Source: a virus. Taken from it: a DNA stretch of 64,000 bases. Numbering within the stretch: position 1 is the first letter of the stretch; every line of letters starts with the position of its first letter. Location of the stretch: positions 1 to 64,000 of IMG/VR virus record IMGVR_UViG_3300045391_006990; one strand, given 5' to 3'. This document shows positions 1 through 64,000 of the stretch, in pieces. The translations under genes were made by a program, and so were the position numbers. Under the pieces are notes generated by a model. The model did not search any database. It was not told where the DNA came from and was given only the letters and a program-made list of their open reading frames with translations.

Positions 1-1
1 C

Positions 2-1159
2 AAGCTCAGCGTCGAAATGCAAGGTGCGTTTCGAGAAGCGCTGGCTTCGGGCGACAACGCGGTAGACCGCACAACGAAGCTCATGGACAGGTTGCAGCGC
101 AACATCCTGTCCGTCGCCTACGGTCAACGTGATGACGTCGACTTCGCCGACGCGCTGGTACGCATCGTGGCTGACTACGACCTGCGTGCATCAGGCGTCG
201 ACCTGTCGGTCGGCAAGTGGCCGTGGGAGCCGTTCAACGACACGTCGGGCGGTTTGCAGAAAGACGACTACATCGTCTTCTACGGCCGACCGAAGAGCAA
301 GAAGTCCTGGATCTTGGCGGCGTTCGTCGCGAGCCTGTACCTGCAGGACAAGACGATCCTCGTCTACACCAAGGAGATGACAGCCGACAACATCCTGACG
401 CGCGTTGCGGCTTGTGTAGCTGGGCTGCCCTACCAGGAGCTGCGCACAGGGCGGCTGTCACGTGAAGACCGACAGAAGCTCGGCGTGCTGCAAGAAGTCG
501 TACTGGAGATGCAGAGCACGCAGCGGCTCATCTGCTTGAACGGCAAGGACTCGAACGGCAACGACACCATCGAATGGATCGAGGCCAAGGCCAAGAAGTA
601 CAAGCCCGACATCATCATTATCGACGGCCTGTACCTGATGAGCGACAGCCGCGGCAGCAAGAACCAGAAGGATAACTTCCGCGTGCAGAACATCTCGCGT
701 GCCGCGCGACAGATGGTCTTGAACCTGCACACTCCGCTCATCGCTACACTGCAAGCTACCCGCGCAGCATCGGCGCACAAGGCGGCGAACCTGGATGAAA
801 TCGCGTTCTCGGACGCCATCGGCCAAGACGTGACCTCCGCCATCCGCGTCATCAACGACGAGGAGACGGACACCATCACGCTCGTGGTCGGCGGCTCTCG
901 CGAGTACAAGTTCAGCGGCTGCTGCATCAACGGCAAATGCGCGCAGGACTTCAGCTTCATCCGAAACCTCAGCCAGAAAGAGATCGACAGCATCAAGCAA
1001 AGCGACGAGCGCAAGGACGAGAAGTCCGCAGGCGTGCTGCCGAATGGAGAGCCAGTACCCGCGAGGAAGAAAGACCCGAAGAAGGGCCTGCCCTCTGAGC
1101 GGTCTCAGATCGACAGACAATTCAACAGGCTCAACAGGCCAGGGATGCGGGTGCCATGA
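2..1159 (+). CDS. dnaB: DnaB-like replicative helicase (5'-truncated by the window edge)
   Basis: H1 'IVFYGRPKSKKS', H1a 'YTKEMT', H2 'IIIIDGLYLM', H3 'LIATLQATR', 'IAFSDAIGQD'; frame is open to the window edge. Confidence 0.85.
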   Translation, partial: KLSVEMQGAFREALASGDNAVDRTTKLMDRLQRNILSVAYGQRDDVDFADALVRIVADYDLRASGVDLSVGKWPWEPFNDTSGGLQKDDYIVFYGRPKSKKSWILAAFVASLYLQDKTILVYTKEMTADNILTRVAACVAGLPYQELRTGRLSREDRQKLGVLQEVVLEMQSTQRLICLNGKDSNGNDTIEWIEAKAKKYKPDIIIIDGLYLMSDSRGSKNQKDNFRVQNISRAARQMVLNLHTPLIATLQATRAASAHKAANLDEIAFSDAIGQDVTSAIRVINDEETDTITLVVGGSREYKFSGCCINGKCAQDFSFIRNLSQKEIDSIKQSDERKDEKSAGVLPNGEPVPARKKDPKKGLPSERSQIDRQFNRLNRPGMRVP

Positions 1160-2145
1160 CCGACATCGAAATCCCCGACGACCCAGTCGTCAAGAAGGTG
1201 CGCGACACCATCGACCAGCACCTGAAGCGGGTGCGCATGTCGGGCTCGAACAACATCGTGGCGCTGTGCCCCTTCCACGATGACCGCTCGCCGTCGTTCT
1301 CCATGAGCTTGGTGAACGGACTCTTCATCTGCTTCTCGTGTGGAGCCAAAGGCAATTTCCGTCAGTTCTTGACTCAAATCGGCATGACGCCGGAAGAGAT
1401 CAAGTACCACTACGGCCAGACGCTGCAGACGCTCAAGAAGAACGCGCCCCCGCCACCCGACCCGACGAAGCCGGGTGTGGTGATGGAGACGAACCGGCAC
1501 ATACCGGAGGAGCTCCTCGGCATCTTCAACTTCTTGCCGCTCGACCTGGTCGACGAGGGCTTCGAGGAAGCAACGCTACGGGCGTTCCAGGTGGGGGTAG
1601 ACAAGAAGCACGAGCGCATCACGTACCCCATCCGAGACATGCTCGGGCACCTGGTCGGCGTCAGCGGACGCGCCATGCATGAGCACCAAGAGCCTAGGTA
1701 CAAGGTCTACGACAAGGAGTACCAGGCCTGGGACTTGCCGCCATACGACACGGACAAGGGCGCGTGTTTGTGGAACAGCCACGAGGTCTACCTGCGGCGC
1801 CGGCACTCCGCGGACAACGAACCCATCGCCATTGTGGAGGGGTTCAAGGCGTGCATGTGGTTGAAACAAGCAGGAGTCAAGGATGTAGTGGCCCTGATGA
1901 CTGCCGACATGAGCTGGGCGCAGAAGTGGATTCTTTCCCGCCTGGGAAGCCGCTTCATCGTCATGCTCGACAACAACGAAGCCGGCTGGAAAGGGACAGT
2001 AAATGTCACACGAGAGCTTGCGAAGCTCTCCCAAGATGTGCGAGTAGTCGAGTACGAAGAAGATCAGCCATCAGACGTACCTCGTGAGGACGTTCTGCAG
2101 TTGGTCCAAAGCGCTACTCCTTACGACTTCATGCTTCTCGATTAG
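1156..2145 (+). CDS. dnaG: DnaG-like DNA primase (CHC2 zinc finger + TOPRIM)
   Basis: 'ALCPFHDDRSPSF...CFSCG', 'RITYPIRD...VSGR', 'IVEGF', 'MLDNNEAG'; ATGA overlap with helicase. Confidence 0.9.
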   Translation: MTDIEIPDDPVVKKVRDTIDQHLKRVRMSGSNNIVALCPFHDDRSPSFSMSLVNGLFICFSCGAKGNFRQFLTQIGMTPEEIKYHYGQTLQTLKKNAPPPPDPTKPGVVMETNRHIPEELLGIFNFLPLDLVDEGFEEATLRAFQVGVDKKHERITYPIRDMLGHLVGVSGRAMHEHQEPRYKVYDKEYQAWDLPPYDTDKGACLWNSHEVYLRRRHSADNEPIAIVEGFKACMWLKQAGVKDVVALMTADMSWAQKWILSRLGSRFIVMLDNNEAGWKGTVNVTRELAKLSQDVRVVEYEEDQPSDVPREDVLQLVQSATPYDFMLLD

Positions 2146-2207
2146 CCCCGCTGCGGGCTCGGTACACAGACCCCATGGGGTCTCATCAAACAGGTCCCGT
2201 GGGACCT
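2144..2207. repeat. Three 16-bp inverted repeats at 24-bp period
   Basis: AGCCCCGCTGCGGGCT (2144, imperfect), AGACCCCATGGGGTCT (2168, perfect), AGGTCCCGTGGGACCT (2192), with 8-bp spacers. Confidence 0.8.
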
Positions 2208-2223
2208 TGCAGAAAGAAAATAC

Positions 2224-3435
2224 ATGGCATTCGGAAAAGGTCGCGAAAAGCTCGGCAACATGAACCTGCGCCAGCAAATGAAGCGCGGGACGAAACGTCC
2301 GCCGAAATCTGGGGGAGGAAAAGGTGGAGCACCGTACTTCGTCAACAAGTACCAGCCGCCTGACGCTGGCCCGCCGGACATCATCCGCGTGATCCCAGGT
2401 CAGTTCCCGACGCCGCGCGTCGACTTCGACAACAAGGACTACTTCCGTGATGACGAGAACAACATCATCATGGACCCGCTGCCCTACGTGAAGTACGTCG
2501 AGTACTACCACGCGGTGAAGAACCGGAGCTGCATCGGCTCCGAGGGTCCGCTGGGTGACTTCAAAGGCAAGGGCGAGAAGTGCATTGCCTCCGACTGGTA
2601 CTGGTACGAATGGCGCCAGCGCAAGGCCCACAACAGCGACAAGCCGAACGCCATGGCTCGCCGCGAGAAGTTCGCCTTCACCGTGCTGGTCCAGGCCCCG
2701 TTCTACAAGGTGCCGCGCGTCGACGACGCCGGCAACATGAGGATGAACGAGACCACGAACGAGCCCTACTACGACTGGCTCAAGGGCTCGAAGCGCGGCA
2801 ACGACGAGTACGCGACGGCGGGCTACGAGCGCAAAGAAGGCCACCTCCAGCACTGGTCGCTGGGCTTTTCGCATTGGAACACGCTGACCGAGTACACGGA
2901 CAGCCTCGCGCGCCATTGCCGTTCCTGCAACTCGCAGGACAGCATCGTACCGGTGGCGCTCACCTGCCAGCACTGCGGCGACGCTGTGGTCGAGTTCGAC
3001 TCGACGCAGCTGTCGGACGAAGACCTGGAGAAGGTGAAGAGCGAGCCGACGGCGTGCCACAACTGCGGGGTGGTCGACTACCTCGAAGACATGATCCGCT
3101 GCGAGAACTGCGATCACGGTGAGCAGGCCACGCTGTTCGACTTCGACTTGGAGGTGAAGCGTGTAAAGACGGCCGGCGACACCGGTAACCAGACCACGCT
3201 GCAGATCACCCGCGCCATTGGGCCGCGCCCCATCGACCAGATGTACGGCGACGACCTGCGCAAACCGCTACCGCTCGACAAGATCTTCTCGCCGACCCCG
3301 GTGGAGAAACAGATCGAGCTGTTCGGTACGCCGCCCACCGAGAGCCAGAACACGGGCGGTGGCGACCACGGGCAGGGTGGAGGTGGCAGCGGCCGCAACC
3401 CGAGCACCAAGGGTGCCAGTTCGTACGCCCGCTGA
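2224..3435 (+). CDS. Putative single-stranded DNA-binding protein (gp32-like position) with four CxxC motifs
   Basis: Lies between primase and polymerase; 'IIRVIPG', 'YVEYYH'; CRSC/CQHC/CHNC/CENC; 'EVKRVKTAGDTGNQTT' resembles a phage SSB OB-fold strand; own terminator. Confidence 0.55.
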   Translation: MAFGKGREKLGNMNLRQQMKRGTKRPPKSGGGKGGAPYFVNKYQPPDAGPPDIIRVIPGQFPTPRVDFDNKDYFRDDENNIIMDPLPYVKYVEYYHAVKNRSCIGSEGPLGDFKGKGEKCIASDWYWYEWRQRKAHNSDKPNAMARREKFAFTVLVQAPFYKVPRVDDAGNMRMNETTNEPYYDWLKGSKRGNDEYATAGYERKEGHLQHWSLGFSHWNTLTEYTDSLARHCRSCNSQDSIVPVALTCQHCGDAVVEFDSTQLSDEDLEKVKSEPTACHNCGVVDYLEDMIRCENCDHGEQATLFDFDLEVKRVKTAGDTGNQTTLQITRAIGPRPIDQMYGDDLRKPLPLDKIFSPTPVEKQIELFGTPPTESQNTGGGDHGQGGGGSGRNPSTKGASSYAR

Positions 3436-3446
3436 GTCGCGCAATC

Positions 3447-3480
3447 GGGGCCCTTCCGAAAGGTTGGGCCCCTTCTTTTT
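3447..3480 (+). terminator. Intrinsic terminator
   Basis: GGGGCCC-ttCCgaaaGGtt-GGGCCCC followed by TTCTTTTT. Confidence 0.85.
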
Positions 3481-3495
3481 GTCCTGAGGAGCGTC

Positions 3496-5556
3496 ATGGG
3501 TTGGAACATAAAAATGCCCGACGCCGAGTACATCACTCTCGAAAGCGAGAAGCTTGATGGCTTGGTGCGCGAGATCACAGACCAGAAAGCTGTCGCCATC
3601 GATTCCGAGACCGACGGTCTGATCCTGCACAAGTGCCGCCCCTACTACTGGTCACTGTGCTGGAAGACACACCGAGGCAACGAACGGCGCATCACGCTGC
3701 CGGCGGATACGCTGGGTGCGTTCAAATACGCCTTCGCTGACTACGAGAAGAAGTGGGTCTTCGCCAACGCCAAGTTCGACATGCACATGTTCGCGAACCT
3801 GGCCATCGACATCAAGGGGCTGCTCGTTGACATCCAGGTGATGCATGCATTGCTCTTCGAGGAGCAATCGCACGGCCTCAAGGATATTGCGGCATCGCTA
3901 CTGGGCTGGAAGTGGACCGACTTCACGGACACGTTCGGCTCGATGCGCGCCGGCATCTGTGTGTGCGGCGGCAGCAAGGCCTCGCACTTCAACCAAGCTG
4001 GTATCTGCAAGAAGACTGGTTGTGCCAACTTCCAACAGGTGGGCCCGCTGGACCTACTCCGTCGCGCCGAAGCGACGAACATGAACCTGCTCATCGACTA
4101 CGCGGCGAACGACGCCTACGGCACCTGGAAAATATTCGAGAGGCTACACGAGGACCTGGCAAAGGAAGAGACCTGGAGCCTGTACGACGACCGGTGGCCC
4201 TTCATCCGCAACATGCAGGATTACTTCTACAAGACCGAGATGCCGTTCACGCGCGTGCTCTACACGTGTGAGCGCAACGGGCTGCGCGTCAACAAGAAGT
4301 ACCTGGAGGAGATCTCCCCCGGCATCTTGAAGGACATGGCGCGGCTGCGGTCCGACATCAACACCATCACCGGCAAGATGATGAAGACGAACGGACCGAT
4401 GCTGGTCGAGTACTTCATCGACGAGTGCGGCCTCAAGCCGCTCAAGATGACCAGCGGTGGCAAGAGTGGCATCAAGAAGCCGTCCGTCGACGAGAAGTTC
4501 CTGGAGCACGTCGCCGATACCTACCCGAACAAGCCGTACGGAGAGGTCGCCAAGCTGCTCAGCGAGCACAACAAGATCGAGAAGCAGTACGGTACGTACA
4601 TCGAAAAGATGCCTGGCCGCCTGGACGCCAGGGACCGTGTGCACCCTCGGCTCAACCAGGACGTCGCTCGTACCGGTCGCCTGAGCTCGAGCGACCCGAA
4701 CCTGCAGAACGTCACGGGCGGCGAGAAGGACCTCTACAAGCTGCGCAACAGCTTCATCGCCCAGCAGGGCTACAAGCTCATCTGCGCGGACTACTCCCAG
4801 CTCGAGATGCGCCTCCTGGCTGCGGCTTCACAAGAGCCGGCCATGATGGACATCTTCCACAAGAATTGGGACATCCACATGGGCAACGTCTCCATCGTCT
4901 ACGGCATTCCGTACGAGGACATGGTCCAGGCGAAGAAGATCGACAAGGCGGTCGAGAAGGGAGAGCTGCCTCCGGAGGCCCGGACGGACTACGTAAAGCG
5001 CTGCTTGGCGCTGCGAAACAGCATCAAGCAAATCGGCTTCGGGCTGAACTACGGCATGAAAGAGAAGGCGATGGCAGCGCGCATCGGCTGCACCGTAGAG
5101 GAAGCCGTGCAGACCATCGAAAAGTACATGGACACGTACCCAACCGTGCGGAAGTTCTTCCAGGGTGCGGCGGAAGATGCCAGGCGCACGGGCTACGCCT
5201 TCACGCTGCTGGGCCGCCGCCGCTACCTGCCCGACATCACGAACCGCGACGACTACACACGCTTCCGCGCTGAGCGCCAGGCTTCGAACATGCCCATCCA
5301 AGGCACGGCTGCCGAGGTCTGCAAGATGGCGATGATCAACATCTACGAAGACGTCGAGCTGCGCGACAAGTACGGCTACATGATGTGCCTGCAGGTGCAC
5401 GACGAAATCGTCGGTGAATGCCCTGAGGAGAACGTAGCCGTCGTACTGCCACGCATCCGTGAGTGGATGGAACACCCCTTCCCCTCGGACATCGGCGTGC
5501 CGCTGACCGCCGAAATCGGTGCCGGCGACGCTTGGGGTACTGCAAAGAAAGGCTGA
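3496..5556 (+). CDS. polA: Family A DNA polymerase with 3'-5' exonuclease domain
   Basis: ExoI 'IDSETDG', ExoII 'NAKFD', ExoIII 'YAANDA'; 'TGRLSSSDPNLQN'; motif A 'ADYSQLEMR'; motif B 'KQIGFGLNYG'; motif C 'QVHDEI'. Confidence 0.97.
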   Translation: MGWNIKMPDAEYITLESEKLDGLVREITDQKAVAIDSETDGLILHKCRPYYWSLCWKTHRGNERRITLPADTLGAFKYAFADYEKKWVFANAKFDMHMFANLAIDIKGLLVDIQVMHALLFEEQSHGLKDIAASLLGWKWTDFTDTFGSMRAGICVCGGSKASHFNQAGICKKTGCANFQQVGPLDLLRRAEATNMNLLIDYAANDAYGTWKIFERLHEDLAKEETWSLYDDRWPFIRNMQDYFYKTEMPFTRVLYTCERNGLRVNKKYLEEISPGILKDMARLRSDINTITGKMMKTNGPMLVEYFIDECGLKPLKMTSGGKSGIKKPSVDEKFLEHVADTYPNKPYGEVAKLLSEHNKIEKQYGTYIEKMPGRLDARDRVHPRLNQDVARTGRLSSSDPNLQNVTGGEKDLYKLRNSFIAQQGYKLICADYSQLEMRLLAAASQEPAMMDIFHKNWDIHMGNVSIVYGIPYEDMVQAKKIDKAVEKGELPPEARTDYVKRCLALRNSIKQIGFGLNYGMKEKAMAARIGCTVEEAVQTIEKYMDTYPTVRKFFQGAAEDARRTGYAFTLLGRRRYLPDITNRDDYTRFRAERQASNMPIQGTAAEVCKMAMINIYEDVELRDKYGYMMCLQVHDEIVGECPEENVAVVLPRIREWMEHPFPSDIGVPLTAEIGAGDAWGTAKKG

Positions 5557-5558
5557 GG

Positions 5559-5924
5559 ATGGCAACCAAGAAGAAAGAAGCGGTAGTGGACAGAGAAGGA
5601 GCCCGTAGGGTCTCAAAGCTCATCCACAGCGAGTTCAACAAGATGCGCGACACGCTGAAGTTATCCGTAGACGAGCGCGTCAAGCTGTACGAAGAGTTCC
5701 TGTTGGCACATCCGGACATCAAGGGGCGCAGGAAGGCGGAGAGCACGCTACGCGCCGTACTGAAGAACATCAAAAAGCACCTGCGCATGGAGATTCGCTT
5801 GGTGCTACCTGAGTTCCGTGACCTGTGCGCCGAAGTTGTGGTCGACAAAGAGTTCAAACTCATGACGATCGCAGGTCGCGTCTCCGCCAAGGGATTTGCG
5901 CGCAGGCATGGCAAGAAAAAGTGA
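5559..5924 (+). CDS. Hypothetical basic protein
   Basis: ATG after GAGG directly following the polA stop; fills the operon. Confidence 0.6.
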   Translation: MATKKKEAVVDREGARRVSKLIHSEFNKMRDTLKLSVDERVKLYEEFLLAHPDIKGRRKAESTLRAVLKNIKKHLRMEIRLVLPEFRDLCAEVVVDKEFKLMTIAGRVSAKGFARRHGKKK

Positions 5925-6246
5925 TATCGACCGCGAGGTGATCCTGGAAACGGGGCTCTCAGAGCGCACCGTCAAGCTCGTCACCCAGGTGTTCCTCAGC
6001 AAAGTGACCGAAGCCCTAGTAGCGGGACAGGCCGTGACGCTCGACAACTTCGGTCGGCTTCATCTGGCTGAGCAAGGCGGCGCCCCTCCGCCGCATGCGC
6101 GCTTCGGTACCGGAGAAAAGAACACTGAAGAGACGAGCGTACGTTTTCGAGTACACTTCACCAAAGCACCTGCCTTCAGCGAGACGTTAAGGCAGCACAA
6201 CCTGGAGAAGTCACATGGAAAAGTACGCCGTAAACGAATCAGTTGA
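5908..6246 (+). CDS. HU/IHF-like DNA-binding protein
   Basis: 'ARKSDIDREVILETGLS...VFLSKVTEALVAGQAVTLDNFGRL...FRVHFTKAPAF'. Confidence 0.8.
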   Translation: MARKSDIDREVILETGLSERTVKLVTQVFLSKVTEALVAGQAVTLDNFGRLHLAEQGGAPPPHARFGTGEKNTEETSVRFRVHFTKAPAFSETLRQHNLEKSHGKVRRKRIS

Positions 6247-6373
6247 TGAAGTTGCGATGGAGAAGGCTGCCTCACAAGGCTGCCCGGAATGTGGTGCCAA
6301 GTGCGAACGACATGGCAACACGATGAAGTGCCCGGTCCACGGCACTGAACCGTTCGAGAAGAAACAGGAGTAA
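6215..6373 (+). CDS. Small zinc-ribbon protein (52 aa, below the ORF-track cut-off)
   Basis: MEKYAV...GCPECGAKC...KCPVHG; GGAG RBS; stop overlaps the recA ATG (TAATG). Confidence 0.7.
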   Translation: MEKYAVNESVDEVAMEKAASQGCPECGAKCERHGNTMKCPVHGTEPFEKKQE

Positions 6374-7752
6374 TGGCTGCAAAGAAGACGGCGAAGAAGA
6401 CTGCGGCGAAGGCCAAGAACAAGCCAACGCTTCGAGTGCCTAGCACCAAGGGGGCGGCTCCCGCCCCCGCTGCGGTACCGAAGCGAGCACCAACAACCCA
6501 ACATGCAGTTCGACGCACGTCGCTAGCTGGCGTGCCCGACATGACGCAGAAAGAACGCCTTGCGGCGGCCAAGGCGGCTGCCGATAAAATCAACAAGGAG
6601 TTCAAGGGCGAGATCGTGGTGGCGGCGGAAGACGCACACGGTAAGAGCTTCCTGCGTCGTCCGAGCGGCATCATGCAACTCGACATCGATACGGGCGGCG
6701 GGCTTCCTGCAGGCAGCTTCAACACCATCAGCGGCCCGAACAACGCAGGCAAGTCGACCATCCTGTACTACTACTTCGCTGAGCATCAGCGGCTCTACGG
6801 CGAAGAAGCCTACTGCGCGCTCATCCTGTCCGAAGGCAACGTCGACTACGACCAAGCGCGGCGCTGCGGTTGGGTCATCCCCTACCCGGAGGAAGTCATC
6901 GCCGGCAAGCAGCAGGCTCGCCGCGAGCTCGGTGTGCCTGACTTCACTGACGAAGAGCTGGCAGACCTGCGCCGCAGCGTCGGCGTCAACCACATCGTCT
7001 ACGGACTGTCGACAGCCGAGGAGATGCTGGATGTGGCCGAGAAACTGCTCGCCACCAACCTGTACGGCATCATCGGCCTCGACTCCTACGAGGGCCTCAT
7101 GCCCAACGCCGAGGCCTCGCTCGAGTCGCTGGAGGACCATCCACAGCAGGCGGCTCGCGCGACAGCCATAGGCCGATTCTTGCAGCACTACGGGCCCATC
7201 AAGCGCAACCCGTTGCACTTCACGACCTTCATCATGACCTGCCAAATCCGCTTCAACCGAAAGAAGCAGGAGGCGCAGACGTTCATGCAGAAGTACTTGA
7301 AGGACTGGGCGGAGGTGGTACCCGACGTCGTCAAACACTGGCGCACCATCGCCATCACGCTCTGGGCTTCCGGCAAGGAGAAAGAGAAGGGCGGGAAAGA
7401 CGAGAAGGGCGAGAAGATGGCGGCCGAGGTCGTCGGCAAGAACGTGCACTGGGAAATTGCCAAGGGCAAGGATGGTACGCACGACAACATCATGGGCTCG
7501 ACCACCTACTGGTACGACCCTCGTTGCTTCGATCTCCAGCGCACGGTCATCCAGGCTGGCTTGCGCTACGGCGTGATCCGCGAGGTCGAGGGGCTGCTCA
7601 CGCTCTACAAGAACGGCGAGCCGCACGAGTACCTGGCCAACATCTCCGGACCAGAGACCTTCGTGCAGGCGCTGCTTGAAGAGCCAGAGGCGGAGTGGGA
7701 TGCACGCCACACCATCCTTCACGCCATCGGCAAGGACTGCCTCTACCGATGA
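6373..7752 (+). CDS. recA: RecA/UvsX-like recombinase
   Basis: 'PSGIMQLDIDTGGGLPAG', Walker A 'SGPNNAGKST', Walker B 'IIGLDS', 'MTCQIR'. Confidence 0.9.
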   Translation: MAAKKTAKKTAAKAKNKPTLRVPSTKGAAPAPAAVPKRAPTTQHAVRRTSLAGVPDMTQKERLAAAKAAADKINKEFKGEIVVAAEDAHGKSFLRRPSGIMQLDIDTGGGLPAGSFNTISGPNNAGKSTILYYYFAEHQRLYGEEAYCALILSEGNVDYDQARRCGWVIPYPEEVIAGKQQARRELGVPDFTDEELADLRRSVGVNHIVYGLSTAEEMLDVAEKLLATNLYGIIGLDSYEGLMPNAEASLESLEDHPQQAARATAIGRFLQHYGPIKRNPLHFTTFIMTCQIRFNRKKQEAQTFMQKYLKDWAEVVPDVVKHWRTIAITLWASGKEKEKGGKDEKGEKMAAEVVGKNVHWEIAKGKDGTHDNIMGSTTYWYDPRCFDLQRTVIQAGLRYGVIREVEGLLTLYKNGEPHEYLANISGPETFVQALLEEPEAEWDARHTILHAIGKDCLYR

Positions 7753-8096
7753 CGTATGGCGGGCGCCGGCCGTCGGCGAAGGCAATCCGACGGCGCTCCA
7801 GGAGACAAGAGCTGGAGCTGGCAGAAGGAACGGGAGCTAGGGTCCAAAAAGGCTCTGGCTCCATCCCGCATCTCAAGGGCGACGTGCGCTTCAAGGGGAG
7901 GTTCAGAGCCGAGTGCAAACAGACGCGGCTCAAGAGCTTCTCCGTGACGCGCGCCATCCTCGACAAGATTCGCAGTGAGTGCGAATTCGATGAGGTTCCT
8001 GTACTCGACGTCGAGTTCCTGAGCCCTGTCGGCAAGACCGAGGAACGCTACATCGTCATCCCCTACAACGTGTGGCTCGAGCTACAGAAAGAATGA
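7749..8096 (+). CDS. PD-(D/E)xK Holliday-junction-resolvase-like endonuclease
   Basis: 'QELELAE..GARVQKGSG...KGDV...AECKQT'; ATGA overlap with recA. Confidence 0.7.
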   Translation: MTYGGRRPSAKAIRRRSRRQELELAEGTGARVQKGSGSIPHLKGDVRFKGRFRAECKQTRLKSFSVTRAILDKIRSECEFDEVPVLDVEFLSPVGKTEERYIVIPYNVWLELQKE

Positions 8097-8097
8097 A

Positions 8098-9012
8098 ATG
8101 GGCCTTGTCACCATCAGCGACCTGCTCACGCAACCGAAAGAAATGATCGCAAAGTACCGAACGTGGGCCTACGACGTCGGTGAGATGTACGACAACTTCA
8201 TCAAAACCGATGAGGAGAACGTTTCGTTTGAAGTGGGTTGGCATGGTGCCAAGGCTCGCTCCGCTGGCATTCACGCCTCGGAGCTATCAGGTGAGTGCAG
8301 ACGCCCCGTCTGGTACTCGTTGAAGGGCACGGAACGCAGCGACATCGATCTCGACCCGTTCTGGAAGAAGAAGTTCCGTGTCGGACACGTGTACCACGCC
8401 ATGGTGCAAGAAGACTGGCGTCGAATGTGCGAGAAGAGCGACGGCATGCTCACCTTCGAGAGTGAAGTACGCATTTCACCCGAGCTGAAGGGCATGGCCG
8501 AGCAGTACGGGATCCAGTCGAGTTGCGACGGGCGTATCAACTTCCACGACTTCCCTGGCGGGCCGCCGGTCATGCGGCTTGGCATCGAGATCAAGACCGA
8601 GTCGCCCGACCAATTCAAAGACCTGAAGGAGCCAAAGCTTCAGCATCGGCGACAGACGTGCGTCTACATGCGCTGCCTCGATGTTCCGTTGATGTACACC
8701 CAGTACATCAACAAGGGCACGCAGAACATCGTGCCCTCAAAGCCGCCGTGGGTGTTCAGCTTCGACTTCAATCTCTGGAACGAAATCGAGTCGGAAGCAA
8801 AGCAGGTCATCCACCTCGCTACCATCAACGAGCTTCCTCCACGCAAAGAGGGCATTTGGTGCGAGTTCTGCGGCTACAACCAGACGTGCCAGCCCGACGC
8901 ACTCGCTAAGAAGGCCAAGCGTGATGTTGGGCGCAAGCGGAGAGCAGAGCAACAGAAGCGCATCCGCACGGTTGGTGCGGGAGGTATTCGAGTACCGAAA
9001 GGAAATACATGA
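8098..9012 (+). CDS. Cas4-like / PD-(D/E)xK exonuclease
   Basis: 'IHASELSGECRR', 'GHVYH', 'CDG', 'IEIKT', 'Q..VYM', C-terminal 'CEFCGYNQTC' (four-Cys cluster). Confidence 0.8.
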   Translation: MGLVTISDLLTQPKEMIAKYRTWAYDVGEMYDNFIKTDEENVSFEVGWHGAKARSAGIHASELSGECRRPVWYSLKGTERSDIDLDPFWKKKFRVGHVYHAMVQEDWRRMCEKSDGMLTFESEVRISPELKGMAEQYGIQSSCDGRINFHDFPGGPPVMRLGIEIKTESPDQFKDLKEPKLQHRRQTCVYMRCLDVPLMYTQYINKGTQNIVPSKPPWVFSFDFNLWNEIESEAKQVIHLATINELPPRKEGIWCEFCGYNQTCQPDALAKKAKRDVGRKRRAEQQKRIRTVGAGGIRVPKGNT

Positions 9013-9650
9013 ACGAGCCCCATGGTGGCCTACGCATCGGAGGTGTCATCTCCGGCGTTGGCGAGAGCGAAGCGCAAGAGATCCACAGCAGGTGGACGAC
9101 TTACCCGCAGGTGAAGGACTACCTCGAGACGCATCTAGCGTTGACGGTGCCTCGCGAGCCTGAGTTTGCCTGCCCGCCGCTTCGCGTCGAGGACCTGACC
9201 ACACCGGACAACAAGGCCTATACGGAGGCCTACGCCCAGCGCGTGGCGTGGTTCGGCTTCTTCTCCGAGCGCAAGGCAGAGCACGACGCCATCGTGCTCG
9301 AGCTCGAAGCCGAGATGGGCATCATCGAAACGCGCATGCGCAACACCATGCGCAAGAACAGCCTGAAGAAGACACGTTCAGGCGAAACCAAAGCTCCTCC
9401 GGCACAGGAGATGGAAGACTCCATCAACGCGGACACCCGCTACCTCGAACTCAAGCAAAAGCTACTCATCCAGAAGCAGGTGCTCAAACGACTCAACGCC
9501 CGCGTCGAGACCCTGGACCGTGAGATCCGGCTCACCTCGCGCCAGGTGGAGATACGCCGCCAGGAGTTCGATAACACGGGCCGTTCGCCGACGGCACGCC
9601 AGGGCCTCCCCCCGCCTGGCATGAGCTTCCGACAGGGGCAGCGTGGATGA
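9009..9650 (+). CDS. Coiled-coil protein, possibly a UvsY-like recombination mediator
   Basis: 'EDSINADTRYLELKQK...RLTSRQVEIRRQE' helical pattern; recombination-operon context. Confidence 0.45.
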   Translation: MNEPHGGLRIGGVISGVGESEAQEIHSRWTTYPQVKDYLETHLALTVPREPEFACPPLRVEDLTTPDNKAYTEAYAQRVAWFGFFSERKAEHDAIVLELEAEMGIIETRMRNTMRKNSLKKTRSGETKAPPAQEMEDSINADTRYLELKQKLLIQKQVLKRLNARVETLDREIRLTSRQVEIRRQEFDNTGRSPTARQGLPPPGMSFRQGQRG

Positions 9651-10108
9651 TCCAGCTGCACTTTCCCTGGCTGCCTCCTTCGGTGAACAACCTGTACCAG
9701 GACACGTTCTTCAAGGTCGGTAAAAAGCTCATGTCCAAGCGCTCGCTGACCGACGAGGGCAAACGCTTCAAGAAGGAGACGCTGGCGTACATCGTCCAGC
9801 GCTTTCAGCCGCAGCTGCTGTTCTTCAAGAAGAACGTGCCGTACGTCTTCTACTACCGGTTCAGCACCCCGGAACTGCTGAACTCCACCTGGCCAAAAAA
9901 GGCGGAGAACAGGTACAAGAAGTTTGACGCCAGTAACTTGGTCAAGGTTCTCGAGGATGTGATCGTCGACGCGAGCGGTATCGACGACTCCAACTACCTG
10001 ACCGTCGTCTCCGAAAAACGAAAGGGGCCGAAGGAGGAGACGCACATCTGGATCTGGAACACCGAAGAGGAGGGATGTCCCTTCCATGAAGCAGCCTTCT
10101 CCCTTTGA
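9647..10108 (+). CDS. rusA: RusA-family Holliday junction resolvase
   Basis: 'PPSVNNLY', 'KFDASNLVKVLEDVI...GIDDS'. Confidence 0.8.
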   Translation: MIQLHFPWLPPSVNNLYQDTFFKVGKKLMSKRSLTDEGKRFKKETLAYIVQRFQPQLLFFKKNVPYVFYYRFSTPELLNSTWPKKAENRYKKFDASNLVKVLEDVIVDASGIDDSNYLTVVSEKRKGPKEETHIWIWNTEEEGCPFHEAAFSL

Positions 10109-10475
10109 GGCTTACAACCACACAGAGCTCTATCAGACGTGTCTTAGCGCGGGCATCCTCGTGCGGCCGAACGAGCCGCGGGCGGAGATGATCGCGTACC
10201 TGGAGGGAGAGGTTGCGCCACCCTCCATAACCGACGCCGACCACATCTTCAATACGTGGAGGCACGGCATCATTGGCTTCATCGAAGAATACTGGAGGCG
10301 GCTGGAGACCCAGCTGCTCTGCCCGGCCCGGCTGATGAAGCACCCTACAACACCAAACCCAAAACCCTGCTTCGGGTGTCTTGACGCCCAAGTCGTCCAC
10401 TGTCTAGTAAGTAATTCCGAGAACGCCAACTTGATCGAGGCGCATCGTTTAGTGAGGAGACCGAGAACCAAATGA
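10086..10475 (+). CDS. Hypothetical protein with N-terminal HeH/LEM-like helices and a Cys cluster
   Basis: 'YNHTELYQTCLSAGI...RAEMIAYL'; CPAR/CFGC/HC. Confidence 0.55.
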   Translation: MKQPSPFEAYNHTELYQTCLSAGILVRPNEPRAEMIAYLEGEVAPPSITDADHIFNTWRHGIIGFIEEYWRRLETQLLCPARLMKHPTTPNPKPCFGCLDAQVVHCLVSNSENANLIEAHRLVRRPRTK

Positions 10476-11143
10476 CTGCTACCCAAATTTCCGTTTCAAC
10501 CGCCCCCCGTGAAATCGAAGGCCTGAAGAAGGCTGGCCGCTTCAATCTGCGCGTGCTTGCGCAGGAGCTTGGCCTGTTCGAGAACGAAGCGGCAAAGACC
10601 GCGTTCATGTCCGCTTCCAATGACCAACAGGCGGAGACCGTCTTGAAGTACCTGCTGGAGAAGGACGGCGGCCCGAAAACCAGCGGCAAGGGTGGCGGTG
10701 GAGCAGCCTCCGGCCGCGCGCCTTCGACCAAGAACGCGGGCAAGGGTGCGGCTACCAACGGCAAGGCGACGGGCGAGCCCGCGGCTGGCTCCGGTGGTGG
10801 CGGTACGCAAGCCACTGGTGGTGCGGCTGTCGGCGCCGGCGCCGAGAAGATCTTGCAGAAACTGCAGGAGCTCATCGAGAAGGTCGACGGCTTCCAGGGC
10901 GAGATCGAGAACCTGAACAACGCCGTAACGCAACTGCAGGGCATCAGCGCGGGCACCAACCGTTTCGTGGCGCTCTCCATCGGTCTGTCGGGCCAGCTCG
11001 CTCAGCAAGTGCTGGGCGCGGGGCTCGAGCAGATCCTCGACGTCACGCTCGAGGACATGCCTGCGGTCGAGGCCGCCATGAAGCGCATGGCGCCGGTAGA
11101 AGAGGCTGATGAGGCCGAAGACGAGGGAAACGAAGAAGAGTAG
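10472..11143 (+). CDS. Hypothetical protein: 'GRFNLR' helical domain, Gly/Ala linker, coiled coil, acidic tail; candidate -1 frameshift extends it to 11331
   Basis: Strong codon bias; GGAG RBS; G GGA AAC in frame at 11125-11131. Confidence 0.75.
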   Translation: MTATQISVSTAPREIEGLKKAGRFNLRVLAQELGLFENEAAKTAFMSASNDQQAETVLKYLLEKDGGPKTSGKGGGGAASGRAPSTKNAGKGAATNGKATGEPAAGSGGGGTQATGGAAVGAGAEKILQKLQELIEKVDGFQGEIENLNNAVTQLQGISAGTNRFVALSIGLSGQLAQQVLGAGLEQILDVTLEDMPAVEAAMKRMAPVEEADEAEDEGNEEE

Positions 11144-11331
11144 CCGTCAAGACGTGGCCGGGCTGTCGGCGATTGAAGACGCATGAAGTTGTTGAAGTCA
11201 GCGAGAGCTACATCACCTCGCTCCGCTACAACGACCTGCGTAAATTCGCCGTCAGCCTCGGCGTCCTAGTACAGGACGACCCAAGTCTTGATGTGCTGCG
11301 CCAACGCATTCGGCAGTGCCGTCTCGTGTGA
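11125..11331 (+). CDS. -1-frame extension ORF (68 codons) with an HeH/SAP-like helical motif
   Basis: GKRRRVAVKTWP...SYITSLRYNDLRKFAVSLGVLVQDDPSLDVLRQRIRQCRLV*; no ATG, only an internal TTG without an RBS. Confidence 0.55.
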   Translation, partial: GKRRRVAVKTWPGCRRLKTHEVVEVSESYITSLRYNDLRKFAVSLGVLVQDDPSLDVLRQRIRQCRLV

Positions 11332-11380
11332 AGAGGCGGCACTGGCTGATGGGGCGTGCTCAACGTGCAGAAAGGTCACT

Positions 11381-11581
11381 ATGAGTGCGTCGTGCAACGG
11401 GGAAGTTCGTAGAGAAGGTCACCAGTGGTTCTGCTTGGACTGTGGGTTCGAGAGCTCGGCTTGGAGCACAGAACACGCACCACTACAGACCAGACGTGCG
11501 CATTTCCTCTCGTCTCTGCTCGAGCTAGTTCGAGAAGCGGAAGCAGACCAACGAAGTGTGGGAGCCGCAGTAGCGGCGTAG
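11381..11581 (+). CDS. Small zinc-ribbon-like protein
   Basis: 'SCNGEVRREGHQWFCLDCGFE'; AAGG RBS. Confidence 0.5.
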   Translation: MSASCNGEVRREGHQWFCLDCGFESSAWSTEHAPLQTRRAHFLSSLLELVREAEADQRSVGAAVAA

Positions 11582-11592
11582 ACCACGTGGAG

Positions 11593-11634
11593 TAGGTGTT
11601 ACTGGTACAGCCAGCAACGCCTATTCTTTAGCCC
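11593..11634 (+). terminator. Terminator at the convergence of the replication and structural regions
   Basis: TAGGTGTTACTGGT-aca-GCCAGCAACGCCTA, then TTCTT and TAGCCC. Confidence 0.7.
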
Positions 11635-14600
11635 TTCTTAGGCGGTCGACGCACGCCAATTTGACTACTAGGTCCTTGCCTTACCCCAATGCGTACGGAG
11701 GCAGGACCCCTCACACCGACAAGAACTGTCGCAGGCGTGAGCGTTTGCGTGTTTGGACGATAGATGGACAAAGTACCCGTACAGACAGCCTGGCCCATCA
11801 AATTGGCTAGCAGCGGGTGCATGATGTCAGGAGAACAGCTAGCTCCTGCCATCAAGTTTGCTGTGAGCGCACCTGCACCTTGAAGCAAACCGCCAAGGGA
11901 AGAGCTGCCTGTTAGTGAGGCCGCGATGCCGGGCGCGTTGCTTAGTGTGCCTGCGCAGCTTGCGCCTGCACTCAAGTTGGATGTTGCTTGAAGGAATAGC
12001 GCTCCTGTCGCAGACAAGGACGCAGACCCATTGGTGTTCATCCCAAGCTGAACAACACCTGTCACCGCAGCAACTAGCGCCGCCCCTCCGCTTAAGGCAC
12101 CCAAGATGATCCCACGGTCGAGCGTACCCGTCAGTGAAGCCCCTGCCACGCAGGCGGTTGCGATGACCGCATTCCCGATCAGGGTGGCAGTGCAATTGAC
12201 CGTACTGGAGATAGAACAGCTCAGGCTACCCACTCCAGTTGGTGTCGCGCTGAGAGCTGCACCGGCCGCCAACGAGGCACCTCCGCTACGGAGGGCCTGC
12301 CCGGTGCCTGTCAGGTTAGCGCTGGCCGACGGCGACGCAGACACTGCGGCGGTACCACCCAACGCGGATACCAGCACGCCTCCTGCGCTGCAGGCGGCGC
12401 CCAACCCACCACTACCGGTCAGTGCCCCTACGCAAAGAGCGCCGGCCGTAATGAAGGACACTGTCGATGACTGGTCTACTAGCGGCCCTGAAACCACAGC
12501 ACCAGCCACGCAAGAGGCGTTCAGTGATCCGAACGCTGCCACCGAGCCCGTGCTGGAGGCTCCTGCCGCCAACGTTGCGTTCAAGGCGCCCGTCCCCGTC
12601 AACCCAGCGCTGGAGGCGGCCCCGGCGGTAAGAGAGCCCACCAGAAGCTTACCCAAGGGAGCCGTCATCGATGCGGAAGCACTAGTGGAGCAAGCCAGCA
12701 GCTTGCCCAATGGAGCGTTCAGCGACGAGCTGGCGCTCAAAGAAGCAGCCAGCCCTGCGTTAGAAAGTAGCTGCGCAGAGACAGCCGCGCTGGCACTCAG
12801 CAACGCGCCCGCAGCGCCTTGCCCGGTCACAACACCGGAGCAGACAGCGCCGGCGGCGGTACTGCAGACCAAGAGGCTGCCTAGAGCACCCGTTGTCGTA
12901 GAGCCCACACCCAACGTAGCTGCCAGTGCTCCTGAGGCTACGAGCGTCCCTGCGCTCGAACCTCCCTCGAGCAGAGAGGCAGACAGCCCGCCAGTTCCCG
13001 TTACTACCGCAGAGGCGGTGGCGCCCTGTGCCAACGACGTCGCCAGGCTGCCAGCACCCACCAGGTTACCGGTGCAGGCAGCACCAGCCGATACCGATGT
13101 GGTCAGAAAGGAGCCACCCGCTAGGTTGCCGCCCAAGCTTGCACCGGCGGAAAGTGAGCTGGCAGCCGCCTGTACCCCGAGCAGCTGCCCGGAGCAGCTA
13201 GCCCCTGCGCTTACGCTACAGACCAACAGCTTACCCAGCGCAGCTGAAACGGCGCTTCCTGCCGAAATAGCTGCAGCTATTGGGTTGAGCGTGCGGAGAG
13301 AGGGAGACATAACGGCCCCCTCAGTAAGGCTGCTAGCGATCGATCCGGTACCAGTCAGCGCAGCCGTGCAACTTGCCCCTGCGGTTGTCGAGCAAACGAG
13401 TAGCTTGCCCAGAGCTGCAGTGACAGCCGCGCCCGTTGTCAGCGAGGCGGTACTGGCAGAGGTGCCCGTCAAGTTACCGGAGACCGTGCCCCCTTCCGTT
13501 AAAGAAGCAGTGAGCCCACTGGAAGGTGGAAACTGGTACGCCCAAAGACCCTCACCAGTGCTTGCGTTGTAGAGCCGGCGCGACACCGGGTCGTACACCA
13601 TCCAGAACGATCCATCAGTGAACGACTTGGTGCCGACGTTGCTCCAGCCGCTTGTCGACGTCGCGGGGATGGCTTGCCTGATACAGTTACCAGGCGAGTG
13701 CAGCGCCGTGTAGATGTACGAGCCGTCGGAAACGCAGCTCAGGTAGAAGAACGAAGCGCTGGGGCCGACGTTGGTCCACGTTGCTCCACCATCGGTCGAG
13801 CGCGCAACGCCGGCGGCGCCGGAGATGTAGATGTCGCCGTTCGACGTGTAGGCGATCTGCTGACCGCCGTGATCCATGTTGTCGGTAGAGACCTGCGTCC
13901 ACGACGTGCCGCCGTTGGTGGTGCGCCAGCGGCCCGCATCCTGCGAGCCATAGATCCACGTGTTGCTGTTGCCGATCCCGAAGCCCGGATGGCACAGAAA
14001 GTCGACGTCGACACCGGCGGAGCTCGTGATGCCCGGGACATTTTTGGCGGTCCAAGTGTCGCCACCATCGGTCGACTCCAGCACGCCGGGAGCTGTCTGC
14101 CCCGTCCATGGACTGTGGAATGAAACGAGTAGGTGGTCTGGATTGTTGGGGTCAGCCGCAACGTGGTAGGCGTCGCTCACGGGAGCAACGGAGAGGAAAT
14201 TACCAGACTGGGCCCACGTCGCTCCGCCATCAGTCGAACGCCAAAGACCGTTCGTAGAACCACGAACGCCGTCAGCAACGAAGATTCTACCGGGCCGAGT
14301 AGGGTCAGGAATGATGATCGCAATCGGCTGCCCTGGACCTCCGATCCCAGGTCCACTGATGCGGGTCCAGCTACCGCCCGCGTTCGTTGACTTCCAAACA
14401 CCGCAAGCCGTGTCTGTCGTAGTGTTGTGAATCCAGCACAGGTAGAGTGTGTTGGGAACTACAGGGTCTCGCACCATCGACTGCGTAAAAGCACCCGTCG
14501 ATGGAGGTGCATGCAACTGCGTCCACGTATTGAGGGGCAGGTCTGGCCGAGCTTGCAACGTCGCACCCGCTGTCAGCGACGCGGCGACGTTAACTCGCGA

Positions 14601-15350
14601 AGTGAGGTTGGCGCCCAGTGTCGCGCCAGCACTAAGGTTGGCAGTACGTTGACCCGTAAGAAACGACGCGCTTAAAGACGCACCACCAGCTAGGTTGGAG
14701 AAAATCGAACCCGGCTGCGGAGTAAAGACCACCATCGCGGCCGTGCCGGAATGCGCACCTTTGGCGGCAGTCGGAGCCACGCTGCCGGGCGAAAGCGAAG
14801 TGACTGAAAAAATCTGAGCTTCGCTCGCAGTGTCGCCGCTGTTCACCCAAGTGAACGTCGGCGGAGTGATGGAGATCGGCGTGCCCGATACATTCCAGAC
14901 GTCTAGGTCCCAAGCGTTGCCAACGAATGTCGCAGCCGCACCACCGCCCGGTGCGGTGACGGACCCCATCGCGAGTGAACCGGTAGTATTCGAATTTACG
15001 GAAAAACCAGCGATGGCGCTGGTGACACCGCTGCTTACGTCGCAACCGCGCGCGTAGTACGTGATCGGTTTGACATCGCCGCCCGCGCCCGTGTACGTCG
15101 GAGAGTACGTACTCGGCTCACCAGCAGCATTGGTGATGTGCTTTGCGAGAATCGTGATGAACTCACGATCGAGAGACGCATCACCGGGCGCGTCGCAAAT
15201 CTTCGTGAAGCCTGCGAGCGACGCGCTCGCGTCCTTGTCGTAGAACCCGCAAAGGCAAAGGATGAGAATGTCACCATTCGCCAAACCTGTCGGCTTAGCA
15301 GGAGCAGCGCCGTAGCCTCCCCAGGTGAATCCACCAAATGAAACGGACAA
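11628..15350 (-). CDS. Large fibre/adhesin-like virion protein with an Asp-box (BNR) beta-propeller and a long Ala/Gly/Ser repeat stalk
   Basis: Repeated 'STDGGxTW' Asp-boxes; ~18-aa 'ASLxAGAxxxGxL' repeats over about 600 aa. Confidence 0.7.
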   Translation of the reverse strand: MSVSFGGFTWGGYGAAPAKPTGLANGDILILCLCGFYDKDASASLAGFTKICDAPGDASLDREFITILAKHITNAAGEPSTYSPTYTGAGGDVKPITYYARGCDVSSGVTSAIAGFSVNSNTTGSLAMGSVTAPGGGAAATFVGNAWDLDVWNVSGTPISITPPTFTWVNSGDTASEAQIFSVTSLSPGSVAPTAAKGAHSGTAAMVVFTPQPGSIFSNLAGGASLSASFLTGQRTANLSAGATLGANLTSRVNVAASLTAGATLQARPDLPLNTWTQLHAPPSTGAFTQSMVRDPVVPNTLYLCWIHNTTTDTACGVWKSTNAGGSWTRISGPGIGGPGQPIAIIIPDPTRPGRIFVADGVRGSTNGLWRSTDGGATWAQSGNFLSVAPVSDAYHVAADPNNPDHLLVSFHSPWTGQTAPGVLESTDGGDTWTAKNVPGITSSAGVDVDFLCHPGFGIGNSNTWIYGSQDAGRWRTTNGGTSWTQVSTDNMDHGGQQIAYTSNGDIYISGAAGVARSTDGGATWTNVGPSASFFYLSCVSDGSYIYTALHSPGNCIRQAIPATSTSGWSNVGTKSFTDGSFWMVYDPVSRRLYNASTGEGLWAYQFPPSSGLTASLTEGGTVSGNLTGTSASTASLTTGAAVTAALGKLLVCSTTAGASCTAALTGTGSIASSLTEGAVMSPSLRTLNPIAAAISAGSAVSAALGKLLVCSVSAGASCSGQLLGVQAAASSLSAGASLGGNLAGGSFLTTSVSAGAACTGNLVGAGSLATSLAQGATASAVVTGTGGLSASLLEGGSSAGTLVASGALAATLGVGSTTTGALGSLLVCSTAAGAVCSGVVTGQGAAGALLSASAAVSAQLLSNAGLAASLSASSSLNAPLGKLLACSTSASASMTAPLGKLLVGSLTAGAASSAGLTGTGALNATLAAGASSTGSVAAFGSLNASCVAGAVVSGPLVDQSSTVSFITAGALCVGALTGSGGLGAACSAGGVLVSALGGTAAVSASPSASANLTGTGQALRSGGASLAAGAALSATPTGVGSLSCSISSTVNCTATLIGNAVIATACVAGASLTGTLDRGIILGALSGGAALVAAVTGVVQLGMNTNGSASLSATGALFLQATSNLSAGASCAGTLSNAPGIAASLTGSSSLGGLLQGAGALTANLMAGASCSPDIMHPLLANLMGQAVCTGTLSIYRPNTQTLTPATVLVGVRGPASVRIGVRQGPSSQIGVRRPPKKG

Positions 15351-15357
15351 GCTGCCC

Positions 15358-15606
15358 TCACGTCAGGGGTTTGCGCTTGCCACCAGCGCGTTGAGGCTGT
15401 GCGAGCACCTCGTCACGGGCGGCGGCGACAACGCCTTGGGGGTTGGCAGCTGAGGCGAGTGCGCCTGCAAAACCACACAGCTCCAAGAAGGCGTCGTCGG
15501 ATACCGCGTGCAGGTCCTCTATGAGCTGCTCCACCTGCGTAGGATCGCGCCCTGCGAGCCAATTGGCAAACTTCTGGCGTGGGTTTGGCTGCGTTGCAGC
15601 ACCCAT
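15358..15606 (-). CDS. Hypothetical protein
   Basis: Tightly packed in the - strand operon. Confidence 0.5.
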   Translation of the reverse strand: MGAATQPNPRQKFANWLAGRDPTQVEQLIEDLHAVSDDAFLELCGFAGALASAANPQGVVAAARDEVLAQPQRAGGKRKPLT

Positions 15607-16034
15607 TACCGCAGCTCCGGTTTATCTATCGCCGTGAAGCGCACGGCGGCGCGCCCAGAGGTGTCCATAGTGAGGTCGGCAGGCAGGTACCCCAAATTTT
15701 GCCGTGTGAGCTCAGACCACACTGGCATCAAACCTTCGCGCAACGCGGAGTCCGGCGGCTTGCCATTTGGAAATTCAAACTCCTGTACGTACTCCTCGAT
15801 CTCGCCATCTTTGAGCGCTTGCAGCTCATGCGGAAGTACATCCAGCACCTTTGTCTCACCACTACATTTCACGTAGGGCTTGGCCGCAGGCAGCCAGAAG
15901 ACGAAGGTCGCCCAGTAGCGATTCGAAATTACCCCAATGGGCTCGCCGCGGGCGTCGAGTACAGTCTGCCCTCCATCGACGTTCTCGTAGCGGTAGCCGA
16001 TCCGGATGATTTTGCGGTAGCCGGGGGTGGGCAT
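15606..16034 (-). CDS. Hypothetical protein (MPTPGYRKIIRIG...)
   Basis: Stop overlaps the next start; internal ATG preferred as start. Confidence 0.55.
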   Translation of the reverse strand: MPTPGYRKIIRIGYRYENVDGGQTVLDARGEPIGVISNRYWATFVFWLPAAKPYVKCSGETKVLDVLPHELQALKDGEIEEYVQEFEFPNGKPPDSALREGLMPVWSELTRQNLGYLPADLTMDTSGRAAVRFTAIDKPELR

Positions 16035-16116
16035 TGCTCGAAAGCTTTCGAAGAAGGGCCGCTGTACGGCGCAAGGCCGCGCGCGCAAGCGGCTACCTGC
16101 TACGCGCGGCGTAGGC

Positions 16117-16545
16117 CTAGGCGATCGTCACAGACAAACCAGAGGCGGCGAACTGCGGCGTGATGCCTGTCGAGACCGACAAGCTGGACGTCACTGCGCC
16201 GGCGACAATCACTTCGCCGGTGCCTGAAGTCAGCTTTCCGACAGCGCAGTGCGTCACAGTGCTGGTACCGCCAGTACAAGCTGGGAAGGTGATGGCGCCA
16301 ACGTTCGTGACCACGCCCGCGGTGCTGCTCCAGCCGCCCGACGTACGCGCGACTGAGACGCGTGCGTAGGACGTGTACGCACTCTCGCTGGTGGTCTGAT
16401 TGCCCGCCGTGGGGTCTGCCGTGTGCAGCGAAGCGAACAGGGCCGTGTTCGGTGAAGTGGCCGCATTGTCCGCCCAGTTGGCCCACGCGGTTGCGTTGAA
16501 GATGAGAAGGGCAAGTGCTTGCCTTGCAGCTGTTCCGAACGCCAT
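16117..16545 (-). CDS. Conserved small phage fibre-associated structural protein
   Basis: 'LHTADP...ESAYTSYARVSV...TNVGAITFP...TVTH...ITPQFAASGL' pattern common next to phage fibre genes. Confidence 0.7.
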   Translation of the reverse strand: MAFGTAARQALALLIFNATAWANWADNAATSPNTALFASLHTADPTAGNQTTSESAYTSYARVSVARTSGGWSSTAGVVTNVGAITFPACTGGTSTVTHCAVGKLTSGTGEVIVAGAVTSSLSVSTGITPQFAASGLSVTIA

Positions 16546-16547
16546 GA

Positions 16548-16988
16548 TTACTCGGCCTTTCGCTCACGAGCGGCCATTTCAGCAGCCGCGGTTAGGGGGA
16601 GGATGAGGTTTGCAGAAAAAGACAGCGAGACCTTGTCGACGGTCTCGACCGAAGCTCCCTTGCCCGCTTCGTAAGCTTGCTTGAATGCGGAATCGACCAG
16701 CTCCTGCTCATGCGGATCGTCGATGGAGAGATGGGCACAAGTCGCCGTGTACTCAGGCTGCGGCTTACCGAAGGCGCCGGCCTGAAACTGCTCATGCAGC
16801 GATTTCGTCAGCCAATTCTGGGCGTCGTCGACGCGGACGCCGACGGTGACGTTCTCTGACTCACCTTCCCAACCAAGCTGGGCAGCGAGCTTGATGCCAG
16901 CTCCTTGAAAGTGCTCTTGCTTGCCGGCGACTCGAATCTGGTTCGGCGGCAGCTCGGGTTTCGGCGGCGGGACTGCTTTTGCGGGCAT
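16548..16988 (-). CDS. Hypothetical protein
   Basis: ATG overlaps the upstream stop; operonic. Confidence 0.55.
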   Translation of the reverse strand: MPAKAVPPPKPELPPNQIRVAGKQEHFQGAGIKLAAQLGWEGESENVTVGVRVDDAQNWLTKSLHEQFQAGAFGKPQPEYTATCAHLSIDDPHEQELVDSAFKQAYEAGKGASVETVDKVSLSFSANLILPLTAAAEMAARERKAE

Positions 16989-17461
16989 TACTTCTGCTCC
17001 TGTACTAGGACTACCAGAACGGCTGTCGTCACTATTCCGATAGCATACCAAAGGTTTGGTTCTTTCCACAGAGGAGGGTTCCGCAGCTTCTCCTCTGCTT
17101 CAAGCCTTGCCTTTTCCGCCTGAAGTAAGCGCTGGCGCAAGTCTTCTTCGCTCTTCTTGTTTCGATCTTCCTCGATGGAACGGTACTCTTTTTCGCGCTG
17201 AATGTTGACCGCACATGCGTCTTTTGCAGCCTTCAGATCTGTGCCGTAGCGCAACTTGTACTGCTGCAACCACATAGCCCACCGCAGCGATGTATTTTCA
17301 TCGAAGAGCTGCCCTGCATAAGGAGCCGACTCGCCCTTCTTGACGGCAACGATGTTGTCTTCCCCGGCAGGGAAAGTAACAATCGCAGGGACTGGTAACG
17401 GCTCTTCCGCAAGAGCCAGCGAGGGGATGAGTAATGTAGCAATGAGGGCACGGAGGTTCAT
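16988..17461 (-). CDS. Exported coiled-coil protein with a C-terminal TM helix (spanin-like)
   Basis: Signal peptide 'MNLRALIATLLIPSLALA', coiled coil, C-terminal hydrophobic helix; near holin. Confidence 0.5.
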   Translation of the reverse strand: MNLRALIATLLIPSLALAEEPLPVPAIVTFPAGEDNIVAVKKGESAPYAGQLFDENTSLRWAMWLQQYKLRYGTDLKAAKDACAVNIQREKEYRSIEEDRNKKSEEDLRQRLLQAEKARLEAEEKLRNPPLWKEPNLWYAIGIVTTAVLVVLVQEQK

Positions 17462-17475
17462 GCCCTTCAGAGTAC

Positions 17476-18045
17476 CTACTCAGCAGGCAGATTGACCAGT
17501 GCGCGGTCCACTGCGGCGTCGTACCAAGCCTCCATCCGCTTACGAAACGGCCACATCCAGAAGTAGCTGGGGCCTACGAAGTTGTCGACCATCTGCTGCT
17601 TTGCCTCGGGCCTACGTACAAGGTCAGCCCCGTTGGGCAGAAGCTCGACCGTAGCCCTTATGGTCTCCTCGTAGGCTTCCATCTCGAAGACGGCGCGAAA
17701 ATACGCGAGGCCGCCTGGTAGCGGAAAGAACAAGTACAGGAACGTGAAGATCGGCATCGTGAAGAAACGCTTCTGGCGCATGTGCACACGCTCATGCCGA
17801 AGCACTATGGTGCGCACGATGTCAGAGTTGTCCCTCCAGCATTCGGGCACGTACACCACGCAGCCGATGGTGGTGATGTAGTCCGTCTGAAATGTGCGCT
17901 GCCGGCCCAGCGTGATGAAGAACAAGAAGCCGGCGATGAACTTCATCAACCAGCTGTCTTCCTTCCACACGATCTTGAACTGCGGAAATTCTTCACGAAG
18001 CTCGCACAAGATGTCGCTGTACTCACAACCTGGGCAACTGCTCAT
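17476..18045 (-). CDS. HExxH zinc metallopeptidase-like membrane protein
   Basis: 'YITTIG...VLRHERVHMRQ...FEMEAY'. Confidence 0.7.
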   Translation of the reverse strand: MSSCPGCEYSDILCELREEFPQFKIVWKEDSWLMKFIAGFLFFITLGRQRTFQTDYITTIGCVVYVPECWRDNSDIVRTIVLRHERVHMRQKRFFTMPIFTFLYLFFPLPGGLAYFRAVFEMEAYEETIRATVELLPNGADLVRRPEAKQQMVDNFVGPSYFWMWPFRKRMEAWYDAAVDRALVNLPAE

Positions 18046-18413
18046 TTTGACCTAATGTCCTTGCCAACTTGCTTCAACAAGACATTGACGGCAGCCGGAT
18101 CGCCTTGCACCTCAGCGAGCTGATCAAGTTGCTTCTGCGTCTCTGCGGAGACTGCGGCGCTACGCCCTGCCTCAATGCCAGAAAGTTGGGCTGCGGCAGC
18201 TTGGTCGACTGACTGCTTCTTCTGTGCGGCTTCTTCGTCGAGCTTGGATGCCACTTCGTTGTGGCCCACCAACCCTGGGCTCACGACCGTCACATTGCGC
18301 TTGGACGTCGACCGCTCCATCAAGAACAGCAGTACTCCCACAGGAAACAGCAACCACTTCCAGTTGCGCTTCAGCCACCCCCACGCTGCTTTCAACCACA
18401 ACGTTGCGATCAT
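18042..18413 (-). CDS. Membrane-anchored coiled-coil protein (i-spanin-like)
   Basis: N-terminal TM 'WKWLLFPVGVLLFL' followed by an Ala/Gln-rich helix; overlaps holin. Confidence 0.5.
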   Translation of the reverse strand: MIATLWLKAAWGWLKRNWKWLLFPVGVLLFLMERSTSKRNVTVVSPGLVGHNEVASKLDEEAAQKKQSVDQAAAAQLSGIEAGRSAAVSAETQKQLDQLAEVQGDPAAVNVLLKQVGKDIRSK

Positions 18414-18820
18414 TCGTCGTCGTCCGCAGCGTTGATCGTGAGCCCCATCTTCTGCTTCACGAGACCCTTGATCGACTGGTACAAGAAGCCGGCAAACCAA
18501 CCCACGCAGCCTCCGAAGGCAATACGCCCACCCTTGTCGCCAATGCCATCGAAGAAGAATTCACTCTTCATGAGGGGGCTCAGGGCACCTAAAGCCACCG
18601 GCATTGCGGCCAAGATCACGGTGTTCCACCAGCGGGCAGCCGGCGTAAGGTAGGTCACCTTCGGGCTGTTCTCATCATGCTGCTTCTTCAGAGAAGGCCA
18701 GATGTTCTCAACGACACGACGGATGAAGAAGACCACTACGAATACGATGACCGCCAACACATAGGTGCCTGGTCGCGTCAGTAGTGCGATGATGTCGAGG
18801 TCTTGTTGAACCTGTTCCAT
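18410..18820 (-). CDS. Putative holin
   Basis: 136 aa, 2-3 TM helices, charged C-terminus. Confidence 0.55.
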   Translation of the reverse strand: MEQVQQDLDIIALLTRPGTYVLAVIVFVVVFFIRRVVENIWPSLKKQHDENSPKVTYLTPAARWWNTVILAAMPVALGALSPLMKSEFFFDGIGDKGGRIAFGGCVGWFAGFLYQSIKGLVKQKMGLTINAADDDE

Positions 18821-18829
18821 GCTAGCTCC

Positions 18830-20944
18830 TTACATAGAATAGTCGGTGCGCGTCGCCAACCACGCGGTGCCTACGAACGGCGTCGAAAACGTGATGTAGG
18901 TGAACTGGTAGCTGACCACGACGGTCTCGGAGACGATGGCGCCTACGTTTAGCGGCAGCACACCATCGGAGTCTGAGAACACAAAAGTACCTGGCCAGGT
19001 CATGCTCACTGCCGGCGTACCCGACGGAATGATGATGTCCAACCGGAACTTGTCACCGGGCTCGGCGATGTAACCCTTTGTTGTATCGATTGCGAACGTG
19101 ATCGGAGACGGATTCGTTGTCCAATTCGTAGTCGGACGAATGATGACGTGACCACCCGTCAGCGGGTCCCAAGATACGGAACCACCGCCGTTGGCGACAG
19201 TGAAGGTCTGCACCACCGTGCTGTTCATGCTCAACCGCTGCTTGCCGCCTGCGGTGACGATGCCACCGTCGCCGTACAAGAAACCCTTGTAGGACAGCGT
19301 GCCGTCCAAATCGAAGCCGCCCCAAGCCATGGCCTGCAGTACGAACTGATTGGTGATGCCTAGGTCTCTACGCGATAGTGCCGACATAAATGCGGCGTAG
19401 GGCACAATGGCGTTGGCGTCGTAGGCGCTATGCAGAGCACCAGGGGCTGCGACGAAGAAGTGTGGCGTTCCTTGGTTATCGGTAGCGGCACGATGAGTAC
19501 CGCCGATCGATACCGTCGGCTGCAGCCAACGCAGGCGCACCGAGGCTGATGCACCAGACGGTCCGATTGGAGGATTGGCGCCAGTAAGCGCTTTCACCGT
19601 TACGCGGGTCGTGCTCAAAATAGAGTCGACGCGGTATGTACCGACGACCTGCCCCGTCGCATTGTTCGTTACCTCGATAAGATCGGAACGACGCAAACCA
19701 GTGCGGTTGCTGCCGTCTTTAACGAAGTCAGAGCCGCCTACCTGCAGCGTACGCCGGCTAGTAGAGTCAGTCAGCGCGTCCGGGTTTGCTGTCGCCACTG
19801 CGGCGGGGTTGATGCGCGTGAAAGAGTTACCGCCACCAATGCTGTTAGCAATAACCTGGCGCGGAATCATGTCGAGGAGCAACGGACCCGTTACATGCCC
19901 GGATGCCACTTCATTGGCGTCGGATGTGTTGTGGTAGGGCGATTCCTGCACGATGCCGACGTCGCCGCCGCGTGTCAGGTCGTAAGTGGTGCCACTCACC
20001 GGCGACACGCGCTTGAGGCGCATCATCGCAAAAATCGGATCCGGGTACTTGTCGACGCCTACCGTGCCGACAGTGTCGAGCAAGTACGTGGGTCCTCGGA
20101 ACTCCACGGCGCCGCCGTCGCGAACGATGAAGCCGCCGTTTCCGGGCGTGTCCACAGCCAGGGCCGGAGCGCTGGTCGAAGCCAAGCGGTAGCGCCCGTC
20201 GAGACCGGTGAGCGCCAACGACGCGATGGTCGCCGTCCAGGGATCGTTCCAGGTGGTGCCTGAGACGTTGTGCAGGTCACGCAGCACGCGCTCGACCTCA
20301 CCCGACACCTCTTGGGCACCGCGAATCTTGATGTTCGTGAAAGCGTCTTTGGGCAAGCTCGCCAAGTTGGTGCGCTCGCCGTAGTAGACGCGGTACGTCG
20401 TACCTGTCGGTATGGCCACGTTGAGGGCTACTGTCGGCGCTGTGAAGAAGCCCGAGCTCTGCGTACCCACCACGTTGTTAAGTGCGCCATCGTGAATGAG
20501 GGAGGCCTTCACCGTCACGCCGGCGCTGGTGATGATCTCGTTGTCGTTGTTGTCGAGAATGCTGACGAGCAGGTCACGATTCGCCTGGTTGTTGGCGATG
20601 CCGAATTCACCCACGAAGATCTGCCCCGACAATACGATGGAGCTCACCGGCGCGCCGGCGGTCACATCCGCTGTACGCGAGGTGATCGCGATGTCCCGGT
20701 GCAGCAGGTTGTCCAAGAAGTCGGTGTTCTCGGACAGTGCTTTGAATCCGCGGTTGGCATCTGCAGAAGTAGCATCTTCACCGAACGCAACAAAGTACGT
20801 GCCTTGGTTGGGGCCCGATCCCTTCTTGCTGTCTGCAAAAGCATCGGAGCCCGGATCGCCATTGAGCGACGGGCTGTTGATGTAATCGTAGCCGCCGGGA
20901 AGGCCGCCGTAATAGGTGGGTACTACTAGTCGATGAAACGCCAT
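18830..20944 (-). CDS. Virion structural (tail/baseplate-associated) protein
   Basis: 704 aa, Gly/Thr/Ser-rich, beta-rich; structural operon. Confidence 0.6.
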   Translation of the reverse strand: MAFHRLVVPTYYGGLPGGYDYINSPSLNGDPGSDAFADSKKGSGPNQGTYFVAFGEDATSADANRGFKALSENTDFLDNLLHRDIAITSRTADVTAGAPVSSIVLSGQIFVGEFGIANNQANRDLLVSILDNNDNEIITSAGVTVKASLIHDGALNNVVGTQSSGFFTAPTVALNVAIPTGTTYRVYYGERTNLASLPKDAFTNIKIRGAQEVSGEVERVLRDLHNVSGTTWNDPWTATIASLALTGLDGRYRLASTSAPALAVDTPGNGGFIVRDGGAVEFRGPTYLLDTVGTVGVDKYPDPIFAMMRLKRVSPVSGTTYDLTRGGDVGIVQESPYHNTSDANEVASGHVTGPLLLDMIPRQVIANSIGGGNSFTRINPAAVATANPDALTDSTSRRTLQVGGSDFVKDGSNRTGLRRSDLIEVTNNATGQVVGTYRVDSILSTTRVTVKALTGANPPIGPSGASASVRLRWLQPTVSIGGTHRAATDNQGTPHFFVAAPGALHSAYDANAIVPYAAFMSALSRRDLGITNQFVLQAMAWGGFDLDGTLSYKGFLYGDGGIVTAGGKQRLSMNSTVVQTFTVANGGGSVSWDPLTGGHVIIRPTTNWTTNPSPITFAIDTTKGYIAEPGDKFRLDIIIPSGTPAVSMTWPGTFVFSDSDGVLPLNVGAIVSETVVVSYQFTYITFSTPFVGTAWLATRTDYSM

Positions 20945-20948
20945 GGAT

Positions 20949-21578
20949 TCAGAACCTCACCGTCCACTCGACCTCGAGCTCGAGAGCGCCGGTCTTGGAA
21001 ATCGTGTCGAACGTGTCGTAAGCAACGCCCGTGTTGAAGGGCTGGCCGATCGGATTCGCAGCGGAGGTGAATAGCATCACCTCACTGAGCGGCACGGTCG
21101 TAAACGACGAGTAGCTCACTTCCGTCTGCGTGAAGAGCCGACGGAAGGTGACCTGCGTCGCCGTGTTGTGAATTGGAGGGGCCTGGATGGTACCGAGCCA
21201 GACGTCGGCCGGGTTGTATGGGTCGGTCGGCCCCGTTGTAGAGCCAGAGACGCGTACCGGGCGCTCGAGTGTCGTCACCGAGGGGTCGGTGTCTGTCTGC
21301 AGGTTCGTACCTGGATAAGCCACCGACATGGGTGCGACATTGGCTACGCCGGGGGCTACTTGTCGGGTGCCGCCGATGCCGAAGCCCATGTACTTGATGC
21401 GGTCGTTGCGCTCAGGCGTGTCCGGCCCATACGAGACGAGCGCAATGAGCGACGCCAAGTACTCGCGACCGAGGTCGATCCAGATGTTGTGGCCGTCGCG
21501 GCGTTGAACCACCTTACCCCGCTCCCTTGCGGTAATACGGAGGTTGTTCTTGACCTCGACTGTCTCTTGGAACCTCAT
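20949..21578 (-). CDS. Tail/baseplate structural protein
   Basis: 'HNIWIDLGREYLA...YMGFGIGG...LSEVMLF...FDTISKTGALELEVEWTVRF' tail-collar-like pattern. Confidence 0.6.
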   Translation of the reverse strand: MRFQETVEVKNNLRITARERGKVVQRRDGHNIWIDLGREYLASLIALVSYGPDTPERNDRIKYMGFGIGGTRQVAPGVANVAPMSVAYPGTNLQTDTDPSVTTLERPVRVSGSTTGPTDPYNPADVWLGTIQAPPIHNTATQVTFRRLFTQTEVSYSSFTTVPLSEVMLFTSAANPIGQPFNTGVAYDTFDTISKTGALELEVEWTVRF

Positions 21579-21591
21579 CCTACTTCTCGCG

Positions 21592-21600
21592 ATTCTACCA
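21592..21600 (-). promoter_or_regulatory. Extended -10 element TGG-TAGAAT
   Basis: 13 nt upstream of the 21578 ATG. Confidence 0.5.
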
Positions 21601-21606
21601 TGAAGG

Positions 21607-24600
21607 TTAGGCCACTTTGATGAAGCAGTAGTCACCGGCCGGGATGCCGGTGTCGTACTGAAACGCAATGGCCGTTTGGAAAAGGGTGATGGACACGTAG
21701 GGCCACGTCGGCGTACGCGCGCCGCCGCTCGCGGGCCGAATGCGGCACTCGATGGTATTGCCAGAAGTAACCGCCAGCACGGCGGCTACTTGCAAGATTA
21801 CGCCAGAGGGCGTGACGGTGACTGGCACCACGAGAGAATCGACACCGTTTTTCTCGATGACAATTTCATAGTCGCCTAGGTTGCCGGCACCCAAAGTACC
21901 GCTCACAACAAGGCGTAGTTGCTCGATCGAGCCGGTCACAGTCACGTTGGAGACGCCAGGTAGGCTAAGCCCTGCCGGGCCTGCCGGGACCGACACCACG
22001 CCTGTTGTCGTGAAGTGGTGTGACGGGGAATTCACCGCGTCGAACTCGAAACCACCGTCGAAGGGCACCACACCGCCTGGATGGGTGAGGCAATACGAAA
22101 AGGCGACTTCATCCTCCGGGCACAGGTAATTCTTGTCGAAGCCCCATGTCACAGCTTGCGACGTAGGATACGTAGGACCGGAGGTGCTGGGATCGAAGTC
22201 TGCGTCGTAGCGGTTGCGCGAGCCGCCACCAGCCGCGCGATAGTCGTCCCACATCGTCGACTCGCCTTTGGTGCCGTTGAAGCATGCGCCGTCATTCAAG
22301 ACGAGGGTTGCCGCGTATGAGATTTCATCAGTGACGCTCACCTCCGTATCACCAACCTGTGCTCGCACAACGAAGAGCGGGTAGGTATAGTTCGGCTTCA
22401 CGCGCAAGGTGAAATCACGCACGAACATCAGCGCGCTCAAATTGAACGCAGCGCTGTCGACACGCACCATGAACTTGTGGAACTTCTCGACCTCGAAGAA
22501 GACACCCTGATTCAAGATGCCCTGAAACCACTTCGGGTCCTTCACGTAGTCGACCACCTCTGCGCCCTGCACGAGCGGCGCGAATTGCTCGACGCTATCG
22601 CCGACGGCGTAGGCGACCCCAGTAGCCGGATTGATCTCAAGTGGCAGTGAATTCGGAAAGGAGTACGAGCGCACCACCGCTGTGTTGGCAGAGTCGCGTA
22701 GCAGGATACGCCCCTGCGTCGGAGAGAAGTCGGTGCGGATCTCCTCGATGGTGCCAGGTTCTTCGGCGTACGGTAGGCCCAACAAGATTTGCGCACCGAC
22801 GCGCAGGTTGAACATGGTCGGGCCATTGAGGTACGAGTACCAAAGCCCGCGCACTGCCGATAGATAGTCGAGGTCCGAGTCGAGCTCGGAAAGCTGGTCC
22901 AACGTGAACCCAGCGGGGATGCCGAAGTTGGCTTCGATGGTCGGCCGGTTATCGAGATAGGTGGTCTCGGCCCACAAACGGTCGGGCGGGATCTCGCCTT
23001 CCCACACATCGCCCGGGTCACCTACTTGCCCGGAAACAAAGCGCAGCGAATTGGCGCCGCGGAACGGTTCGATGAAGAAGTCGACGTTGCGCCGCAGGAG
23101 CGAAGCGTCGTTGGTCTCGGCAATCTTCTCCTGCAGCCCAGGCACATCCTGCACCAAATCACCGATGGGCAGATGCGTACGGCGTGTGACGTAGGCCAGC
23201 TTTACCGAAGTAGAGTCTGCCGAAAAACTAGCCAACACGAATGAGGTCCCCAGCACACCCATAGTGCCAGGTACCTGCTGGCAAGCGCCGGCTACTGATG
23301 CAGGTACCAGGACTATGCCTGTGGTGGTGCTCACCTCGAACACGGCCGTGTCGTTGGCGCTGACCATGCCGTTGTAGAAATCGAGCAGGCGGCTCGACAC
23401 CTGCATGGGAATACTCCACGCCGTGCCCGGAAGAAGCGGCAGGTCGGTGGCGACGATGACACGTTGGAAGCGGTAGTCATCGGCAGCGTCGTCGATGACA
23501 CGTATAATTTTGTAAGCTTCCCCGCCCACTACGATGAGGTCACCTTCACTGATCCCAAGCCCGGCGAGCGTATAGTCGACCTTGAACGTGCGCGAGCTCA
23601 GACGCTGCCCGTCCGTTCCACTCGGGTAGCTGTTCAGCGTACCGATGGTGAATAGCCCGAGCGTCGTACTGGCGCCGATGGCGAACAAGAACGGGGCGTA
23701 GATACGTACCTTGAAAGTACCGCCGGGCACTGTGACCACATCCACCGCATAGCGCGGGTCCTTGGCTTGAAGTACCAACCGGATGCGTGAGGCTATTGCC
23801 TGAGGGGTGTAGGGATCTGCAGTTGGAAAAGAAACCCGAATCGGATCATGAACCGGTGACGTAATTTCCAACAGACCATTGCTAATGCCCAAGTTGCCCG
23901 ACGCAGGGATCGCAGGTGAATTCAGACCGTAGTAGACCGTGCGTAGGGAGGTGAGCTGCGGCAGAGGCTCCGGCAACTTCAAGTCGTAGTGCAACCAGCG
24001 GCGTTGGAAGGTGCGCTGAATGTCGCGCAAGCTCTTCGAGTAGTCGACCTGCCAGAGCGTGAGGAGCTCAGCAGCTGCTACTTGAGCCATACCCTCCCAC
24101 ATCGTCTGAATGCGCTCAGGGTCTTCAACGAGCTTCCAGAAGTCGCTCATGTGCTGCCACACGAAGCCGAGGTCTGGAATGATGCCCTTTGGAACCGAGC
24201 TCTCGAGCACGTTGATGATGGTCACCGCCGGCGAGCTCAGGTACTGCCCGTCGAACACAACCAGGTCGAAGCGATAGATGCCAGGCACGTCCGGAAAGAA
24301 CGAGGGTGTGACGGAAGTCGGATTGGTAATTGCGCGCTGACGCAGCAACTTGAAAAAGACGTTCACCAAATTGTCCGCCAGAACGTTGTCGCTGAGCTCG
24401 ACGTAGAAGCCGGTACCGTCCACGCCGGTGCTGGCAACGGAATAGGCATTGCCGCCGAATAGGAGCACGTCACCAACCTGAATCGGGTCGTCGACATCCA
24501 GGCTGCCCAGTTGCGCCGAGTAGAACTTGAAGGCCGTGCCATCCGGAACGGGCTGCGGAACAGTGAACCCGTCGCTTCCTTCGAACGAGTACGCGCTCGA

Positions 24601-25488
24601 GATAGGAGCGTCGATCAAGCGCCAGCTGTACGTGATGTTGCCGCCTTCTGGGTCAAAGCTGGCCGAGCCATCTAGTAGGCCCAACGTGCAGGTACGCATC
24701 GACTGGTCACGCCCAGCGTCGGCACGCGGCGGGATGTTCGGCATGACCAAGCCCGTGCCCATGCACAGTTGGTCAAATAGAACGGAAGTTGCGCGAGAAG
24801 CAGTGCCCCGCACGCTAACTCGAGCTCCGTCACCAACAGACGGTCCGGTAGGAATCGAAGGCAGGATGGCGATGAGCTGGTGGCCGGTGTAAGGCAGGTC
24901 CGCGCTCTTCGTTGCGAAGATGTACGTGGTCGAAGTGCTGGCGTCGACAGCGATACGAAAGGTGTATTGAATGCCCTCTTGAATGAGGCTGGCTGTACCC
25001 GGGATGATTTGCAGCGGGCCGTTCAGGATGAGGTCACCGCCACCGCTAAGACGCACCGCTCCTGTGTAGGCAAGACCTGACTGTGAGACGAAGAGACCGC
25101 CCGATACCCCACTCTGATCTTGGCAGCCAAAGTAGACGTGTGCGTGCACCAAGTCGGCGAGGTCGGGAGGCAGGCTCGAAAATGTGGCGATGCACTGCAG
25201 AGTGAATGAGGCAGGCACGGCAGACGACACAACCAGCAAAGCGTCGTCCGTAGGATCGCTGCCGCCACTCTTGGCACGAAGGTCGTCCCCCTCGATGCTA
25301 AACTGGCTACCCGCATCCACCACCGTCACGCTTGGCGACAACAGGATCTGGCCCATCGACGTGGCGTCGTCGAAGAAGCAGAACAAGTCGAAGCCGACAG
25401 GAGGATCTGGCGGTGGCGTGAAGCTCTGCGGTAGCAGAAATCCACCCCACGGTGTGAAGCCCCAGCCAGTACCCCAACCACCGCTCAT
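21607..25488 (-). CDS. Large baseplate-wedge-like protein with a PKD domain
   Basis: 'PPRADAGRDQ...LDGSASFDPEG..ITYSW'; 'YLSAVRGLWYSYLNGPT'; 'LRVKPNYT'. Confidence 0.6.
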   Translation of the reverse strand: MSGGWGTGWGFTPWGGFLLPQSFTPPPDPPVGFDLFCFFDDATSMGQILLSPSVTVVDAGSQFSIEGDDLRAKSGGSDPTDDALLVVSSAVPASFTLQCIATFSSLPPDLADLVHAHVYFGCQDQSGVSGGLFVSQSGLAYTGAVRLSGGGDLILNGPLQIIPGTASLIQEGIQYTFRIAVDASTSTTYIFATKSADLPYTGHQLIAILPSIPTGPSVGDGARVSVRGTASRATSVLFDQLCMGTGLVMPNIPPRADAGRDQSMRTCTLGLLDGSASFDPEGGNITYSWRLIDAPISSAYSFEGSDGFTVPQPVPDGTAFKFYSAQLGSLDVDDPIQVGDVLLFGGNAYSVASTGVDGTGFYVELSDNVLADNLVNVFFKLLRQRAITNPTSVTPSFFPDVPGIYRFDLVVFDGQYLSSPAVTIINVLESSVPKGIIPDLGFVWQHMSDFWKLVEDPERIQTMWEGMAQVAAAELLTLWQVDYSKSLRDIQRTFQRRWLHYDLKLPEPLPQLTSLRTVYYGLNSPAIPASGNLGISNGLLEITSPVHDPIRVSFPTADPYTPQAIASRIRLVLQAKDPRYAVDVVTVPGGTFKVRIYAPFLFAIGASTTLGLFTIGTLNSYPSGTDGQRLSSRTFKVDYTLAGLGISEGDLIVVGGEAYKIIRVIDDAADDYRFQRVIVATDLPLLPGTAWSIPMQVSSRLLDFYNGMVSANDTAVFEVSTTTGIVLVPASVAGACQQVPGTMGVLGTSFVLASFSADSTSVKLAYVTRRTHLPIGDLVQDVPGLQEKIAETNDASLLRRNVDFFIEPFRGANSLRFVSGQVGDPGDVWEGEIPPDRLWAETTYLDNRPTIEANFGIPAGFTLDQLSELDSDLDYLSAVRGLWYSYLNGPTMFNLRVGAQILLGLPYAEEPGTIEEIRTDFSPTQGRILLRDSANTAVVRSYSFPNSLPLEINPATGVAYAVGDSVEQFAPLVQGAEVVDYVKDPKWFQGILNQGVFFEVEKFHKFMVRVDSAAFNLSALMFVRDFTLRVKPNYTYPLFVVRAQVGDTEVSVTDEISYAATLVLNDGACFNGTKGESTMWDDYRAAGGGSRNRYDADFDPSTSGPTYPTSQAVTWGFDKNYLCPEDEVAFSYCLTHPGGVVPFDGGFEFDAVNSPSHHFTTTGVVSVPAGPAGLSLPGVSNVTVTGSIEQLRLVVSGTLGAGNLGDYEIVIEKNGVDSLVVPVTVTPSGVILQVAAVLAVTSGNTIECRIRPASGGARTPTWPYVSITLFQTAIAFQYDTGIPAGDYCFIKVA

Positions 25489-25541
25489 GTAGCACCCCGC
25501 AGGCAGTAAGAAAACAGGTCGCGGCGCATGGTCGGAACCCT

Positions 25542-25547
25542 ATTATA
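25542..25547 (-). promoter_or_regulatory. sigma70-type -10 box TATAAT
   Basis: Perfect TATAAT in GC-rich intergenic DNA upstream of the 25488 start. Confidence 0.55.
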
Positions 25548-25596
25548 GGCCAAGGCGGTTGGGCAACCGCCGAACGACCACGCGCCGCGTGTGGGC

Positions 25597-25899
25597 TCAG
25601 CCGTCGCTGGCTTGTACTGCCTTAGGCTCGGGCCACTGCCATGCGTCTGGGAGGTGTCCCCAATGGTGCTTCGCTGGCTCGAGCGAGTACGGCACATTCG
25701 TCTTGGAGTGGTACTGGCCTTCGATGTCGCCGAAGAACACGCGCAGGTCCAGCCGCGGCGGCTCGGACTTCTTGTCCTTCTCGACGGGGTAGACCTTCTC
25801 GACCAAGGCCGGGAAGGGCCCTCGGTAAGGGTTACCCTCGGCGTAATAGACGACCTTCGCGTCTTTCTCCAAAGTCGGTGTCTTCGGCATCTGCGTCAC
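25597..25899 (-). CDS. Hypothetical protein
   Basis: Operonic; good codon bias. Confidence 0.55.
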   Translation of the reverse strand: MTQMPKTPTLEKDAKVVYYAEGNPYRGPFPALVEKVYPVEKDKKSEPPRLDLRVFFGDIEGQYHSKTNVPYSLEPAKHHWGHLPDAWQWPEPKAVQASDG

Positions 25900-25902
25900 C
25901 TT

Positions 25903-26343
25903 TCAGTTTGCGGGGGCTTCGTCTGCTTTCGGAGCTTCTGGCGTCGGCGTCGACTCGTCGGGTGCCATACTTTTCGTAGGAGATGGCACCACCTCCGCTG
26001 CCTCCAAGATGGCGTCGATGTGAGGCAAGTACATGCGCTTCGGCACGATCTGATCCGTCGGGATGCCATTCCGGAAAATTTGATTCGAAGGCATCTGGAA
26101 CTGCTCACTGTTCACGTACGACTGCACTAACTCGCAGAGCTCCGTAGGCCACGCCACAATGGCAGCTGGATCTCTCTCTGCCTTCTCGACTGCGTCGATG
26201 AGCTTACCGCCCTTACGAGCGCCAGACACGCTGGCGAATTGTGGCATGCGGTCGATGATGTGCTCGACCGTCATCTTAAACGACCACCCGAAGTTCAAAG
26301 GCTCGGGGATCTTGAAGTACAGTGTATCGCTCTTCTTTGACAT
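25903..26343 (-). CDS. Hypothetical protein
   Basis: AGGAG RBS; operonic. Confidence 0.6.
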   Translation of the reverse strand: MSKKSDTLYFKIPEPLNFGWSFKMTVEHIIDRMPQFASVSGARKGGKLIDAVEKAERDPAAIVAWPTELCELVQSYVNSEQFQMPSNQIFRNGIPTDQIVPKRMYLPHIDAILEAAEVVPSPTKSMAPDESTPTPEAPKADEAPAN

Positions 26344-26406
26344 GAGACTCCTGCTTGGGGGCTGGGGCGCCCTTACAGCTATGAGTACCTTGTAGATGAA
26401 CTTCCT

Positions 26407-26589
26407 TCAAGCCCCAGGGTGATTGTAGGGGCTCACCTTCACGTTACGGCCGATTTTCACGTTACGGCCGAAGCGTACCGGCGCCGCCTGGTCAGGTACT
26501 ACTGTCGTCTCCATCGGCATGTAGCCGAGCTCTACTTGCTCACCATCCCGTAGAAATTCAACGTTACGTAGGTTGACCGAAATCTCCAT
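26407..26589 (-). CDS. Small protein with a duplicated 'GRNVK' motif
   Basis: 'FGRNVKIGRNVKV'; starts 3 nt after the upstream stop. Confidence 0.4.
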   Translation of the reverse strand: MEISVNLRNVEFLRDGEQVELGYMPMETTVVPDQAAPVRFGRNVKIGRNVKVSPYNHPGA

Positions 26590-26592
26590 GGC

Positions 26593-27390
26593 TTACCTTT
26601 TGATGAAATCGAGTGAGCCAGCCACTAAGTACGTGCTGGTTATGTTGGTACAATGAAGCACAACTATACAAGCGTCGGATTGTATCGGCTCGAAGAAGCA
26701 ACCTAGGTGCTTCACCATGTCGTAGGGCATCCCCTCGTCGTTGAGTTCGAACCACGGCAGTGCGGCTAGCGGCCTGAACAAAGTAACGCCAAACGCCCCC
26801 GCGGTGCCTGTGGAGGCAGCAAGCGTAACGCTCTCCACTGACCGCACGCCGACGTCGCCGGCTTGTAGGGGCACTAGCTGCACTTGAGAAGCTTGCCGAT
26901 CATTTGTTCCGCCAAACGTCACGGCGGGGCTAGTGCGGCCGGCCACTCCTGCGCTGTTGGTATAGCTCACCGTTGCAGTAGTGGCTGTTGTACCAACCGC
27001 CGTCGTGATCTCTAGCGAGGCCATCACGCCGACGCCGCTGGTGTAGCGAGTCAACGCGGCTGTCGGAAGGTTCGTCGTCTGCGCCGTCGTAACCGTGCCG
27101 CTCAATCCACCTTGGTGACTCAAACGATCGGCGATGATGAACGAACCACCACCACCTCTTCCTATAGCAATAGTCTTGATCCAAGCCGTCAACCCGGGCG
27201 GCCAGCCCAACAAGCTGCCTAACGTTGAAGCATCAGGCGCCGCAGCTGTTGTCGGTGCTGCTGCATTGAAAGGACTACTAGTCCATCTTGAGTAGAGACG
27301 GGCCGATGTAGTCGTAAGCGCCGCCTTGAGGTATGACGCGCGCGCGTACGGCTTTGCACTCTTGAACGCAGCATAGGTTGCGATGGCCAT
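26593..27390 (-). CDS. Virion accessory protein, paralogue 4 of 4
   Basis: 'DRLSHQGGLSGTVTTAQT...TRYTSGVGV...PLQAGDVGVRSVESVTLAASTGTAG'. Confidence 0.7.
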   Translation of the reverse strand: MAIATYAAFKSAKPYARASYLKAALTTTSARLYSRWTSSPFNAAAPTTAAAPDASTLGSLLGWPPGLTAWIKTIAIGRGGGGSFIIADRLSHQGGLSGTVTTAQTTNLPTAALTRYTSGVGVMASLEITTAVGTTATTATVSYTNSAGVAGRTSPAVTFGGTNDRQASQVQLVPLQAGDVGVRSVESVTLAASTGTAGAFGVTLFRPLAALPWFELNDEGMPYDMVKHLGCFFEPIQSDACIVVLHCTNITSTYLVAGSLDFIKR

Positions 27391-27391
27391 G

Positions 27392-28183
27392 TCACGGCGC
27401 CTTGATCAATTCGATCGTGGAGGAGTTTAGCCAAAGGGCTGTCGTGTGCGAACAGTGCATGACAGCGAGGCAAGCGTCTTGCTGAACCTTTTCGAAAAAG
27501 CAGCCAAGGTCCCGTACCATGTCTAGCCGTGGCGACGAGCAGATGTCCGGAGACGTAACTGCCAACAGTGGTTTCCACAATGTGATGCCACTTACGCCAA
27601 CAGTACCTGTAGTACCAGCGAAGGTTGCGCTCTCCACCGAACGCACGCCCACATCGCCAGCTTGTAAGGGCAGGGGGATGACCATGTTACCGGTACGATC
27701 ATTTGTTCCACCAACCGTCACGGCGGGGCTAGTACGACCAGCTGCGCCCGCGCTGTTGGTATAACTCACCGTAAGCGTGGTGGCAGTCGTACCAATCGAA
27801 CCGTAGATGTCGTACATCATCAGCACGCCGACGCCGCTGGTGTAGCGAGTCAACGCGGGCGTCGGCAAATTTGTCGTTTGCGTCGTCGTAACTGTTGCGT
27901 CGAGCCCTACCGTCTGCACCAACCGATCGTAAACAAGTACAACACCACCTGCGGCGTGGCTCCCAATGTACCTCGAGATGTAGGTGGCAAGTCCAGTAGG
28001 CGTGCCTCTCAAGACGCCAGCGTTCGAGGCATCGAGAGCGCCCGTAGTAGAAACGCCTGCAAACGGAGCTAACGCCCAGCGATCCCACACACGGCCGGCT
28101 ATTGTCGTTATGTTGTTCTTCCCTAGCGAAACGCGTGCGTACGGTTTTGCACTTCGGTAGGCAGCGTAGGTAGTAATGGCCAT
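27392..28183 (-). CDS. Virion accessory protein, paralogue 3 of 4
   Basis: Same motifs; DNA-level identity with paralogue 4. Confidence 0.7.
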   Translation of the reverse strand: MAITTYAAYRSAKPYARVSLGKNNITTIAGRVWDRWALAPFAGVSTTGALDASNAGVLRGTPTGLATYISRYIGSHAAGGVVLVYDRLVQTVGLDATVTTTQTTNLPTPALTRYTSGVGVLMMYDIYGSIGTTATTLTVSYTNSAGAAGRTSPAVTVGGTNDRTGNMVIPLPLQAGDVGVRSVESATFAGTTGTVGVSGITLWKPLLAVTSPDICSSPRLDMVRDLGCFFEKVQQDACLAVMHCSHTTALWLNSSTIELIKAP

Positions 28184-28186
28184 GGC

Positions 28187-29035
28187 TCAGCGCTCCACGC
28201 TGCCGTAGCTGCCTCGAACGAAGTTGATGGTTGAACCTGTTGGAATGCAGAGAATGCTCAGGCAGGCATCAGTAAGCAGCTCGATGTCCTCAGTCGCCAT
28301 CCATCGACAGCTTGAACCGAAGCCGCTGGCGTCGACGGTTCCTACATCTACTTCCACAAGCGGTCGCAAAAGAGTAACGCCCCAATTCCCAACGGTGCCG
28401 GTGGTTGCCGTGAGCTTGGCGTCGACGAGCTGTGTGACACTGTTGGCACCCGTTGCCGTGTTGTACGGGATGATCGCGCAGTTACCAGCGAACCGACAGT
28501 TGGCGCCTCCTATAGCAGCGGCACCACTAGCCCTCGACGTGCCGCCGGAGTCCAAGTAGTTGCAGGAAACGGTCGTCACCGTCGCGCCGATCGAAGAGTA
28601 AACCTCAGCGACCATGATTGTGCCTTCGCTGGCAGAACCAGTGTAGCGGGTGACAGCTCCGTTGATGGTGTTGGTAGCAGTACTCGTACCACTGAAACCA
28701 CTGATGTCACCTAGTCGATCGCAGAGCAAGATTCGCATCGCAGACCAAGCCGAGCCGAACATGGAGCGAAGCCAGCGCTGGCGCCCTGCCCCAGGATTAG
28801 TCATGCGGAACGCGCCATCAGTGGCGCGCGTTGGGTTCCTCCACGTACCGCCGGGGGCCGCCCCGGGGCCAGGTAGGCCGTCGTGCGCCCAGAGCGACTG
28901 CGCTACAGCTACCTGCCACGTAACTGCAGCGCCGCCAATGGTCGGGTATTTCCACCAGTGAAACTCCTCGGGTGTGCCGCCGTTGCCTCCAGTGAAGCGG
29001 TTCACCAGTTCACTAACACTTGCGATGCTGGTCAT
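28187..29035 (-). CDS. Virion accessory protein, paralogue 2 of 4
   Basis: 'DRLGDISGFSGT...TRYTG...TATTGTVGNWGVTLLRPL...DACL'. Confidence 0.7.
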   Translation of the reverse strand: MTSIASVSELVNRFTGGNGGTPEEFHWWKYPTIGGAAVTWQVAVAQSLWAHDGLPGPGAAPGGTWRNPTRATDGAFRMTNPGAGRQRWLRSMFGSAWSAMRILLCDRLGDISGFSGTSTATNTINGAVTRYTGSASEGTIMVAEVYSSIGATVTTVSCNYLDSGGTSRASGAAAIGGANCRFAGNCAIIPYNTATGANSVTQLVDAKLTATTGTVGNWGVTLLRPLVEVDVGTVDASGFGSSCRWMATEDIELLTDACLSILCIPTGSTINFVRGSYGSVER

Positions 29036-29871
29036 GCTTCCACCATGGCAAAGCCCATACCGAATCTATTCACAGCTACGGTGTGGGGAATGATCATCAA
29101 GGCCAAACATGCGCCCGCTTTGATCTCGGGCATCGACTCGAGGTAAGTGCGGATACCGCCGCCGCCGACCTGCGCAACGTTGAGCATCGCTAGCGGCCGC
29201 ACGATGGTGATGCCGAAATCTCCGGCCGTGCCGGTGGTAGCGGCGAGCGTCACATCAGTCACGCTGCGCACGCCCGAGTCGCCGGCTGCAAGCGCGATGG
29301 GGAACATGCGGCACTGCTCGGCGAATGCGGCGCCGCCGATGACGGTCGTCGCGGCAGGGGACGCCGCGGCGTTACCGTCCTGATCGACATAGTTCATCGA
29401 GATTGTGGTCGCGGTCGCGCCAAGAGGTGAGTAAATCTCGACCCATGCTTGGTTGTTCCACGCCTCGGCGCCCGTGTAGCGCGTGATAGCGCCGCCCACC
29501 GTCTGCGCTGTAGTGACCGTACCGCTGAGCCCACTGATGTGCAGCAGCCGGTCGTAGAGCAGCACCGAGCACTGCGCGTTGGTCAGCCAATTGACCATCG
29601 CATGCAGCCACTTCTGCCGCCCGCCCGTAGGGTCCACTTGCCTGAGCCCACCCGCCGTTGTGTTGTCAGGCACAGCCGCAGTACCGCCCGGCGCAACGCC
29701 GGCGCTCGGCTGACCGTCGAACGTCCACAATGAGTAGTCGCGATTCTGCAAGAACGTGATGGCAGTTCCTGCAACGCGGTCCCACTTGTGCATCCAGATA
29801 CGATCGCCGGCGACAGCACCTCCATCTGTGGTCAGGTTGATCAATGAATCCAGGTCGGCAATTGCACCCAC
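29032..29871 (-). CDS. Virion accessory protein, paralogue 1 of 4
   Basis: 'DRLLHISGLSGTVTTAQT...TRYTG...LAAGDSGVRSV...TTGTAGDFGITIVRPL...GACL'. Confidence 0.7.
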   Translation of the reverse strand: MGAIADLDSLINLTTDGGAVAGDRIWMHKWDRVAGTAITFLQNRDYSLWTFDGQPSAGVAPGGTAAVPDNTTAGGLRQVDPTGGRQKWLHAMVNWLTNAQCSVLLYDRLLHISGLSGTVTTAQTVGGAITRYTGAEAWNNQAWVEIYSPLGATATTISMNYVDQDGNAAASPAATTVIGGAAFAEQCRMFPIALAAGDSGVRSVTDVTLAATTGTAGDFGITIVRPLAMLNVAQVGGGGIRTYLESMPEIKAGACLALMIIPHTVAVNRFGMGFAMVEA

Positions 29872-29949
29872 TGGTCGTCTCCTTCTACTTCGCCAGGTTC
29901 GCGGGCAGTGATCTTGGTAGGTTCATGACGAGACCCATGCCCGCCTAGT

Positions 29950-30690
29950 CTACACACAACCACGGGCCAGTGCCTCAAACACTTCGAGGTCCGTAGGCGC
30001 AGGTACATGCCGCAAGGGAAGTAGCCCCTCCCTCGAACAAGCCTCGAAAGGCTGCTGCCCGTAGAAGTCAGCAGCACCAAATCCAAAGCGGATGATCACC
30101 TGGGCGCCTGGTATGGCGCGGTCTCGTCGATTCCCACGGCGGTCGTAGCAGTAATGAAAAGGAGATCCTGACCACAAGCGGGCCCCTCGGGCACGCATAG
30201 CGGCGCACCAACCAACGTCGTCGTCAGGGCGCGTAGGAAACTCAACTACGTCAGTGGACGCACCTGCAAGGCTCCCCCCGGTTAAACTGAAAGAGTCGGC
30301 CCAGCAGTGCTCCTTGCCTTTGGAGAAACGCCACAGACCATCGTCGAACATCACAAAAGACCAAGGCTTACCTACGGCAACTGCCCCTGAGGAGCTGAGA
30401 GCGTGCTCTACATCCGAAAGATAGTCGGCGCCGTAATAGTCGTCGTCATCGAACATGGCCCACGCGCCGCCACCGTTGGCACGCAGCCAAGTTAGGCCTG
30501 CGTTTCTAGCAGCGGCTTGGTGAGCAACTGCGCTCGATACGACAGTAACACCCTCCCTTGCGGCAAAGCTACCTAGTGCGGCTCCGTTCTCCACCACTAC
30601 AAGATGATGCTTTACCTTCTGCCGAACTGAGTTCGCAAGTAGGTTGGCGGCGAACTCAGGGCGTGCATGCGGCGCTATCACCGTGATCAT
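29950..30690 (-). CDS. GT2/GT-A-fold glycosyltransferase
   Basis: 'MITVIAP', 'LVVVENG', 'AARNAGL', 'WAMFDDDDYYGADYL', 'PDDDVGW'. Confidence 0.8.
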   Translation of the reverse strand: MITVIAPHARPEFAANLLANSVRQKVKHHLVVVENGAALGSFAAREGVTVVSSAVAHQAAARNAGLTWLRANGGGAWAMFDDDDYYGADYLSDVEHALSSSGAVAVGKPWSFVMFDDGLWRFSKGKEHCWADSFSLTGGSLAGASTDVVEFPTRPDDDVGWCAAMRARGARLWSGSPFHYCYDRRGNRRDRAIPGAQVIIRFGFGAADFYGQQPFEACSREGLLPLRHVPAPTDLEVFEALARGCV

Positions 30691-33600
30691 GCGTCGGTAT
30701 CGCCGTCCACCGATATTACGGCAAAGCAGATCATGTCACGCGTGCTCGCGTCTGCAGTCAACCGAAGCACGTTGGTAGTTACATCCAGACCCCACAACGG
30801 CCCTTCGTTGACCGTGTTGTCCACAGCACCAATCAGTGCAACAAAACTTCCACTTCTGATTGCGGAGAAACCAGAGGCGCTTAGGACAACGCTGGCCCTT
30901 GCTTCCAGCACGTAGGTGTAGTTACTACCAGCGGATTCGCGTGCAATAGCTTTGATGGTGATCAGCGCAACACCAGCGGCGAATGCAGCGGCACTGATGT
31001 CCGACGCCGAAAGAGTCACGACGACAGAAACACCAGCCGCTACCGTGACCGTTTGACTGCCCTGCTTTGAAATGCCAACGAGCTTTCTCGCACGTGAAGT
31101 GCCACTGCCGTGCGCGACGATGGTGGTCTCAACGCCGCCTTCACTCATTGACGCAAAACCCAAAGTCGACGAGTTGTAAAGGATGGAGCCTCCGGCAGGC
31201 TTAGCCGTAGGAGCAGTAGTAGCGTCAGCCCAGAAAGCCACCTTGTCCCCAGTACCGGCTTGCATCTGCGTCGTCGAGATGTTGGAGCCCAGTAGGATAG
31301 AAAGGATTTCGCGGTTGGTGGCTAACACCGCGATCTCCAAATAGGCGCTGCCATCACCCACAGATACGCTCGCGCCCAGCAGCTCCGTGCTGTAAACAGA
31401 GTTGCCAAATGTAAGTAGGTCGTTGGAAGTAACACCCCAGCGAATGAGACCAGCGTTGGTGGCGTTCAAAGAATCGCGACCAGTGAGCACGGTCGCGCCG
31501 TGGTACATGCGCAGGTTGCCTGAGGTAGGCAGCGGATTGACGCCTGGCATGGAAAGAAAGATGTCCGAGCCAATACGTAGTAGGAAATCTCCACGTGCAG
31601 TCGAAGTCCCGCCAGTACCAGAACGGATGTCCATCCCGCCGCCGGTGCCGTTTGTACTGTTGCCAGCACGGATAGCTACGGGCCCGCCGATAGTAGCTCC
31701 CGTGCCCGTTACATCCTGCCCAATGAGGGACAGGGTCTTGCCCGTGACAGCAGCGGTGCTGTCGAGCTCGTACTGAATCGTACCGCTCGCGACTGCTACG
31801 TCGAAGCGAACTGTCGCAAGACGCCACTCGAAAACGGTGTCGGTGACCTGCACACGGTCGGTGCCTGCTGGGCGTAGTAGAACGTTCTGCGCGTTGAGCA
31901 AAACCGAACAATCGGAGCTGTTGCCCAAAATGATCTGATCGGTCGACCCCGTCGTAAGCATATCGAGATCAGCCGTATTCGCGTTGTTGCGACCTCGAAT
32001 GATCCCGCCGTTGGAGAGACGAATATTACCCGCTGAGGCGGGGTTGGTACCAATGCTGAGCGCGGTTGGAAGGGTCACCAGATTGGTGGCGACCGTCAAT
32101 TGCGCAACAGAGGCGATCGAAACAGTGACCGGACCAGTTGTGGCGCCTACGGCAATGGTGTCGCCGTTGAGTACGGTAGCTACTCCAGTAGCTGTGCTCC
32201 CTAGCACCAGCGTGTTGGCGGTGTTGCCCCACTGAATGATCGAACGGTTCAGAGTACCGCCCGAATCGAACCCGTTCATCGTGAAGCCGTGGGGCACACG
32301 AAAGTTACCGGAGCTGGCTGGCGTAGTACCAAGCAGCAGACTGCCGGTTGTAATGATGTTCTGCGCAACGAAGTTCGGCACCACAAAGGAGCCAGCTAGC
32401 TGATTCGAAACGGCGTCGGTGTCTGACAGATCGATGGCACCCCAACCCACTACGCCGGCGAGTCGGCGAAGGATCTGCCCATCCGCCGTAGAAGAGATGT
32501 CGGCGTAAGGGCCGCCCGTGGCTGCCGAACGACCGATCACTGAAGCAGCGGTACCGTTTGCGAGCTTGGCAAGCGTCACGCTGCTGTTGCTCAAGCCACC
32601 GGTGGCAATGGTGCTGAAGACCAGAGCGGTACCTGCGCTGTTCACTACCAATACTTGATCGGCCGCGCCGGTGATGGCAGCCATCGCACCAGCCGTCGAG
32701 GCGCTGCGCCCGAGCACCGAAAGACCTGCTAGATTCGCCAGATTGGCAAATGGGAGCAAACCCGTTACCGCATCCGCATCCGCAAGGTCTACGGCACCCC
32801 ACGCAGGCACGTTGCCCGTCGTATTGATGAGCACCTGACCAACAGCAGTGCCTCCTGCGATAGAACCAGCGGCTACCGTCGCCCACGTGAGGGCACCTGC
32901 AACCCGCTGCAAAATCTGCCCATCCGCTGTAGCTGCGATGGAAGCTTGCACACCAACGGTGCCCGCAGCTCTTCCGAACACGGAAGTAGCACTGCCGTCT
33001 GCAATGTTGCTGAACGGAAGAAGGCCTGATACCGCATCCGTGTCGGCTAGATCTATGGCGCCGAACGCGATGACACCAGCGGCCCCGCGTCGCAAAACCT
33101 GACCATCGGCAGTGGATGCGATGTCGGCGTAGGCACCAATAGTTGCAGCTGAGCGCCCTAGAACGGAGGACGCTGTCGCGTTGGCAAGTTTGGCGAGAGT
33201 AACCGCACTGTTGGCAAGGCCAGCTGTCTGCACTTGCCCGAAAGCGAGCGAAGTACCTGCCGTGTTTACAGCTAGTACTTGGTCAGCGGTGCCGGTGATC
33301 GCGGCCATTACACCGAGCGTTGCGGCAGCACGTCCCAGCACCGAGAGGCCGGTGAGGCTAGCCAAATTGGCTAGTGGCAGGAGGCCGGTAACTGCGTCAG
33401 TGTCAGCTAGGTCGACAGCTCCGAAAGCAAGAGCCCCTCCTGCACGCCGCAAAACCTGACCGTCAGCAGAACTAGCAATTGACGCCATAACGCCGATGCT
33501 GTTTGCACTACGACCAAACAACGAAGCAGCCGAACCGTTCGCGATGTTCGCAAACGGCAGCAGACCTGTGACCTTAGTCGTGGACAGATCGACGGCGCCG

Positions 33601-34886
33601 ACTGCGAGCTCATTCCCAGTGATACCGCCAGTCGAAACCTTCAGTCCAGAAACAGAGGACGACAGCGTTGCGCCGTCGTGCATGATGCTGAGGACGTTGC
33701 CGACCTTCTGAAGACCATTGCCTGCCGAGATAGTGCTCGAACCGAAGTCCTGCACCGTTAGGTTGTTGGTACCAACGACGGCTGAACCCGTGTCGCTGGT
33801 AACGAGGAATTCACGATCGGCGAACGTACCCTCTTCGACGATGAAGTAGGCACCCGACACATCCATGCCGGTGTTGAAGTCGCTAGGTCGCGTCCAAGCA
33901 CCGGCATGAGCTACCCAGATGCCATTTTCTTTGGGGTCGGTCTGCCCGCCCAAGCCAGTGCGGTCTCCGTCGTTGAGGCTACCGAGACCACCAAACGCGC
34001 CGAGACCGCTGAGTGTGACGTTGGTGTTCGAATAAGCACGAACGTTACCCTTCGGGTCGAGCCCATTGATGAGCGATTGGACCTGCCCCAGGTTCACCGC
34101 ATCGCTAGCAGCCACGCCGTTGGCGAGCGAGGTGATCTTGAAACCACCCATGCTCTGACTGCCGGTAAAGGCAACCGTGCCATCCTTCTTGATGAAGGCG
34201 CCGAGGGAGAGGCCGCTGTCCTTGATCGAGGTACCAGACGTGCCGTTCCATGTCACGATGTTGTCAGCGACAACAGCCGCTCCGGGACCACTTACGTCAC
34301 CTGCACCGCCACCGCTCGGCGGCGCGCCTGCCCAACGACCGCTAACCACGGTGAGCACGTCACCAGGATTGGAGGGAGCTGGCGGCATGTGCTTCGCCAG
34401 CAATTCGCTCAATAAGCCGTCGAGGCCGGTACCGTGCCAACCGAAGTCCTGCCCATCGAAGTTCATCTCGTTGGGCTTGGCAGTCGGGTCGCCCGTGCGC
34501 GGGTCAGGCAGTGGCAGCGGCCAGACCATGGAGGGTGGTACGAGTGCGCCGTTGAGCTCACGAACCGAGAAATTGCGGATGTCGATGCTGGTCGGATCGC
34601 CAGCCCGATTGGGGACATCCCACACCTTCAAGACGATGCGAAAACTACGGCGTACGTCGGGCGTGAAGCTAGCCGCCGGCGTGGAGCTGGCGTTGTTGAA
34701 AGCGAGCGTGGCGATGGCGACCGCGCTCGTGGGGTCCGCGTACGCAACGTCGATTTGCCACGACTGGACGCCGCTGTTGTTGACGTTCGAGATGTTGACG
34801 GCGGTGCTCAAAACACCGACGAGCGCGCGTCCATCCCCACCAACAGTGACGCCCTGTGTGAACTTCAAAAGCGCGCTTGCGGGCAT
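30687..34886 (-). CDS. Long tail-fibre protein with internal repeats
   Basis: 'DAVNLGQV..LINGLDPKGNVRA...GQTDPKENGIW..HAGAWTR' fibre module; multiple 'GAVDLADTDAVTGLLPFAN...SVLGRSA...STADGQ' repeats. Confidence 0.8.
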   Translation of the reverse strand: MPASALLKFTQGVTVGGDGRALVGVLSTAVNISNVNNSGVQSWQIDVAYADPTSAVAIATLAFNNASSTPAASFTPDVRRSFRIVLKVWDVPNRAGDPTSIDIRNFSVRELNGALVPPSMVWPLPLPDPRTGDPTAKPNEMNFDGQDFGWHGTGLDGLLSELLAKHMPPAPSNPGDVLTVVSGRWAGAPPSGGGAGDVSGPGAAVVADNIVTWNGTSGTSIKDSGLSLGAFIKKDGTVAFTGSQSMGGFKITSLANGVAASDAVNLGQVQSLINGLDPKGNVRAYSNTNVTLSGLGAFGGLGSLNDGDRTGLGGQTDPKENGIWVAHAGAWTRPSDFNTGMDVSGAYFIVEEGTFADREFLVTSDTGSAVVGTNNLTVQDFGSSTISAGNGLQKVGNVLSIMHDGATLSSSVSGLKVSTGGITGNELAVGAVDLSTTKVTGLLPFANIANGSAASLFGRSANSIGVMASIASSADGQVLRRAGGALAFGAVDLADTDAVTGLLPLANLASLTGLSVLGRAAATLGVMAAITGTADQVLAVNTAGTSLAFGQVQTAGLANSAVTLAKLANATASSVLGRSAATIGAYADIASTADGQVLRRGAAGVIAFGAIDLADTDAVSGLLPFSNIADGSATSVFGRAAGTVGVQASIAATADGQILQRVAGALTWATVAAGSIAGGTAVGQVLINTTGNVPAWGAVDLADADAVTGLLPFANLANLAGLSVLGRSASTAGAMAAITGAADQVLVVNSAGTALVFSTIATGGLSNSSVTLAKLANGTAASVIGRSAATGGPYADISSTADGQILRRLAGVVGWGAIDLSDTDAVSNQLAGSFVVPNFVAQNIITTGSLLLGTTPASSGNFRVPHGFTMNGFDSGGTLNRSIIQWGNTANTLVLGSTATGVATVLNGDTIAVGATTGPVTVSIASVAQLTVATNLVTLPTALSIGTNPASAGNIRLSNGGIIRGRNNANTADLDMLTTGSTDQIILGNSSDCSVLLNAQNVLLRPAGTDRVQVTDTVFEWRLATVRFDVAVASGTIQYELDSTAAVTGKTLSLIGQDVTGTGATIGGPVAIRAGNSTNGTGGGMDIRSGTGGTSTARGDFLLRIGSDIFLSMPGVNPLPTSGNLRMYHGATVLTGRDSLNATNAGLIRWGVTSNDLLTFGNSVYSTELLGASVSVGDGSAYLEIAVLATNREILSILLGSNISTTQMQAGTGDKVAFWADATTAPTAKPAGGSILYNSSTLGFASMSEGGVETTIVAHGSGTSRARKLVGISKQGSQTVTVAAGVSVVVTLSASDISAAAFAAGVALITIKAIARESAGSNYTYVLEARASVVLSASGFSAIRSGSFVALIGAVDNTVNEGPLWGLDVTTNVLRLTADASTRDMICFAVISVDGDTDA

Positions 34887-34901
34887 TTTTCTCCAGTGCC
34901 G

Positions 34902-34910
34902 AGTATATCA
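34902..34910 (-). promoter_or_regulatory. Extended -10 element TGA-TATACT
   Basis: Upstream of the fibre gene's GGAG RBS. Confidence 0.55.
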
Positions 34911-34977
34911 ACCTGCTCCCAGCATCCCCAAAGCTGGACCGTTGCGTCAGAGGCCGGCCGCACGTACGCTTGACACC

Positions 34978-35322
34978 GTGAGCAAAGGCATTCCGGTGCA
35001 CTTCCAGCTGTTAGATCCCGAAGTCGCTCGCAAAGCAGTGGAGGGGCACGAGGACATCCTCGCCGGCGAGACCAAGAAAGCCGAGGCGCTCTATCGCCAG
35101 CACAAGCGTTGCCCCAACGGCTGCGGCGACACGATGGAGAAAAGCCACGGCGGTATTGAGTTTGCCTTCTCCGACAAGAGCTGGCTCATCCCCCGCTGCT
35201 TGATGAAGTGCCACGCATGTGGTTGCTGTCTCAACCCGTTCGACGGGATGCTTGTCGAACCTGGCAACAAGGACGTGGCCAAGATCGGTCACATCCCTAT
35301 CCTCAACCCGAACGACGGTTGA
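34978..35322 (+). CDS. Zinc-ribbon protein on the strand opposite the structural operon
   Basis: 'CPNGCG...CLMKCHACG'; coding-like bias; fills the gap between fibre and baseplate genes; start uncertain. Confidence 0.6.
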   Translation: MSKGIPVHFQLLDPEVARKAVEGHEDILAGETKKAEALYRQHKRCPNGCGDTMEKSHGGIEFAFSDKSWLIPRCLMKCHACGCCLNPFDGMLVEPGNKDVAKIGHIPILNPNDG

Positions 35323-38300
35323 TGTTCAGCACATCGGCCACGAAGGCAGCTAGGCGGCCTGTGTTGAGCGCATTTTGCGAGCGCTGCGCCTGTACTGTGC
35401 GGTCGTAGTTGTGCACGATGGCAATGAGGTCGACCGGGTTCACGACACTGGTGGCTCCACGCTGGTACGCGATGCCGTTCAAGTCACTCACTTCGAGGAA
35501 GTCGGAGGGGAAGAGGCTACGGATGTAGTTCTCCATGTCCGTTGTCACGAGCGCAGCACTTGAGCCACCCACGTACTCGAAATCGAAGCGCACGAAGTGC
35601 GGGATGAGGTGGCGCGCCAATGGGTTCGAGCAGACCACGCGCTCGGTTTCGCCGAGCATGAAGCTCTGCACATCCGAAACGATGGTCGCGCGCTCGTACG
35701 TCACCTCGATGTTCTGCCCGGTGATCTGCGTTGCATTGGCCGGACTGTCGGCAGTCCCGACTTCCAGAATGGAGCGCGAGATGTGCAACGTCGGCTTCTC
35801 GGTCATCGAGAAGGTGAGGTTCGGGTTGTCGTTCGACAGGTAGTAGCCGTCGCTGCGATAGCCCTCGGCAGTTAGCTGCTGATCGCTCGAGATGTTGAAG
35901 TGGTCACCCGTACCCTCACTCACTAGCTCGACGTCGAAGTAGTAGAGCCCGGCCTCGGCCGTGTTGGCACTCATCTGCGTAGAGCTGATGCGCTGCGTGG
36001 AAGGACGGCGGATCTCGAATCCCTCTTGCTGTTCGAGCGCAGGCATAGAAGCAGGAAAGGGTTTGTCAGAACTAATCGTGAGCGTGGTCGTCGACACGAA
36101 AATGATGGAGTAGGTGCCAGCATGTGCCGCTGTGTTGTTGGTGTCGGTCGCCGTGTTCAGTCCGAGCAGCGTGTTGGCCGAACCTGTAGAGCGCACGATG
36201 ATGGACACATCGCTCTCGAATTCGATCTGGTTCGAGCCATTGATGCGCGCGATGGTCTTGCCGACAGCGCTGTTGATTTGAGCGGCCACGCCCGCCCGAC
36301 TCACGTCGGTGGGGAAGCCCATGAGGTCGCTGGCCAAGATCACCGTCTGGTCGGCACCACCGTCGAGGCTGAGCACCACCGACTTGAGCGCCAAGTTCAC
36401 AACGGGGTCGGCCAGAGCGACGGTGCCTGCAATCGGCACGTACTTGATGACCAGCTCGTCGCCAGGGACGATGCCGCTTAGGATGAAGTCCTGCGAGATG
36501 GAGCTGAACGTGGTGCCGCCGCCCGTGCTTTGCCCGTCCTTAGGCAAGACCGTCGACGGCGCCGCCGGGATCTTCAAAGAGTCCAGCGTGGGGTCTGGGA
36601 AGTAACGGACGAGCGAGCCGTCGGCCAACGTCGCCGAGAAGAACGAGGTGCGGTTGAATTCGATGCTGGTGGGCTCGAGGAAGTAGCAGCGCGCGCTGCC
36701 AATAGAACGGGCGCCGACCTGCAGGTGCCGACGCACTTCCGGAGCGAACGAGGCCAGCTCATCGCGGATGGGCACAGCGCCAGACAGCAGTGCGGTGTTG
36801 GCCGAGTCGCCGAAGAACGTCGAGCCAAAGTGTAGGTTGCCGTAGAAGCCGATTTGGTTGCCGTCGAGAGCTTGCGCGACGTCCAGGTCGTCCTGATTGA
36901 TGGCCGGCGACACGCTGCTCCAGCCGCCCAGGCCGTCGACCGCCGCCGATCGGATGTCCGAGCTCGTACGGGCTTGGGTGTCGCCGAAGAGCCCAGTCAT
37001 CGCCGTACCGCTGAGCACGCGCGTGAGCGGGTCGAGAGGTACGATACCCACACGGTCGCCGGCGGCGTCCGGCACCACCACCGCCAGTACGGTGTTCGGT
37101 CCTAGGAAACCTGACGCGGCCGCGTTGATTTCGGCCACCGCTTGAGCAGCTGTCTTGTTGCCGGCCGTAAACGCAAACGACACCGTCGGGTAACCAGTGA
37201 TGTGGCTGTCAAACGTGATGTTGAGCGTGAGTCCGCCGATGATGAAGTTCCCGAGCGGCGTAGGCTGAGAGACGATTCCCAAAACAGCATCTGTCACATC
37301 GACCTTCACTCCACGCCCAGGGTTCTCGAAGGCGCGGCTCTGAATGTCGACAGGTCGCGCGTACGGAATGGTCGAGCCCACCGGCTGGCCCGAGGTGTCG
37401 AGCAGCTCGATCTTCGTGATGCGCACGAGCGGCAGCTGGATGCCGCCGGTCGTGTTGGGCTTGAAGATGCTGTAGTTGAGCCCACTCGCCGAAGCAGTCA
37501 GGTCGCGGTCGACCTGCACCGAATTGAAAGCAGGCAGCGCCTTCACCGTGAAATCGCCAGCATCGAGGCCGTCGAAGATGCGCACGGTGTCGCCAACGCT
37601 CACGCCGAGCGCAGAGAAGTCCACGCTGCCTGCCGTCGAAAGCACATCGGTGTGCTGCACCGACTGCAGGTCGGCGCCAGAAACGCGCGTGTCTTTGGGG
37701 TCGGTCAAGTCGACGTCGATGATGTCGACCAAGCGCCAGCGGAAGCTGCCAGCGACCACGGGCGTCGCCGTATCGAGCGTGAGGATGGGCGACGATGCCG
37801 TCACCTGCAACACGTTCAAGACGCGGTAGTTGCCAGCGTTGGGGCCGTCGAGGATCTGCAGTGTGAAGCCGAACTGTTTGGCCTCGGAGAGCGCAATGTA
37901 GGTCTCGTCGTCGATGGCGTACGTGGTGCCGAGCACCAAGTCGTTGAGCGTGACCAGCCCCGCACCCGTGTGCTCGAGGTCGACGCCGCTCGCCGCCGGC
38001 GCTGCGTCGGTGAGGTTTTCGATGACCAGAGAGGCTTCATCGAAATCCGAGCCGCGCACGCTGGCGTCGTAGAGCCCGCCGACGTGGACCTCGTTGTCCG
38101 GGATCGTGACCGTCCCCTCGGCCGAGTCGGGGAAGAGAATTCCACCTGGGATGGAACTGAGGGTGAGCTCCTCCTTCCGCAGCGACCACGGCCGGCCGGT
38201 GTAGAAAGGCGCCAAGACCTGGTCCTCGACCTCCACCGTGTCGGGCGCGAGCACGCGGCTAACGCGTAGATCGCGCACCAGCGGCGGGCCGGCGAAGGCG

Positions 38301-39313
38301 TGGAAGACGGTCAGGACGAAGCTGCCGGGGCTCAGGGGGTCGACCAGCGCGGTGAAATCGACACCGGCGTCCAGGACCGTGAAGCGACGCGTCGTAGGCC
38401 GGCCGGTGCCATCGACGGCCGTGCTGCCCTGCATGCCTCCGGCGAGCACGGCGCCGAGCCCGCCGCCGCGAAGCACGTCGCGCTGCATCTCCGGGTCGCC
38501 GAAGCCCACCACGGCCAGGCGCGTGACCTCGGGGAAGGCCTTGGGGATGCGCGCACCGATGCCGCGCAGCGTAACCATGGAACGCTCTGTGAGCTCCTGC
38601 TCCGTACGGTCGACGAAATCGACGGCCGTCTCCTCGTCCTGACCGGTGCGGAAGCGGCGCAGGTTGGTGACCTTGGCCGTGCCCTCCAGATTTGCGACGT
38701 TGAGGATTTCGTTCGGGCCGATGTTGTATGAGACGCCGGCGGCCTCGGCGATGCAGTTGACGTCGAAGTAGTAGAGGCTGCCCTCCACGTTGAGCAGCAT
38801 CTCGTCGACGGTGATGTCCTGCTTGCCGTCAGGGAAGTAGTGCAGGCCGGTCTTCGACGTGAAGAAGTTGCTCGGCGTGATGGTCACCGTGCGCGGTTGC
38901 GCAAAGTACACGCGAGTGATGCCACGTGCGAAGTCACCACGTTCTCGGTTGCTGAATAGGTTGGCGCCGAGTGCTTCCGCTTCTTCCGTCGTCAGCGTCG
39001 TAGGGTCCTTGAACGACAAGCTGCCGCGAATACGGAAGACCTCTCGTACGAAGGGGTCCCAAAGCAGCGTCGCCGGCTTGATGAGCAAGTCGGTGATGGC
39101 GTCACCCTCGTCACTGGCGAGCTCGGGGAAGGCTTGCTTGATGCGGTCGTTGAGGAACACGGCCAGGTCGACCGAGAAGGGGTCGGTGCCCAGGCGGCGC
39201 AGGATCGGCTGAATTACCTGCGTATCCGCCGGCGAGCCCGGCGTGATGTCCATGTTCTCGTCGAAGGCACGAAAGCGTTCTTGGATGAAGATCTGAAGGT
39301 CACGTACGGCCAT
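35303..39313 (-). CDS. Baseplate J/wedge-like protein (1336 aa)
   Basis: 'DITPGSP...DLLIKP', 'CIAEAAGVSYNIGPNEI', 'GQDEET..F..R'. Confidence 0.75.
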   Translation of the reverse strand: MAVRDLQIFIQERFRAFDENMDITPGSPADTQVIQPILRRLGTDPFSVDLAVFLNDRIKQAFPELASDEGDAITDLLIKPATLLWDPFVREVFRIRGSLSFKDPTTLTTEEAEALGANLFSNRERGDFARGITRVYFAQPRTVTITPSNFFTSKTGLHYFPDGKQDITVDEMLLNVEGSLYYFDVNCIAEAAGVSYNIGPNEILNVANLEGTAKVTNLRRFRTGQDEETAVDFVDRTEQELTERSMVTLRGIGARIPKAFPEVTRLAVVGFGDPEMQRDVLRGGGLGAVLAGGMQGSTAVDGTGRPTTRRFTVLDAGVDFTALVDPLSPGSFVLTVFHAFAGPPLVRDLRVSRVLAPDTVEVEDQVLAPFYTGRPWSLRKEELTLSSIPGGILFPDSAEGTVTIPDNEVHVGGLYDASVRGSDFDEASLVIENLTDAAPAASGVDLEHTGAGLVTLNDLVLGTTYAIDDETYIALSEAKQFGFTLQILDGPNAGNYRVLNVLQVTASSPILTLDTATPVVAGSFRWRLVDIIDVDLTDPKDTRVSGADLQSVQHTDVLSTAGSVDFSALGVSVGDTVRIFDGLDAGDFTVKALPAFNSVQVDRDLTASASGLNYSIFKPNTTGGIQLPLVRITKIELLDTSGQPVGSTIPYARPVDIQSRAFENPGRGVKVDVTDAVLGIVSQPTPLGNFIIGGLTLNITFDSHITGYPTVSFAFTAGNKTAAQAVAEINAAASGFLGPNTVLAVVVPDAAGDRVGIVPLDPLTRVLSGTAMTGLFGDTQARTSSDIRSAAVDGLGGWSSVSPAINQDDLDVAQALDGNQIGFYGNLHFGSTFFGDSANTALLSGAVPIRDELASFAPEVRRHLQVGARSIGSARCYFLEPTSIEFNRTSFFSATLADGSLVRYFPDPTLDSLKIPAAPSTVLPKDGQSTGGGTTFSSISQDFILSGIVPGDELVIKYVPIAGTVALADPVVNLALKSVVLSLDGGADQTVILASDLMGFPTDVSRAGVAAQINSAVGKTIARINGSNQIEFESDVSIIVRSTGSANTLLGLNTATDTNNTAAHAGTYSIIFVSTTTLTISSDKPFPASMPALEQQEGFEIRRPSTQRISSTQMSANTAEAGLYYFDVELVSEGTGDHFNISSDQQLTAEGYRSDGYYLSNDNPNLTFSMTEKPTLHISRSILEVGTADSPANATQITGQNIEVTYERATIVSDVQSFMLGETERVVCSNPLARHLIPHFVRFDFEYVGGSSAALVTTDMENYIRSLFPSDFLEVSDLNGIAYQRGATSVVNPVDLIAIVHNYDRTVQAQRSQNALNTGRLAAFVADVLNINRRSG

Positions 39314-39316
39314 TTG

Positions 39317-39973
39317 CTAAACCTCGAGCCTCGCCACCGCAGAGCGCCCCGCCTGCGACACCACTTCGATGGAAGCGATGAGCGCGGTCTCGTTCTTGTT
39401 GAAGCCGGCCGAGACCACGCGCGCCGTCAGCATGCGCTCGTCGGGCGGGATGCTCTGGTTGCGGCTCTGAATCTGGATGACCTGGCGTACGGTGTTGTCG
39501 ACGCTCACGATGAAGTCGCCGACGATGTCCGTGCCGTCTTCGACGCTCACGCTCTGGCCAAGGTGGACGAGCGCTCCACCGCCGAGCTTCGGTGCGAAGA
39601 TGTCGGTGCCGGGCGTTTGGAAGAGGATGCGCAGGAAGAGCTGCAGCAGACGTAGGATGCCGCGTACCTTGCTGGGCGTACGTCCGATACGGAAGCGGAT
39701 GACGCTGCGAGGCGTGACGGTGAGCTTCTTGCTCAACACCGAAATCGACGAGATCGTCGAATCCTTTAGCGCCTGCGGCACCTCGGCAATGAGCCGGTTC
39801 TTCGTGACGATGATGAACGAAGGTGAGGGCACTTCGTTCATCAGAACTTCATCGACTGAACGGAAGTCGTCGCCGATGACTTCCAGTGTACGCACCGGCA
39901 ACCCAGGGACAGGGCGAGCCAGGCTCACCTTCACCGTCTCCTGCGGGAACGCGATCTGAAAGTCGACAGCCAC
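39317..39973 (-). CDS. Baseplate gp25-like wedge protein with N-terminal IPT-like domain
   Basis: 'KVRGILRLLQLFLRILFQTPGTDIFAPKLGG'; directly upstream of baseplate J. Confidence 0.6.
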   Translation of the reverse strand: MAVDFQIAFPQETVKVSLARPVPGLPVRTLEVIGDDFRSVDEVLMNEVPSPSFIIVTKNRLIAEVPQALKDSTISSISVLSKKLTVTPRSVIRFRIGRTPSKVRGILRLLQLFLRILFQTPGTDIFAPKLGGGALVHLGQSVSVEDGTDIVGDFIVSVDNTVRQVIQIQSRNQSIPPDERMLTARVVSAGFNKNETALIASIEVVSQAGRSAVARLEV

Positions 39974-39997
39974 AGCTCATCGTACCATTCCGTTGAG

Positions 39998-40037
39998 GGG
40001 CTAAAAAAGAAGAAGCCCCGGTGTGAACGGGGCTTCT
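39998..40037 (-). terminator. Terminator of the lysis genes
   Basis: AGAAGCCCCG-ttcacac-CGGGGCTTCT, then TCTTTTT and TAGCCC on the - strand. Confidence 0.85.
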
Positions 40038-40105
40038 CCAGCGTCGCGTGGCGTCAGGGGAACGTGTCTCGTGCACGTTCATCCTTGCCTACGTCGATCC
40101 ATCCG

Positions 40106-41218
40106 TCAAGCAGGCATCGAAAGGCCCTTGGAAGCCAGGGCGGCCTGCAGTGCGGGCCAGGTGAACTGGTCCACCTGCCCATCCTGCGCGGACAGCGGCA
40201 CGATGCCGCTGGTTTGCTCGAGCGTGAGTACCGCCTCGGTCGTCTTCTTGCCGTATTTGCCGTCGTCCTTCGCCGGTCCGAGGTCGTAACCCAACGCCAG
40301 CAGCGCGCGCTGCAGCCGCGCCGTGGTGATGCCCGCGGGAATTCCCGTGCGCTCGGTCCACGCCTGCAGGTCGGCCGACATGTCCGGCAGGTTCATGCCG
40401 TACAGGTTCTCGAGCACCGGGCGGATGGCCTCGTAGCGGTGCGGGTAGATCGCCACGCCTGGCCCGAACGTCATCTCGCGCAGGATGGCGACAGCCCAGT
40501 CCGAGCTCCATGCCGAGATGTGCGGGTTCTGCGTGACAGCCGTCTGCAGCGACTTGTTGGCCCAGGTCGGGTTGTTCGCCGCGAACGACAGGTACGCAGC
40601 CATGAGCCCGAGCGCCAGGTCGGTACTGGGCATCGCTCCGAACACGCTCTTCGCAAACGGCAGCATGAAGCCGCCGAGGCGCTTCGCTGTGTACTCGTTC
40701 TGAATGCGGCGCGCTTCTGCGTTCTCCCACACCGTCGAGATGGCGGCTGCCCAACGCTTTCCGTAGAGTGACGTCTCCGGCGTCCACGAACCCTGCGTGC
40801 CGTCGCCGTGGATGTAGAAGAGCTGGTTCTGCTCTACGAGCGAGTCGACTTCACCGCGCCCGTCTTTGAACTTGAAGCGGTAGCGCGCCTTCTCATTCTT
40901 CTCGAACTTGAGTCCGAATTCCGCACCCAGGTCATCGACGCCTTTGATGATGTCCTCGTCGTACTCGCACACAGCGCCGAGCATGTCGCTCACCGAGTAC
41001 TGATTGCGCTCGCACCACTGGATGAGCCCACTGGTCCAACCGCAGATGTCGTAGCCATTCCAGGCGTCGTAGTGCCCGCCCTCTGTCGCGGTGATGACGG
41101 CCAGCTGCCGATCCGCTTCATTCGGACTGCTCGGCAGCACGTAGCCAAATTTGCCTTTGTAGTAGGGCCCTTCGAACTGACGATATTTCCCCCAACCGAT
41201 TTCACTTACTGCGACCAT
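40106..41218 (-). CDS. Endolysin: lysozyme-like N-domain + C-terminal peptidoglycan-binding domain
   Basis: 'TEGGHYDAWNGYD...SGLIQW'; 'LQRALLALGYDLG..DDGKYGKKTTEAV..DGQVDQFTW'. Confidence 0.8.
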   Translation of the reverse strand: MVAVSEIGWGKYRQFEGPYYKGKFGYVLPSSPNEADRQLAVITATEGGHYDAWNGYDICGWTSGLIQWCERNQYSVSDMLGAVCEYDEDIIKGVDDLGAEFGLKFEKNEKARYRFKFKDGRGEVDSLVEQNQLFYIHGDGTQGSWTPETSLYGKRWAAAISTVWENAEARRIQNEYTAKRLGGFMLPFAKSVFGAMPSTDLALGLMAAYLSFAANNPTWANKSLQTAVTQNPHISAWSSDWAVAILREMTFGPGVAIYPHRYEAIRPVLENLYGMNLPDMSADLQAWTERTGIPAGITTARLQRALLALGYDLGPAKDDGKYGKKTTEAVLTLEQTSGIVPLSAQDGQVDQFTWPALQAALASKGLSMPA

Positions 41219-41988
41219 GACGCCTCCACAGTAGTCGAATTCTTAGTAGCCTTCTTGGATGGATACACGCACCTGAATCCTTGCGGTAGCGCGTAAACGC
41301 TGGCGTCGAAACCGTCAGCCATCTTCTGAATGAGGTCGCAGCGCGTCTTCGCTTCGTCGTCGATGAAGTACTTCCCGGTCTTGGCCAGGAAGGGGCAGCG
41401 CCCTTGACGGTAGGCGGTGAACCACACACCGACGGGCGCGTCGGTACCGTCCTTCTGCCTGCACTCGTTCTTCCAATGAGCAAGCACGCCGTACGAGAGC
41501 CGGATGTTCGTCGCCGGATCGCGCAGCTGCTTCTCAGTCAGCTTGTCCTTCTTACGGCCCTCGGCGGTAGCCCAGTCGCGCCCGGGGAAGAGCTCCTGGA
41601 TTTCCTTCCACGGTGGCAGGTGCTTGGTGTTGCCTTTGTTCAGCTGCTGCGGGCCAACAGCGCGGCACTCCATGTGCCAAACCGGTGTGTAGCCAGCCGG
41701 CCACTGCAGGCGCGGCACATGCAAGTACGCATGTTCGTTGTGGCAGTCACCATCGGCGGGCGGTAGCCGAAAGCGTGACTCACGGTAGGTCACCGCGGAC
41801 AGAATGAGGACATCCGTCTGGCTGTCGTAGAGCAGACCGGGGGCGGCGTTGCCGTAGTGCAGCTCGACGGTCGAAGCGATGTCGTCGTTGAATTTTTTCT
41901 TCAGCTCTTCGTGACGCGCAACGTTCGGCGCCTCGCGCAAGATGAAGCCCAAGATGGTAGCGGTCAGTACTTGTAGAAAAGTCATCAC
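41206..41988 (-). CDS. Exported lytic-transglycosylase (SLT)-like protein
   Basis: N-terminal hydrophobic segment; 'YRESRF', 'VGPQQL', 'LRDPATNIR'. Confidence 0.65.
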   Translation of the reverse strand: MMTFLQVLTATILGFILREAPNVARHEELKKKFNDDIASTVELHYGNAAPGLLYDSQTDVLILSAVTYRESRFRLPPADGDCHNEHAYLHVPRLQWPAGYTPVWHMECRAVGPQQLNKGNTKHLPPWKEIQELFPGRDWATAEGRKKDKLTEKQLRDPATNIRLSYGVLAHWKNECRQKDGTDAPVGVWFTAYRQGRCPFLAKTGKYFIDDEAKTRCDLIQKMADGFDASVYALPQGFRCVYPSKKATKNSTTVEASWSQ

Positions 41989-42614
41989 TCCTCCATGTCC
42001 AAACAGCAGCGAAACCCTGTCTCATAGTAGTGCCAATCCGGTACGTGCTTCGTAATCACGTAGGAACACGAAGAGCGCGCATCGGCCCAGTAACCACCAA
42101 CGAGGCACCAACCTTCAACCCCCGCGTCGCAGCGCACCCACTCCTCTGCGTTGCCCACCATGTCGTACGCACCTGCTGAGCTCACGCACTCAGCGGAAGA
42201 ACCGGACGGTGCGCTCTGGTCCAGGCGCGCGAGCTCTTTCGCGTTACGCTGCGCCACCTTGGCTGCATTCACATCGCGCCACTGCTTGTCCGTGTTGCAC
42301 TTACCGGACTGCGGTTTCTTCCCACCGTAGGGTAGGTTTGAGCCTTCAGGGCCACGGCAGGCCGCCATCCATTCCTTGCGGGTGCATGTACGCTTGCCTT
42401 GCACCCCACAGAGCGTTGCAGCATCGTAGACAGGTCCGAGCTCCTCGGACATGCCGCTCATGGCCAAGTGTGGTTTCTGCCCCTGCACGTTAGGATATTC
42501 ATAGCGATCGATGCAAACACCGGGGCGCGCGACGACCATGTCGTCGGGACACTGCGCCTTCTGTGTCGACGCCAGTGATAGGCCGGCACAGATAAGTAAC
42601 AGTACTTTTCGCAA
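41985..42614 (-). CDS. Secreted FGE/SUMF1 (formylglycine-generating-enzyme-family, CLec-fold) protein
   Basis: Signal peptide; 'CPDDMV..CIDRYEYP', 'GKRTCTRKEWMAAC', 'GAYDMVGNAEEWV', 'GGYW', 'TGFRCC'. Confidence 0.85.
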   Translation of the reverse strand: MRKVLLLICAGLSLASTQKAQCPDDMVVARPGVCIDRYEYPNVQGQKPHLAMSGMSEELGPVYDAATLCGVQGKRTCTRKEWMAACRGPEGSNLPYGGKKPQSGKCNTDKQWRDVNAAKVAQRNAKELARLDQSAPSGSSAECVSSAGAYDMVGNAEEWVRCDAGVEGWCLVGGYWADARSSCSYVITKHVPDWHYYETGFRCCLDMEE

Positions 42615-42671
42615 ATCTCCTCCGCACTTCGCCGTAGCGAAGTCTTCAGGGGAGCTTCATCACTTGCGACG

Positions 42672-43016
42672 CTACTGCGTCGGAGATGAACTCCCGTTGA
42701 GCCTATGCCGTTCGAGCTCTTCCGTGCGCTCTTCGATGTCGGTGAAACCGTCATCGAGCTTGGCAACCTGATCCCGCAGGTCACGGAAGCCTTCGTTCAC
42801 CTGGCGCTTCATCTCCGCGAAACCCTTATCCATGGTCTGCATCATCGCGGTCATGCGCTCGCTCAGCTCGAATTGACGTGTCGAGATATGTGACAAGATG
42901 CGGACCTTCGCATCCGGGTGATCGGCGAGCTCCGTGATGAGCCGTTTGTGCTCTGCGTCCAAATCCCGCTCGACAGGAGCGGAAGGGGGAGGGGTCACGG
43001 TTTCTCTGTCGACCAT
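42672..43016 (-). CDS. Coiled-coil hypothetical protein
   Basis: Heptad pattern; CATAAT 6 nt upstream of the ATG at 43016. Confidence 0.55.
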   Translation of the reverse strand: MVDRETVTPPPSAPVERDLDAEHKRLITELADHPDAKVRILSHISTRQFELSERMTAMMQTMDKGFAEMKRQVNEGFRDLRDQVAKLDDGFTDIEERTEELERHRLNGSSSPTQ

Positions 43017-43087
43017 CGGGCCATTATGCATGAAGAGCCTCCTCGCACAAAAGCCAGATGGGGTTCCAGCGTGATCGTACGCCTCTC

Positions 43088-43429
43088 TTATTCCGGAGAA
43101 ACTGGCGTATTCACATCCCGGCTTGGGTCGGCGAGCAAGAAGTTCTCTGGCGGGATGTCCCGGATTTGGGCCAGCGCGTTCAAGAGGTCGCTCTCGATTT
43201 TGTTCACACGCTCGAGCTCGTTGGGACGGGTCACGGTACCCTGGCCCTCAATGCGCTCGATCTGCTGGTCGGCCAACTCTTCGTAAGTGAGGGCGTAAAA
43301 ACTTTCCGTGGTTTGCCGCCCGAGCACCGCCCCAACAGAGTTGTTCAAGACGCGGCGCAGCTCGAAGTTGAGGTCGAGCGACGGCGCTTCTTGATTGGCT
43401 TGTTGGGACGGTGAGTCTACGGAAGGCAT
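43088..43429 (-). CDS. Hypothetical protein
   Basis: TGG-TAGACT 6 nt upstream of the ATG. Confidence 0.55.
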   Translation of the reverse strand: MPSVDSPSQQANQEAPSLDLNFELRRVLNNSVGAVLGRQTTESFYALTYEELADQQIERIEGQGTVTRPNELERVNKIESDLLNALAQIRDIPPENFLLADPSRDVNTPVSPE

Positions 43430-43430
43430 G

Positions 43431-43628
43431 CTACGAGTCTACCAACACCTGCATCCCGTAAATCGGAACGTTCTGCACCTTGACGTGCGTTTCGATGGTG
43501 ACCCCTTCGGCTGCCCAGCTATCGGCGTGCTGCTCCACCGCAGAGAGCTCGACCGAGCACTTGCGCCCGCCTGGGTACACCGCGAAGTATTCCACCGTGC
43601 GGGACAGGATGAAGTCACTTGCTTGCAT
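43431..43628 (-). CDS. Small hypothetical protein
   Basis: Overlaps the dcd stop region; operonic. Confidence 0.45.
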   Translation of the reverse strand: MQASDFILSRTVEYFAVYPGGRKCSVELSAVEQHADSWAAEGVTIETHVKVQNVPIYGMQVLVDS

Positions 43629-44328
43629 TTGACTGCTCTTCGAACTGTTTCCACGCCATGGATGGAACCGGGCCCTCCGCCGCCGCGCCAACGTAGTGAC
43701 CTTTGCGCTCGTACGTGGTGTGACCAGGCGAACGGCCTACTAGCGTGTGAAAGCGAATCTGGCAGAAACGCATGCCAGGGTAGACGACGAGCTGGTGCGT
43801 CACGACCACCTCGAGCGTGTACTGACCGTTGAAGCCAGGATCGCCGTAGCCGGCGGTGACGTGCGCCGTCATGAAGAGCCGCCCGAGCGAGCTCTTACCG
43901 TCGAGCACGGGCACGAACTTCTTCGTGTGGATGCGCTCGGCCGTGTGCATGAGGTATCCAATCCCGGGGCGCAAAAGCCAGCCTTGCTGCGGCATGTCGA
44001 ACGTGATTACTTCGTTCTTCTCTTTGCAGCTGAGGATGCCAGGCGGGTGCGGCCACATCATGTCGCTGAGACACGCACGGCTGTAGTCCAGCGCATCGCC
44101 GTTCGCGTTGCGGTGGATGCCTTGCTCGTCTGGCATCCACGCCTGCCCGCCGACCGAGAAGTACACCGCCTTCCGGTACACGGCGACCTTCGGACCCAAC
44201 GTCAAATCGAGCGACGCTGGGTTGAGGTGCTCCTCCGGGGGCTCGGGCACCACCTCGATGGCGCCACTTTGCAGCTCCTGCCAGATCTCGTACCCCGACA
44301 GGATGCCCTGCTCGCAGTTTTCGATCAC
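43615..44328 (-). CDS. dcd: dCTP deaminase
   Basis: 'LNPASLDLTLG', 'DGKSSLGRL..HVTAGYGDPGFNGQYTLE', 'YPGMRFCQIRF'; GTG start overlapping the upstream stop. Confidence 0.92.
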   Translation of the reverse strand: MIENCEQGILSGYEIWQELQSGAIEVVPEPPEEHLNPASLDLTLGPKVAVYRKAVYFSVGGQAWMPDEQGIHRNANGDALDYSRACLSDMMWPHPPGILSCKEKNEVITFDMPQQGWLLRPGIGYLMHTAERIHTKKFVPVLDGKSSLGRLFMTAHVTAGYGDPGFNGQYTLEVVVTHQLVVYPGMRFCQIRFHTLVGRSPGHTTYERKGHYVGAAAEGPVPSMAWKQFEEQSNASK

Positions 44329-44945
44329 GAGCCAGCCTCGGCCACAGCGTGCGCGTTGGTCGGATTCTTCGTCCAATCGCGTTGGCGCACCTTAGACCAG
44401 ACGCCGTCGATGATGTCCAAGAAGTTCTTCTGGTGGTAACGGCAAATCATTTCGAGGTGCGCGAGGATGGCGCGGCAGGTATCGTCGATCTTCCGCAGAT
44501 GCTCAGCCGGCGTACCACGGATACCTTGCTCCATCTTGAGTTGGTGATGGGCCAGTAAGCGGGCGTGAGGCGTCAAGTCGTGCCAATTCTGACGAGTGCG
44601 ATCATCGAGGAAGCCGCGCTCCCCCCAAAGATCGGCGAGGCTCTTCCCGCGCTTGCCCAGGTAATCGAGCATGTAGATGCCGATGTCGCCAACGGCGTCG
44701 AACACCTCAGCATAAAGCCGAGCGTTGTCGGCTTCGGTGATTTCTTTGTCCAGTGCCTGCGTGGTGAACAGAGGGTCCGCCGGTGTAGTTTTGCGAACGT
44801 TCGATTCTTCTTTGAGCTTCCACGCAGCGTCGAACTCCAGGAGCTCTTCGATCATACCCATAAGCGGGTACCGCTCGTGCTGCTTGCCGAAGTTCTTCTC
44901 CGACCATGCGATTTGTTCTGCCTGAATTGCGACTAGGTCAACCAT
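44325..44945 (-). CDS. MazG-like (all-alpha) nucleotide pyrophosphohydrolase
   Basis: 'WSEKNFG...MIEELLEF...FDAVGDIGIY...VWSKVRQRDW'. Confidence 0.7.
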   Translation of the reverse strand: MVDLVAIQAEQIAWSEKNFGKQHERYPLMGMIEELLEFDAAWKLKEESNVRKTTPADPLFTTQALDKEITEADNARLYAEVFDAVGDIGIYMLDYLGKRGKSLADLWGERGFLDDRTRQNWHDLTPHARLLAHHQLKMEQGIRGTPAEHLRKIDDTCRAILAHLEMICRYHQKNFLDIIDGVWSKVRQRDWTKNPTNAHAVAEAGS

Positions 44946-44946
44946 G

Positions 44947-45228
44947 TTAGTTAGCTTCCTTCTCGGGTACCGGAGTATGCGGAACCGACCCCGGTATGTG
45001 AATGATGGTGCGCTGTTGGATTACGACGAGGGCGTTGTCTGGTGTGCGCGAGAGAAAACTCGATACTATGAAACCCTCCTTAGTGTTTTTGTTCAGAATC
45101 TCTTCGAGCTCGGCGGCGAACTTCTTTGAGTCGTCGCTCACGACCGCGTTCACACGCCATTCGATCTCAGCTTGGTGCATAACCGTTCCCTGCGGGATGT
45201 CTTTTTCCATGTGGCCTTTCATGAGCAT
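44947..45228 (-). CDS. Hypothetical protein
   Basis: Operonic. Confidence 0.5.
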   Translation of the reverse strand: MLMKGHMEKDIPQGTVMHQAEIEWRVNAVVSDDSKKFAAELEEILNKNTKEGFIVSSFLSRTPDNALVVIQQRTIIHIPGSVPHTPVPEKEAN

Positions 45229-45665
45229 CAGGTCTCGTCCTCGATGGGGTCCGGTGTAGCGCTAGTTGCTAACACATCTTCCATTTTGCTGCTCAAAACA
45301 TCCCAATACCAGCGCACAGCCATTCGTACCTGACCTGCACTGAAGCTGATCTCGTAGCGCTTCTTCTCCGCCACGTCTTGCACGTAGGGGTTTAGCCGAA
45401 GTTGGCTTTCGATGACCTCTCCCAGCACTCTGATGAATCTAACGGACTTAGCAACTACAGCCTCCGCCTTCTTGGCACGAGAGTCAGCTTCATCCGCACG
45501 CGTGCGCTCTGCGGCAAGGCCTTCCTCGTAATCCTTCTCACGAGAGGCAGCCGCCCCCGGCGTAGTAATACTACTCACATAGGCGTTGAACTCAGTGTTC
45601 GCCTGCGTGTTGCTGCGAAGCACCTGCAACAAGGCTGGGTAGTTGCTCAGCTGAGGCTTCGCCAT
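45228..45665 (-). CDS. Hypothetical protein
   Basis: Operonic; coiled-coil segment. Confidence 0.5.
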   Translation of the reverse strand: MAKPQLSNYPALLQVLRSNTQANTEFNAYVSSITTPGAAASREKDYEEGLAAERTRADEADSRAKKAEAVVAKSVRFIRVLGEVIESQLRLNPYVQDVAEKKRYEISFSAGQVRMAVRWYWDVLSSKMEDVLATSATPDPIEDET

Positions 45666-45668
45666 GAC

Positions 45669-45821
45669 CTATCGGTTTTCTTCATCGTCGGCCTTATTCC
45701 TCTCGTACTTCTGTTTTGAGTTGAGGTAGCCAGCGATGATCACGAGCACAATCATCCCACCGATGACAGCTAAGAACAGCAGTGCGAAGGCACGCTGCAA
45801 CCACAACAGGAATTCCCACAT
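45669..45821 (-). CDS. Small membrane protein (50 aa)
   Basis: MWEFLLWLQRAFALLFLAVIGGMIVLVIIAG...; GGAG RBS. Confidence 0.55.
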   Translation of the reverse strand: MWEFLLWLQRAFALLFLAVIGGMIVLVIIAGYLNSKQKYERNKADDEENR

Positions 45822-45833
45822 TACAACTCCGAG

Positions 45834-45867
45834 GGGCTAAGCAAGATGCCCGTAACGGGCGTCTTGC
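45834..45867 (-). terminator. Hairpin closed by TTAGCCCC
   Basis: GCAAGACGCCCG-tta-CGGGCATCTTGC-TTAGCCCC after the nucleotidase stop. Confidence 0.6.
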
Positions 45868-45870
45868 AAT

Positions 45871-46482
45871 TCACCTGGCTGCTTTCATCAGCTTTGCCAA
45901 GCCTTCCACAACAGCGTAGACCATGCCCCAGCTGGCGAGGCCGAAGACATCGCGTGGGGCCATGCGCATGTTCTGCGGTGTAATCCACAAAATCGCACGA
46001 CCACGCGGATGCTCGGCCTGCCACTGCACGACGTGATCTGGTTTGTCGTCGCACAAGAAGTCACCATCTATCGCATGCTTCTCGGCAGTGCTGACTACCT
46101 TCTTTCCCAACTCTTCACCGAAGTACTTCTGCAGCCAGTGCATGCGATCGTAGCCCCAGGTAGGACTCGTCTTGAGAGGCGAGGTCACGAAGAGCACGTC
46201 GGCAATCTCCATGATCTTCCTCACACCATCGACGGCACCTGGCAACGGCGCCAGATTCTGTGCGAAGCCGGGTTGGTTGATAAGCATGTAGACCTCGTCG
46301 TCTTCCTCCTCGGTGAGTCCGAGTGACTTCGATAGGTCCCAGTCCGTGAAGACATGGTCGGGCTTCAACTGGCGAACGCCGCTAGCATTGACGGCAGCGA
46401 TGAAGCCTTGCTTGTAGTTGGCCAAAACATCGTCGACATCACACAAGAACCTCGGCCGGTTTCTAAAAGGTGATGTCGCCAT
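45871..46482 (-). CDS. HAD-family 5'(3')-deoxyribonucleotidase (NT5C-like)
   Basis: 'FLCDVDDVLANY', 'LAPLPGA', 'FVTSP', 'WLQKYF', 'GDFLCDDKP'. Confidence 0.85.
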   Translation of the reverse strand: MATSPFRNRPRFLCDVDDVLANYKQGFIAAVNASGVRQLKPDHVFTDWDLSKSLGLTEEEDDEVYMLINQPGFAQNLAPLPGAVDGVRKIMEIADVLFVTSPLKTSPTWGYDRMHWLQKYFGEELGKKVVSTAEKHAIDGDFLCDDKPDHVVQWQAEHPRGRAILWITPQNMRMAPRDVFGLASWGMVYAVVEGLAKLMKAAR

Positions 46483-46738
46483 CGTCTCCGCCTTCACCAT
46501 CTTCTCCTTCTTTCCGTTTAACCACCGGAAGCTTACTGCCTGGCGGTGGGTAGTCATCCGAGTACGGATTCAATGTGATGAACACTTCATCGTTCCAGTG
46601 AAGAACGATGCCGGGGTTCAGTTTGATGTTGAGCTGACCGAACTCGTTCTCGAACGCCACGCCCGCTTGAGCTCGATCCTTGGTGTTCTTCTTGTCAGTG
46701 ATCTTCAGCCAGTACTTGGGTCGGTTGCCTTTGGCCAT
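46463..46738 (-). CDS. Small protein with an acidic SSB-like C-terminal tail
   Basis: 'AGVAFENEFGQLNIKLNP'; ends 'GGDDGDITF'. Confidence 0.5.
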   Translation of the reverse strand: MAKGNRPKYWLKITDKKNTKDRAQAGVAFENEFGQLNIKLNPGIVLHWNDEVFITLNPYSDDYPPPGSKLPVVKRKEGEDGEGGDDGDITF

Positions 46739-48513
46739 CAGCCATCCTCAGCAAAGAAGATGGGACTGATTTTCCACCCGTCGATGAGCTCGAGCGAACG
46801 CAGCTTACCTAGGCCGTTGGCTACGCTGCTGCTCGTAGGGCTGTACCCAGCGTGCTCGGCGACGTACTCCTTGGAGATGGAGTCGTACTTGCCGTGCGCG
46901 TCGTAGAAGACCTGCAGCATCTCACGTGAAGCCTTGTCGAGCTTGCTCTTCCACCACTCGAGAAGACCTGGCCCGGTTGGGAGCGTCTCGGTGGCAGGGT
47001 ACAGCGAAGCACCTTTGCTCGTGATGGCGATGGCGTCACCAGGGCCTTCTGCAAGGCCTTGTGACCGCAGCTGCCCCAGCGCGTTGGCCATACTGCTGCT
47101 CTTCACCGAATAGCCCGTCATGATGGCCAAGTACGTCATCGACACGGCCTTCGGGGCCACGATGGAGAGTACATTCATGATGGCGCGTGCTGGCTTGCTG
47201 AGCTTGGCTCCGTCCACCGAGGCGTTGTGCATGGTCGACGGCCCTCGCTTCCTTGCAGCTTCGTCAGCCAAGTCCTTGATCGACTTACCGGCTTGGAAGG
47301 GTGACTTCTTAGGCACTGGCGGCAGTAGTGCGTCTACGCCCTTGCCCTTTTCCGGAACTGGCTTTTGTGTGGCGGCAGCGACTGTACGCTCGTTTGACAA
47401 GACGATTTCGTGAAGCAGCATGACTTGCTTCTCGACCGTGGCCGTCACCTTACGCAGGCTCTCGATGTCCTTAGCCACGCGATCCATATTCGGCAGCTTG
47501 AGCTTCACGTCCTTGGCAGGAACAACCTTCGTTGGTTTGCGCTCGAGCTGTTTCTCAGCCAGGTGGAGGTCGGATTTGAGTTGAGCAATCTGCTTACGCA
47601 GTAGAACCGGGTTCTCCTGCGCCGCTTTGTCGATGGTCTCTTGAATGCGGCCCTTGAGCTTACCGACGTCCACGTCACGCAGCGTAGCCACCGGCCGGCC
47701 TCGCTTGCCCTTCGGCGTAGCGCCGCTATCGAAGGTCTGGCTCAGGTTGAACTTGAACCGCTTGAACTCCTTCAGCAGGTGCGGCGACCAGATCCAGGCC
47801 TCGCCGTCTTCGAGCGAGGCCAGGGACTCAAGCATGCTGTCGTCGACCGCGTGGTACTTCACCCACTCCGAGACAGCCTTGATGTCCTGAGGCCCGGTCG
47901 TGCGCAGCACGAACAAGTTCTCGACCTGCGTGAGCACGTCCTTGTTCACCACCGCCGAGCGCTGGGTGATGATGGTCATGCCCAGGCCACGAGAGCGCCC
48001 ACGCCGCACGATGTTCTCCCAAGCGCGCTTCAGGTGGAGCTCGTCCCGCATCGGCTTCTGCGGGATGTAGTCGTCCGCCTCTTCGAGGAAGAGGTGCAGC
48101 GGCTCGGTGTTGCGCTTGAACAGGCGCATCGCGAACTTGAGCAGGAAGTACTTCTTGTCGGCCTCCGTGTTGAACTCGGTGAGGTCGAGGACGCAAGCCA
48201 GGCGCTGGTCGACGATGACATCCGCCACGAGCTCGCCAGACTCCCGGGTGAGCGGCACATCGCCGTGCTTGCCGCCGAAGATGAAGACGTCGAGACCGCC
48301 GCGTTTGGAACCGTCACGGCCAGCACGCAAGCCGTACCAGGACCCGACCGGGTCGACGGCGACGAACGGGTAGCCGGCGTGGAACATCTGCTCGGCCATG
48401 AGGCGCGAAGCGTTCGTCTTGCCGGCGCCGCGGACGGCAAGAACGCCACCCGTGCTGGTGACGTAGCTAGTCGGTAGCGACAGGCTTCGCGACAGATGTA
48501 GTTGGTTGGTCAT
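46738..48513 (-). CDS. HerA/FtsK-superfamily (DUF87) ATPase with two C-terminal winged-helix repeats
   Basis: Walker A 'AVRGAGKT', 'VDPVG', Walker B 'LFLEEADDY', 'RRGRSRGLG..ITQRSA'; repeated 'GYS..SSS.AN.LG.LRS..L'. Confidence 0.85.
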   Translation of the reverse strand: MTNQLHLSRSLSLPTSYVTSTGGVLAVRGAGKTNASRLMAEQMFHAGYPFVAVDPVGSWYGLRAGRDGSKRGGLDVFIFGGKHGDVPLTRESGELVADVIVDQRLACVLDLTEFNTEADKKYFLLKFAMRLFKRNTEPLHLFLEEADDYIPQKPMRDELHLKRAWENIVRRGRSRGLGMTIITQRSAVVNKDVLTQVENLFVLRTTGPQDIKAVSEWVKYHAVDDSMLESLASLEDGEAWIWSPHLLKEFKRFKFNLSQTFDSGATPKGKRGRPVATLRDVDVGKLKGRIQETIDKAAQENPVLLRKQIAQLKSDLHLAEKQLERKPTKVVPAKDVKLKLPNMDRVAKDIESLRKVTATVEKQVMLLHEIVLSNERTVAAATQKPVPEKGKGVDALLPPVPKKSPFQAGKSIKDLADEAARKRGPSTMHNASVDGAKLSKPARAIMNVLSIVAPKAVSMTYLAIMTGYSVKSSSMANALGQLRSQGLAEGPGDAIAITSKGASLYPATETLPTGPGLLEWWKSKLDKASREMLQVFYDAHGKYDSISKEYVAEHAGYSPTSSSVANGLGKLRSLELIDGWKISPIFFAEDG

Positions 48514-48691
48514 TTCTATTCCATTCTGTGGGCGGGTACCCACCCAGCTTGAGCCAGCCGTCGAGGTCGTCGAACTTGTCCATCAAATCAAGAACTGCTT
48601 GCTCTTGCGCGGTCACCATCTTCTTATCGCGCAGAGGCTGAAGCTTCGTCAGCAGCTCACGTATTTCAGCCAAGGCGGTGTCCGGGTCCAT
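48467..48691 (-). CDS. Small hypothetical phage protein
   Basis: 'MDPDTALAEIREL...LDGWLKLGGYPPTEW'. Confidence 0.6.
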   Translation of the reverse strand: MDPDTALAEIRELLTKLQPLRDKKMVTAQEQAVLDLMDKFDDLDGWLKLGGYPPTEWNRNDQPTTSVAKPVATD

Positions 48692-49083
48692 TAGGCTTCG
48701 GCCATGGCAAGGGTTTGCTGCAGCGGCGCGACGAGCTTGAAGCCTTTGCACGTCTTGCCGCAGAAGCGCTTGAGTGCAATGGACGAACGGCTGCCTGTGG
48801 TCAAGCTTTCGACCAGCACCTTCTCAGCTCCGACGGCCACCACGCGCACTTGGCGCGCTTGCCCGTCATAGACGTCACGGGGGTCGAGCGACTCCCAAAT
48901 CTGGTTGACGGCGACGCCGTACATGTTCGACGTCTCGTTCGCCGGCTTGAAGCTGCGAGGTAGACCGTTAGCGCTTCTTCTTGGTGTGAACTCGGCGCGT
49001 AGCGCGCTCACCAGATTTTTCGTCGCCTCCTTGGACAAGCGAAAGCCTTCGCCCAGGCGGCGTAGTTTGATCACGTTTCCCAT
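48691..49083 (-). CDS. Hypothetical protein with SH3-like C-terminal domain
   Basis: 'VAVNQIWESLDPRD...RQVRVVAV'. Confidence 0.5.
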   Translation of the reverse strand: MGNVIKLRRLGEGFRLSKEATKNLVSALRAEFTPRRSANGLPRSFKPANETSNMYGVAVNQIWESLDPRDVYDGQARQVRVVAVGAEKVLVESLTTGSRSSIALKRFCGKTCKGFKLVAPLQQTLAMAEA

Positions 49084-49189
49084 TTGAGTCCTCGATGTAA
49101 TCGCGAGCGAGCAGCGACTTGGCGCTGAGCTCGCTGGCAGTAACGATGCGTATGTGTGGCATGGCCTTCCTTCGTGGCTTGTACCGGTC

Positions 49190-49489
49190 TCAGACTCCGG
49201 TTTGCCGAAGGTACTCGGCCAGGCATTCAATGCAAGTGTGCTGGTTGTGAGAAGGCTGCAGGGAGGGCTGCAGGTCCCATCCTTGCTTCACCAGGCCGCA
49301 GAGCGATCTAGTGGTGATACCACCGCCAAGCTTCTGGCCTTGCTCGTCCAACCTTCGGATGTGCCAGGGCGAGGTGCTGGTGGCGTGGACGGACTCGCAG
49401 TAGCTGTACCCGAAGCTGTTGGTAGGAGCGGGGGTGGGCTTGGAGCTCGTCAGGTACTTTGCTCTTTCGTTCTTGCGAGAGGGCTTCAT
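49190..49489 (-). CDS. Hypothetical zinc-binding protein
   Basis: 'PWHIR...SLCG...TCIECL'. Confidence 0.55.
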   Translation of the reverse strand: MKPSRKNERAKYLTSSKPTPAPTNSFGYSYCESVHATSTSPWHIRRLDEQGQKLGGGITTRSLCGLVKQGWDLQPSLQPSHNQHTCIECLAEYLRQTGV

Positions 49490-49490
49490 C

Positions 49491-49614
49491 TTTTTTGGTT
49501 GGGGGTTTGATCTATGCGCGCGTGCGCGAGGGGGGAGTGAAGAGAAAAAAAAGAAGAGGAGAGAGATAGACGAGAGAAAGAGAAACAAACCAGCCTAAAA
49601 CCCTCTCCAACCCC
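49491..49614. other. Strand-biased low-complexity intergenic tract (alternating purine/pyrimidine run + homopurine run); candidate origin
   Basis: ATGCGCGCGTGCGCG then ~60 nt almost entirely A/G, flanked by G/T-rich and C/A-rich arms. Confidence 0.5.
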
Positions 49615-49625
49615 ATACTGAACAC

Positions 49626-50096
49626 TCATACCACCATGGATTCTGGTTTTGTGACAAAGAACCCTGGCTCCAAAGAATCAGGGTGCCTGGCCCCTTTCCT
49701 GCAATTGCAAGTGATGCACGCACTCATCAAATTGGAAAGGTCGTCGGTACCTCCAAGCACCCGCGGTACGAAGTGGTCGATGGTCATCGTCTTCGGCGTA
49801 AGCGGGTCGGCGCAGTAAGCGCAGATACCACCGTCACGTTCCAGCAGTTGTGCTCGAAGCCTCTCCCGCTGCTTCCTGACCGCCGCTGCATTGCAACTCC
49901 TGCAAAACCGCCCCTTGTGGATCGGGACTGTGCACCACTCACAAACCTCCCGCCTGGGAAGCACCGGCACTGGCGGATGCGCGCAGCGCCGGCAAAGCTT
50001 GGCCGATACCCCCCGCCCAAGAATCCGCTCACCGCATTTCTTGCAGAAGCGGTTGACGAGCAGCTCGGGCAGCGCCTGGTAGCTGCGAATCTTCAT
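49626..50096 (-). CDS. HNH endonuclease with N-terminal zinc fingers
   Basis: 'ERDGGICAYC...TIDHFVPRVLGGTDDLSNLMSACITCNCRKG'. Confidence 0.9.
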   Translation of the reverse strand: MKIRSYQALPELLVNRFCKKCGERILGRGVSAKLCRRCAHPPVPVLPRREVCEWCTVPIHKGRFCRSCNAAAVRKQRERLRAQLLERDGGICAYCADPLTPKTMTIDHFVPRVLGGTDDLSNLMSACITCNCRKGARHPDSLEPGFFVTKPESMVV

Positions 50097-50105
50097 GACC
50101 CCTAC

Positions 50106-50816
50106 TCACCACGGAGGGCTGAAGATTCCAAGACGATCTGCATCGCCTGGCTTCATCACGGTGACGAGATCACCGACACGCGGGTAAGGCCTCCGCCTGG
50201 CCATTTCGTTGGTCCACTGACCCCAGGGCGTAAAGCTTTCGATCTCCGGCTCGTAGAAGTCCCAGTCGGTACCGTCCTTAGCGGCGACGCGCCCCATCGA
50301 CACGAACAGCGTCCAGCACTTCTGCCCTGGCAAGAGCTCGACCCGGTGGTACGAGTTGCGCTTCAGGTAGTTCACGTTCCCTGGCAGGAAGAGCCTAGAC
50401 GTAGCCAGGTCGTGCGTGAAGCTCCAGCGGTGCTCGAGGTAGCCGCCAACGAGGATGAGGCTGAAGGCGCGCTGCCAGGGATGGTTGTGGTACGCCCGGT
50501 CGTCGTCACCCCGAAAGAAGTAGTGCAGGTACGGCCGTGGCGTAAACCTGGTTAGGGCGGCGTACGCTGGCGGCACGCCGAGGCCGCGCAGCTGCCCCTC
50601 GATGTCCTCGCGCGCCGGCGTCAGGTACACCCGCATCAGGTAGGGATCGGCCAGCACCTTCTCGTTGGTCGTGATGATGCGGGTCTGCTCGAAGGGGCTG
50701 GCTTCTGCCAGGTCCCACAAATTCTCTTCCATGGCGCCGAAGGGACGCAGGCGCCGTTCCTCGGCGCGGCAGTCGATCACGAAACGACGAACATCTTCAC
50801 GGCTATGATTTTCCAT
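50106..50816 (-). CDS. Cupin-fold phage protein
   Basis: 'YLHYFFRGDDDRAYHNHPW...ILVGGYLE...SYHRVEL..CWTLF'. Confidence 0.7.
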   Translation of the reverse strand: MENHSREDVRRFVIDCRAEERRLRPFGAMEENLWDLAEASPFEQTRIITTNEKVLADPYLMRVYLTPAREDIEGQLRGLGVPPAYAALTRFTPRPYLHYFFRGDDDRAYHNHPWQRAFSLILVGGYLEHRWSFTHDLATSRLFLPGNVNYLKRNSYHRVELLPGQKCWTLFVSMGRVAAKDGTDWDFYEPEIESFTPWGQWTNEMARRRPYPRVGDLVTVMKPGDADRLGIFSPPW

Positions 50817-51081
50817 TCAGCTCCTCTGCAAACCCAACCAGCTCCTGGCCGACTTCACGCAGGCGGGACTGCGCGCGTTTGAGCTTGGCCTCGAGCTCGG
50901 GCGCAGCCTGTTTCAATAGTGCAGCTTTCCAGCGCACCAGCACACCCTCGATGACACGTTGCTGTTCTGCTTCATCGTCAGGGGTCTGGCGCATGTATCC
51001 ATGGACCACGACCGACAAATCGAACGCACCGGCGTTCTCGATGTCGTACTCCTCCAACTTCCTTCGCGCTTTGCTGCTCAT
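50803..51081 (-). CDS. Hypothetical protein
   Basis: GAGGAGG RBS; overlapping operon. Confidence 0.55.
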   Translation of the reverse strand: MSSKARRKLEEYDIENAGAFDLSVVVHGYMRQTPDDEAEQQRVIEGVLVRWKAALLKQAAPELEAKLKRAQSRLREVGQELVGFAEELNGKS

Positions 51082-51281
51082 GAGTTCCTCCTCGCGGTAT
51101 AGGCGGCTGCCCGCTCCAGGTTTTCGTCTAGCGTGGCGCGCAAATCTGCGGCAGCCTTTTGGACGCCTGGGTCCTTGTGCGGCTTCAAGTTGCCGATCAG
51201 GTCGTTCAGGGCCGCTGCTTCATCGAGCGAAAGGGTCACGGAGATGAACACCTGGGAGTAGGGAACGATACGACCGATCAT
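51078..51281 (-). CDS. Hypothetical protein
   Basis: ATGA-coupled to the next gene. Confidence 0.5.
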   Translation of the reverse strand: MIGRIVPYSQVFISVTLSLDEAAALNDLIGNLKPHKDPGVQKAAADLRATLDENLERAAAYTARRNS

Positions 51282-51330
51282 GGTTGCTTCAAGTAGTACC
51301 AGTTCTTCATAGTGAAGTCCTCTGCGTTGC

Positions 51331-51343
51331 TCTTATGCCCGAT
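51331..51343 (-). promoter_or_regulatory. Promoter-like motif variant ATCGGGCATAAGA
   Basis: One mismatch to the TCGGGGATAAGA motif; heads the leftward operon. Confidence 0.55.
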
Positions 51344-51377
51344 GAACTTGCCCGCTTGCGCGAAAGTTCAGCATGGA

Positions 51378-51390
51378 TTCGGGGATAAGA
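51378..51390 (+). promoter_or_regulatory. Promoter-like motif TTCGGGGATAAGA
   Basis: Intergenic, heads a rightward operon; recurs at 53769, 55944, 62749. Confidence 0.7.
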
Positions 51391-51433
51391 AAGCTAGAAG
51401 GAAAAGGGCTACACCAGGCCCAAGGAGAGAATC

Positions 51434-51658
51434 ATGGAAAAAGCTGAACTGATCGAGAGCATCAAGACCAATACGCGTGCCCTCACCGACATGCTGAACC
51501 GTTCTACCGAACTGGCGGTAAGCAAAGTCGCTGATGACTCGGCAACCATCGAGAACCTGGACATGATGAACATGGCCCTCGAGCAGTTGAGAATCGCTGC
51601 TGAGCAACTCGAAATTGGAGCCAGCCGCCTCCATGAGATCGAGGAGAAGGTAGCGTGA
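51434..51658 (+). CDS. Small helical hypothetical protein
   Basis: AAGGAG RBS. Confidence 0.6.
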   Translation: MEKAELIESIKTNTRALTDMLNRSTELAVSKVADDSATIENLDMMNMALEQLRIAAEQLEIGASRLHEIEEKVA

Positions 51659-52104
51659 GCGACCCGTTCAATGTGGCACGGGAGCGCCTGTGTCAGCTCG
51701 TCGGTAATCGGTTGGCCGAAAAGCTCATCGAAGATAACAAGAAGGCCGCCGCGGTGTACGCCAAGAACATCTCGGATGTCACTGTGAAGGCCTTTCAGGA
51801 CCGTTACTCGCTGACAGCGGATGAGCTCACCGAACCCCGCTTCAACTTAGTGCGTGATGAAGCGGTCGAATTGCTGAAGAGCTGCATCAGCGTCTTCATC
51901 TCTTGTGAGGTACTGAACCTCAGCTGCGTGTTGCACAACGCGCTGGAAGTCTCCATGGCTGCGTTCGTCAGTCATGCTGTCGGGCACTACGAGGTCGAGC
52001 AGAAGAAACGCCGAATCGAGAGCATCGTGGAAGCTCTCATCGACAACGAGCCAGACGAGAACGACATCCACCACGCCGCCAAGGCGCACAGCTCAGGCAA
52101 CTGA
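51655..52104 (+). CDS. Hypothetical protein
   Basis: GTGA overlap. Confidence 0.6.
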   Translation: MSDPFNVARERLCQLVGNRLAEKLIEDNKKAAAVYAKNISDVTVKAFQDRYSLTADELTEPRFNLVRDEAVELLKSCISVFISCEVLNLSCVLHNALEVSMAAFVSHAVGHYEVEQKKRRIESIVEALIDNEPDENDIHHAAKAHSSGN

Positions 52105-52105
52105 G

Positions 52106-52396
52106 CTACCTCGAAGAGCCGCCCTCGGGCTCTTTTCTAGCCCTCAGATCGCCCAGGTCCTCGACCATCACGTAGCGTGTCGATTCTCGACGGTCCGGGG
52201 CCAGGACGGAAGGTGGTGGCTCGCTCTGCTTCTGGAGCACTTCGAGACGCACGCGGTGCATCCGGAAATCTTGCGCGGCCGCGCGCATGCTTTCACAGAG
52301 CTCCTCGGCTTTCTTCAACGTGTCGATGAGCTCAGCCAGGTCGCGGCGCGAGATGTGCACCGCCAGTATCTCTTTGTCGTTCGTCGAACCGCTCAC
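52106..52396 (-). CDS. Hypothetical protein
   Basis: TATCAT 6 nt upstream of the GTG. Confidence 0.5.
   Translation of the reverse strand: MSGSTNDKEILAVHISRRDLAELIDTLKKAEELCESMRAAAQDFRMHRVRLEVLQKQSEPPPSVLAPDRRESTRYVMVEDLGDLRARKEPEGGSSR
52113..52143 (+). terminator. Terminator
   Basis: GAAGAGCC-gccctcg-GGCTCTTT then TC and TAGCCC. Confidence 0.7.
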
Positions 52397-52419
52397 GGCT
52401 ACATGATAGCCTCGAGAGC

Positions 52420-53028
52420 ATGAAGAAACCGAGCTGGCTCCAACCCCTGGATCTGATTCCGTTGCTCATCCCTGTCATCGCGGCAGCGTATGCCTTCATC
52501 CATGGCTACGAAGCTGTGCACCACACGCAAGCCGGCGTCATGTTGGTAGCAGTCCCTGTTTTGATGTGGCTGCTCTGGGGTCGCGTGATGTACTACCGGA
52601 AGAAATTCCTCGACAGCTGCACCTGGTTTCCGCAGTACAAATTCATGGTAGCTCCCGATCCCAACCTACCGACCAACGAGCAGTACCTACTACCTTCCGA
52701 GCAAGAATTCGACGCTGCCGTGGCTAGTACGGTACGGGATTGGGTTCCATTTCATCCTGCAGCTGACCGCCTCATGAAAAGCGGTGTGAAGTGGCTCACG
52801 TTCCGTAGGAATTTGAATGAGGTGCCGCTCACACCAAAAGTCGGTTTGGTGAAGGGTCTCACCACAGGCTGGGGTACTGAAATCTTCGTCGACTTTGACA
52901 GCCGTCTGGAAACGCTCGAGAGGACTGCGTTCGAGCATGAGCTCGGCCACGTCATCCACGGCCTCGCCACCGGCGGTTGGGACCAGGAAGAGCACCACGC
53001 CTTTGCCAAGAAGAATCACCTCCGATGA
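52420..53028 (+). CDS. Membrane-anchored HExxH metallopeptidase-like protein
   Basis: Two N-terminal TM helices; 'AFEHELGHVIHG...EEHH'. Confidence 0.65.
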   Translation: MKKPSWLQPLDLIPLLIPVIAAAYAFIHGYEAVHHTQAGVMLVAVPVLMWLLWGRVMYYRKKFLDSCTWFPQYKFMVAPDPNLPTNEQYLLPSEQEFDAAVASTVRDWVPFHPAADRLMKSGVKWLTFRRNLNEVPLTPKVGLVKGLTTGWGTEIFVDFDSRLETLERTAFEHELGHVIHGLATGGWDQEEHHAFAKKNHLR

Positions 53029-53153
53029 ACGTCGAGCTCCTCCTGGAAGTGTTGCTCAACCTGCTCGTCGCCGGCGGGGCCGCGTACTTGTACTTCGACA
53101 ACGCTCGCCAGAAATTGCGCTACCTGCGCAGCTGGTTGACGACGCGCGCCTGA
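53025..53153 (+). CDS. Small membrane protein (42 aa)
   Basis: MNVELLLEVLLNLLVAGGAAYLYF...; ATGA overlap. Confidence 0.5.
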   Translation: MNVELLLEVLLNLLVAGGAAYLYFDNARQKLRYLRSWLTTRA

Positions 53154-53276
53154 CGCGCTTCCATCGTCCTTGCCCCTGCCTCAGCGTTGACTCGGGTGAA
53201 GGGCCTTTGACCATGTTCGATTACATATCCGTGGTGCCAAAGCCGACCACGCCGGTGACGCCGGCAAGGAGAGCTC

Positions 53277-53441
53277 ATGCACCACAAACGAAAGCGACCT
53301 AAGAATCGGCGAGCGGGCTGCCTGTACTGCAAGGCCCACAAAGGCAACGGCATCAAAGGCGCGTTCCGCTCGCAGACCTACCAAGAGCAGCGTGCGCTGG
53401 TGGCCGACAAAGAGTTCGGCTTAAGCAGCCGCCCGCGCTGA
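53277..53441 (+). CDS. Small basic CxxC protein (54 aa)
   Basis: MHHKRKRPKNRRAGCLYCKAHKGNG...; AAGGAG RBS. Confidence 0.55.
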   Translation: MHHKRKRPKNRRAGCLYCKAHKGNGIKGAFRSQTYQEQRALVADKEFGLSSRPR

Positions 53442-53756
53442 CTGAAAGGCAAGAGGGAGCTCGCGCAGCAATGCGTTGGCTCCCGTGCCTACGATAGCCA
53501 CTGCTGTCACCGCGTTAGCCAGGTCCGGCTCCTGGAAGCGCTCGACGACGCAGCGCCTATCCTCCGCCTTGTCCGCCAACGCCAGTAGCGCCGCCTCGTC
53601 CGGCACGTGCTTCACCACGACGTTGTTCGATTTCCTGTGCCAAATCGAAGATAGGTCGGGGCCTTCGATCACCCATTGCACGGCGGCGTGGACGGCTTGC
53701 GCCATTTGCAAGCCAGGGTCGAGATCTGCGCGCACGACGATGAACAGCTTCAGCAT
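53421..53756 (-). CDS. Peptidyl-tRNA hydrolase type 2 (Pth2)-like
   Basis: 'KLFIVVRADL.PG.QMAQAVHA', 'VVVKHVPDEAALL.L', 'FQEPDL...TAVAI', 'LRELPL'. Confidence 0.85.
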   Translation of the reverse strand: MLKLFIVVRADLDPGLQMAQAVHAAVQWVIEGPDLSSIWHRKSNNVVVKHVPDEAALLALADKAEDRRCVVERFQEPDLANAVTAVAIVGTGANALLRELPLAFQSARAAA

Positions 53757-53768
53757 TTTCAGAGTCCT

Positions 53769-53781
53769 TTCGGGGATAAGA
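53769..53781 (+). promoter_or_regulatory. Promoter-like motif TTCGGGGATAAGA
   Basis: 20 nt before the ATG at 53802, at a divergent junction. Confidence 0.7.
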
Positions 53782-53801
53782 GAGTGGAGAAGGAGAAGTG
53801 C

Positions 53802-54158
53802 ATGACCATCAAATCGATATCCGTTGAGCAAGCCAAGCCTTTGTCCAAATCGCAGCTAGAGTGCGTAGGGCGCTTCAACCTGAGATTGCTGGCTGATGAA
53901 CTCGGAATGCTTGCCAACAAGGAGGCCTCAAGATCGTTCCTCTGCTGTTCGAACGCTGAGCAGGTGGATTTGGTGTACGCAAAGATGCACGACTTGGACC
54001 TAACGTCTCCCTTCGACAGGAGCACGACTATCGACATCCGCATCAAATCCGCCAAAGACGCCCTTGCGTCTTCGCTCATCGCGCTACGACATGCCCACGT
54101 CCGTGAGCTAACTGAAGAGGTGCGGAGGCGGGTGGAGGAAGAACTATGCGGCGCCTGA
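53802..54158 (+). CDS. 'GRFNLR'-domain paralogue
   Basis: 'LECVGRFNLRLLADELGML..EASRSFL..SNAEQ' aligns with the N-terminus of 10472..11143. Confidence 0.7.
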   Translation: MTIKSISVEQAKPLSKSQLECVGRFNLRLLADELGMLANKEASRSFLCCSNAEQVDLVYAKMHDLDLTSPFDRSTTIDIRIKSAKDALASSLIALRHAHVRELTEEVRRRVEEELCGA

Positions 54159-54526
54159 AAGTAGACATCGACCTCGACAGCGGCTTCGTCGTTATGAAGA
54201 TGCCGGTACGTGACTTCGAACAGATCGCCACCGCGGCTTGTTGCCATTGCTACGACAGAAGACGTGTGGCCGAAGCAGACGAGAGAGCTGGGGCCTCGAG
54301 AGAAGAAACAAAGAATTACTACAACGGGCTCCTGCACTTCGTGAAGGGAGTAGAGAAGCTCATCGAAATGCAAGAACGCCCATGGAAGTACGAAGATCCC
54401 ATCCCGCTCATCACGCGAGACGCGAAGACGAGGCGCGCCGAAGTTGAGCAGGATCGATACGAGCGGCAGCTGCTCGATCGAATCGTTGAAGAGGCGCGCC
54501 TTGCACCAAGAAAGAAGGAGGATTGA
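54146..54526 (+). CDS. Hypothetical protein
   Basis: GGAGG RBS; operonic. Confidence 0.55.
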   Translation: MRRLKVDIDLDSGFVVMKMPVRDFEQIATAACCHCYDRRRVAEADERAGASREETKNYYNGLLHFVKGVEKLIEMQERPWKYEDPIPLITRDAKTRRAEVEQDRYERQLLDRIVEEARLAPRKKED

Positions 54527-55102
54527 ATGGGAGATCGACAAGTTGAAATGGCCAAGCTGATTAGTGAGGCTAGCCTGCTGAATCCAGAACAGCTTGCAGG
54601 ACTTGGAAGATACCAACTGCGCATCATTGCCGCCGAATTGAATTTGATGAGCACAGAGGAAGAACGCCTCCACTACATAAAGAAACCCGTGGGCGAGCAA
54701 GCCTTGTACCTGCACCAAATGCTCAGAGAGTTGCCAGGAGCAAAGTGGCCTGAGCTCCCGTTCGATGAGGAGTTCTTGCGCATCGTCCTTCTGGAGGCCC
54801 GCGTCATGGGAAAAGACGTTACCGTCGAGCCGTACAAGACTTGGAACAACGAGCTCGCGTGGAGGCGCACCGACAAATACATGGCCGGCGGTACCGAGGG
54901 GACGATGAACATAGAGCAGGTCTATGAGTTGCAGGCCACCATTGTTCGCATGAACCAAGCCTTCTCGAATCAGAAAGGCCTGATGGCCATGCACGTACGC
55001 AAGCACCTCTGCTCGCACAAGGACGCGGCGAGTAACACCAAAGCTATCGGAACTGGCCAAGGTGCGGACATCTGCCCTGCGTGCGGAGCGCAGCTCGGCT
55101 GA
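54527..55102 (+). CDS. 'GRFNLR'-domain paralogue with C-terminal zinc ribbon
   Basis: 'LAGLGRYQLRIIAAELNLM..EE...Y..KPVGEQ'; 'CSH...ICPACG'. Confidence 0.65.
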   Translation: MGDRQVEMAKLISEASLLNPEQLAGLGRYQLRIIAAELNLMSTEEERLHYIKKPVGEQALYLHQMLRELPGAKWPELPFDEEFLRIVLLEARVMGKDVTVEPYKTWNNELAWRRTDKYMAGGTEGTMNIEQVYELQATIVRMNQAFSNQKGLMAMHVRKHLCSHKDAASNTKAIGTGQGADICPACGAQLG

Positions 55103-55114
55103 GAGGAGGCCTGA

Positions 55115-55279
55115 ATGTGGTGGCGCAGAAACCGTTACGTTGTACTCACGCTCGTGCTGCTGATCCCGGTAAACATCATCTGGATGTGGCCAGTCTGGTG
55201 GCGTGGCTTGTTCATCACGGCCATCTCCAGCGCGGTGATGCTCGGAGTCGATGCTTGGGCCTACCGCGACGTTGACTGA
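55115..55279 (+). CDS. Small Trp-rich membrane protein (54 aa)
   Basis: MWWRRNRYVVLTLVLLIPVNIIWMWPVWW...; GGAGG RBS. Confidence 0.55.
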   Translation: MWWRRNRYVVLTLVLLIPVNIIWMWPVWWRGLFITAISSAVMLGVDAWAYRDVD

Positions 55280-55284
55280 CAACT

Positions 55285-55319
55285 TACGAAGAAGCGGCCC
55301 TCGCGCTTTTTCGTAGCTC
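55285..55319. terminator. Terminator hairpin, possibly bidirectional
   Basis: TACGAAGAAGCG-gccctcg-CGCTTTTTCGTA between convergent units. Confidence 0.7.
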
Positions 55320-55323
55320 TCTG

Positions 55324-55398
55324 CGCACCCCGCTGGATTCGAACCAGCGACCTCCGAGATCTTCAGTCCCGATGCTCTGCCAACTGAGCTAGGGGTGC
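55324..55398 (-). tRNA. tRNA-Phe(GAA), atypical (6-bp anticodon stem, G discriminator, no encoded CCA)
   Basis: GCACCCC TA GCTC AGTTGGCA GAGC A TCGGGA CTGAAGA TCTCGG AGGTC GCTGG TTCGAAT CCAGC GGGGTGC G. Confidence 0.85.
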
Positions 55399-55442
55399 AT
55401 GTGACGGCGGCGGCAAGGACAAGTCCGAGCACGGCCCGCCGT

Positions 55443-55510
55443 CGGTGGGGTGCGGTGGAATCGAACCACCTCGATCCGGGCTTGCGGCCCGCGCGCTGCC
55501 ATTCACCCCA
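55443..55510 (-). ncRNA. D-armless tRNA-like element (possible Cys-GCA pseudo-tRNA)
   Basis: TGGGGTG AATGGCAGCGCG CGGGC CGCAA GCCCG GATCGA GGTGG TTCGATT CCACC G CACCCCA CCG: acceptor stem, anticodon-like hairpin and canonical T-arm, no D-stem. Confidence 0.6.
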
Positions 55511-55515
55511 GAAAT

Positions 55516-55550
55516 ACAAAAACCCCGCTAGGCAAATTGCCCGCAGGGTT
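55516..55550 (-). terminator. Terminator between the promoter and the tRNA cassette (attenuator-like)
   Basis: AACCCTGCGGGCAA-t-TTGCCTAGCGGGGTT followed by TTTGT. Confidence 0.7.
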
Positions 55551-55628
55551 CGAAAGACACTGGCCACGCCCGAAGGCTGTCGGTCAAAGCTTCATTGCCC
55601 AGCCATCATATCCAACCCCGTGGCGCCG

Positions 55629-55937
55629 TCAAGAGCCTCCCTGCTGGTCCAGCGGGCGGATGACCAGGACGGCCGCCTCCAGCGCCTGGCGCGCGGCTTC
55701 CTTGGCCGCCTCCTCGGTCTCCTTCAGGCCAGCGCCGAGCGGCGCCGTACCGTTCCACGCGCCCCATTGGTAGGCGGGGCCGTCGACGGCCTTCTCGACC
55801 TTGGCCAGGAGCATGGTGCCTTTCACGCGCCCGACCCAGCATGGAGTCTCGGTCCACTCAAGCCTGCGGGGGAATTCGATGAGCTTGCCGGTCATCCCCA
55901 AGAGCCTACCGCCGGCTTCGCGCGCCCACAAGTTCAT
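55629..55937 (-). CDS. Hypothetical protein
   Basis: Open frame divergent from the 55973 operon; start uncertain. Confidence 0.4.
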   Translation of the reverse strand: MNLWAREAGGRLLGMTGKLIEFPRRLEWTETPCWVGRVKGTMLLAKVEKAVDGPAYQWGAWNGTAPLGAGLKETEEAAKEAARQALEAAVLVIRPLDQQGGS

Positions 55938-55943
55938 CACCGT

Positions 55944-55956
55944 TTCGGGGATAAGA
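55944..55956 (+). promoter_or_regulatory. Promoter-like motif TTCGGGGATAAGA
   Basis: 16 nt before the ATG at 55973. Confidence 0.7.
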
Positions 55957-55972
55957 ATGACGGAGGACACCC

Positions 55973-56329
55973 ATGGCCGAAGCATCTGTTGAAGTGGATG
56001 AAGCTGCCCTACGCGCGGCCATTCGCGTATGGATTTACACGCCGATCATCCGTCTGCACACCGTCGCTGGAGAACGACAAGACCTCTATCTGAAGCTCGT
56101 CGCACATGCGGCGCAGCTTCCGTACGAAAAGGTCGTGGAGCTCTGGCATGCGCGCAACCGCGGCATCGTAGACGCTCGCCGCCAATTGAAGCGCATGATC
56201 TTCGCCAAGCTGATGAACGACCCGCCGTCCATCCTTCGGGTTCACGATGAAGTCGTGGTTCATGAAGCCTCGCCTGTAGAATCAGAGGATGTTGCCGAAG
56301 AACAAGGTCATGAAGATCGTCCCCGGTGA
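55973..56329 (+). CDS. Hypothetical protein
   Basis: GGAGG RBS. Confidence 0.55.
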   Translation: MAEASVEVDEAALRAAIRVWIYTPIIRLHTVAGERQDLYLKLVAHAAQLPYEKVVELWHARNRGIVDARRQLKRMIFAKLMNDPPSILRVHDEVVVHEASPVESEDVAEEQGHEDRPR

Positions 56330-56546
56330 AGCTTACATGCGTCGCAGGGACAAGAAAGTCGTGGTAGTCGATCGCGTCACCGGTCAGGGGGTGGAATACC
56401 ACCTCAAGTCCGACACTGCTGAAGCCAAGTTCAAGATCTCGCTGGACGGTTTCCGCAAAGGCATCCGCCCACTCACAGCAGAGGAGAAGCAACGTGAAAA
56501 TACTACTGCTGGCTCTGTTGCCGCTGCTGTTCCAAGCGAACAGTGA
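56310..56546 (+). CDS. Small SH3-like hypothetical protein
   Basis: 'IVPGEAYMRRRDKKVVVVDRV..QGVEY'. Confidence 0.5.
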   Translation: MKIVPGEAYMRRRDKKVVVVDRVTGQGVEYHLKSDTAEAKFKISLDGFRKGIRPLTAEEKQRENTTAGSVAAAVPSEQ

Positions 56547-56688
56547 TCGGTGCAGGGCCAAAGAATTTCGATGTGAAATGCGCTGCAACGAAGATACCAA
56601 GGGCGGGACGATGTCCCGTCTCAAATGTTATGAGAGGTGCCGTGAAGACGAGACAGCCTGCCGTAAGTACGGCGACGACGAGCCCTAA
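56494..56688 (+). CDS. Small secreted six-cysteine peptide
   Basis: Signal peptide 'MKILLLALLPLLFQA'; C-x6-C-x3-C-x13-C-x3-C-x6-C; GGAG RBS. Confidence 0.6.
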   Translation: MKILLLALLPLLFQANSDRCRAKEFRCEMRCNEDTKGGTMSRLKCYERCREDETACRKYGDDEP

Positions 56689-56695
56689 GAAAAAG

Positions 56696-56926
56696 ATGGT
56701 GCAGCAGGAGCTACCCTTTGAAGAGCCGCTGCAGCCAGGATGGCAGGGCAAGCGTTACTTGCTCTGCTCCGACGGAATCTGGCACCTGGTGCTTTTCATC
56801 CACGACGCGGAAATGGCAGACACCCAGTGCTGCGCCGACGTGCACGTACAGCTTCCGCCGCCGAGCGGATCACGCGAGCCAATGTGCGAAACGTGCGTGC
56901 AGCTCCACTTTGCTCCCAAGAAGTAG
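56696..56926 (+). CDS. Small zinc-binding hypothetical protein
   Basis: 'IWHLV...TQCC...MCETCV'. Confidence 0.5.
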   Translation: MVQQELPFEEPLQPGWQGKRYLLCSDGIWHLVLFIHDAEMADTQCCADVHVQLPPPSGSREPMCETCVQLHFAPKK

Positions 56927-57280
56927 TCAACTAGCGTGGCGTATGCGGTGGATGGTGCCAGCTCGGCGCGAGGAGCGGAGCTTGGTGTACACCTCCATGT
57001 CGGTGTGCGCCCCGCGCGCTCTCCTCATGAGCTCGTCGTGTGCCAGGCGCAGACCGGTACCGACGGCGAAAACCTCCTGGTCGATGTGCGGAATTTGCTC
57101 ATACAAAAGCTCCACACTGAGGCGATTGCACGCGAGGAAGCCTTGTACCATGCGCGCAAGCAGTGGTTCGTCATCTATCGTCACTTCGAGCTCGCCGGCG
57201 TCCTTGTCCAGCGCGTCCACTACATCTTTGAGCTGTCCGAGTAGCAGCGCGGTGTGCTCGCATCGTTCTGAAAAATTCAT
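56927..57280 (-). CDS. Hypothetical protein
   Basis: AAGGA RBS; convergent with the upstream operon. Confidence 0.5.
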   Translation of the reverse strand: MNFSERCEHTALLLGQLKDVVDALDKDAGELEVTIDDEPLLARMVQGFLACNRLSVELLYEQIPHIDQEVFAVGTGLRLAHDELMRRARGAHTDMEVYTKLRSSRRAGTIHRIRHAS

Positions 57281-57333
57281 CTACTGGTGTTCCTTCTGCC
57301 TGAGGCGCGACACGGTAGGCAAGGATTGAACCA

Positions 57334-57615
57334 ATGAAGGAGACGAGCTCCAACAAGTACCAGTTGCTGTCAGATGGACAGCGCGTTTGGGTGAACGGAC
57401 TGCAGGGGGAGTCAGTCGCCCGCCTATCGCGGTTCGGCTCGGTTGTGATGATCGACATACACCAGCCGCTCTGCGCGCAAAAGACAAATGGCGAGTGCCT
57501 CGACTGCAGGCACGACCTGCAGGGGTATGAGGCGTGGTTGTACTTCATCTCGTCACTCAAACGAAACTTCAACATCGATGTCGACGAAGCACATCGACCC
57601 AAATGGGCCAGCTAA
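57334..57615 (+). CDS. Hypothetical phage protein
   Basis: 'SDGQRVWVNG...RLSRFG..IDIH...ECLDCRH'. Confidence 0.6.
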   Translation: MKETSSNKYQLLSDGQRVWVNGLQGESVARLSRFGSVVMIDIHQPLCAQKTNGECLDCRHDLQGYEAWLYFISSLKRNFNIDVDEAHRPKWAS

Positions 57616-57920
57616 CGGAGAAGGAAATGGAAGAGACGTTCGACCTAGGAAAAGCAACGGAGCAGACTCGTGAACTCACTGCGCTACTGTCACTCATGAA
57701 GCGTCAGCGCAAAAAGAGCAAACCCATCGAGACGGTGCTGGAAGCCCTAAACAAACTGGGGTCCCGCCGCCCAACGAAGCAACGTTTCAGCGTTCACTTC
57801 GACCGCGACCGCAGCAAGTTCATCGTGTACACAGCACACGAGGAGACCGTGCTGCCACTCGTACTGCACCACACTGCAGAAGAGATCTACTGCAAGCCCA
57901 CCAAGGAGAAGCTCAAGTGA
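57603..57920 (+). CDS. Hypothetical protein
   Basis: Operonic overlap. Confidence 0.5.
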   Translation: MGQLTEKEMEETFDLGKATEQTRELTALLSLMKRQRKKSKPIETVLEALNKLGSRRPTKQRFSVHFDRDRSKFIVYTAHEETVLPLVLHHTAEEIYCKPTKEKLK

Positions 57921-58501
57921 AGTACTTTGCCAGCAAAGAAAGCAGCGTGCTGCTAGTAGCACTTATAGTTGGCTGCAGCGCGGCCGAGCCGCCCACATCC
58001 ACGTCTACGCGCCCGACGCCGACCGAAGCTCACGTAGCAGACGTTGAAGTACAGGAAACACCAGAACCGCCGACGGTAGATCGCCTGCATGTGGAGTGGA
58101 CGGTCGACGAGCAATTCACGTCAGACGAATTAGACGCCATACTGGTTGCCGGTGAGGACTGGGCTACAGTCACTGAAGGACGTGTCGGTCTGACCTTCAA
58201 GGTAGCGGCTGTTGAAGTCGGTACACCATGGACCATTGCCAGGACCGATATACCGAACGCCAATGGCCGGACCAGCATCTTCGATACCGGCACGTTCATC
58301 GAGATCGATGCCAACAACTTCGAGAACACCACGTGCGTAGGACAAGTCTGGTACGTAGCTGCGCATGAGCTCGGACACTCGCTCGGTATCCTGACGCACG
58401 GACCAACCGGTGTAATGAAGACAGGTGCAGGTGCTGCTAATTGTGCCGTGACGTTCACTCATAGCGACATAGACTTGTTCAACGCAGCCAACCCAAACTG
58501 A
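57917..58501 (+). CDS. Lipoprotein with a matrixin (metzincin) metallopeptidase domain
   Basis: Lipobox 'LIVGC'; 'VAAHELGHSLGILTH...GVM' (HExxHxxGxxxH + Met-turn). Confidence 0.8.
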   Translation: MKYFASKESSVLLVALIVGCSAAEPPTSTSTRPTPTEAHVADVEVQETPEPPTVDRLHVEWTVDEQFTSDELDAILVAGEDWATVTEGRVGLTFKVAAVEVGTPWTIARTDIPNANGRTSIFDTGTFIEIDANNFENTTCVGQVWYVAAHELGHSLGILTHGPTGVMKTGAGAANCAVTFTHSDIDLFNAANPN

Positions 58502-58509
58502 AGAGCTAC

Positions 58510-58986
58510 ATGACCATACGCTATGTAAAAGGCGATGTGACCAAGCCCGAGGATACGGGTGGCATTCGTGTCATCGCCCACTCTTGCAATGACGTGGGCG
58601 GTTGGGGTCCAGAAGGGGGCAGCGTTGCCGATGCTATCGGCAAGCGTTGGCCAGAGGCGAGGAGCGAGTACAAGTCGCAATTCCTAGAAGGCACTGGCTT
58701 GAAGCTCGGCGAGGTGCAGCTAGTCGACGTCGGCGACAAGCTGTGGGTCGCCAACTGCATCGCCCAGCGTGGCTACCGCCGCCCCGGCAATCTGCAGCCG
58801 TTCAAGTACGAGGCCTTCGAAACCTGCATGGGGTTTCTGGTGAAGAGCTTCGTCGGCCGCAACGCCAGCATTCACATGCCGCGCGTGGGCACCAAACTTG
58901 GCGGCGCTGATTGGCACGCCATCGAATACATCATTGAAAGAACGCTCGGCGAAGCCGAGCTTAACGTCACGGTGTACGACCTATGA
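58510..58986 (+). CDS. Macrodomain protein (ADP-ribose processing)
   Basis: 'IRYVKGDVT', 'IAHSCNDVGGWG', 'VANCIAQ', 'IHMPRVGTKLGGADW'. Confidence 0.9.
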   Translation: MTIRYVKGDVTKPEDTGGIRVIAHSCNDVGGWGPEGGSVADAIGKRWPEARSEYKSQFLEGTGLKLGEVQLVDVGDKLWVANCIAQRGYRRPGNLQPFKYEAFETCMGFLVKSFVGRNASIHMPRVGTKLGGADWHAIEYIIERTLGEAELNVTVYDL

Positions 58987-59366
58987 ACGACTGGAAGAAG
59001 TGCGTGGTCTGCGGAGAAGAGATCATCCCTCCCAGCCACTTGGAAGTACAAGATGTGCCTCGGCACTACCACATTCACTGCGCCGAGCAAGCGAAGCAGC
59101 TGGCGGTGGTGTGGCGCGGCTTGGTGCTGCAAGGCACTGACGAAGACCTTTGCTGGGCACACGACAAGAGCGAAGAGACCGGGCTCTACCTGGGCGTTGC
59201 GTTCGAAGACGAGCGCGGGTTCTTCTCGGCTACCATCGCGGTCCATGGCGTCGAGAGCGAAGGCGAAGGTGCCACCGCGATCGAGGCGCTGGACAGCGCG
59301 TACATAGACCTGCAGCAAGAGACGCTGCGCATCACAGCCGAAGTCTGGCAGCTAGGACAGCGTTGA
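58983..59366 (+). CDS. Hypothetical protein with N-terminal zinc finger
   Basis: 'KCVVCGEEI...YHIHC'. Confidence 0.55.
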   Translation: MNDWKKCVVCGEEIIPPSHLEVQDVPRHYHIHCAEQAKQLAVVWRGLVLQGTDEDLCWAHDKSEETGLYLGVAFEDERGFFSATIAVHGVESEGEGATAIEALDSAYIDLQQETLRITAEVWQLGQR

Positions 59367-59779
59367 TGCTCACCCTGTCACCCAAGCACGGAGTGAATCC
59401 GTCTGTCGGCCTTTGCTTTTTCTGCCAGAAGGCGAAAGAGGTGTTGCTGTTCGGCAGGATGAAAGGAGACGAGCAGGCACCACGTGAGGTGGTTGCCAAC
59501 ATGGAGCCTTGCGACGAGTGCGCGGGCTTGATGAAGCAAGGCATCATCCTCATCAGCGTCGACCCCGCGCAGTCCGAAGACAAGACTAATCCGTGGCGCA
59601 GTGGTGGCTGGTGCGTGGTGCGTGCCGAAGCACTCGAACGTTGGAAAGAAGCGGGCATGGACGCCGCGGTGGTGGACTCCATGCTGGATCACCGCTTCGG
59701 CTTCATCGAGGATCAGGTCTGGGATCTCATCGGTCTGCCGCGTGCTGAAGCACCGTCGACGGAAGAGGCCCCAGCCTGA
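59366..59779 (+). CDS. Conserved phage hypothetical zinc-binding protein
   Basis: 'LSPKHGVNPSVGLCFFC...EPCDEC..LMKQGI'. Confidence 0.65.
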   Translation: MLTLSPKHGVNPSVGLCFFCQKAKEVLLFGRMKGDEQAPREVVANMEPCDECAGLMKQGIILISVDPAQSEDKTNPWRSGGWCVVRAEALERWKEAGMDAAVVDSMLDHRFGFIEDQVWDLIGLPRAEAPSTEEAPA

Positions 59780-59785
59780 GCTCGA

Positions 59786-59816
59786 GGGAAAGGGGCCTGC
59801 GCCCTTTCTTTAGCCC
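59786..59816 (+). terminator. Terminator
   Basis: GGGAAAGGGGC-ctgc-GCCCTTTCTT then TAGCCC. Confidence 0.7.
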
Positions 59817-60415
59817 CGCGACGTTGCCGCCAGCTTCAATCGCCGGAACTCGGCCGCGCGCTCCACGATGAGCCGCGCCTGGCTCAAGTTGAAGGGCTTG
59901 GGCAAGAAGGCGAAAGCGCCCATTTGGCGTGCCCGGTCGGCCTCCGTGTCAAAACCGGAGGTCATGACGACCTCGATGATCGGGAAGTGCTTCCGAACGT
60001 GCTCGAGCAACGTGTAGCCGTTCTTTGGCATCGAGATGTCCGCCACGACGACCTCGATCGTAGGGTCCCCTTCCAGCAGTGCAGCTGCGCCCAGACCGGA
60101 CAGCGCATGGCTTACAGCCATCCCTGCACTTTCGAAGATCCGTACGAACGCCCGGCACAGCTCCGGGTTGTCGTCCACCACCAGCACGCGTATCGGCGCC
60201 CCCTCTTTCTGGTCCATGCTTGCCCCCTTCAAATCCTCCAAAAGCCGTTTGGACGTCAGATCGTCCCGTAGCTGCCCTAGGTCCTTGCGCCAAAGCTGGC
60301 GTAGCGTCAGATCCCGCGCGTCGAGTTCCTCCCGCAAGCCCTCCCGTAGGCGCTGGGCGGTCTTTCCGGCCACAGCCTCGGCGAGCTCGAGCTCGGCCGA
60401 TCCTTCAGTTTCCAT
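59810..60415 (-). CDS. Response-regulator receiver (REC) domain protein with N-terminal helical extension
   Basis: 'RVLVVDDN', 'VVADISMP.NG', 'VVMTSG', 'GAFAFLPKPF'. Confidence 0.9.
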   Translation of the reverse strand: METEGSAELELAEAVAGKTAQRLREGLREELDARDLTLRQLWRKDLGQLRDDLTSKRLLEDLKGASMDQKEGAPIRVLVVDDNPELCRAFVRIFESAGMAVSHALSGLGAAALLEGDPTIEVVVADISMPKNGYTLLEHVRKHFPIIEVVMTSGFDTEADRARQMGAFAFLPKPFNLSQARLIVERAAEFRRLKLAATSRG

Positions 60416-60472
60416 AGTAAAAAGTTTACAAGACACCGCCGCGAAACCCCAAACCCACAGGGTTGCGGTGGG

Positions 60473-61684
60473 TTACGAGAGCGTGATGGCGCTCGACGGA
60501 TCGCCGAGAAGAATCCAGCGGGGGGTGCCGTTGGCCTTAACGTCCATCGCCTTCCATCGGTAGGTCCGCGCCGTACCTGGCGGCGTACTGGTTGCCAGCA
60601 CGCCATCGCCTCCCGTGATGCCAATGCCGGTCCAGGTATCGCCGACGTGTGTGTTGGCCACGGTCAGGACGAACTCCTGCCCAATGAACAGGATGTTCGG
60701 CAACGTGATGCTTGGGGCACCGCTGTTGACGTAGAAGCTCTGCGCTCGGTAACCCGTTGCGCAAGTGAGAACCGACGTAGAGACACTGGAAGCAATTGGG
60801 TTGGAGAGGGTGAGCTCCGACCCCAACGCCAAATACCCGACACCGACCATGGTGTACGGATTGACGACGTCGAACTGGCTGCCCCTCTCCGTAATCAGCA
60901 CGCCGCTTGTTGCAGCAATACAGGCACCACTACTGAAAGCACCTCTGAAAAGGTTGTCATTCAGCTGGTGACCGCCCGTGGAGTTGAGATTGATGATGTT
61001 GGCGCTGCCGCCGTGTGCCGTTACATCGAAGAAGTTGTTGTTGGCGTACAGAGCCCCCTGATCGATGTCGACGAGGTTGTGCGTGAACACGGACGGCATG
61101 GTCAAGGTGCTGTGGGACAGACGCAGCGCAGACGACGCAGCTAAGCTGAGGAGCAGGTCAGCATCGCCTTTGGCGCGTAGGTAGCAACGTTCGAACACGA
61201 AGTCGGACCCCGTGCCCGTGTTGTTCAAGATCCTGCCATTCAGATTGTCGTCGTAGGAAGGCGCATTCCAAGAACAATTGCGGTAGTGCACACGAACGCC
61301 AGCGCTGCAGTCGATTGCGTAGCCCGTATTACCAACCAACCCACCGAAGATGATGTTCTCGACCAGCGTGTAATCGATGCGCGAGCTGCCAGAGACCCAA
61401 TCGTGATGGTTGCGCGTCGCGTGGTTGTTACGCCAAAAAGTTGCGTCTGGCACCCCATGCCAACTCACGTTGGGCTGCATGTGGATGATCTGGTCCGTGC
61501 GGTATTGCGTAGGGCCGAGAAACACCTTACCGCCGCTCACGTTGGCCATAGCGTCGTGCGCCGCCTGGAAGGCAACTGAGTCATCCACCGACGGACTGCC
61601 CTTGGCTCCGAAGTACTCGGGGGTTATCCATCCATCGCCACGAAGGCCTTTCCTGAAGCGAACGTTCCTGTTGAACTCGGTCAT
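60473..61684 (-). CDS. Pectate-lyase-like right-handed beta-helix protein (tailspike/depolymerase-like)
   Basis: 'ITPEYFGAKG..VDDSVAFQAA..GGKVFL...Y', followed by beta-helix repeats. Confidence 0.75.
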   Translation of the reverse strand: MTEFNRNVRFRKGLRGDGWITPEYFGAKGSPSVDDSVAFQAAHDAMANVSGGKVFLGPTQYRTDQIIHMQPNVSWHGVPDATFWRNNHATRNHHDWVSGSSRIDYTLVENIIFGGLVGNTGYAIDCSAGVRVHYRNCSWNAPSYDDNLNGRILNNTGTGSDFVFERCYLRAKGDADLLLSLAASSALRLSHSTLTMPSVFTHNLVDIDQGALYANNNFFDVTAHGGSANIINLNSTGGHQLNDNLFRGAFSSGACIAATSGVLITERGSQFDVVNPYTMVGVGYLALGSELTLSNPIASSVSTSVLTCATGYRAQSFYVNSGAPSITLPNILFIGQEFVLTVANTHVGDTWTGIGITGGDGVLATSTPPGTARTYRWKAMDVKANGTPRWILLGDPSSAITLS

Positions 61685-61685
61685 A

Positions 61686-61734
61686 GGGCTAAGAAAAAGT
61701 CTACCACGGGCTGCCTCGTATGAAGCAGCCCGTG
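61686..61734 (-). terminator. Terminator-like hairpin overlapping an extended -10 (TGG-TAGACT)
   Basis: CACGGGCTGC-loop-GCAGCCCGTG, then GTAGACTTTTTCT and TAGCCC. Confidence 0.6.
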
Positions 61735-61741
61735 CCAGTCC

Positions 61742-62137
61742 CTACTTGGAGCTCCGACGCTTCAGCTCCCGCAGGCGCTCCCGCTCCGAATTGAATGATC
61801 TCGCCGACGTGCCAAAGCAGAGCACCGTCTCGTCGAACGTAGGCTCTCCGCCATTGGCCGGTGGGTTGTCTCCCGGCTGTACGCCCAGGAGCGCAGCATC
61901 GATCGCCGAGAAGTTGGGCTTGGCGCCGTTCGAGCTCACCCAGTGCACACCTTCCTTGGGCGTGTTCTTCGGACTGCGGGTGATTTCATCCAGCAGGTCA
62001 TTGAGCCGCCGTTGCTGGTCCTGCGTGATGTACGATGGGATGGCAAAGCTCACCTCGATGGCCAGCACTTCCACATCATTGTCGGCAGGATCTTCACACC
62101 TGTCGTTGAGGTCGATTTCCTTGATTTCGTAGTCCAT
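61742..62137 (-). CDS. Hypothetical protein
   Basis: GAGG RBS before MDYEIKE. Confidence 0.55.
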   Translation of the reverse strand: MDYEIKEIDLNDRCEDPADNDVEVLAIEVSFAIPSYITQDQQRRLNDLLDEITRSPKNTPKEGVHWVSSNGAKPNFSAIDAALLGVQPGDNPPANGGEPTFDETVLCFGTSARSFNSERERLRELKRRSSK

Positions 62138-62729
62138 GTATTTCCTCGCCTCGGCGGTGGGCCAACATTTGCAGCAGCACCGCTTGGTGAATTCTATTGG
62201 GATCGATGGTCTTGGAGATGAGGTCGTGCAGGTAGTCCTTCCCTTTACGGCCAGCACCGATGATGCCGTGGTGTTCGAGTAGCCGCACCGCACTGTCCTT
62301 CCAAAGCAGGCTCGCAACCGCCCGGGAGGTCGTGGTGGTGTTCAACTGCGGTACACGTACTTCCCGAACGGCGTGGTCTTCGTACACGTAGATGCCCCAG
62401 AACCCAGGTACGCGGCGCTTCACGCTGACCAGGTGCTTTGGCGTCACGATGACCGATAGCTGGTCCATGAGCTGCCCGTAGAGCTTCACCTGGATCTTCG
62501 ACAGGCGCTCCAGCCCATTGGTGTCGCCGTCGCTCTTGATCTCAAAGCAGCGCAGCAGGCTGTTGACCACCACGACGTCGCAACGTCCTTCCTTGGTGCC
62601 CACACGAAAGCAGAGCTCGTCGATGCGCACACTGTCTGGTTCTTGCATCACCGTGCTTTCGAGAAAGCTATGGATCGACGAGCGCATGTGCTTGTCGAGG
62701 AGATTCTTCGTCGGGCTCATGTAGGCCAT
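62094..62729 (-). CDS. sce7726-family protein (PD-(D/E)xK-like)
   Basis: 'IDEL...RCDVVVVN..LRCFEIKSDGD..LERL..Q..Y', 'PGFWGI', 'LLWKD'. Confidence 0.75.
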   Translation of the reverse strand: MAYMSPTKNLLDKHMRSSIHSFLESTVMQEPDSVRIDELCFRVGTKEGRCDVVVVNSLLRCFEIKSDGDTNGLERLSKIQVKLYGQLMDQLSVIVTPKHLVSVKRRVPGFWGIYVYEDHAVREVRVPQLNTTTTSRAVASLLWKDSAVRLLEHHGIIGAGRKGKDYLHDLISKTIDPNRIHQAVLLQMLAHRRGEEIHGLRNQGNRPQRQV

Positions 62730-62748
62730 GCGGCAATACTACCCGTAG

Positions 62749-62761
62749 ATCGGGGATAAGA
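62749..62761 (+). promoter_or_regulatory. Promoter-like motif ATCGGGGATAAGA
   Basis: 16 nt before the ATG at 62778, at a divergent junction. Confidence 0.7.
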
Positions 62762-62777
62762 TAGGTAGAGGTGGAAC

Positions 62778-63215
62778 ATGAAATTCCAAGAGTTTGTCGG
62801 TGCTGCGGAGGTTCATCTACGAATGGCCGGGTGGTTGATGCACGGGCACAATGGGGTGTGGCGCAAGTACAAGAAAGCAGGTGTTTCAGACGTACAACCG
62901 CTACCTGCCGCGCTCATCAAGGAACTCGAGACCGACGGCGCTTTTGAGCCGACGGTCGAGGCTTACTTGACGAACAACGGCTGGCGACGGAGCAGTAGTG
63001 GAGTATCAGGCGGGTGGCCTATGTTCAGCAAGAATGGGAAGTTCCGAAACTTGCCCATCGCAATGCTTCAACAGCTACGCGATGACCGCATAGACCGGGC
63101 TGCGGTCGTCCCTCCTACAACGCCCAGCGAGATGAAGAACCTTCTCGATGTGCGTGCTGTGCGAAATAGCCCGCCTCCAAGTGGGACCGCTGACACCGCG
63201 ATCTCGCGGAGGTAG
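62778..63215 (+). CDS. Hypothetical protein with an internal duplication
   Basis: 'AEVHLRMAGW...LPAALIKEL' and 'VEAYLTNNGW...LPIAMLQQL'. Confidence 0.6.
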   Translation: MKFQEFVGAAEVHLRMAGWLMHGHNGVWRKYKKAGVSDVQPLPAALIKELETDGAFEPTVEAYLTNNGWRRSSSGVSGGWPMFSKNGKFRNLPIAMLQQLRDDRIDRAAVVPPTTPSEMKNLLDVRAVRNSPPPSGTADTAISRR

Positions 63216-63218
63216 CGG

Positions 63219-63254
63219 TAGAGAAAAGGCCCGTCAGGACCTTTTCTCTAGCCC
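63219..63254 (+). terminator. Terminator hairpin closed by TAGCCC
   Basis: TAGAGAAAAGG-cccgtcagga-CCTTTTCTCTA-GCCCCC. Confidence 0.7.
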
Positions 63255-63271
63255 CCAGAGCAAGAGCTTTC

Positions 63272-63616
63272 TCACCAAGAGTGCCGTGCACAGCGTACAC
63301 AATACGAACTTGGCGATGGTGAAAGCTGCCAACGTGATCTCTTCCATGTCGAGCTGCCAGCGTAGCCCATCACTAGCAACTCGCTAGCCGACAGCTTCAA
63401 CACCTTCCTGAATTCGAACATCCAGACGGTCCACCGATTCTGCAGCTGATCGTTGAACGGCGAGGCATCCATGTGCCTCCAGATGAAGTACCAGCGTCGA
63501 ACCCACCAATGTGCACCACAGAGGCAAGAGCGCACAGCGATACCCTGCCACCAATCACTGAAGGCGACTGCTATGACGCTGCTGAGCAACAGAGTCAACG
63601 CAACTACAAGCAGCAT
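63272..63616 (-). CDS. Hypothetical membrane protein
   Basis: GGAGG RBS; hydrophobic N-terminus. Confidence 0.4.
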   Translation of the reverse strand: MLLVVALTLLLSSVIAVAFSDWWQGIAVRSCLCGAHWWVRRWYFIWRHMDASPFNDQLQNRWTVWMFEFRKVLKLSASELLVMGYAGSSTWKRSRWQLSPSPSSYCVRCARHSW

Positions 63617-64000
63617 CAGTACCTCCCTAGTTCATCCATCTGCGTTTGAAAGCGCTGGGCACGCCCGCCGTAGTACATAAGAAAAACTCGGAAGAGACGG
63701 CGCTCCCTCGCAAAGTTGAACCGAGGGATGATGGCAGGCAGGCTGATGATGATCACGGCGTTGTATCCTCCAACAACTCGACGGGAATCCAATCGGTGCC
63801 ATTGTCCTTCAACTGCACTTTGCTCTCGTTGGAGGCAGCGACAGCCGCTACTACGAAGTCCTTCTCTGTATTGTAACCGAGCTCGCGTGCCTCTTCCCTG
63901 AAGCGCACCTTCTGCCCCGTGTACAACAAAGACATGCCGGGCAGCAACGTAGGTAGGCCAACAACTGGTTTGCTACCTTCCGTAGGAGTTAGGGTCAGCT

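Follow-up and report, generated by a model that had tools for sequence, protein, structure and literature searches.

Does the last gene of a phage replication operon direct the synthesis of one protein or of two? The question is raised by gene 10472..11143, which carries, shortly before its stop codon, a heptamer of the kind that serves as a ribosomal shift site and is followed by a -1 reading frame devoid of ATG codons. The gene is located in the window, the stretch of 64,000 nucleotides analyzed here, which covers the opening 64 kb of an IMG/VR virus record of 111 kb (IMGVR_UViG_3300045391_006990; CheckV completeness estimate, 58%). We conclude that gene 10472..11143 very probably undergoes a programmed -1 ribosomal frameshift at G_GGA_AAC, by which two proteins would be made from one message. 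A programmed -1 frameshift in a non-tail gene, giving a short and an extended isoform, had been proposed in a preliminary description of the locus and is supported by the comparison with relatives reported below. The features considered are as follows.

10472..11143, + strand: zero-frame gene of the ORF listing, coding for 223 amino acids (aa), with stop codon TAG at 11141-11143
11107-11112, + strand: TGA TGA, -1-frame stops that close this frame four codons before the heptamer
11111-11114, + strand: GAGG, SD-like candidate stimulator, 10 nt upstream of the heptamer
11125-11131, + strand: G_GGA_AAC, slippery heptamer and proposed -1 shift site (GGA, 11126-28; AAC, 11129-31)
11132..11331, + strand: -1-frame extension, 66 codons after the shift, then TGA (11329-11331)
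11140..11166, + strand: candidate stimulatory bulged hairpin, 8 nt after the heptamer, containing the zero-frame TAG
11173..11175, + strand: TTG, read as an internal Leu codon, the only canonical -1-frame start ahead of the conserved domain
11203..11316, + strand: predicted HeH (Rho-N/SAP/LEM-like) domain within the extension; no part of the locus is better conserved
11381-11581: small zinc-ribbon ORF, located 3' of the -1 ORF

Gene 10472..11143 is the last gene of a plus-strand operon annotated by Pfam and PHROGs. The genes that precede it encode, in this order, a DnaB-like helicase, a DnaG-like primase, a family-A DNA polymerase (PolA), an HU-like protein, a RecA-like protein, a Cas4-like nuclease, a coiled-coil protein, a RusA-like resolvase, and a 129-aa protein, confirming the replication-operon setting that had been assigned to the gene. 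ATGA overlaps at 9009, 9647, and 10472 show that genes of the operon are translationally coupled. On the 3' side, the zinc-ribbon ORF is followed by a convergent gene encoding 1240 aa. The gene does not occupy the position of a tail assembly chaperone gene, between the major tail protein and tape-measure genes. Neither frame matched a chaperone family in Pfam or PHROGs, an absence of match that is no proof, and these databases provided no informative family for the zero frame or the -1 frame, nor did a sequence profile search of the PDB. Relatives are carried by contigs of 195-203 kb. The window and its relatives therefore represent a family of ~200-kb phages, which are uncultured soil phages.

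Conservation of the heptamer and of the -1 frame

The 3' end of gene 10472..11143 reads GAG GGA AAC GAA GAA GAG TAG. The position and register of the in-frame heptamer that had been noticed at 11125-11131 are thus confirmed: G_GGA_AAC is in the X_XXY_YYZ register, with GGA and AAC as zero-frame codons, five codons ahead of the TAG. The description of the -1 frame as closed just upstream, devoid of ATG, and 68 codons long was equally accurate, since this frame opens at 11113, immediately after the two TGA codons, and comprises 68 codons from GGG at 11125 to the TGA at 11329-11331. On the window sequence alone, the combination of a heptamer and an open -1 frame is not above chance. The 187 ORFs of at least 100 aa present in the window contain seven in-frame heptamers located 15 codons or fewer from the stop codon, and the -1 frame is open for at least 68 codons at six of these. 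One heptamer, CCCAAAC at 58492, provides a trivial control case, as the gene that follows it starts from an ATG of its own, at 58510. The signal at G_GGA_AAC is far above chance because the arrangement is conserved across relatives, and the case rests on this comparison.

A word-indexed search limited to proteins of 122-391 aa retrieved 21 homologues of the 223-aa protein, all of 215-230 aa (22 proteins with that of the window), and no in-frame fused form was present among the homologues found in this search. At the DNA level, the window was compared with five independent relatives (L003, L004, L005, L007, and L008), in which the upstream protein is 52-64% identical. These five loci, one from IMG/VR and four from other metagenomes, were obtained by alignment-based scans. 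L003 is on the same contig as L006 and L009 and was counted once; the short contig of L005 stops after 25 codons of the -1 frame, leaving five full-length loci, including the window. Single-protein scans of GenBank phages, IMG/VR, and GTDB genomes did not reveal any relatives, and scans with the -1 peptide returned nothing beyond the loci already in hand. When the -1 peptide was searched exhaustively with HMMER, only small ORF calls of 45-63 aa were retrieved. A distant homologue of the peptide (P0025) has been called with its own start ahead of a W-P-G-C motif. A match to a 1254-aa protein (P0024) was discarded, as this protein looks like an unrelated repetitive protein.

The check proposed in the preliminary description, a search for the heptamer at the junction in relatives, gave a uniform result: all six loci carry the same GGGAAAC, in frame and 12-15 nt 5' of the zero-frame TAG, and the 45 nt located 5' of the heptamer vary freely. 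No relative examined displayed a downstream ORF with an ATG and a ribosome-binding site of its own together with loss of the heptamer. GGA is a rare codon in the genes of the six loci (16 of 180 Gly codons). Eight Gly columns are invariant across the six genes; the same codon is used throughout only at the heptamer, and it varies in the seven other columns. Near the C terminus of the 22 proteins, a single Gly is present throughout and the Asn next to it is at least 90% conserved (present in all but one), in a tail that is otherwise variable, as expected from a nucleotide-level constraint on GGA AAC. The Gly-Asn pair is typically located 2-3 residues from the C terminus, except in P0004, in which it forms the very end of the protein. 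The shift site is thus conserved in orthologues beyond the requirement of the protein sequence, GGA being fixed in 6/6 loci. G_GGA_AAC is a recognized shift-prone heptamer, and a haloarchaeal virus has been proposed to use it as a g-t shift site (PMC5009743). Slippage in E. coli is much more frequent on heptamers that end in A_AAG than on those that end in A_AAC (PMC5009743). The efficiency of the shift at the present site may therefore be low.

In each of the five full-length loci, the open -1 frame spans exactly 68 codons, starting with GGG and closed by TGA, and it is the only one of the six frames without internal stops across all loci. The peptide that it specifies is 71-85% identical across loci, versus 52-64% for the upstream protein, and 54-59% of the differing codons are synonymous in this frame, versus 7-35% in the other two. 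The two codons that follow GGG AAA always specify Arg-Arg, by CGA or CGG and then by AGA or CGA, and the zero-frame residue changes at this place (Glu, Asp, or Gly). Further synonymous exchanges in the -1 frame include CCG/CCA, GGC/GGT, TGT/TGC, CGG/AGA/CGA, CGA/CGG/CGT, and TTG/CTA/CTC. By this comparison, the -1 frame is shown to have the substitution pattern of a protein-coding frame from the heptamer onward. A -1-frame stop is located 0-11 codons 5' of the heptamer in five of the six loci. In L005, a TGA abuts GGG, which confines entry into the -1 frame to the 12 nt that precede the zero-frame TAG, i.e., the heptamer and two codons; ribosomes must therefore enter the -1 frame within those 12 nt. 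The locus combines several elements of a canonical -1 frameshift cassette, namely, an in-register heptamer, its conservation in orthologues, and an open -1 ORF under purifying selection that has no initiation signal, the last point being developed below.

Alternative origins of the downstream peptide

The downstream ORF could be a separate small gene, translated from TTG 11173 in the window and from a GTG in relatives, with the heptamer being kept only to satisfy a need for Gly-Asn in the upstream protein. Gene callers have indeed predicted free-standing ORFs of 45-63 aa for the family of the -1 peptide, and a GTG is present at codon 21-24 in most relatives. However, these candidate starts do not occupy a conserved position. 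The column of TTG 11173 contains CTA, CTC, CTC, GTC, and ATC in the five relatives, in which the first ATG, GTG, or TTG is found at codon 21-24 (four loci) or at codon 29 (L008), the latter inside the conserved domain. No candidate start is associated with an SD, including TTG 11173 in the window, and the six loci have no conserved start for the -1 ORF, ATG, GTG, and TTG being absent before codons 16-29. All candidate starts are 3' of the conserved V-A-V-x-T-W-P-G-C-R-R segment, and the sequence located 5' of them is conserved as protein with synonymous changes in the DNA. By comparison of the loci, the -1 frame is shown to be devoid of any recognizable start codon of its own. In addition, an amino acid requirement would not fix the rare GGA codon and the preceding G in 6/6 loci while other Gly codons drift. 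Expression as a separate gene is, in our judgment, quite improbable. We assign a very low probability to a related mechanism, in which ribosomes that have terminated at TAG 11141 resume translation nearby, from a non-canonical codon of the -1 frame, and produce a separate, coupled peptide. Coupling of operon genes by the ATGA overlaps is in keeping with such reinitiation, as is the location of the zero-frame stop inside an invariant nucleotide block (see below), but in none of the loci does the -1 frame offer an ATG, GTG, TTG, CTG, or ATH codon after the upstream stops and before codon 16. Selection on the -1 frame, as revealed by the maintenance of Arg-Arg through CGA, CGG, or AGA, already acts 5' of the zero-frame stop, and reinitiation leaves both the invariant heptamer and its rare codon unexplained.

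The same comparison bears on the possibility of a chance heptamer beside a spurious open frame, or of a decayed gene with a fixed frameshift mutation. Combinations of heptamers and open frames are common in the window, and one of them proved trivial, but the arrangement considered here is kept in six independent assemblies with both frames under purifying selection and an exact length of the -1 ORF. Relatives with 52-64% identity are not redundant copies of one assembly. The probability that we attach to chance or decay is next to nil. Three other explanations were eliminated: transcriptional slippage, since no homopolymer run exceeds 3 nt; an alternative genetic code, since table 11 leaves the long replication genes intact; and an antisense gene, since every other frame contains internal stops.

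Candidate stimulators of frameshifting

The preliminary description had likened the layout of the locus to that of dnaX-type frameshifting, with an SD-like GAGG upstream of the heptamer and potential pairing 8 nt downstream. The GAGG is present at 11111-11114, and a GAGG is found 7-13 nt upstream of the heptamer in 6/6 loci, which is expected anyway in an acidic tail rich in GAG and GAA codons. Of the two downstream pairings that had been envisaged, GTAGCC/GGCTGT forms in the six loci, whereas GCCGG/TCGGC is specific to the window and is not conserved. The former provides the outer stem, GUAGCC (11140-45)/GGCUGU (11161-66), of a hairpin that also contains an inner stem, GUCA/UGGC, and a 2-nt bulge. 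This structure has 10 pairs, 98% of which form when all pairs are counted across the six loci, and its predicted stability ranges from -5.4 to -10.2 kcal/mol.

Positions 11139-11148 and 11151-11159, which amount to ~20 nt and make up the 5' half of the bulged hairpin, are invariant in the six loci, including at the -1-frame wobble positions. In the upstream gene, one codon is kept in only 28% of the invariant amino acid columns, indicating that the invariant nucleotides carry an extra constraint. Among the six loci, no pair of the hairpin displayed a compensatory change, and folding of the 69 nt that follow the heptamer (RNAalifold and single-sequence folds) revealed no consistent structure, with stabilities that did not exceed those of shuffled sequences (z, -0.2 to +1.2). 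The upstream GAGG and the downstream hairpin, which shows neither covariation nor excess stability, are plausible candidates for stimulators of the dnaX type. The observations would also be compatible with a low level of shifting for which, as in lambda G/GT, the heptamer is sufficient (PMC5009743).

A stronger 8-bp stem, UAGCCGUC/GACGGCUA, was considered as a conserved element and rejected, the bulged hairpin being preferred: all of its pairs form in L003 and nearly all form in L004 and L005, but the stem is interrupted in the window, L007, and L008. The TAG stops of L003 are arranged in tandem; in this locus, a GAGGAG is located 5' of the heptamer, and the 8-bp stem follows at a distance of 9 nt.

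Predicted isoforms and comparison with known frameshifts

According to the frameshift that we propose, most ribosomes would terminate at TAG 11141 and release the 223-aa protein, which ends with an acidic tail. A fraction of the ribosomes would slip at 11125-11131, with tRNA-Gly moving from GGA to GGG and tRNA-Asn moving from AAC to AAA, a mechanism that we infer. Translation would then proceed through CGA AGA AGA GUA... in the -1 frame up to the TGA at 11329 and produce a predicted trans-frame isoform of 286 aa (220 + 66). In this isoform, the last three Glu residues would be replaced by the basic segment R-R-R-V-A-V-K-T-W-P-G-C-R-R and a C-terminal HeH domain of the Rho-N/SAP type. The hairpin located 8 nt downstream, and perhaps the upstream GAGG, could stimulate slippage, and the ratio of the isoforms is presumed to be low and fixed.

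The AF2 model of the zero-frame protein has a mean pLDDT of 59.5, with values of 70-81 for its domains. It predicts an N-terminal four-helix module (residues ~15-65; pLDDT, 76-81), a disordered linker rich in Gly, Ala, and Lys (residues 67-121), a long helix (residues 121-181), short helices, and a disordered acidic tail. The long central helix agrees with the earlier designation of the product as a coiled-coil protein. In the model of the extension (pLDDT, 82-86), a flexible basic segment is followed by helices at residues 27-32 and 35-45, a loop, and a helix at residues 55-64. In a VIA-align search against representative structures, the best match of this model is the Rho N-terminal domain (1a62_A, residues 1-46), with a Z score of 5.1 and an rmsd of 1.7 over 44 residues; many SAP and LEM domains, among them those of emerin, LAP2, Ku70, PIAS1, FAN1, and SLX4, came next with Z scores of 3-4. 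These scores are low, as expected for a domain of ~40 residues. The extension also carries an L-R-x-x-A-x-x-L-G-V sequence pattern. It matched no family in Pfam and no sequence profile in the PDB, Foldseek searches with both models returned nothing significant, and the ESM Atlas gave no usable lead. The likeness to HeH domains (Rho N-terminal, SAP, and LEM) consists of the predicted helix-extended loop-helix arrangement, with low Z scores and no sequence match. At the level of structural models, the HeH/SAP-like nature that had been attributed to the added domain is supported, with the Rho N-terminal domain as the top match; an HeH fold is suggested, not established. The N-terminal module of the zero-frame protein gave weak matches of low rmsd, which included the Rho N-terminal domain and the SAP domain of DEK. 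A profile comparison between this module and the extension gave a probability of 8.5%, and the two are not demonstrably paralogous.

The added domain may bind nucleic acids and would be the second HeH-type module of the long isoform, itself a product of the phage's replication/recombination module. We envisage, as a speculation that is more likely wrong than right by a wide measure, that the frameshift fixes the ratio of coiled-coil proteins with one and with two HeH domains, that the long minor form acts as a bivalent factor for bridging or tethering nucleic acids, and that the ~20 invariant nucleotides form a dedicated stimulator, possibly read by a trans-acting factor rather than as a stable RNA fold.

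The arrangement resembles that of lambda G/GT (G_GGA_AAG), in which a -1 shift on G_GGA_AAN a few codons before the upstream stop yields a minor, C-terminally extended isoform. As in lambda and its relatives among long-tailed phages, the arrangement is kept despite sequence divergence. Unlike G and GT, gene 10472..11143 belongs to an operon encoding helicase, primase, PolA, RecA, Cas4, and RusA functions, has AAC rather than AAG as the A-site codon, would acquire a 66-aa HeH-type addition, and gave no sequence match to chaperone families in Pfam or PHROGs. Shifting in lambda is low level, with a product ratio of ~30:1 (PMC5009743).

E. coli dnaX offers a second parallel, as it is a replication-associated gene in which an SD-like motif located ~10 nt upstream, a heptamer, and a downstream hairpin are combined. 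The dnaX shift occurs with an efficiency of ~50% on A_AAA_AAG and leads to almost immediate termination and hence to a shorter product, gamma being smaller than tau. In contrast, the shift proposed here would lengthen the protein from 223 to 286 aa, a net gain of 63 residues, and gene 10472..11143 had no Pfam match that would relate it to DnaX or to clamp loaders. Addition of a C-terminal domain by a -1 shift at the 3' end of a gene is known for the capsid genes of T7 (10A/10B), T3, Lactobacillus phage A2, and Listeria phages A118 and A500 (PMC5009743). What the present case shares with the T7 and T3 capsid shifts is the gain of a C-terminal domain by a minor part of the product through a shift near the 3' end; the gene belongs neither to the capsid family nor to that of G/GT. 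The products of these capsid genes are virion proteins, and the addition is often Ig-like, whereas the present gene encodes a non-structural protein with a predicted Rho-N/SAP-like addition.

Tail assembly chaperones dominate the annotated frameshifts of phages, and most of the remaining ones concern capsid proteins. In the SEA-PHAGES set used for PRFect, the chaperones account for 2397 of 2476 annotated frameshifts (PMC10885494). The -1 frameshift mechanism itself is not new; the kind of gene is unusual, being non-structural and part of a replication/recombination operon. In the literature searched, neither this protein family nor frameshifting in a gene of this kind is described, and the locus suggests that isoform ratios may be controlled by frameshifting in phage DNA metabolism. 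Its short length, its invariant heptamer, and the ~20 invariant nucleotides that follow would make it a clean test cassette for recoding research. Gene callers split the locus into the 223-aa protein and either an orphan ORF of 45-63 aa or nothing, so that its most conserved domain is mis-annotated or missed.

Putative HeH-like modules in the frameshifted gene and other genes

A module resembling the N terminus of the frameshifted gene product is found at the N termini of the products of two other genes of the window, both with the motif G-R-F/Y-x-L-R-x-x-A-x-E-L:
53802-54158, + strand, gene with the module (44% identity over residues 1 to 59)
54527-55102, + strand, second gene with the module

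These two additional genes indicate that the phage has a small protein family with a common, predicted HeH-like N-terminal module and differing C-terminal parts. The replication operon itself contains a cluster of several putative HeH-type modules. The frameshifted gene is adjoined on its 5' side by an ATGA-coupled gene:
10086-10475, + strand, 129-aa gene

An HeH-like sequence pattern (L-Y-Q-T-C-L-S-A-G-I-L-V) was observed near the N terminus of its product.

Downstream pairing and a negative-control heptamer

In related loci, the invariant 5' arm of the candidate stimulatory hairpin, UAGCCGUC, can pair with GACGGCUA, located 20 nt downstream:
L003 3661-3697, alternative stem

The GACGGCUA partner is perfect or nearly so in three relatives (L003, L004, and L005), with stem energies between -14.7 and -15.3 kcal/mol; in the window and in the related loci L007 and L008, the stronger stem is broken up. 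The strength of the stimulator may differ among lineages.

Another in-frame heptamer and the sole tRNA gene were located as follows:
58492-58498, + strand, CCCAAAC, two codons 5' of the stop of gene 57917..58501
55323-55398, - strand, tRNA-Phe (GAA) gene

CCCAAAC was rejected as a shift site, since its 164-codon -1 frame is simply the gene that follows, with an ATG of its own at 58510; the heptamer is there by chance and is a negative control for the frameshift reading. Genes for tRNA-Asn, tRNA-Gly, and tRNA-Lys, possibly relevant to heptamer slippage, were absent from the 64-kb window.

Genes 3' of the -1 extension

Two genes follow the extension:
11381-11581, + strand, small conserved ORF immediately 3' of the extension (counterpart, L003 3900-4098)
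11628-15350, - strand, convergent gene (1240 aa) whose product has a match of the Sortilin/Vps10 type (BNR-like beta-propeller)

The small ORF, whose synteny is kept in L003 and L007, has an AAAGG Shine-Dalgarno sequence and an ATG of its own and encodes four Cys residues in a zinc-ribbon-like pattern (C-x-x-C ... C-x-x-C context). The 1240-aa product contains long Ala/Ser/Gly/Thr-rich repeats and is probably a fiber or other surface protein.

Follow-up and report, generated by a model that had tools for sequence, protein, structure and literature searches.

A conserved intrinsic terminator between a sigma70-type promoter and the tRNA genes of related phages

Background

Terminators that stand between a promoter and the genes it serves are known from several systems. 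The logic of the phage lambda late genes is that of a strong promoter and then a strong terminator ahead of the cargo: the sigma70 promoter pR' gives a short non-coding transcript, the 6S RNA, which ends at tR', and the late genes are reached by read-through only. In the greA/GraL leader a constitutive intrinsic terminator stops most transcripts, giving short RNAs, and the remainder read through to the gene (PMC2836576). The trpL, hisL and pheL attenuators carry a short leader ORF and then an intrinsic terminator before the regulated genes. In rrn operons, boxA/Nus leaders precede the stable RNAs; the rrn antitermination complexes are known mainly for blocking Rho. The small RNAs DapZ and MicL start from promoters in the 3'-terminal part of a coding gene, whose terminator they share. 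The bar minigenes of lambda are two-codon ORFs that are toxic to Pth-defective hosts.

Here we describe a leader ahead of two tRNA-type genes in an IMG/VR phage record of 111 kb and 58% estimated completeness; the leader lies within its first 64 kb, and this stretch of 64,000 nucleotides is referred to as the window. By analogy, the nearest precedents of this leader are lambda pR'-tR' and the greA/GraL leader (PMC2836576). With the former it shares a strong sigma70-type promoter, a short terminated transcript and a cargo reached by read-through only; however, the cargo is two tRNAs instead of late genes, the leader is ~85 nt long as opposed to 194 nt, and we identified no Q-family (PF06530) gene, no sigma-dependent pause element and no Q-binding site. 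Like greA/GraL, it has a leader terminator that would yield short RNAs together with read-through, but greA/GraL is bacterial and has a protein gene as cargo, whereas the phage terminator precedes tRNAs and also serves an upstream gene. The leader differs from the trpL, hisL and pheL attenuators in having no antiterminator alternative, no regulatory codons and no Shine-Dalgarno sequence, and in the distance between the stop codon of its mini-ORF and the terminator. In common with rrn leaders it heads a stable-RNA operon, has a promoter of rrn P1-like format and contains a hairpin adjoining a CUUUGA-containing block; unlike them, it has only a gapped, imperfect boxA match, the block is paired in the hairpin, and the obstacle to be passed is an intrinsic terminator. 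Finally, it resembles the bar minigenes in having a phage ORF of two to four sense codons with a Pth2-type gene nearby, although this ORF has no Shine-Dalgarno sequence and variable codons, and the Pth2 gene is a separate unit that also occurs in a relative (L008) without the leader.

The tRNA genes of phages are mostly viewed as cargo that is co-transcribed passively. To our knowledge, a regulated checkpoint on viral tRNA supply has not been described for tRNA genes, and a limited literature search returned no paper on a leader of this kind before phage tRNA genes.

Results and discussion

A small stable-RNA unit downstream of ORF88

The record encodes a DNA polymerase, a UvsX-like recombinase, a large terminase and tail genes, while the majority of its genes have no family. 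The tRNA transcription unit forms a small minus-strand island. Upstream, beyond the gene we term ORF88, plus-strand genes diverge from position 55973; on the other side, 3' of tRNA-Phe, lie four convergent plus-strand genes with good ribosome-binding sites. The two sets of genes that converge here are separated by a hairpin at 55285-55315, predicted on both strands (plus strand, -17.8 kcal/mol; minus strand, -18.5 kcal/mol), which is probably a bidirectional terminator.

ORF88 (55629-55895, minus strand) encodes a conserved protein of 88 residues of unassigned function. We found homologues in 14 clusters at 69-83% identity, with a family length of 87-88 residues, no Pfam or PHROG family, and no match in an alignment search of genome contigs. 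The predicted fold is beta5-alpha (pLDDT 77). Its identification as a recognisable RNA-binding regulator was not borne out, the dsRBD-like and AP2-like matches being at background (Foldseek E ≥0.29, VIA Z ≤6.7). Upstream of the gene is a sigma70-type promoter, TTGTGG-17-TAGGCT (55903-55931, minus strand), whose hexamers are conserved and whose spacer is variable. The hexamers are kept in the window and in six relatives (L003-L006, L008 and L009), with the consensus TTGTGG-17-TAnnnT, and in all of them the ATG or GTG start codon follows the -10 by 6-7 nt (7 nt in the window). This layout apparently implies leaderless translation in the host.

The layout is conserved in related phages

Ten related loci were recovered by means of ORF88, two of which (L003 and L007) are the same. 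Five of them (L003, L004, L005, L006 and L009), all metagenomic phage loci, have the complete layout, and L003 is located in a complete phage of 195,580 bp. In each, the ORF88 homologue is followed by TTGACG, a 16-bp spacer, TATGAT or TAGAAT, 9 nt, an ATG, a hairpin, a terminator, 12-18 nt and then two tRNAs. In four more distant loci (L008 and L010-L012) ORF88 is present and the tRNA module and the leader are both absent. As a side observation, one of these four, L010, carries at 4240-4340, behind an ORF88 homologue of 51% identity, a tRNA 3' end and a spacer-like hairpin with a T-run, which looks like a decayed remnant of the tRNA module.

Our comparison of leaders thus comprises six sequences, the window and five loci, representing about three lineages. 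Pairwise identity across the six loci is 100% in the -35, 82% in the -10 and 90% in the 5' arm of the terminator, and 81% in its U-tract; it is 68% in the promoter spacer, 54% in the 3' arm of the leader hairpin, 46% at the end of ORF88 and 40% in the terminator loop. Given these conserved segments against a drifting spacer and loop, together with the covariation described below, we regard the promoter, the hairpin and the terminator as selected features, and the conservation of the layout in five related loci with covariation takes them beyond chance.

A covariance model built from the six leaders finds exactly one copy in the present record and one in the complete relative, and none in 59 other viral loci or eight bacterial loci retrieved by partial patterns. 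The pattern of the hairpin between the tRNAs drew 60 viral loci, unrelated to ours, and none had the leader. The terminator pattern drew only eight generic terminators from genome contigs, which score ≤35 bits with the leader model compared with 81-105 bits for true members. When viral contigs were scanned for exact DNA matches to the T-arm of the tRNA-like gene and to the terminator, nothing or only the one known relative came up.

Promoter, hairpin and terminator

The leader promoter, TTGACG-16-TATGAT (55605-55632, minus strand), is of sigma70 type and emerged from a promoter scan and from its conservation across the six loci. A sequence-only reading of the window had pointed to TATGAT, a mini-ORF, a UUCG hairpin and a terminator, and on re-reading the sequence we find all four on the minus strand where that reading had placed them. 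It did not contain the -35, TTGACG at 55632-55627, which is separated by a 16-bp spacer from TATGAT at 55610-55605 and overlaps the stop codon of ORF88. On both strands of the 111-kb record only two sites agree with the consensus at 10 or more of 12 positions, the leader promoter being one of these and the other falling within a long ORF. Between the -10 and the ATG lies a GC-rich stretch, GGCTGGGCA (55596-55604, minus strand), which is 9 nt long in all six loci and within which the start site probably falls. A 16-bp spacer, an 8-nt GC-rich discriminator and then an A make up a format resembling that of stable-RNA promoters such as rrnB P1.

Two hairpins were recovered by RNAalifold from the six leaders. 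The first, P1 (55557-55591, minus strand), is irregular and has the apex GCC-UUCG-GGC at 55577-55568. The second is the intrinsic terminator T1 (55511-55548, minus strand), an 11-bp GC-rich stem with one bulge (55548-55523) followed by UUUUUGUAUUUC, its U-tract being 55522-55511. Taken alone, T1 has a folding energy of -20.6 kcal/mol (z = -4.2), and it is among about four or five canonical strong terminators in the 111-kb record. The two hairpins are separate modules joined by a linker of 8-9 nt. In the consensus structure 95% of cells pair, compared with ≤54% when the partners are slid, and four pairs are changed on both sides, three in P1 and one, from G-C to A-U, in T1. The comparison across phages that had been proposed as a check thus yields compensatory changes in both hairpins.

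Folding of alternative leader structures had been proposed as well. For each of the six leaders we computed five folds: of the whole leader, of the leader cut short before the 3' arm of T1, with this arm blocked, with the mini-ORF and 12 nt masked in imitation of a leader covered by a ribosome, and as a partition function. In all six leaders the pairing probability of T1 is ~1.0, and it persists under the mask. In the truncated folds of the six leaders the 5' arm of T1 is essentially free until the 3' arm is present, and neither truncated, constrained nor masked folds of these leaders give a conserved alternative helix that engages it. Because there is no competing fold, we regard T1 as a fixed stop and not as a refolding switch. 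The leader has no Rfam match at E ≤10 for the window or at E ≤5 for three relatives. A T-box or riboswitch was rejected: the leader, which Rfam does not match, is too short, its P1 and T1 do not overlap, and no specifier-like triplet tracks the anticodons.

The tRNA genes behind the terminator

Behind T1 follow a D-armless tRNA-like RNA of 65 nt (55446-55510, minus strand), which scores 23 bits to tRNA-Sec, below threshold, and tRNA-Phe with anticodon GAA (55323-55398, minus strand), found by ARAGORN and Rfam (55 bits). The term tRNA cassette, used in the sequence-only reading, is therefore an overstatement for one real tRNA and its tRNA-like companion. The latter is the first tRNA of the family, tRNA-1, with an 11-nt deletion of the D-arm relative to the canonical tRNA-1 of the relatives. 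In tRNA-2, the tRNA-Phe, of L004 compensatory changes in the T-stem keep the cloverleaf, and we conclude from this retention of structure that tRNA-2 is expressed and used. Apart from the genes behind T1 the record has no genes of tRNA type, and the same is true of the complete 195-kb relative.

The distance from T1 to the first tRNA is 12-18 nt. A second promoter between the two was rejected, since neither a hexamer pair nor the phage motif TCGGGGATAAGA discussed below occurs in these 12-18 nt. As the interval leaves no room for a promoter of their own, synthesis of the tRNAs depends on read-through of T1, and because tRNA-2 is used, its synthesis must pass T1. That a terminator separates the sole plausible promoter from promoter-less tRNAs, so that these are made only on read-through, had been suggested for the window; our analysis bears this out and extends the arrangement to the five related loci.

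Some further features of these genes may be recorded here. The relatives' tRNA-1 is a full cloverleaf (L003:4380-4455, L006, L009:3137-3212, L004:4394-4470), and its anticodon loop has diverged rapidly (AAC, GAA, an 8-nt loop with GCAA, AAG), while tRNA-2 is stable. By our reading of the alignment, position 33 of tRNA-1 is C, not U, in L003, L006 and the window copy. Between the two tRNAs of the window is a spacer hairpin (55403-55443, minus strand; -23.1 kcal/mol), which is kept in all relatives, where it is branched, closed by 8 bp and directly 3' of the ACC of tRNA-1; it is possibly a processing site.

A mini-ORF at the start of the leader

The mini-ORF ATG AAG CTT TGA (55584-55595, minus strand) overlaps the 5' arm of P1. 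Its ATG and in-frame TGA are kept in six of six leaders across a 6-nt indel; the chance that a single 6-nt indel event preserves the frame is roughly one in three, and both indels found in the leaders are multiples of three. In all six the ATG follows the -10 by 9 nt, compared with 6-7 nt for ORF88, and from this distance we consider a 5' UTR of 1-3 nt likelier than a truly leaderless start. There is no Shine-Dalgarno sequence upstream of the mini-ORF. Its stop codon lies 35 nt upstream of the T1 stem, which places T1 beyond the footprint of a ribosome. The encoded peptides are MKL, MKI, MKI, MKL, MTHRA and MTSRA, and across the six loci their codons show no consistent match with the downstream anticodons (GAA; AAC and GAA; GAA; a GCA-type loop and GAA; AAG).

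A second frame, starting at a UUG that overlaps the UGA stop, is open through P1 and the 5' arm of T1 in all six leaders. We rejected a longer leader peptide from this UUG in view of the absence of a ribosome-binding site and of a conserved stop, and of a mixed pattern of substitutions. The frame runs into tRNA-1 in three of the six loci, and its codons do not track the downstream anticodons across loci. Since a clearly non-coding frame is equally open, running across the tRNAs for over 100 codons, we attach no weight to open frames at this locus.

A fixed stop and its rivals

We hypothesize that a stable-RNA transcription unit, conserved and present once per genome in a family of large soil phages, begins at this locus. 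In the reading that we prefer, if tentatively, T1 acts as a fixed, promoter-proximal stop: the ORF88 mRNA would end there, a leader RNA of ~85 nt would result, and the tRNAs would be left to read-through alone. A host sigma70-type promoter would drive a leader of 85-95 nt, made up of P1 and T1, and T1 would halt the ORF88 mRNA as well as the majority of RNAs started at the leader promoter, the product of termination being a hairpin-plus-terminator RNA. Transcripts from the ORF88 promoter run into T1, which hence doubles as the terminator of ORF88. The tRNAs would come only from polymerases that pass T1, and RNase P would then trim the leader from them. We infer the start site and the efficiency of termination from the sequence; we likewise infer that the fraction of read-through would be set at the polymerase, by a passive leak or an antitermination factor, and not by ribosomes. 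Since the only tRNAs are kept behind a strong, conserved terminator fed by a near-consensus promoter, their output appears to be deliberately throttled or gated. If the terminator is merely leaky, the locus would be a clean natural case of a leader RNA and a cargo on one promoter.

Three observations speak against a fixed stop. To place a near-consensus promoter directly before a strong terminator seems a waste, except where the gate is regulated or the leader RNA serves a function of its own. The conserved ATG and in-frame TGA, with indels in threes, is a pattern that, on the alignment, a fixed stop does not explain. The conservation of the 5' arm of T1 exceeds the needs of pairing, and this hints at sequence-specific recognition.

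A second reading, which we consider possible though rather unlikely, is that T1 is a truly conditional gate. The tRNAs would then be made only when a signal allows polymerase past T1, which would constitute a regulated checkpoint for the supply of viral tRNAs. Candidates for the signal would be a Nus/boxA-like complex, a phage antiterminator that recognises P1 or the invariant arm of T1, or a ribosome occupying the near-leaderless mini-ORF. Were the gate regulated, the locus would reveal how a virus sets the timing or the dose of its tRNAs, with a bearing on the current idea that phage tRNAs replace host tRNAs lost to cleavage.

One form of such regulation, timed or conditional, is processive antitermination, in which a factor or an RNA signal of the leader makes the polymerase resistant to the terminator. 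The candidates here would be a boxA-like loading site for Nus factors, P1 as a nut- or put-like hairpin, or a phage protein, with a logic like that of lambda pR'-tR' and its 6S RNA. The strong promoter and strong terminator before the cargo match that logic, the spacer and discriminator are those of a stable-RNA promoter, the 5' arm of T1 is 90% conserved in sequence, and the conserved 5' block AUGAAGCUUUGAC resembles the rrn boxA consensus of B. subtilis, AUGAUCUUUGAAA, which adjoins a small 5' hairpin (PMC13753749). With an rrn-like promoter format and a boxA-like block, Nus-type antitermination is a fair rival, yet we judge it unlikely. By eye, the boxA match is 7-9 of 12 and depends on a gap of 1 nt, and its agreement with the E. 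coli consensus is poor over the 5' half; 8 nt separate the AUGA block from the UUGAC block in L004 and L005; and the boxA-like block is base-paired in P1, with covariation. Moreover, RNAs started at the ORF88 promoter would contain this signal as well, and neither a Q antiterminator (PF06530) nor a T7-like RNA polymerase was found in the 58%-complete record or in the complete relative.

We consider it improbable that the main product is a trans-acting small RNA of ~85 nt, of the DapZ or MicL kind, with the tRNAs merely using the leak. In its favour, the promoter is strong, its -35 and the stop codon of ORF88 overlap, ORF88 is followed by no terminator before T1, and a 5' tail, a hairpin and a U-tailed terminator are the usual build of a small RNA. 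On the other hand, the leader has no long conserved unpaired seed, the 5' block being partly paired and different in L004 and L005, and no Rfam relative, and it never occurs apart from the tRNAs: where ORF88 homologues stand without tRNAs (L008 and L010-L012), the leader is missing too.

The sequence-only reading had favoured a ribosome-coupled attenuator. On such a view, translation of the near-leaderless mini-ORF would decide whether T1 forms; a possible extension is re-initiation at the UUG, in a frame through P1 into T1, and in either case the amount of tRNA made would depend on how translation is faring. For all that the frame of the mini-ORF is conserved, that it overlaps the 5' arm of P1, that the apparently leaderless ORF88 makes such initiation plausible in the host and that the UUG frame is open into T1 in all six leaders, we find this very doubtful in the face of a terminator with no antiterminator alternative, masked or unmasked, a probable 5' UTR of 1-3 nt with no Shine-Dalgarno sequence, a stop codon out of a ribosome's reach, codons that do not track the anticodons and a longer frame that has no conserved stop and is no more open than a non-coding one.

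Neighbouring genes and a recurrent motif

The same reading had joined the tRNAs with Pth2 in a translation-rescue system. The gene for Pth2 (PF01981, 32 bits; 53421-53755, minus strand) is a conserved neighbour in five relatives and is syntenic with ORF88 in L003, L004, L008 and L009, and its presence in L008 is not accompanied by the tRNA module or the leader. In the window the four convergent plus-strand genes and the probable bidirectional terminator stand between it and the tRNAs, and the divergent intergenic region upstream of it is its own and contains TCGGGGATAAGA. From its position behind the plus-strand block and from this upstream region we conclude that Pth2 is a neighbour in a separate transcription unit, and we do not retain the operon link. 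Its start is most likely the ATG at 53755 (111 residues) and not the TTG at 53831.

A protein scan with a neighbouring gene of 191 residues gave no relatives. A sigma70-family protein (Sigma70_r2, 38 bits), with no counterpart found in the present 58%-complete record, is encoded in the complete 195-kb relative (G001:C1:9320-9532, plus strand, locus L028), between an orf202 homologue and Pth2, 2.5 kb away.

The 12-mer TCGGGGATAAGA has exact copies in the window at 51379, 53770, 55945 and 62750 on the plus strand and at 51331 on the minus strand, and none in the leader. It stands 16-18 nt before both of the plus-strand operon starts that we checked (53770 and 55945), in divergent intergenic regions, and it is also conserved upstream of the ORF88 homologues of the relatives. 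Its placement makes TCGGGGATAAGA a probable phage-specific promoter or operator.
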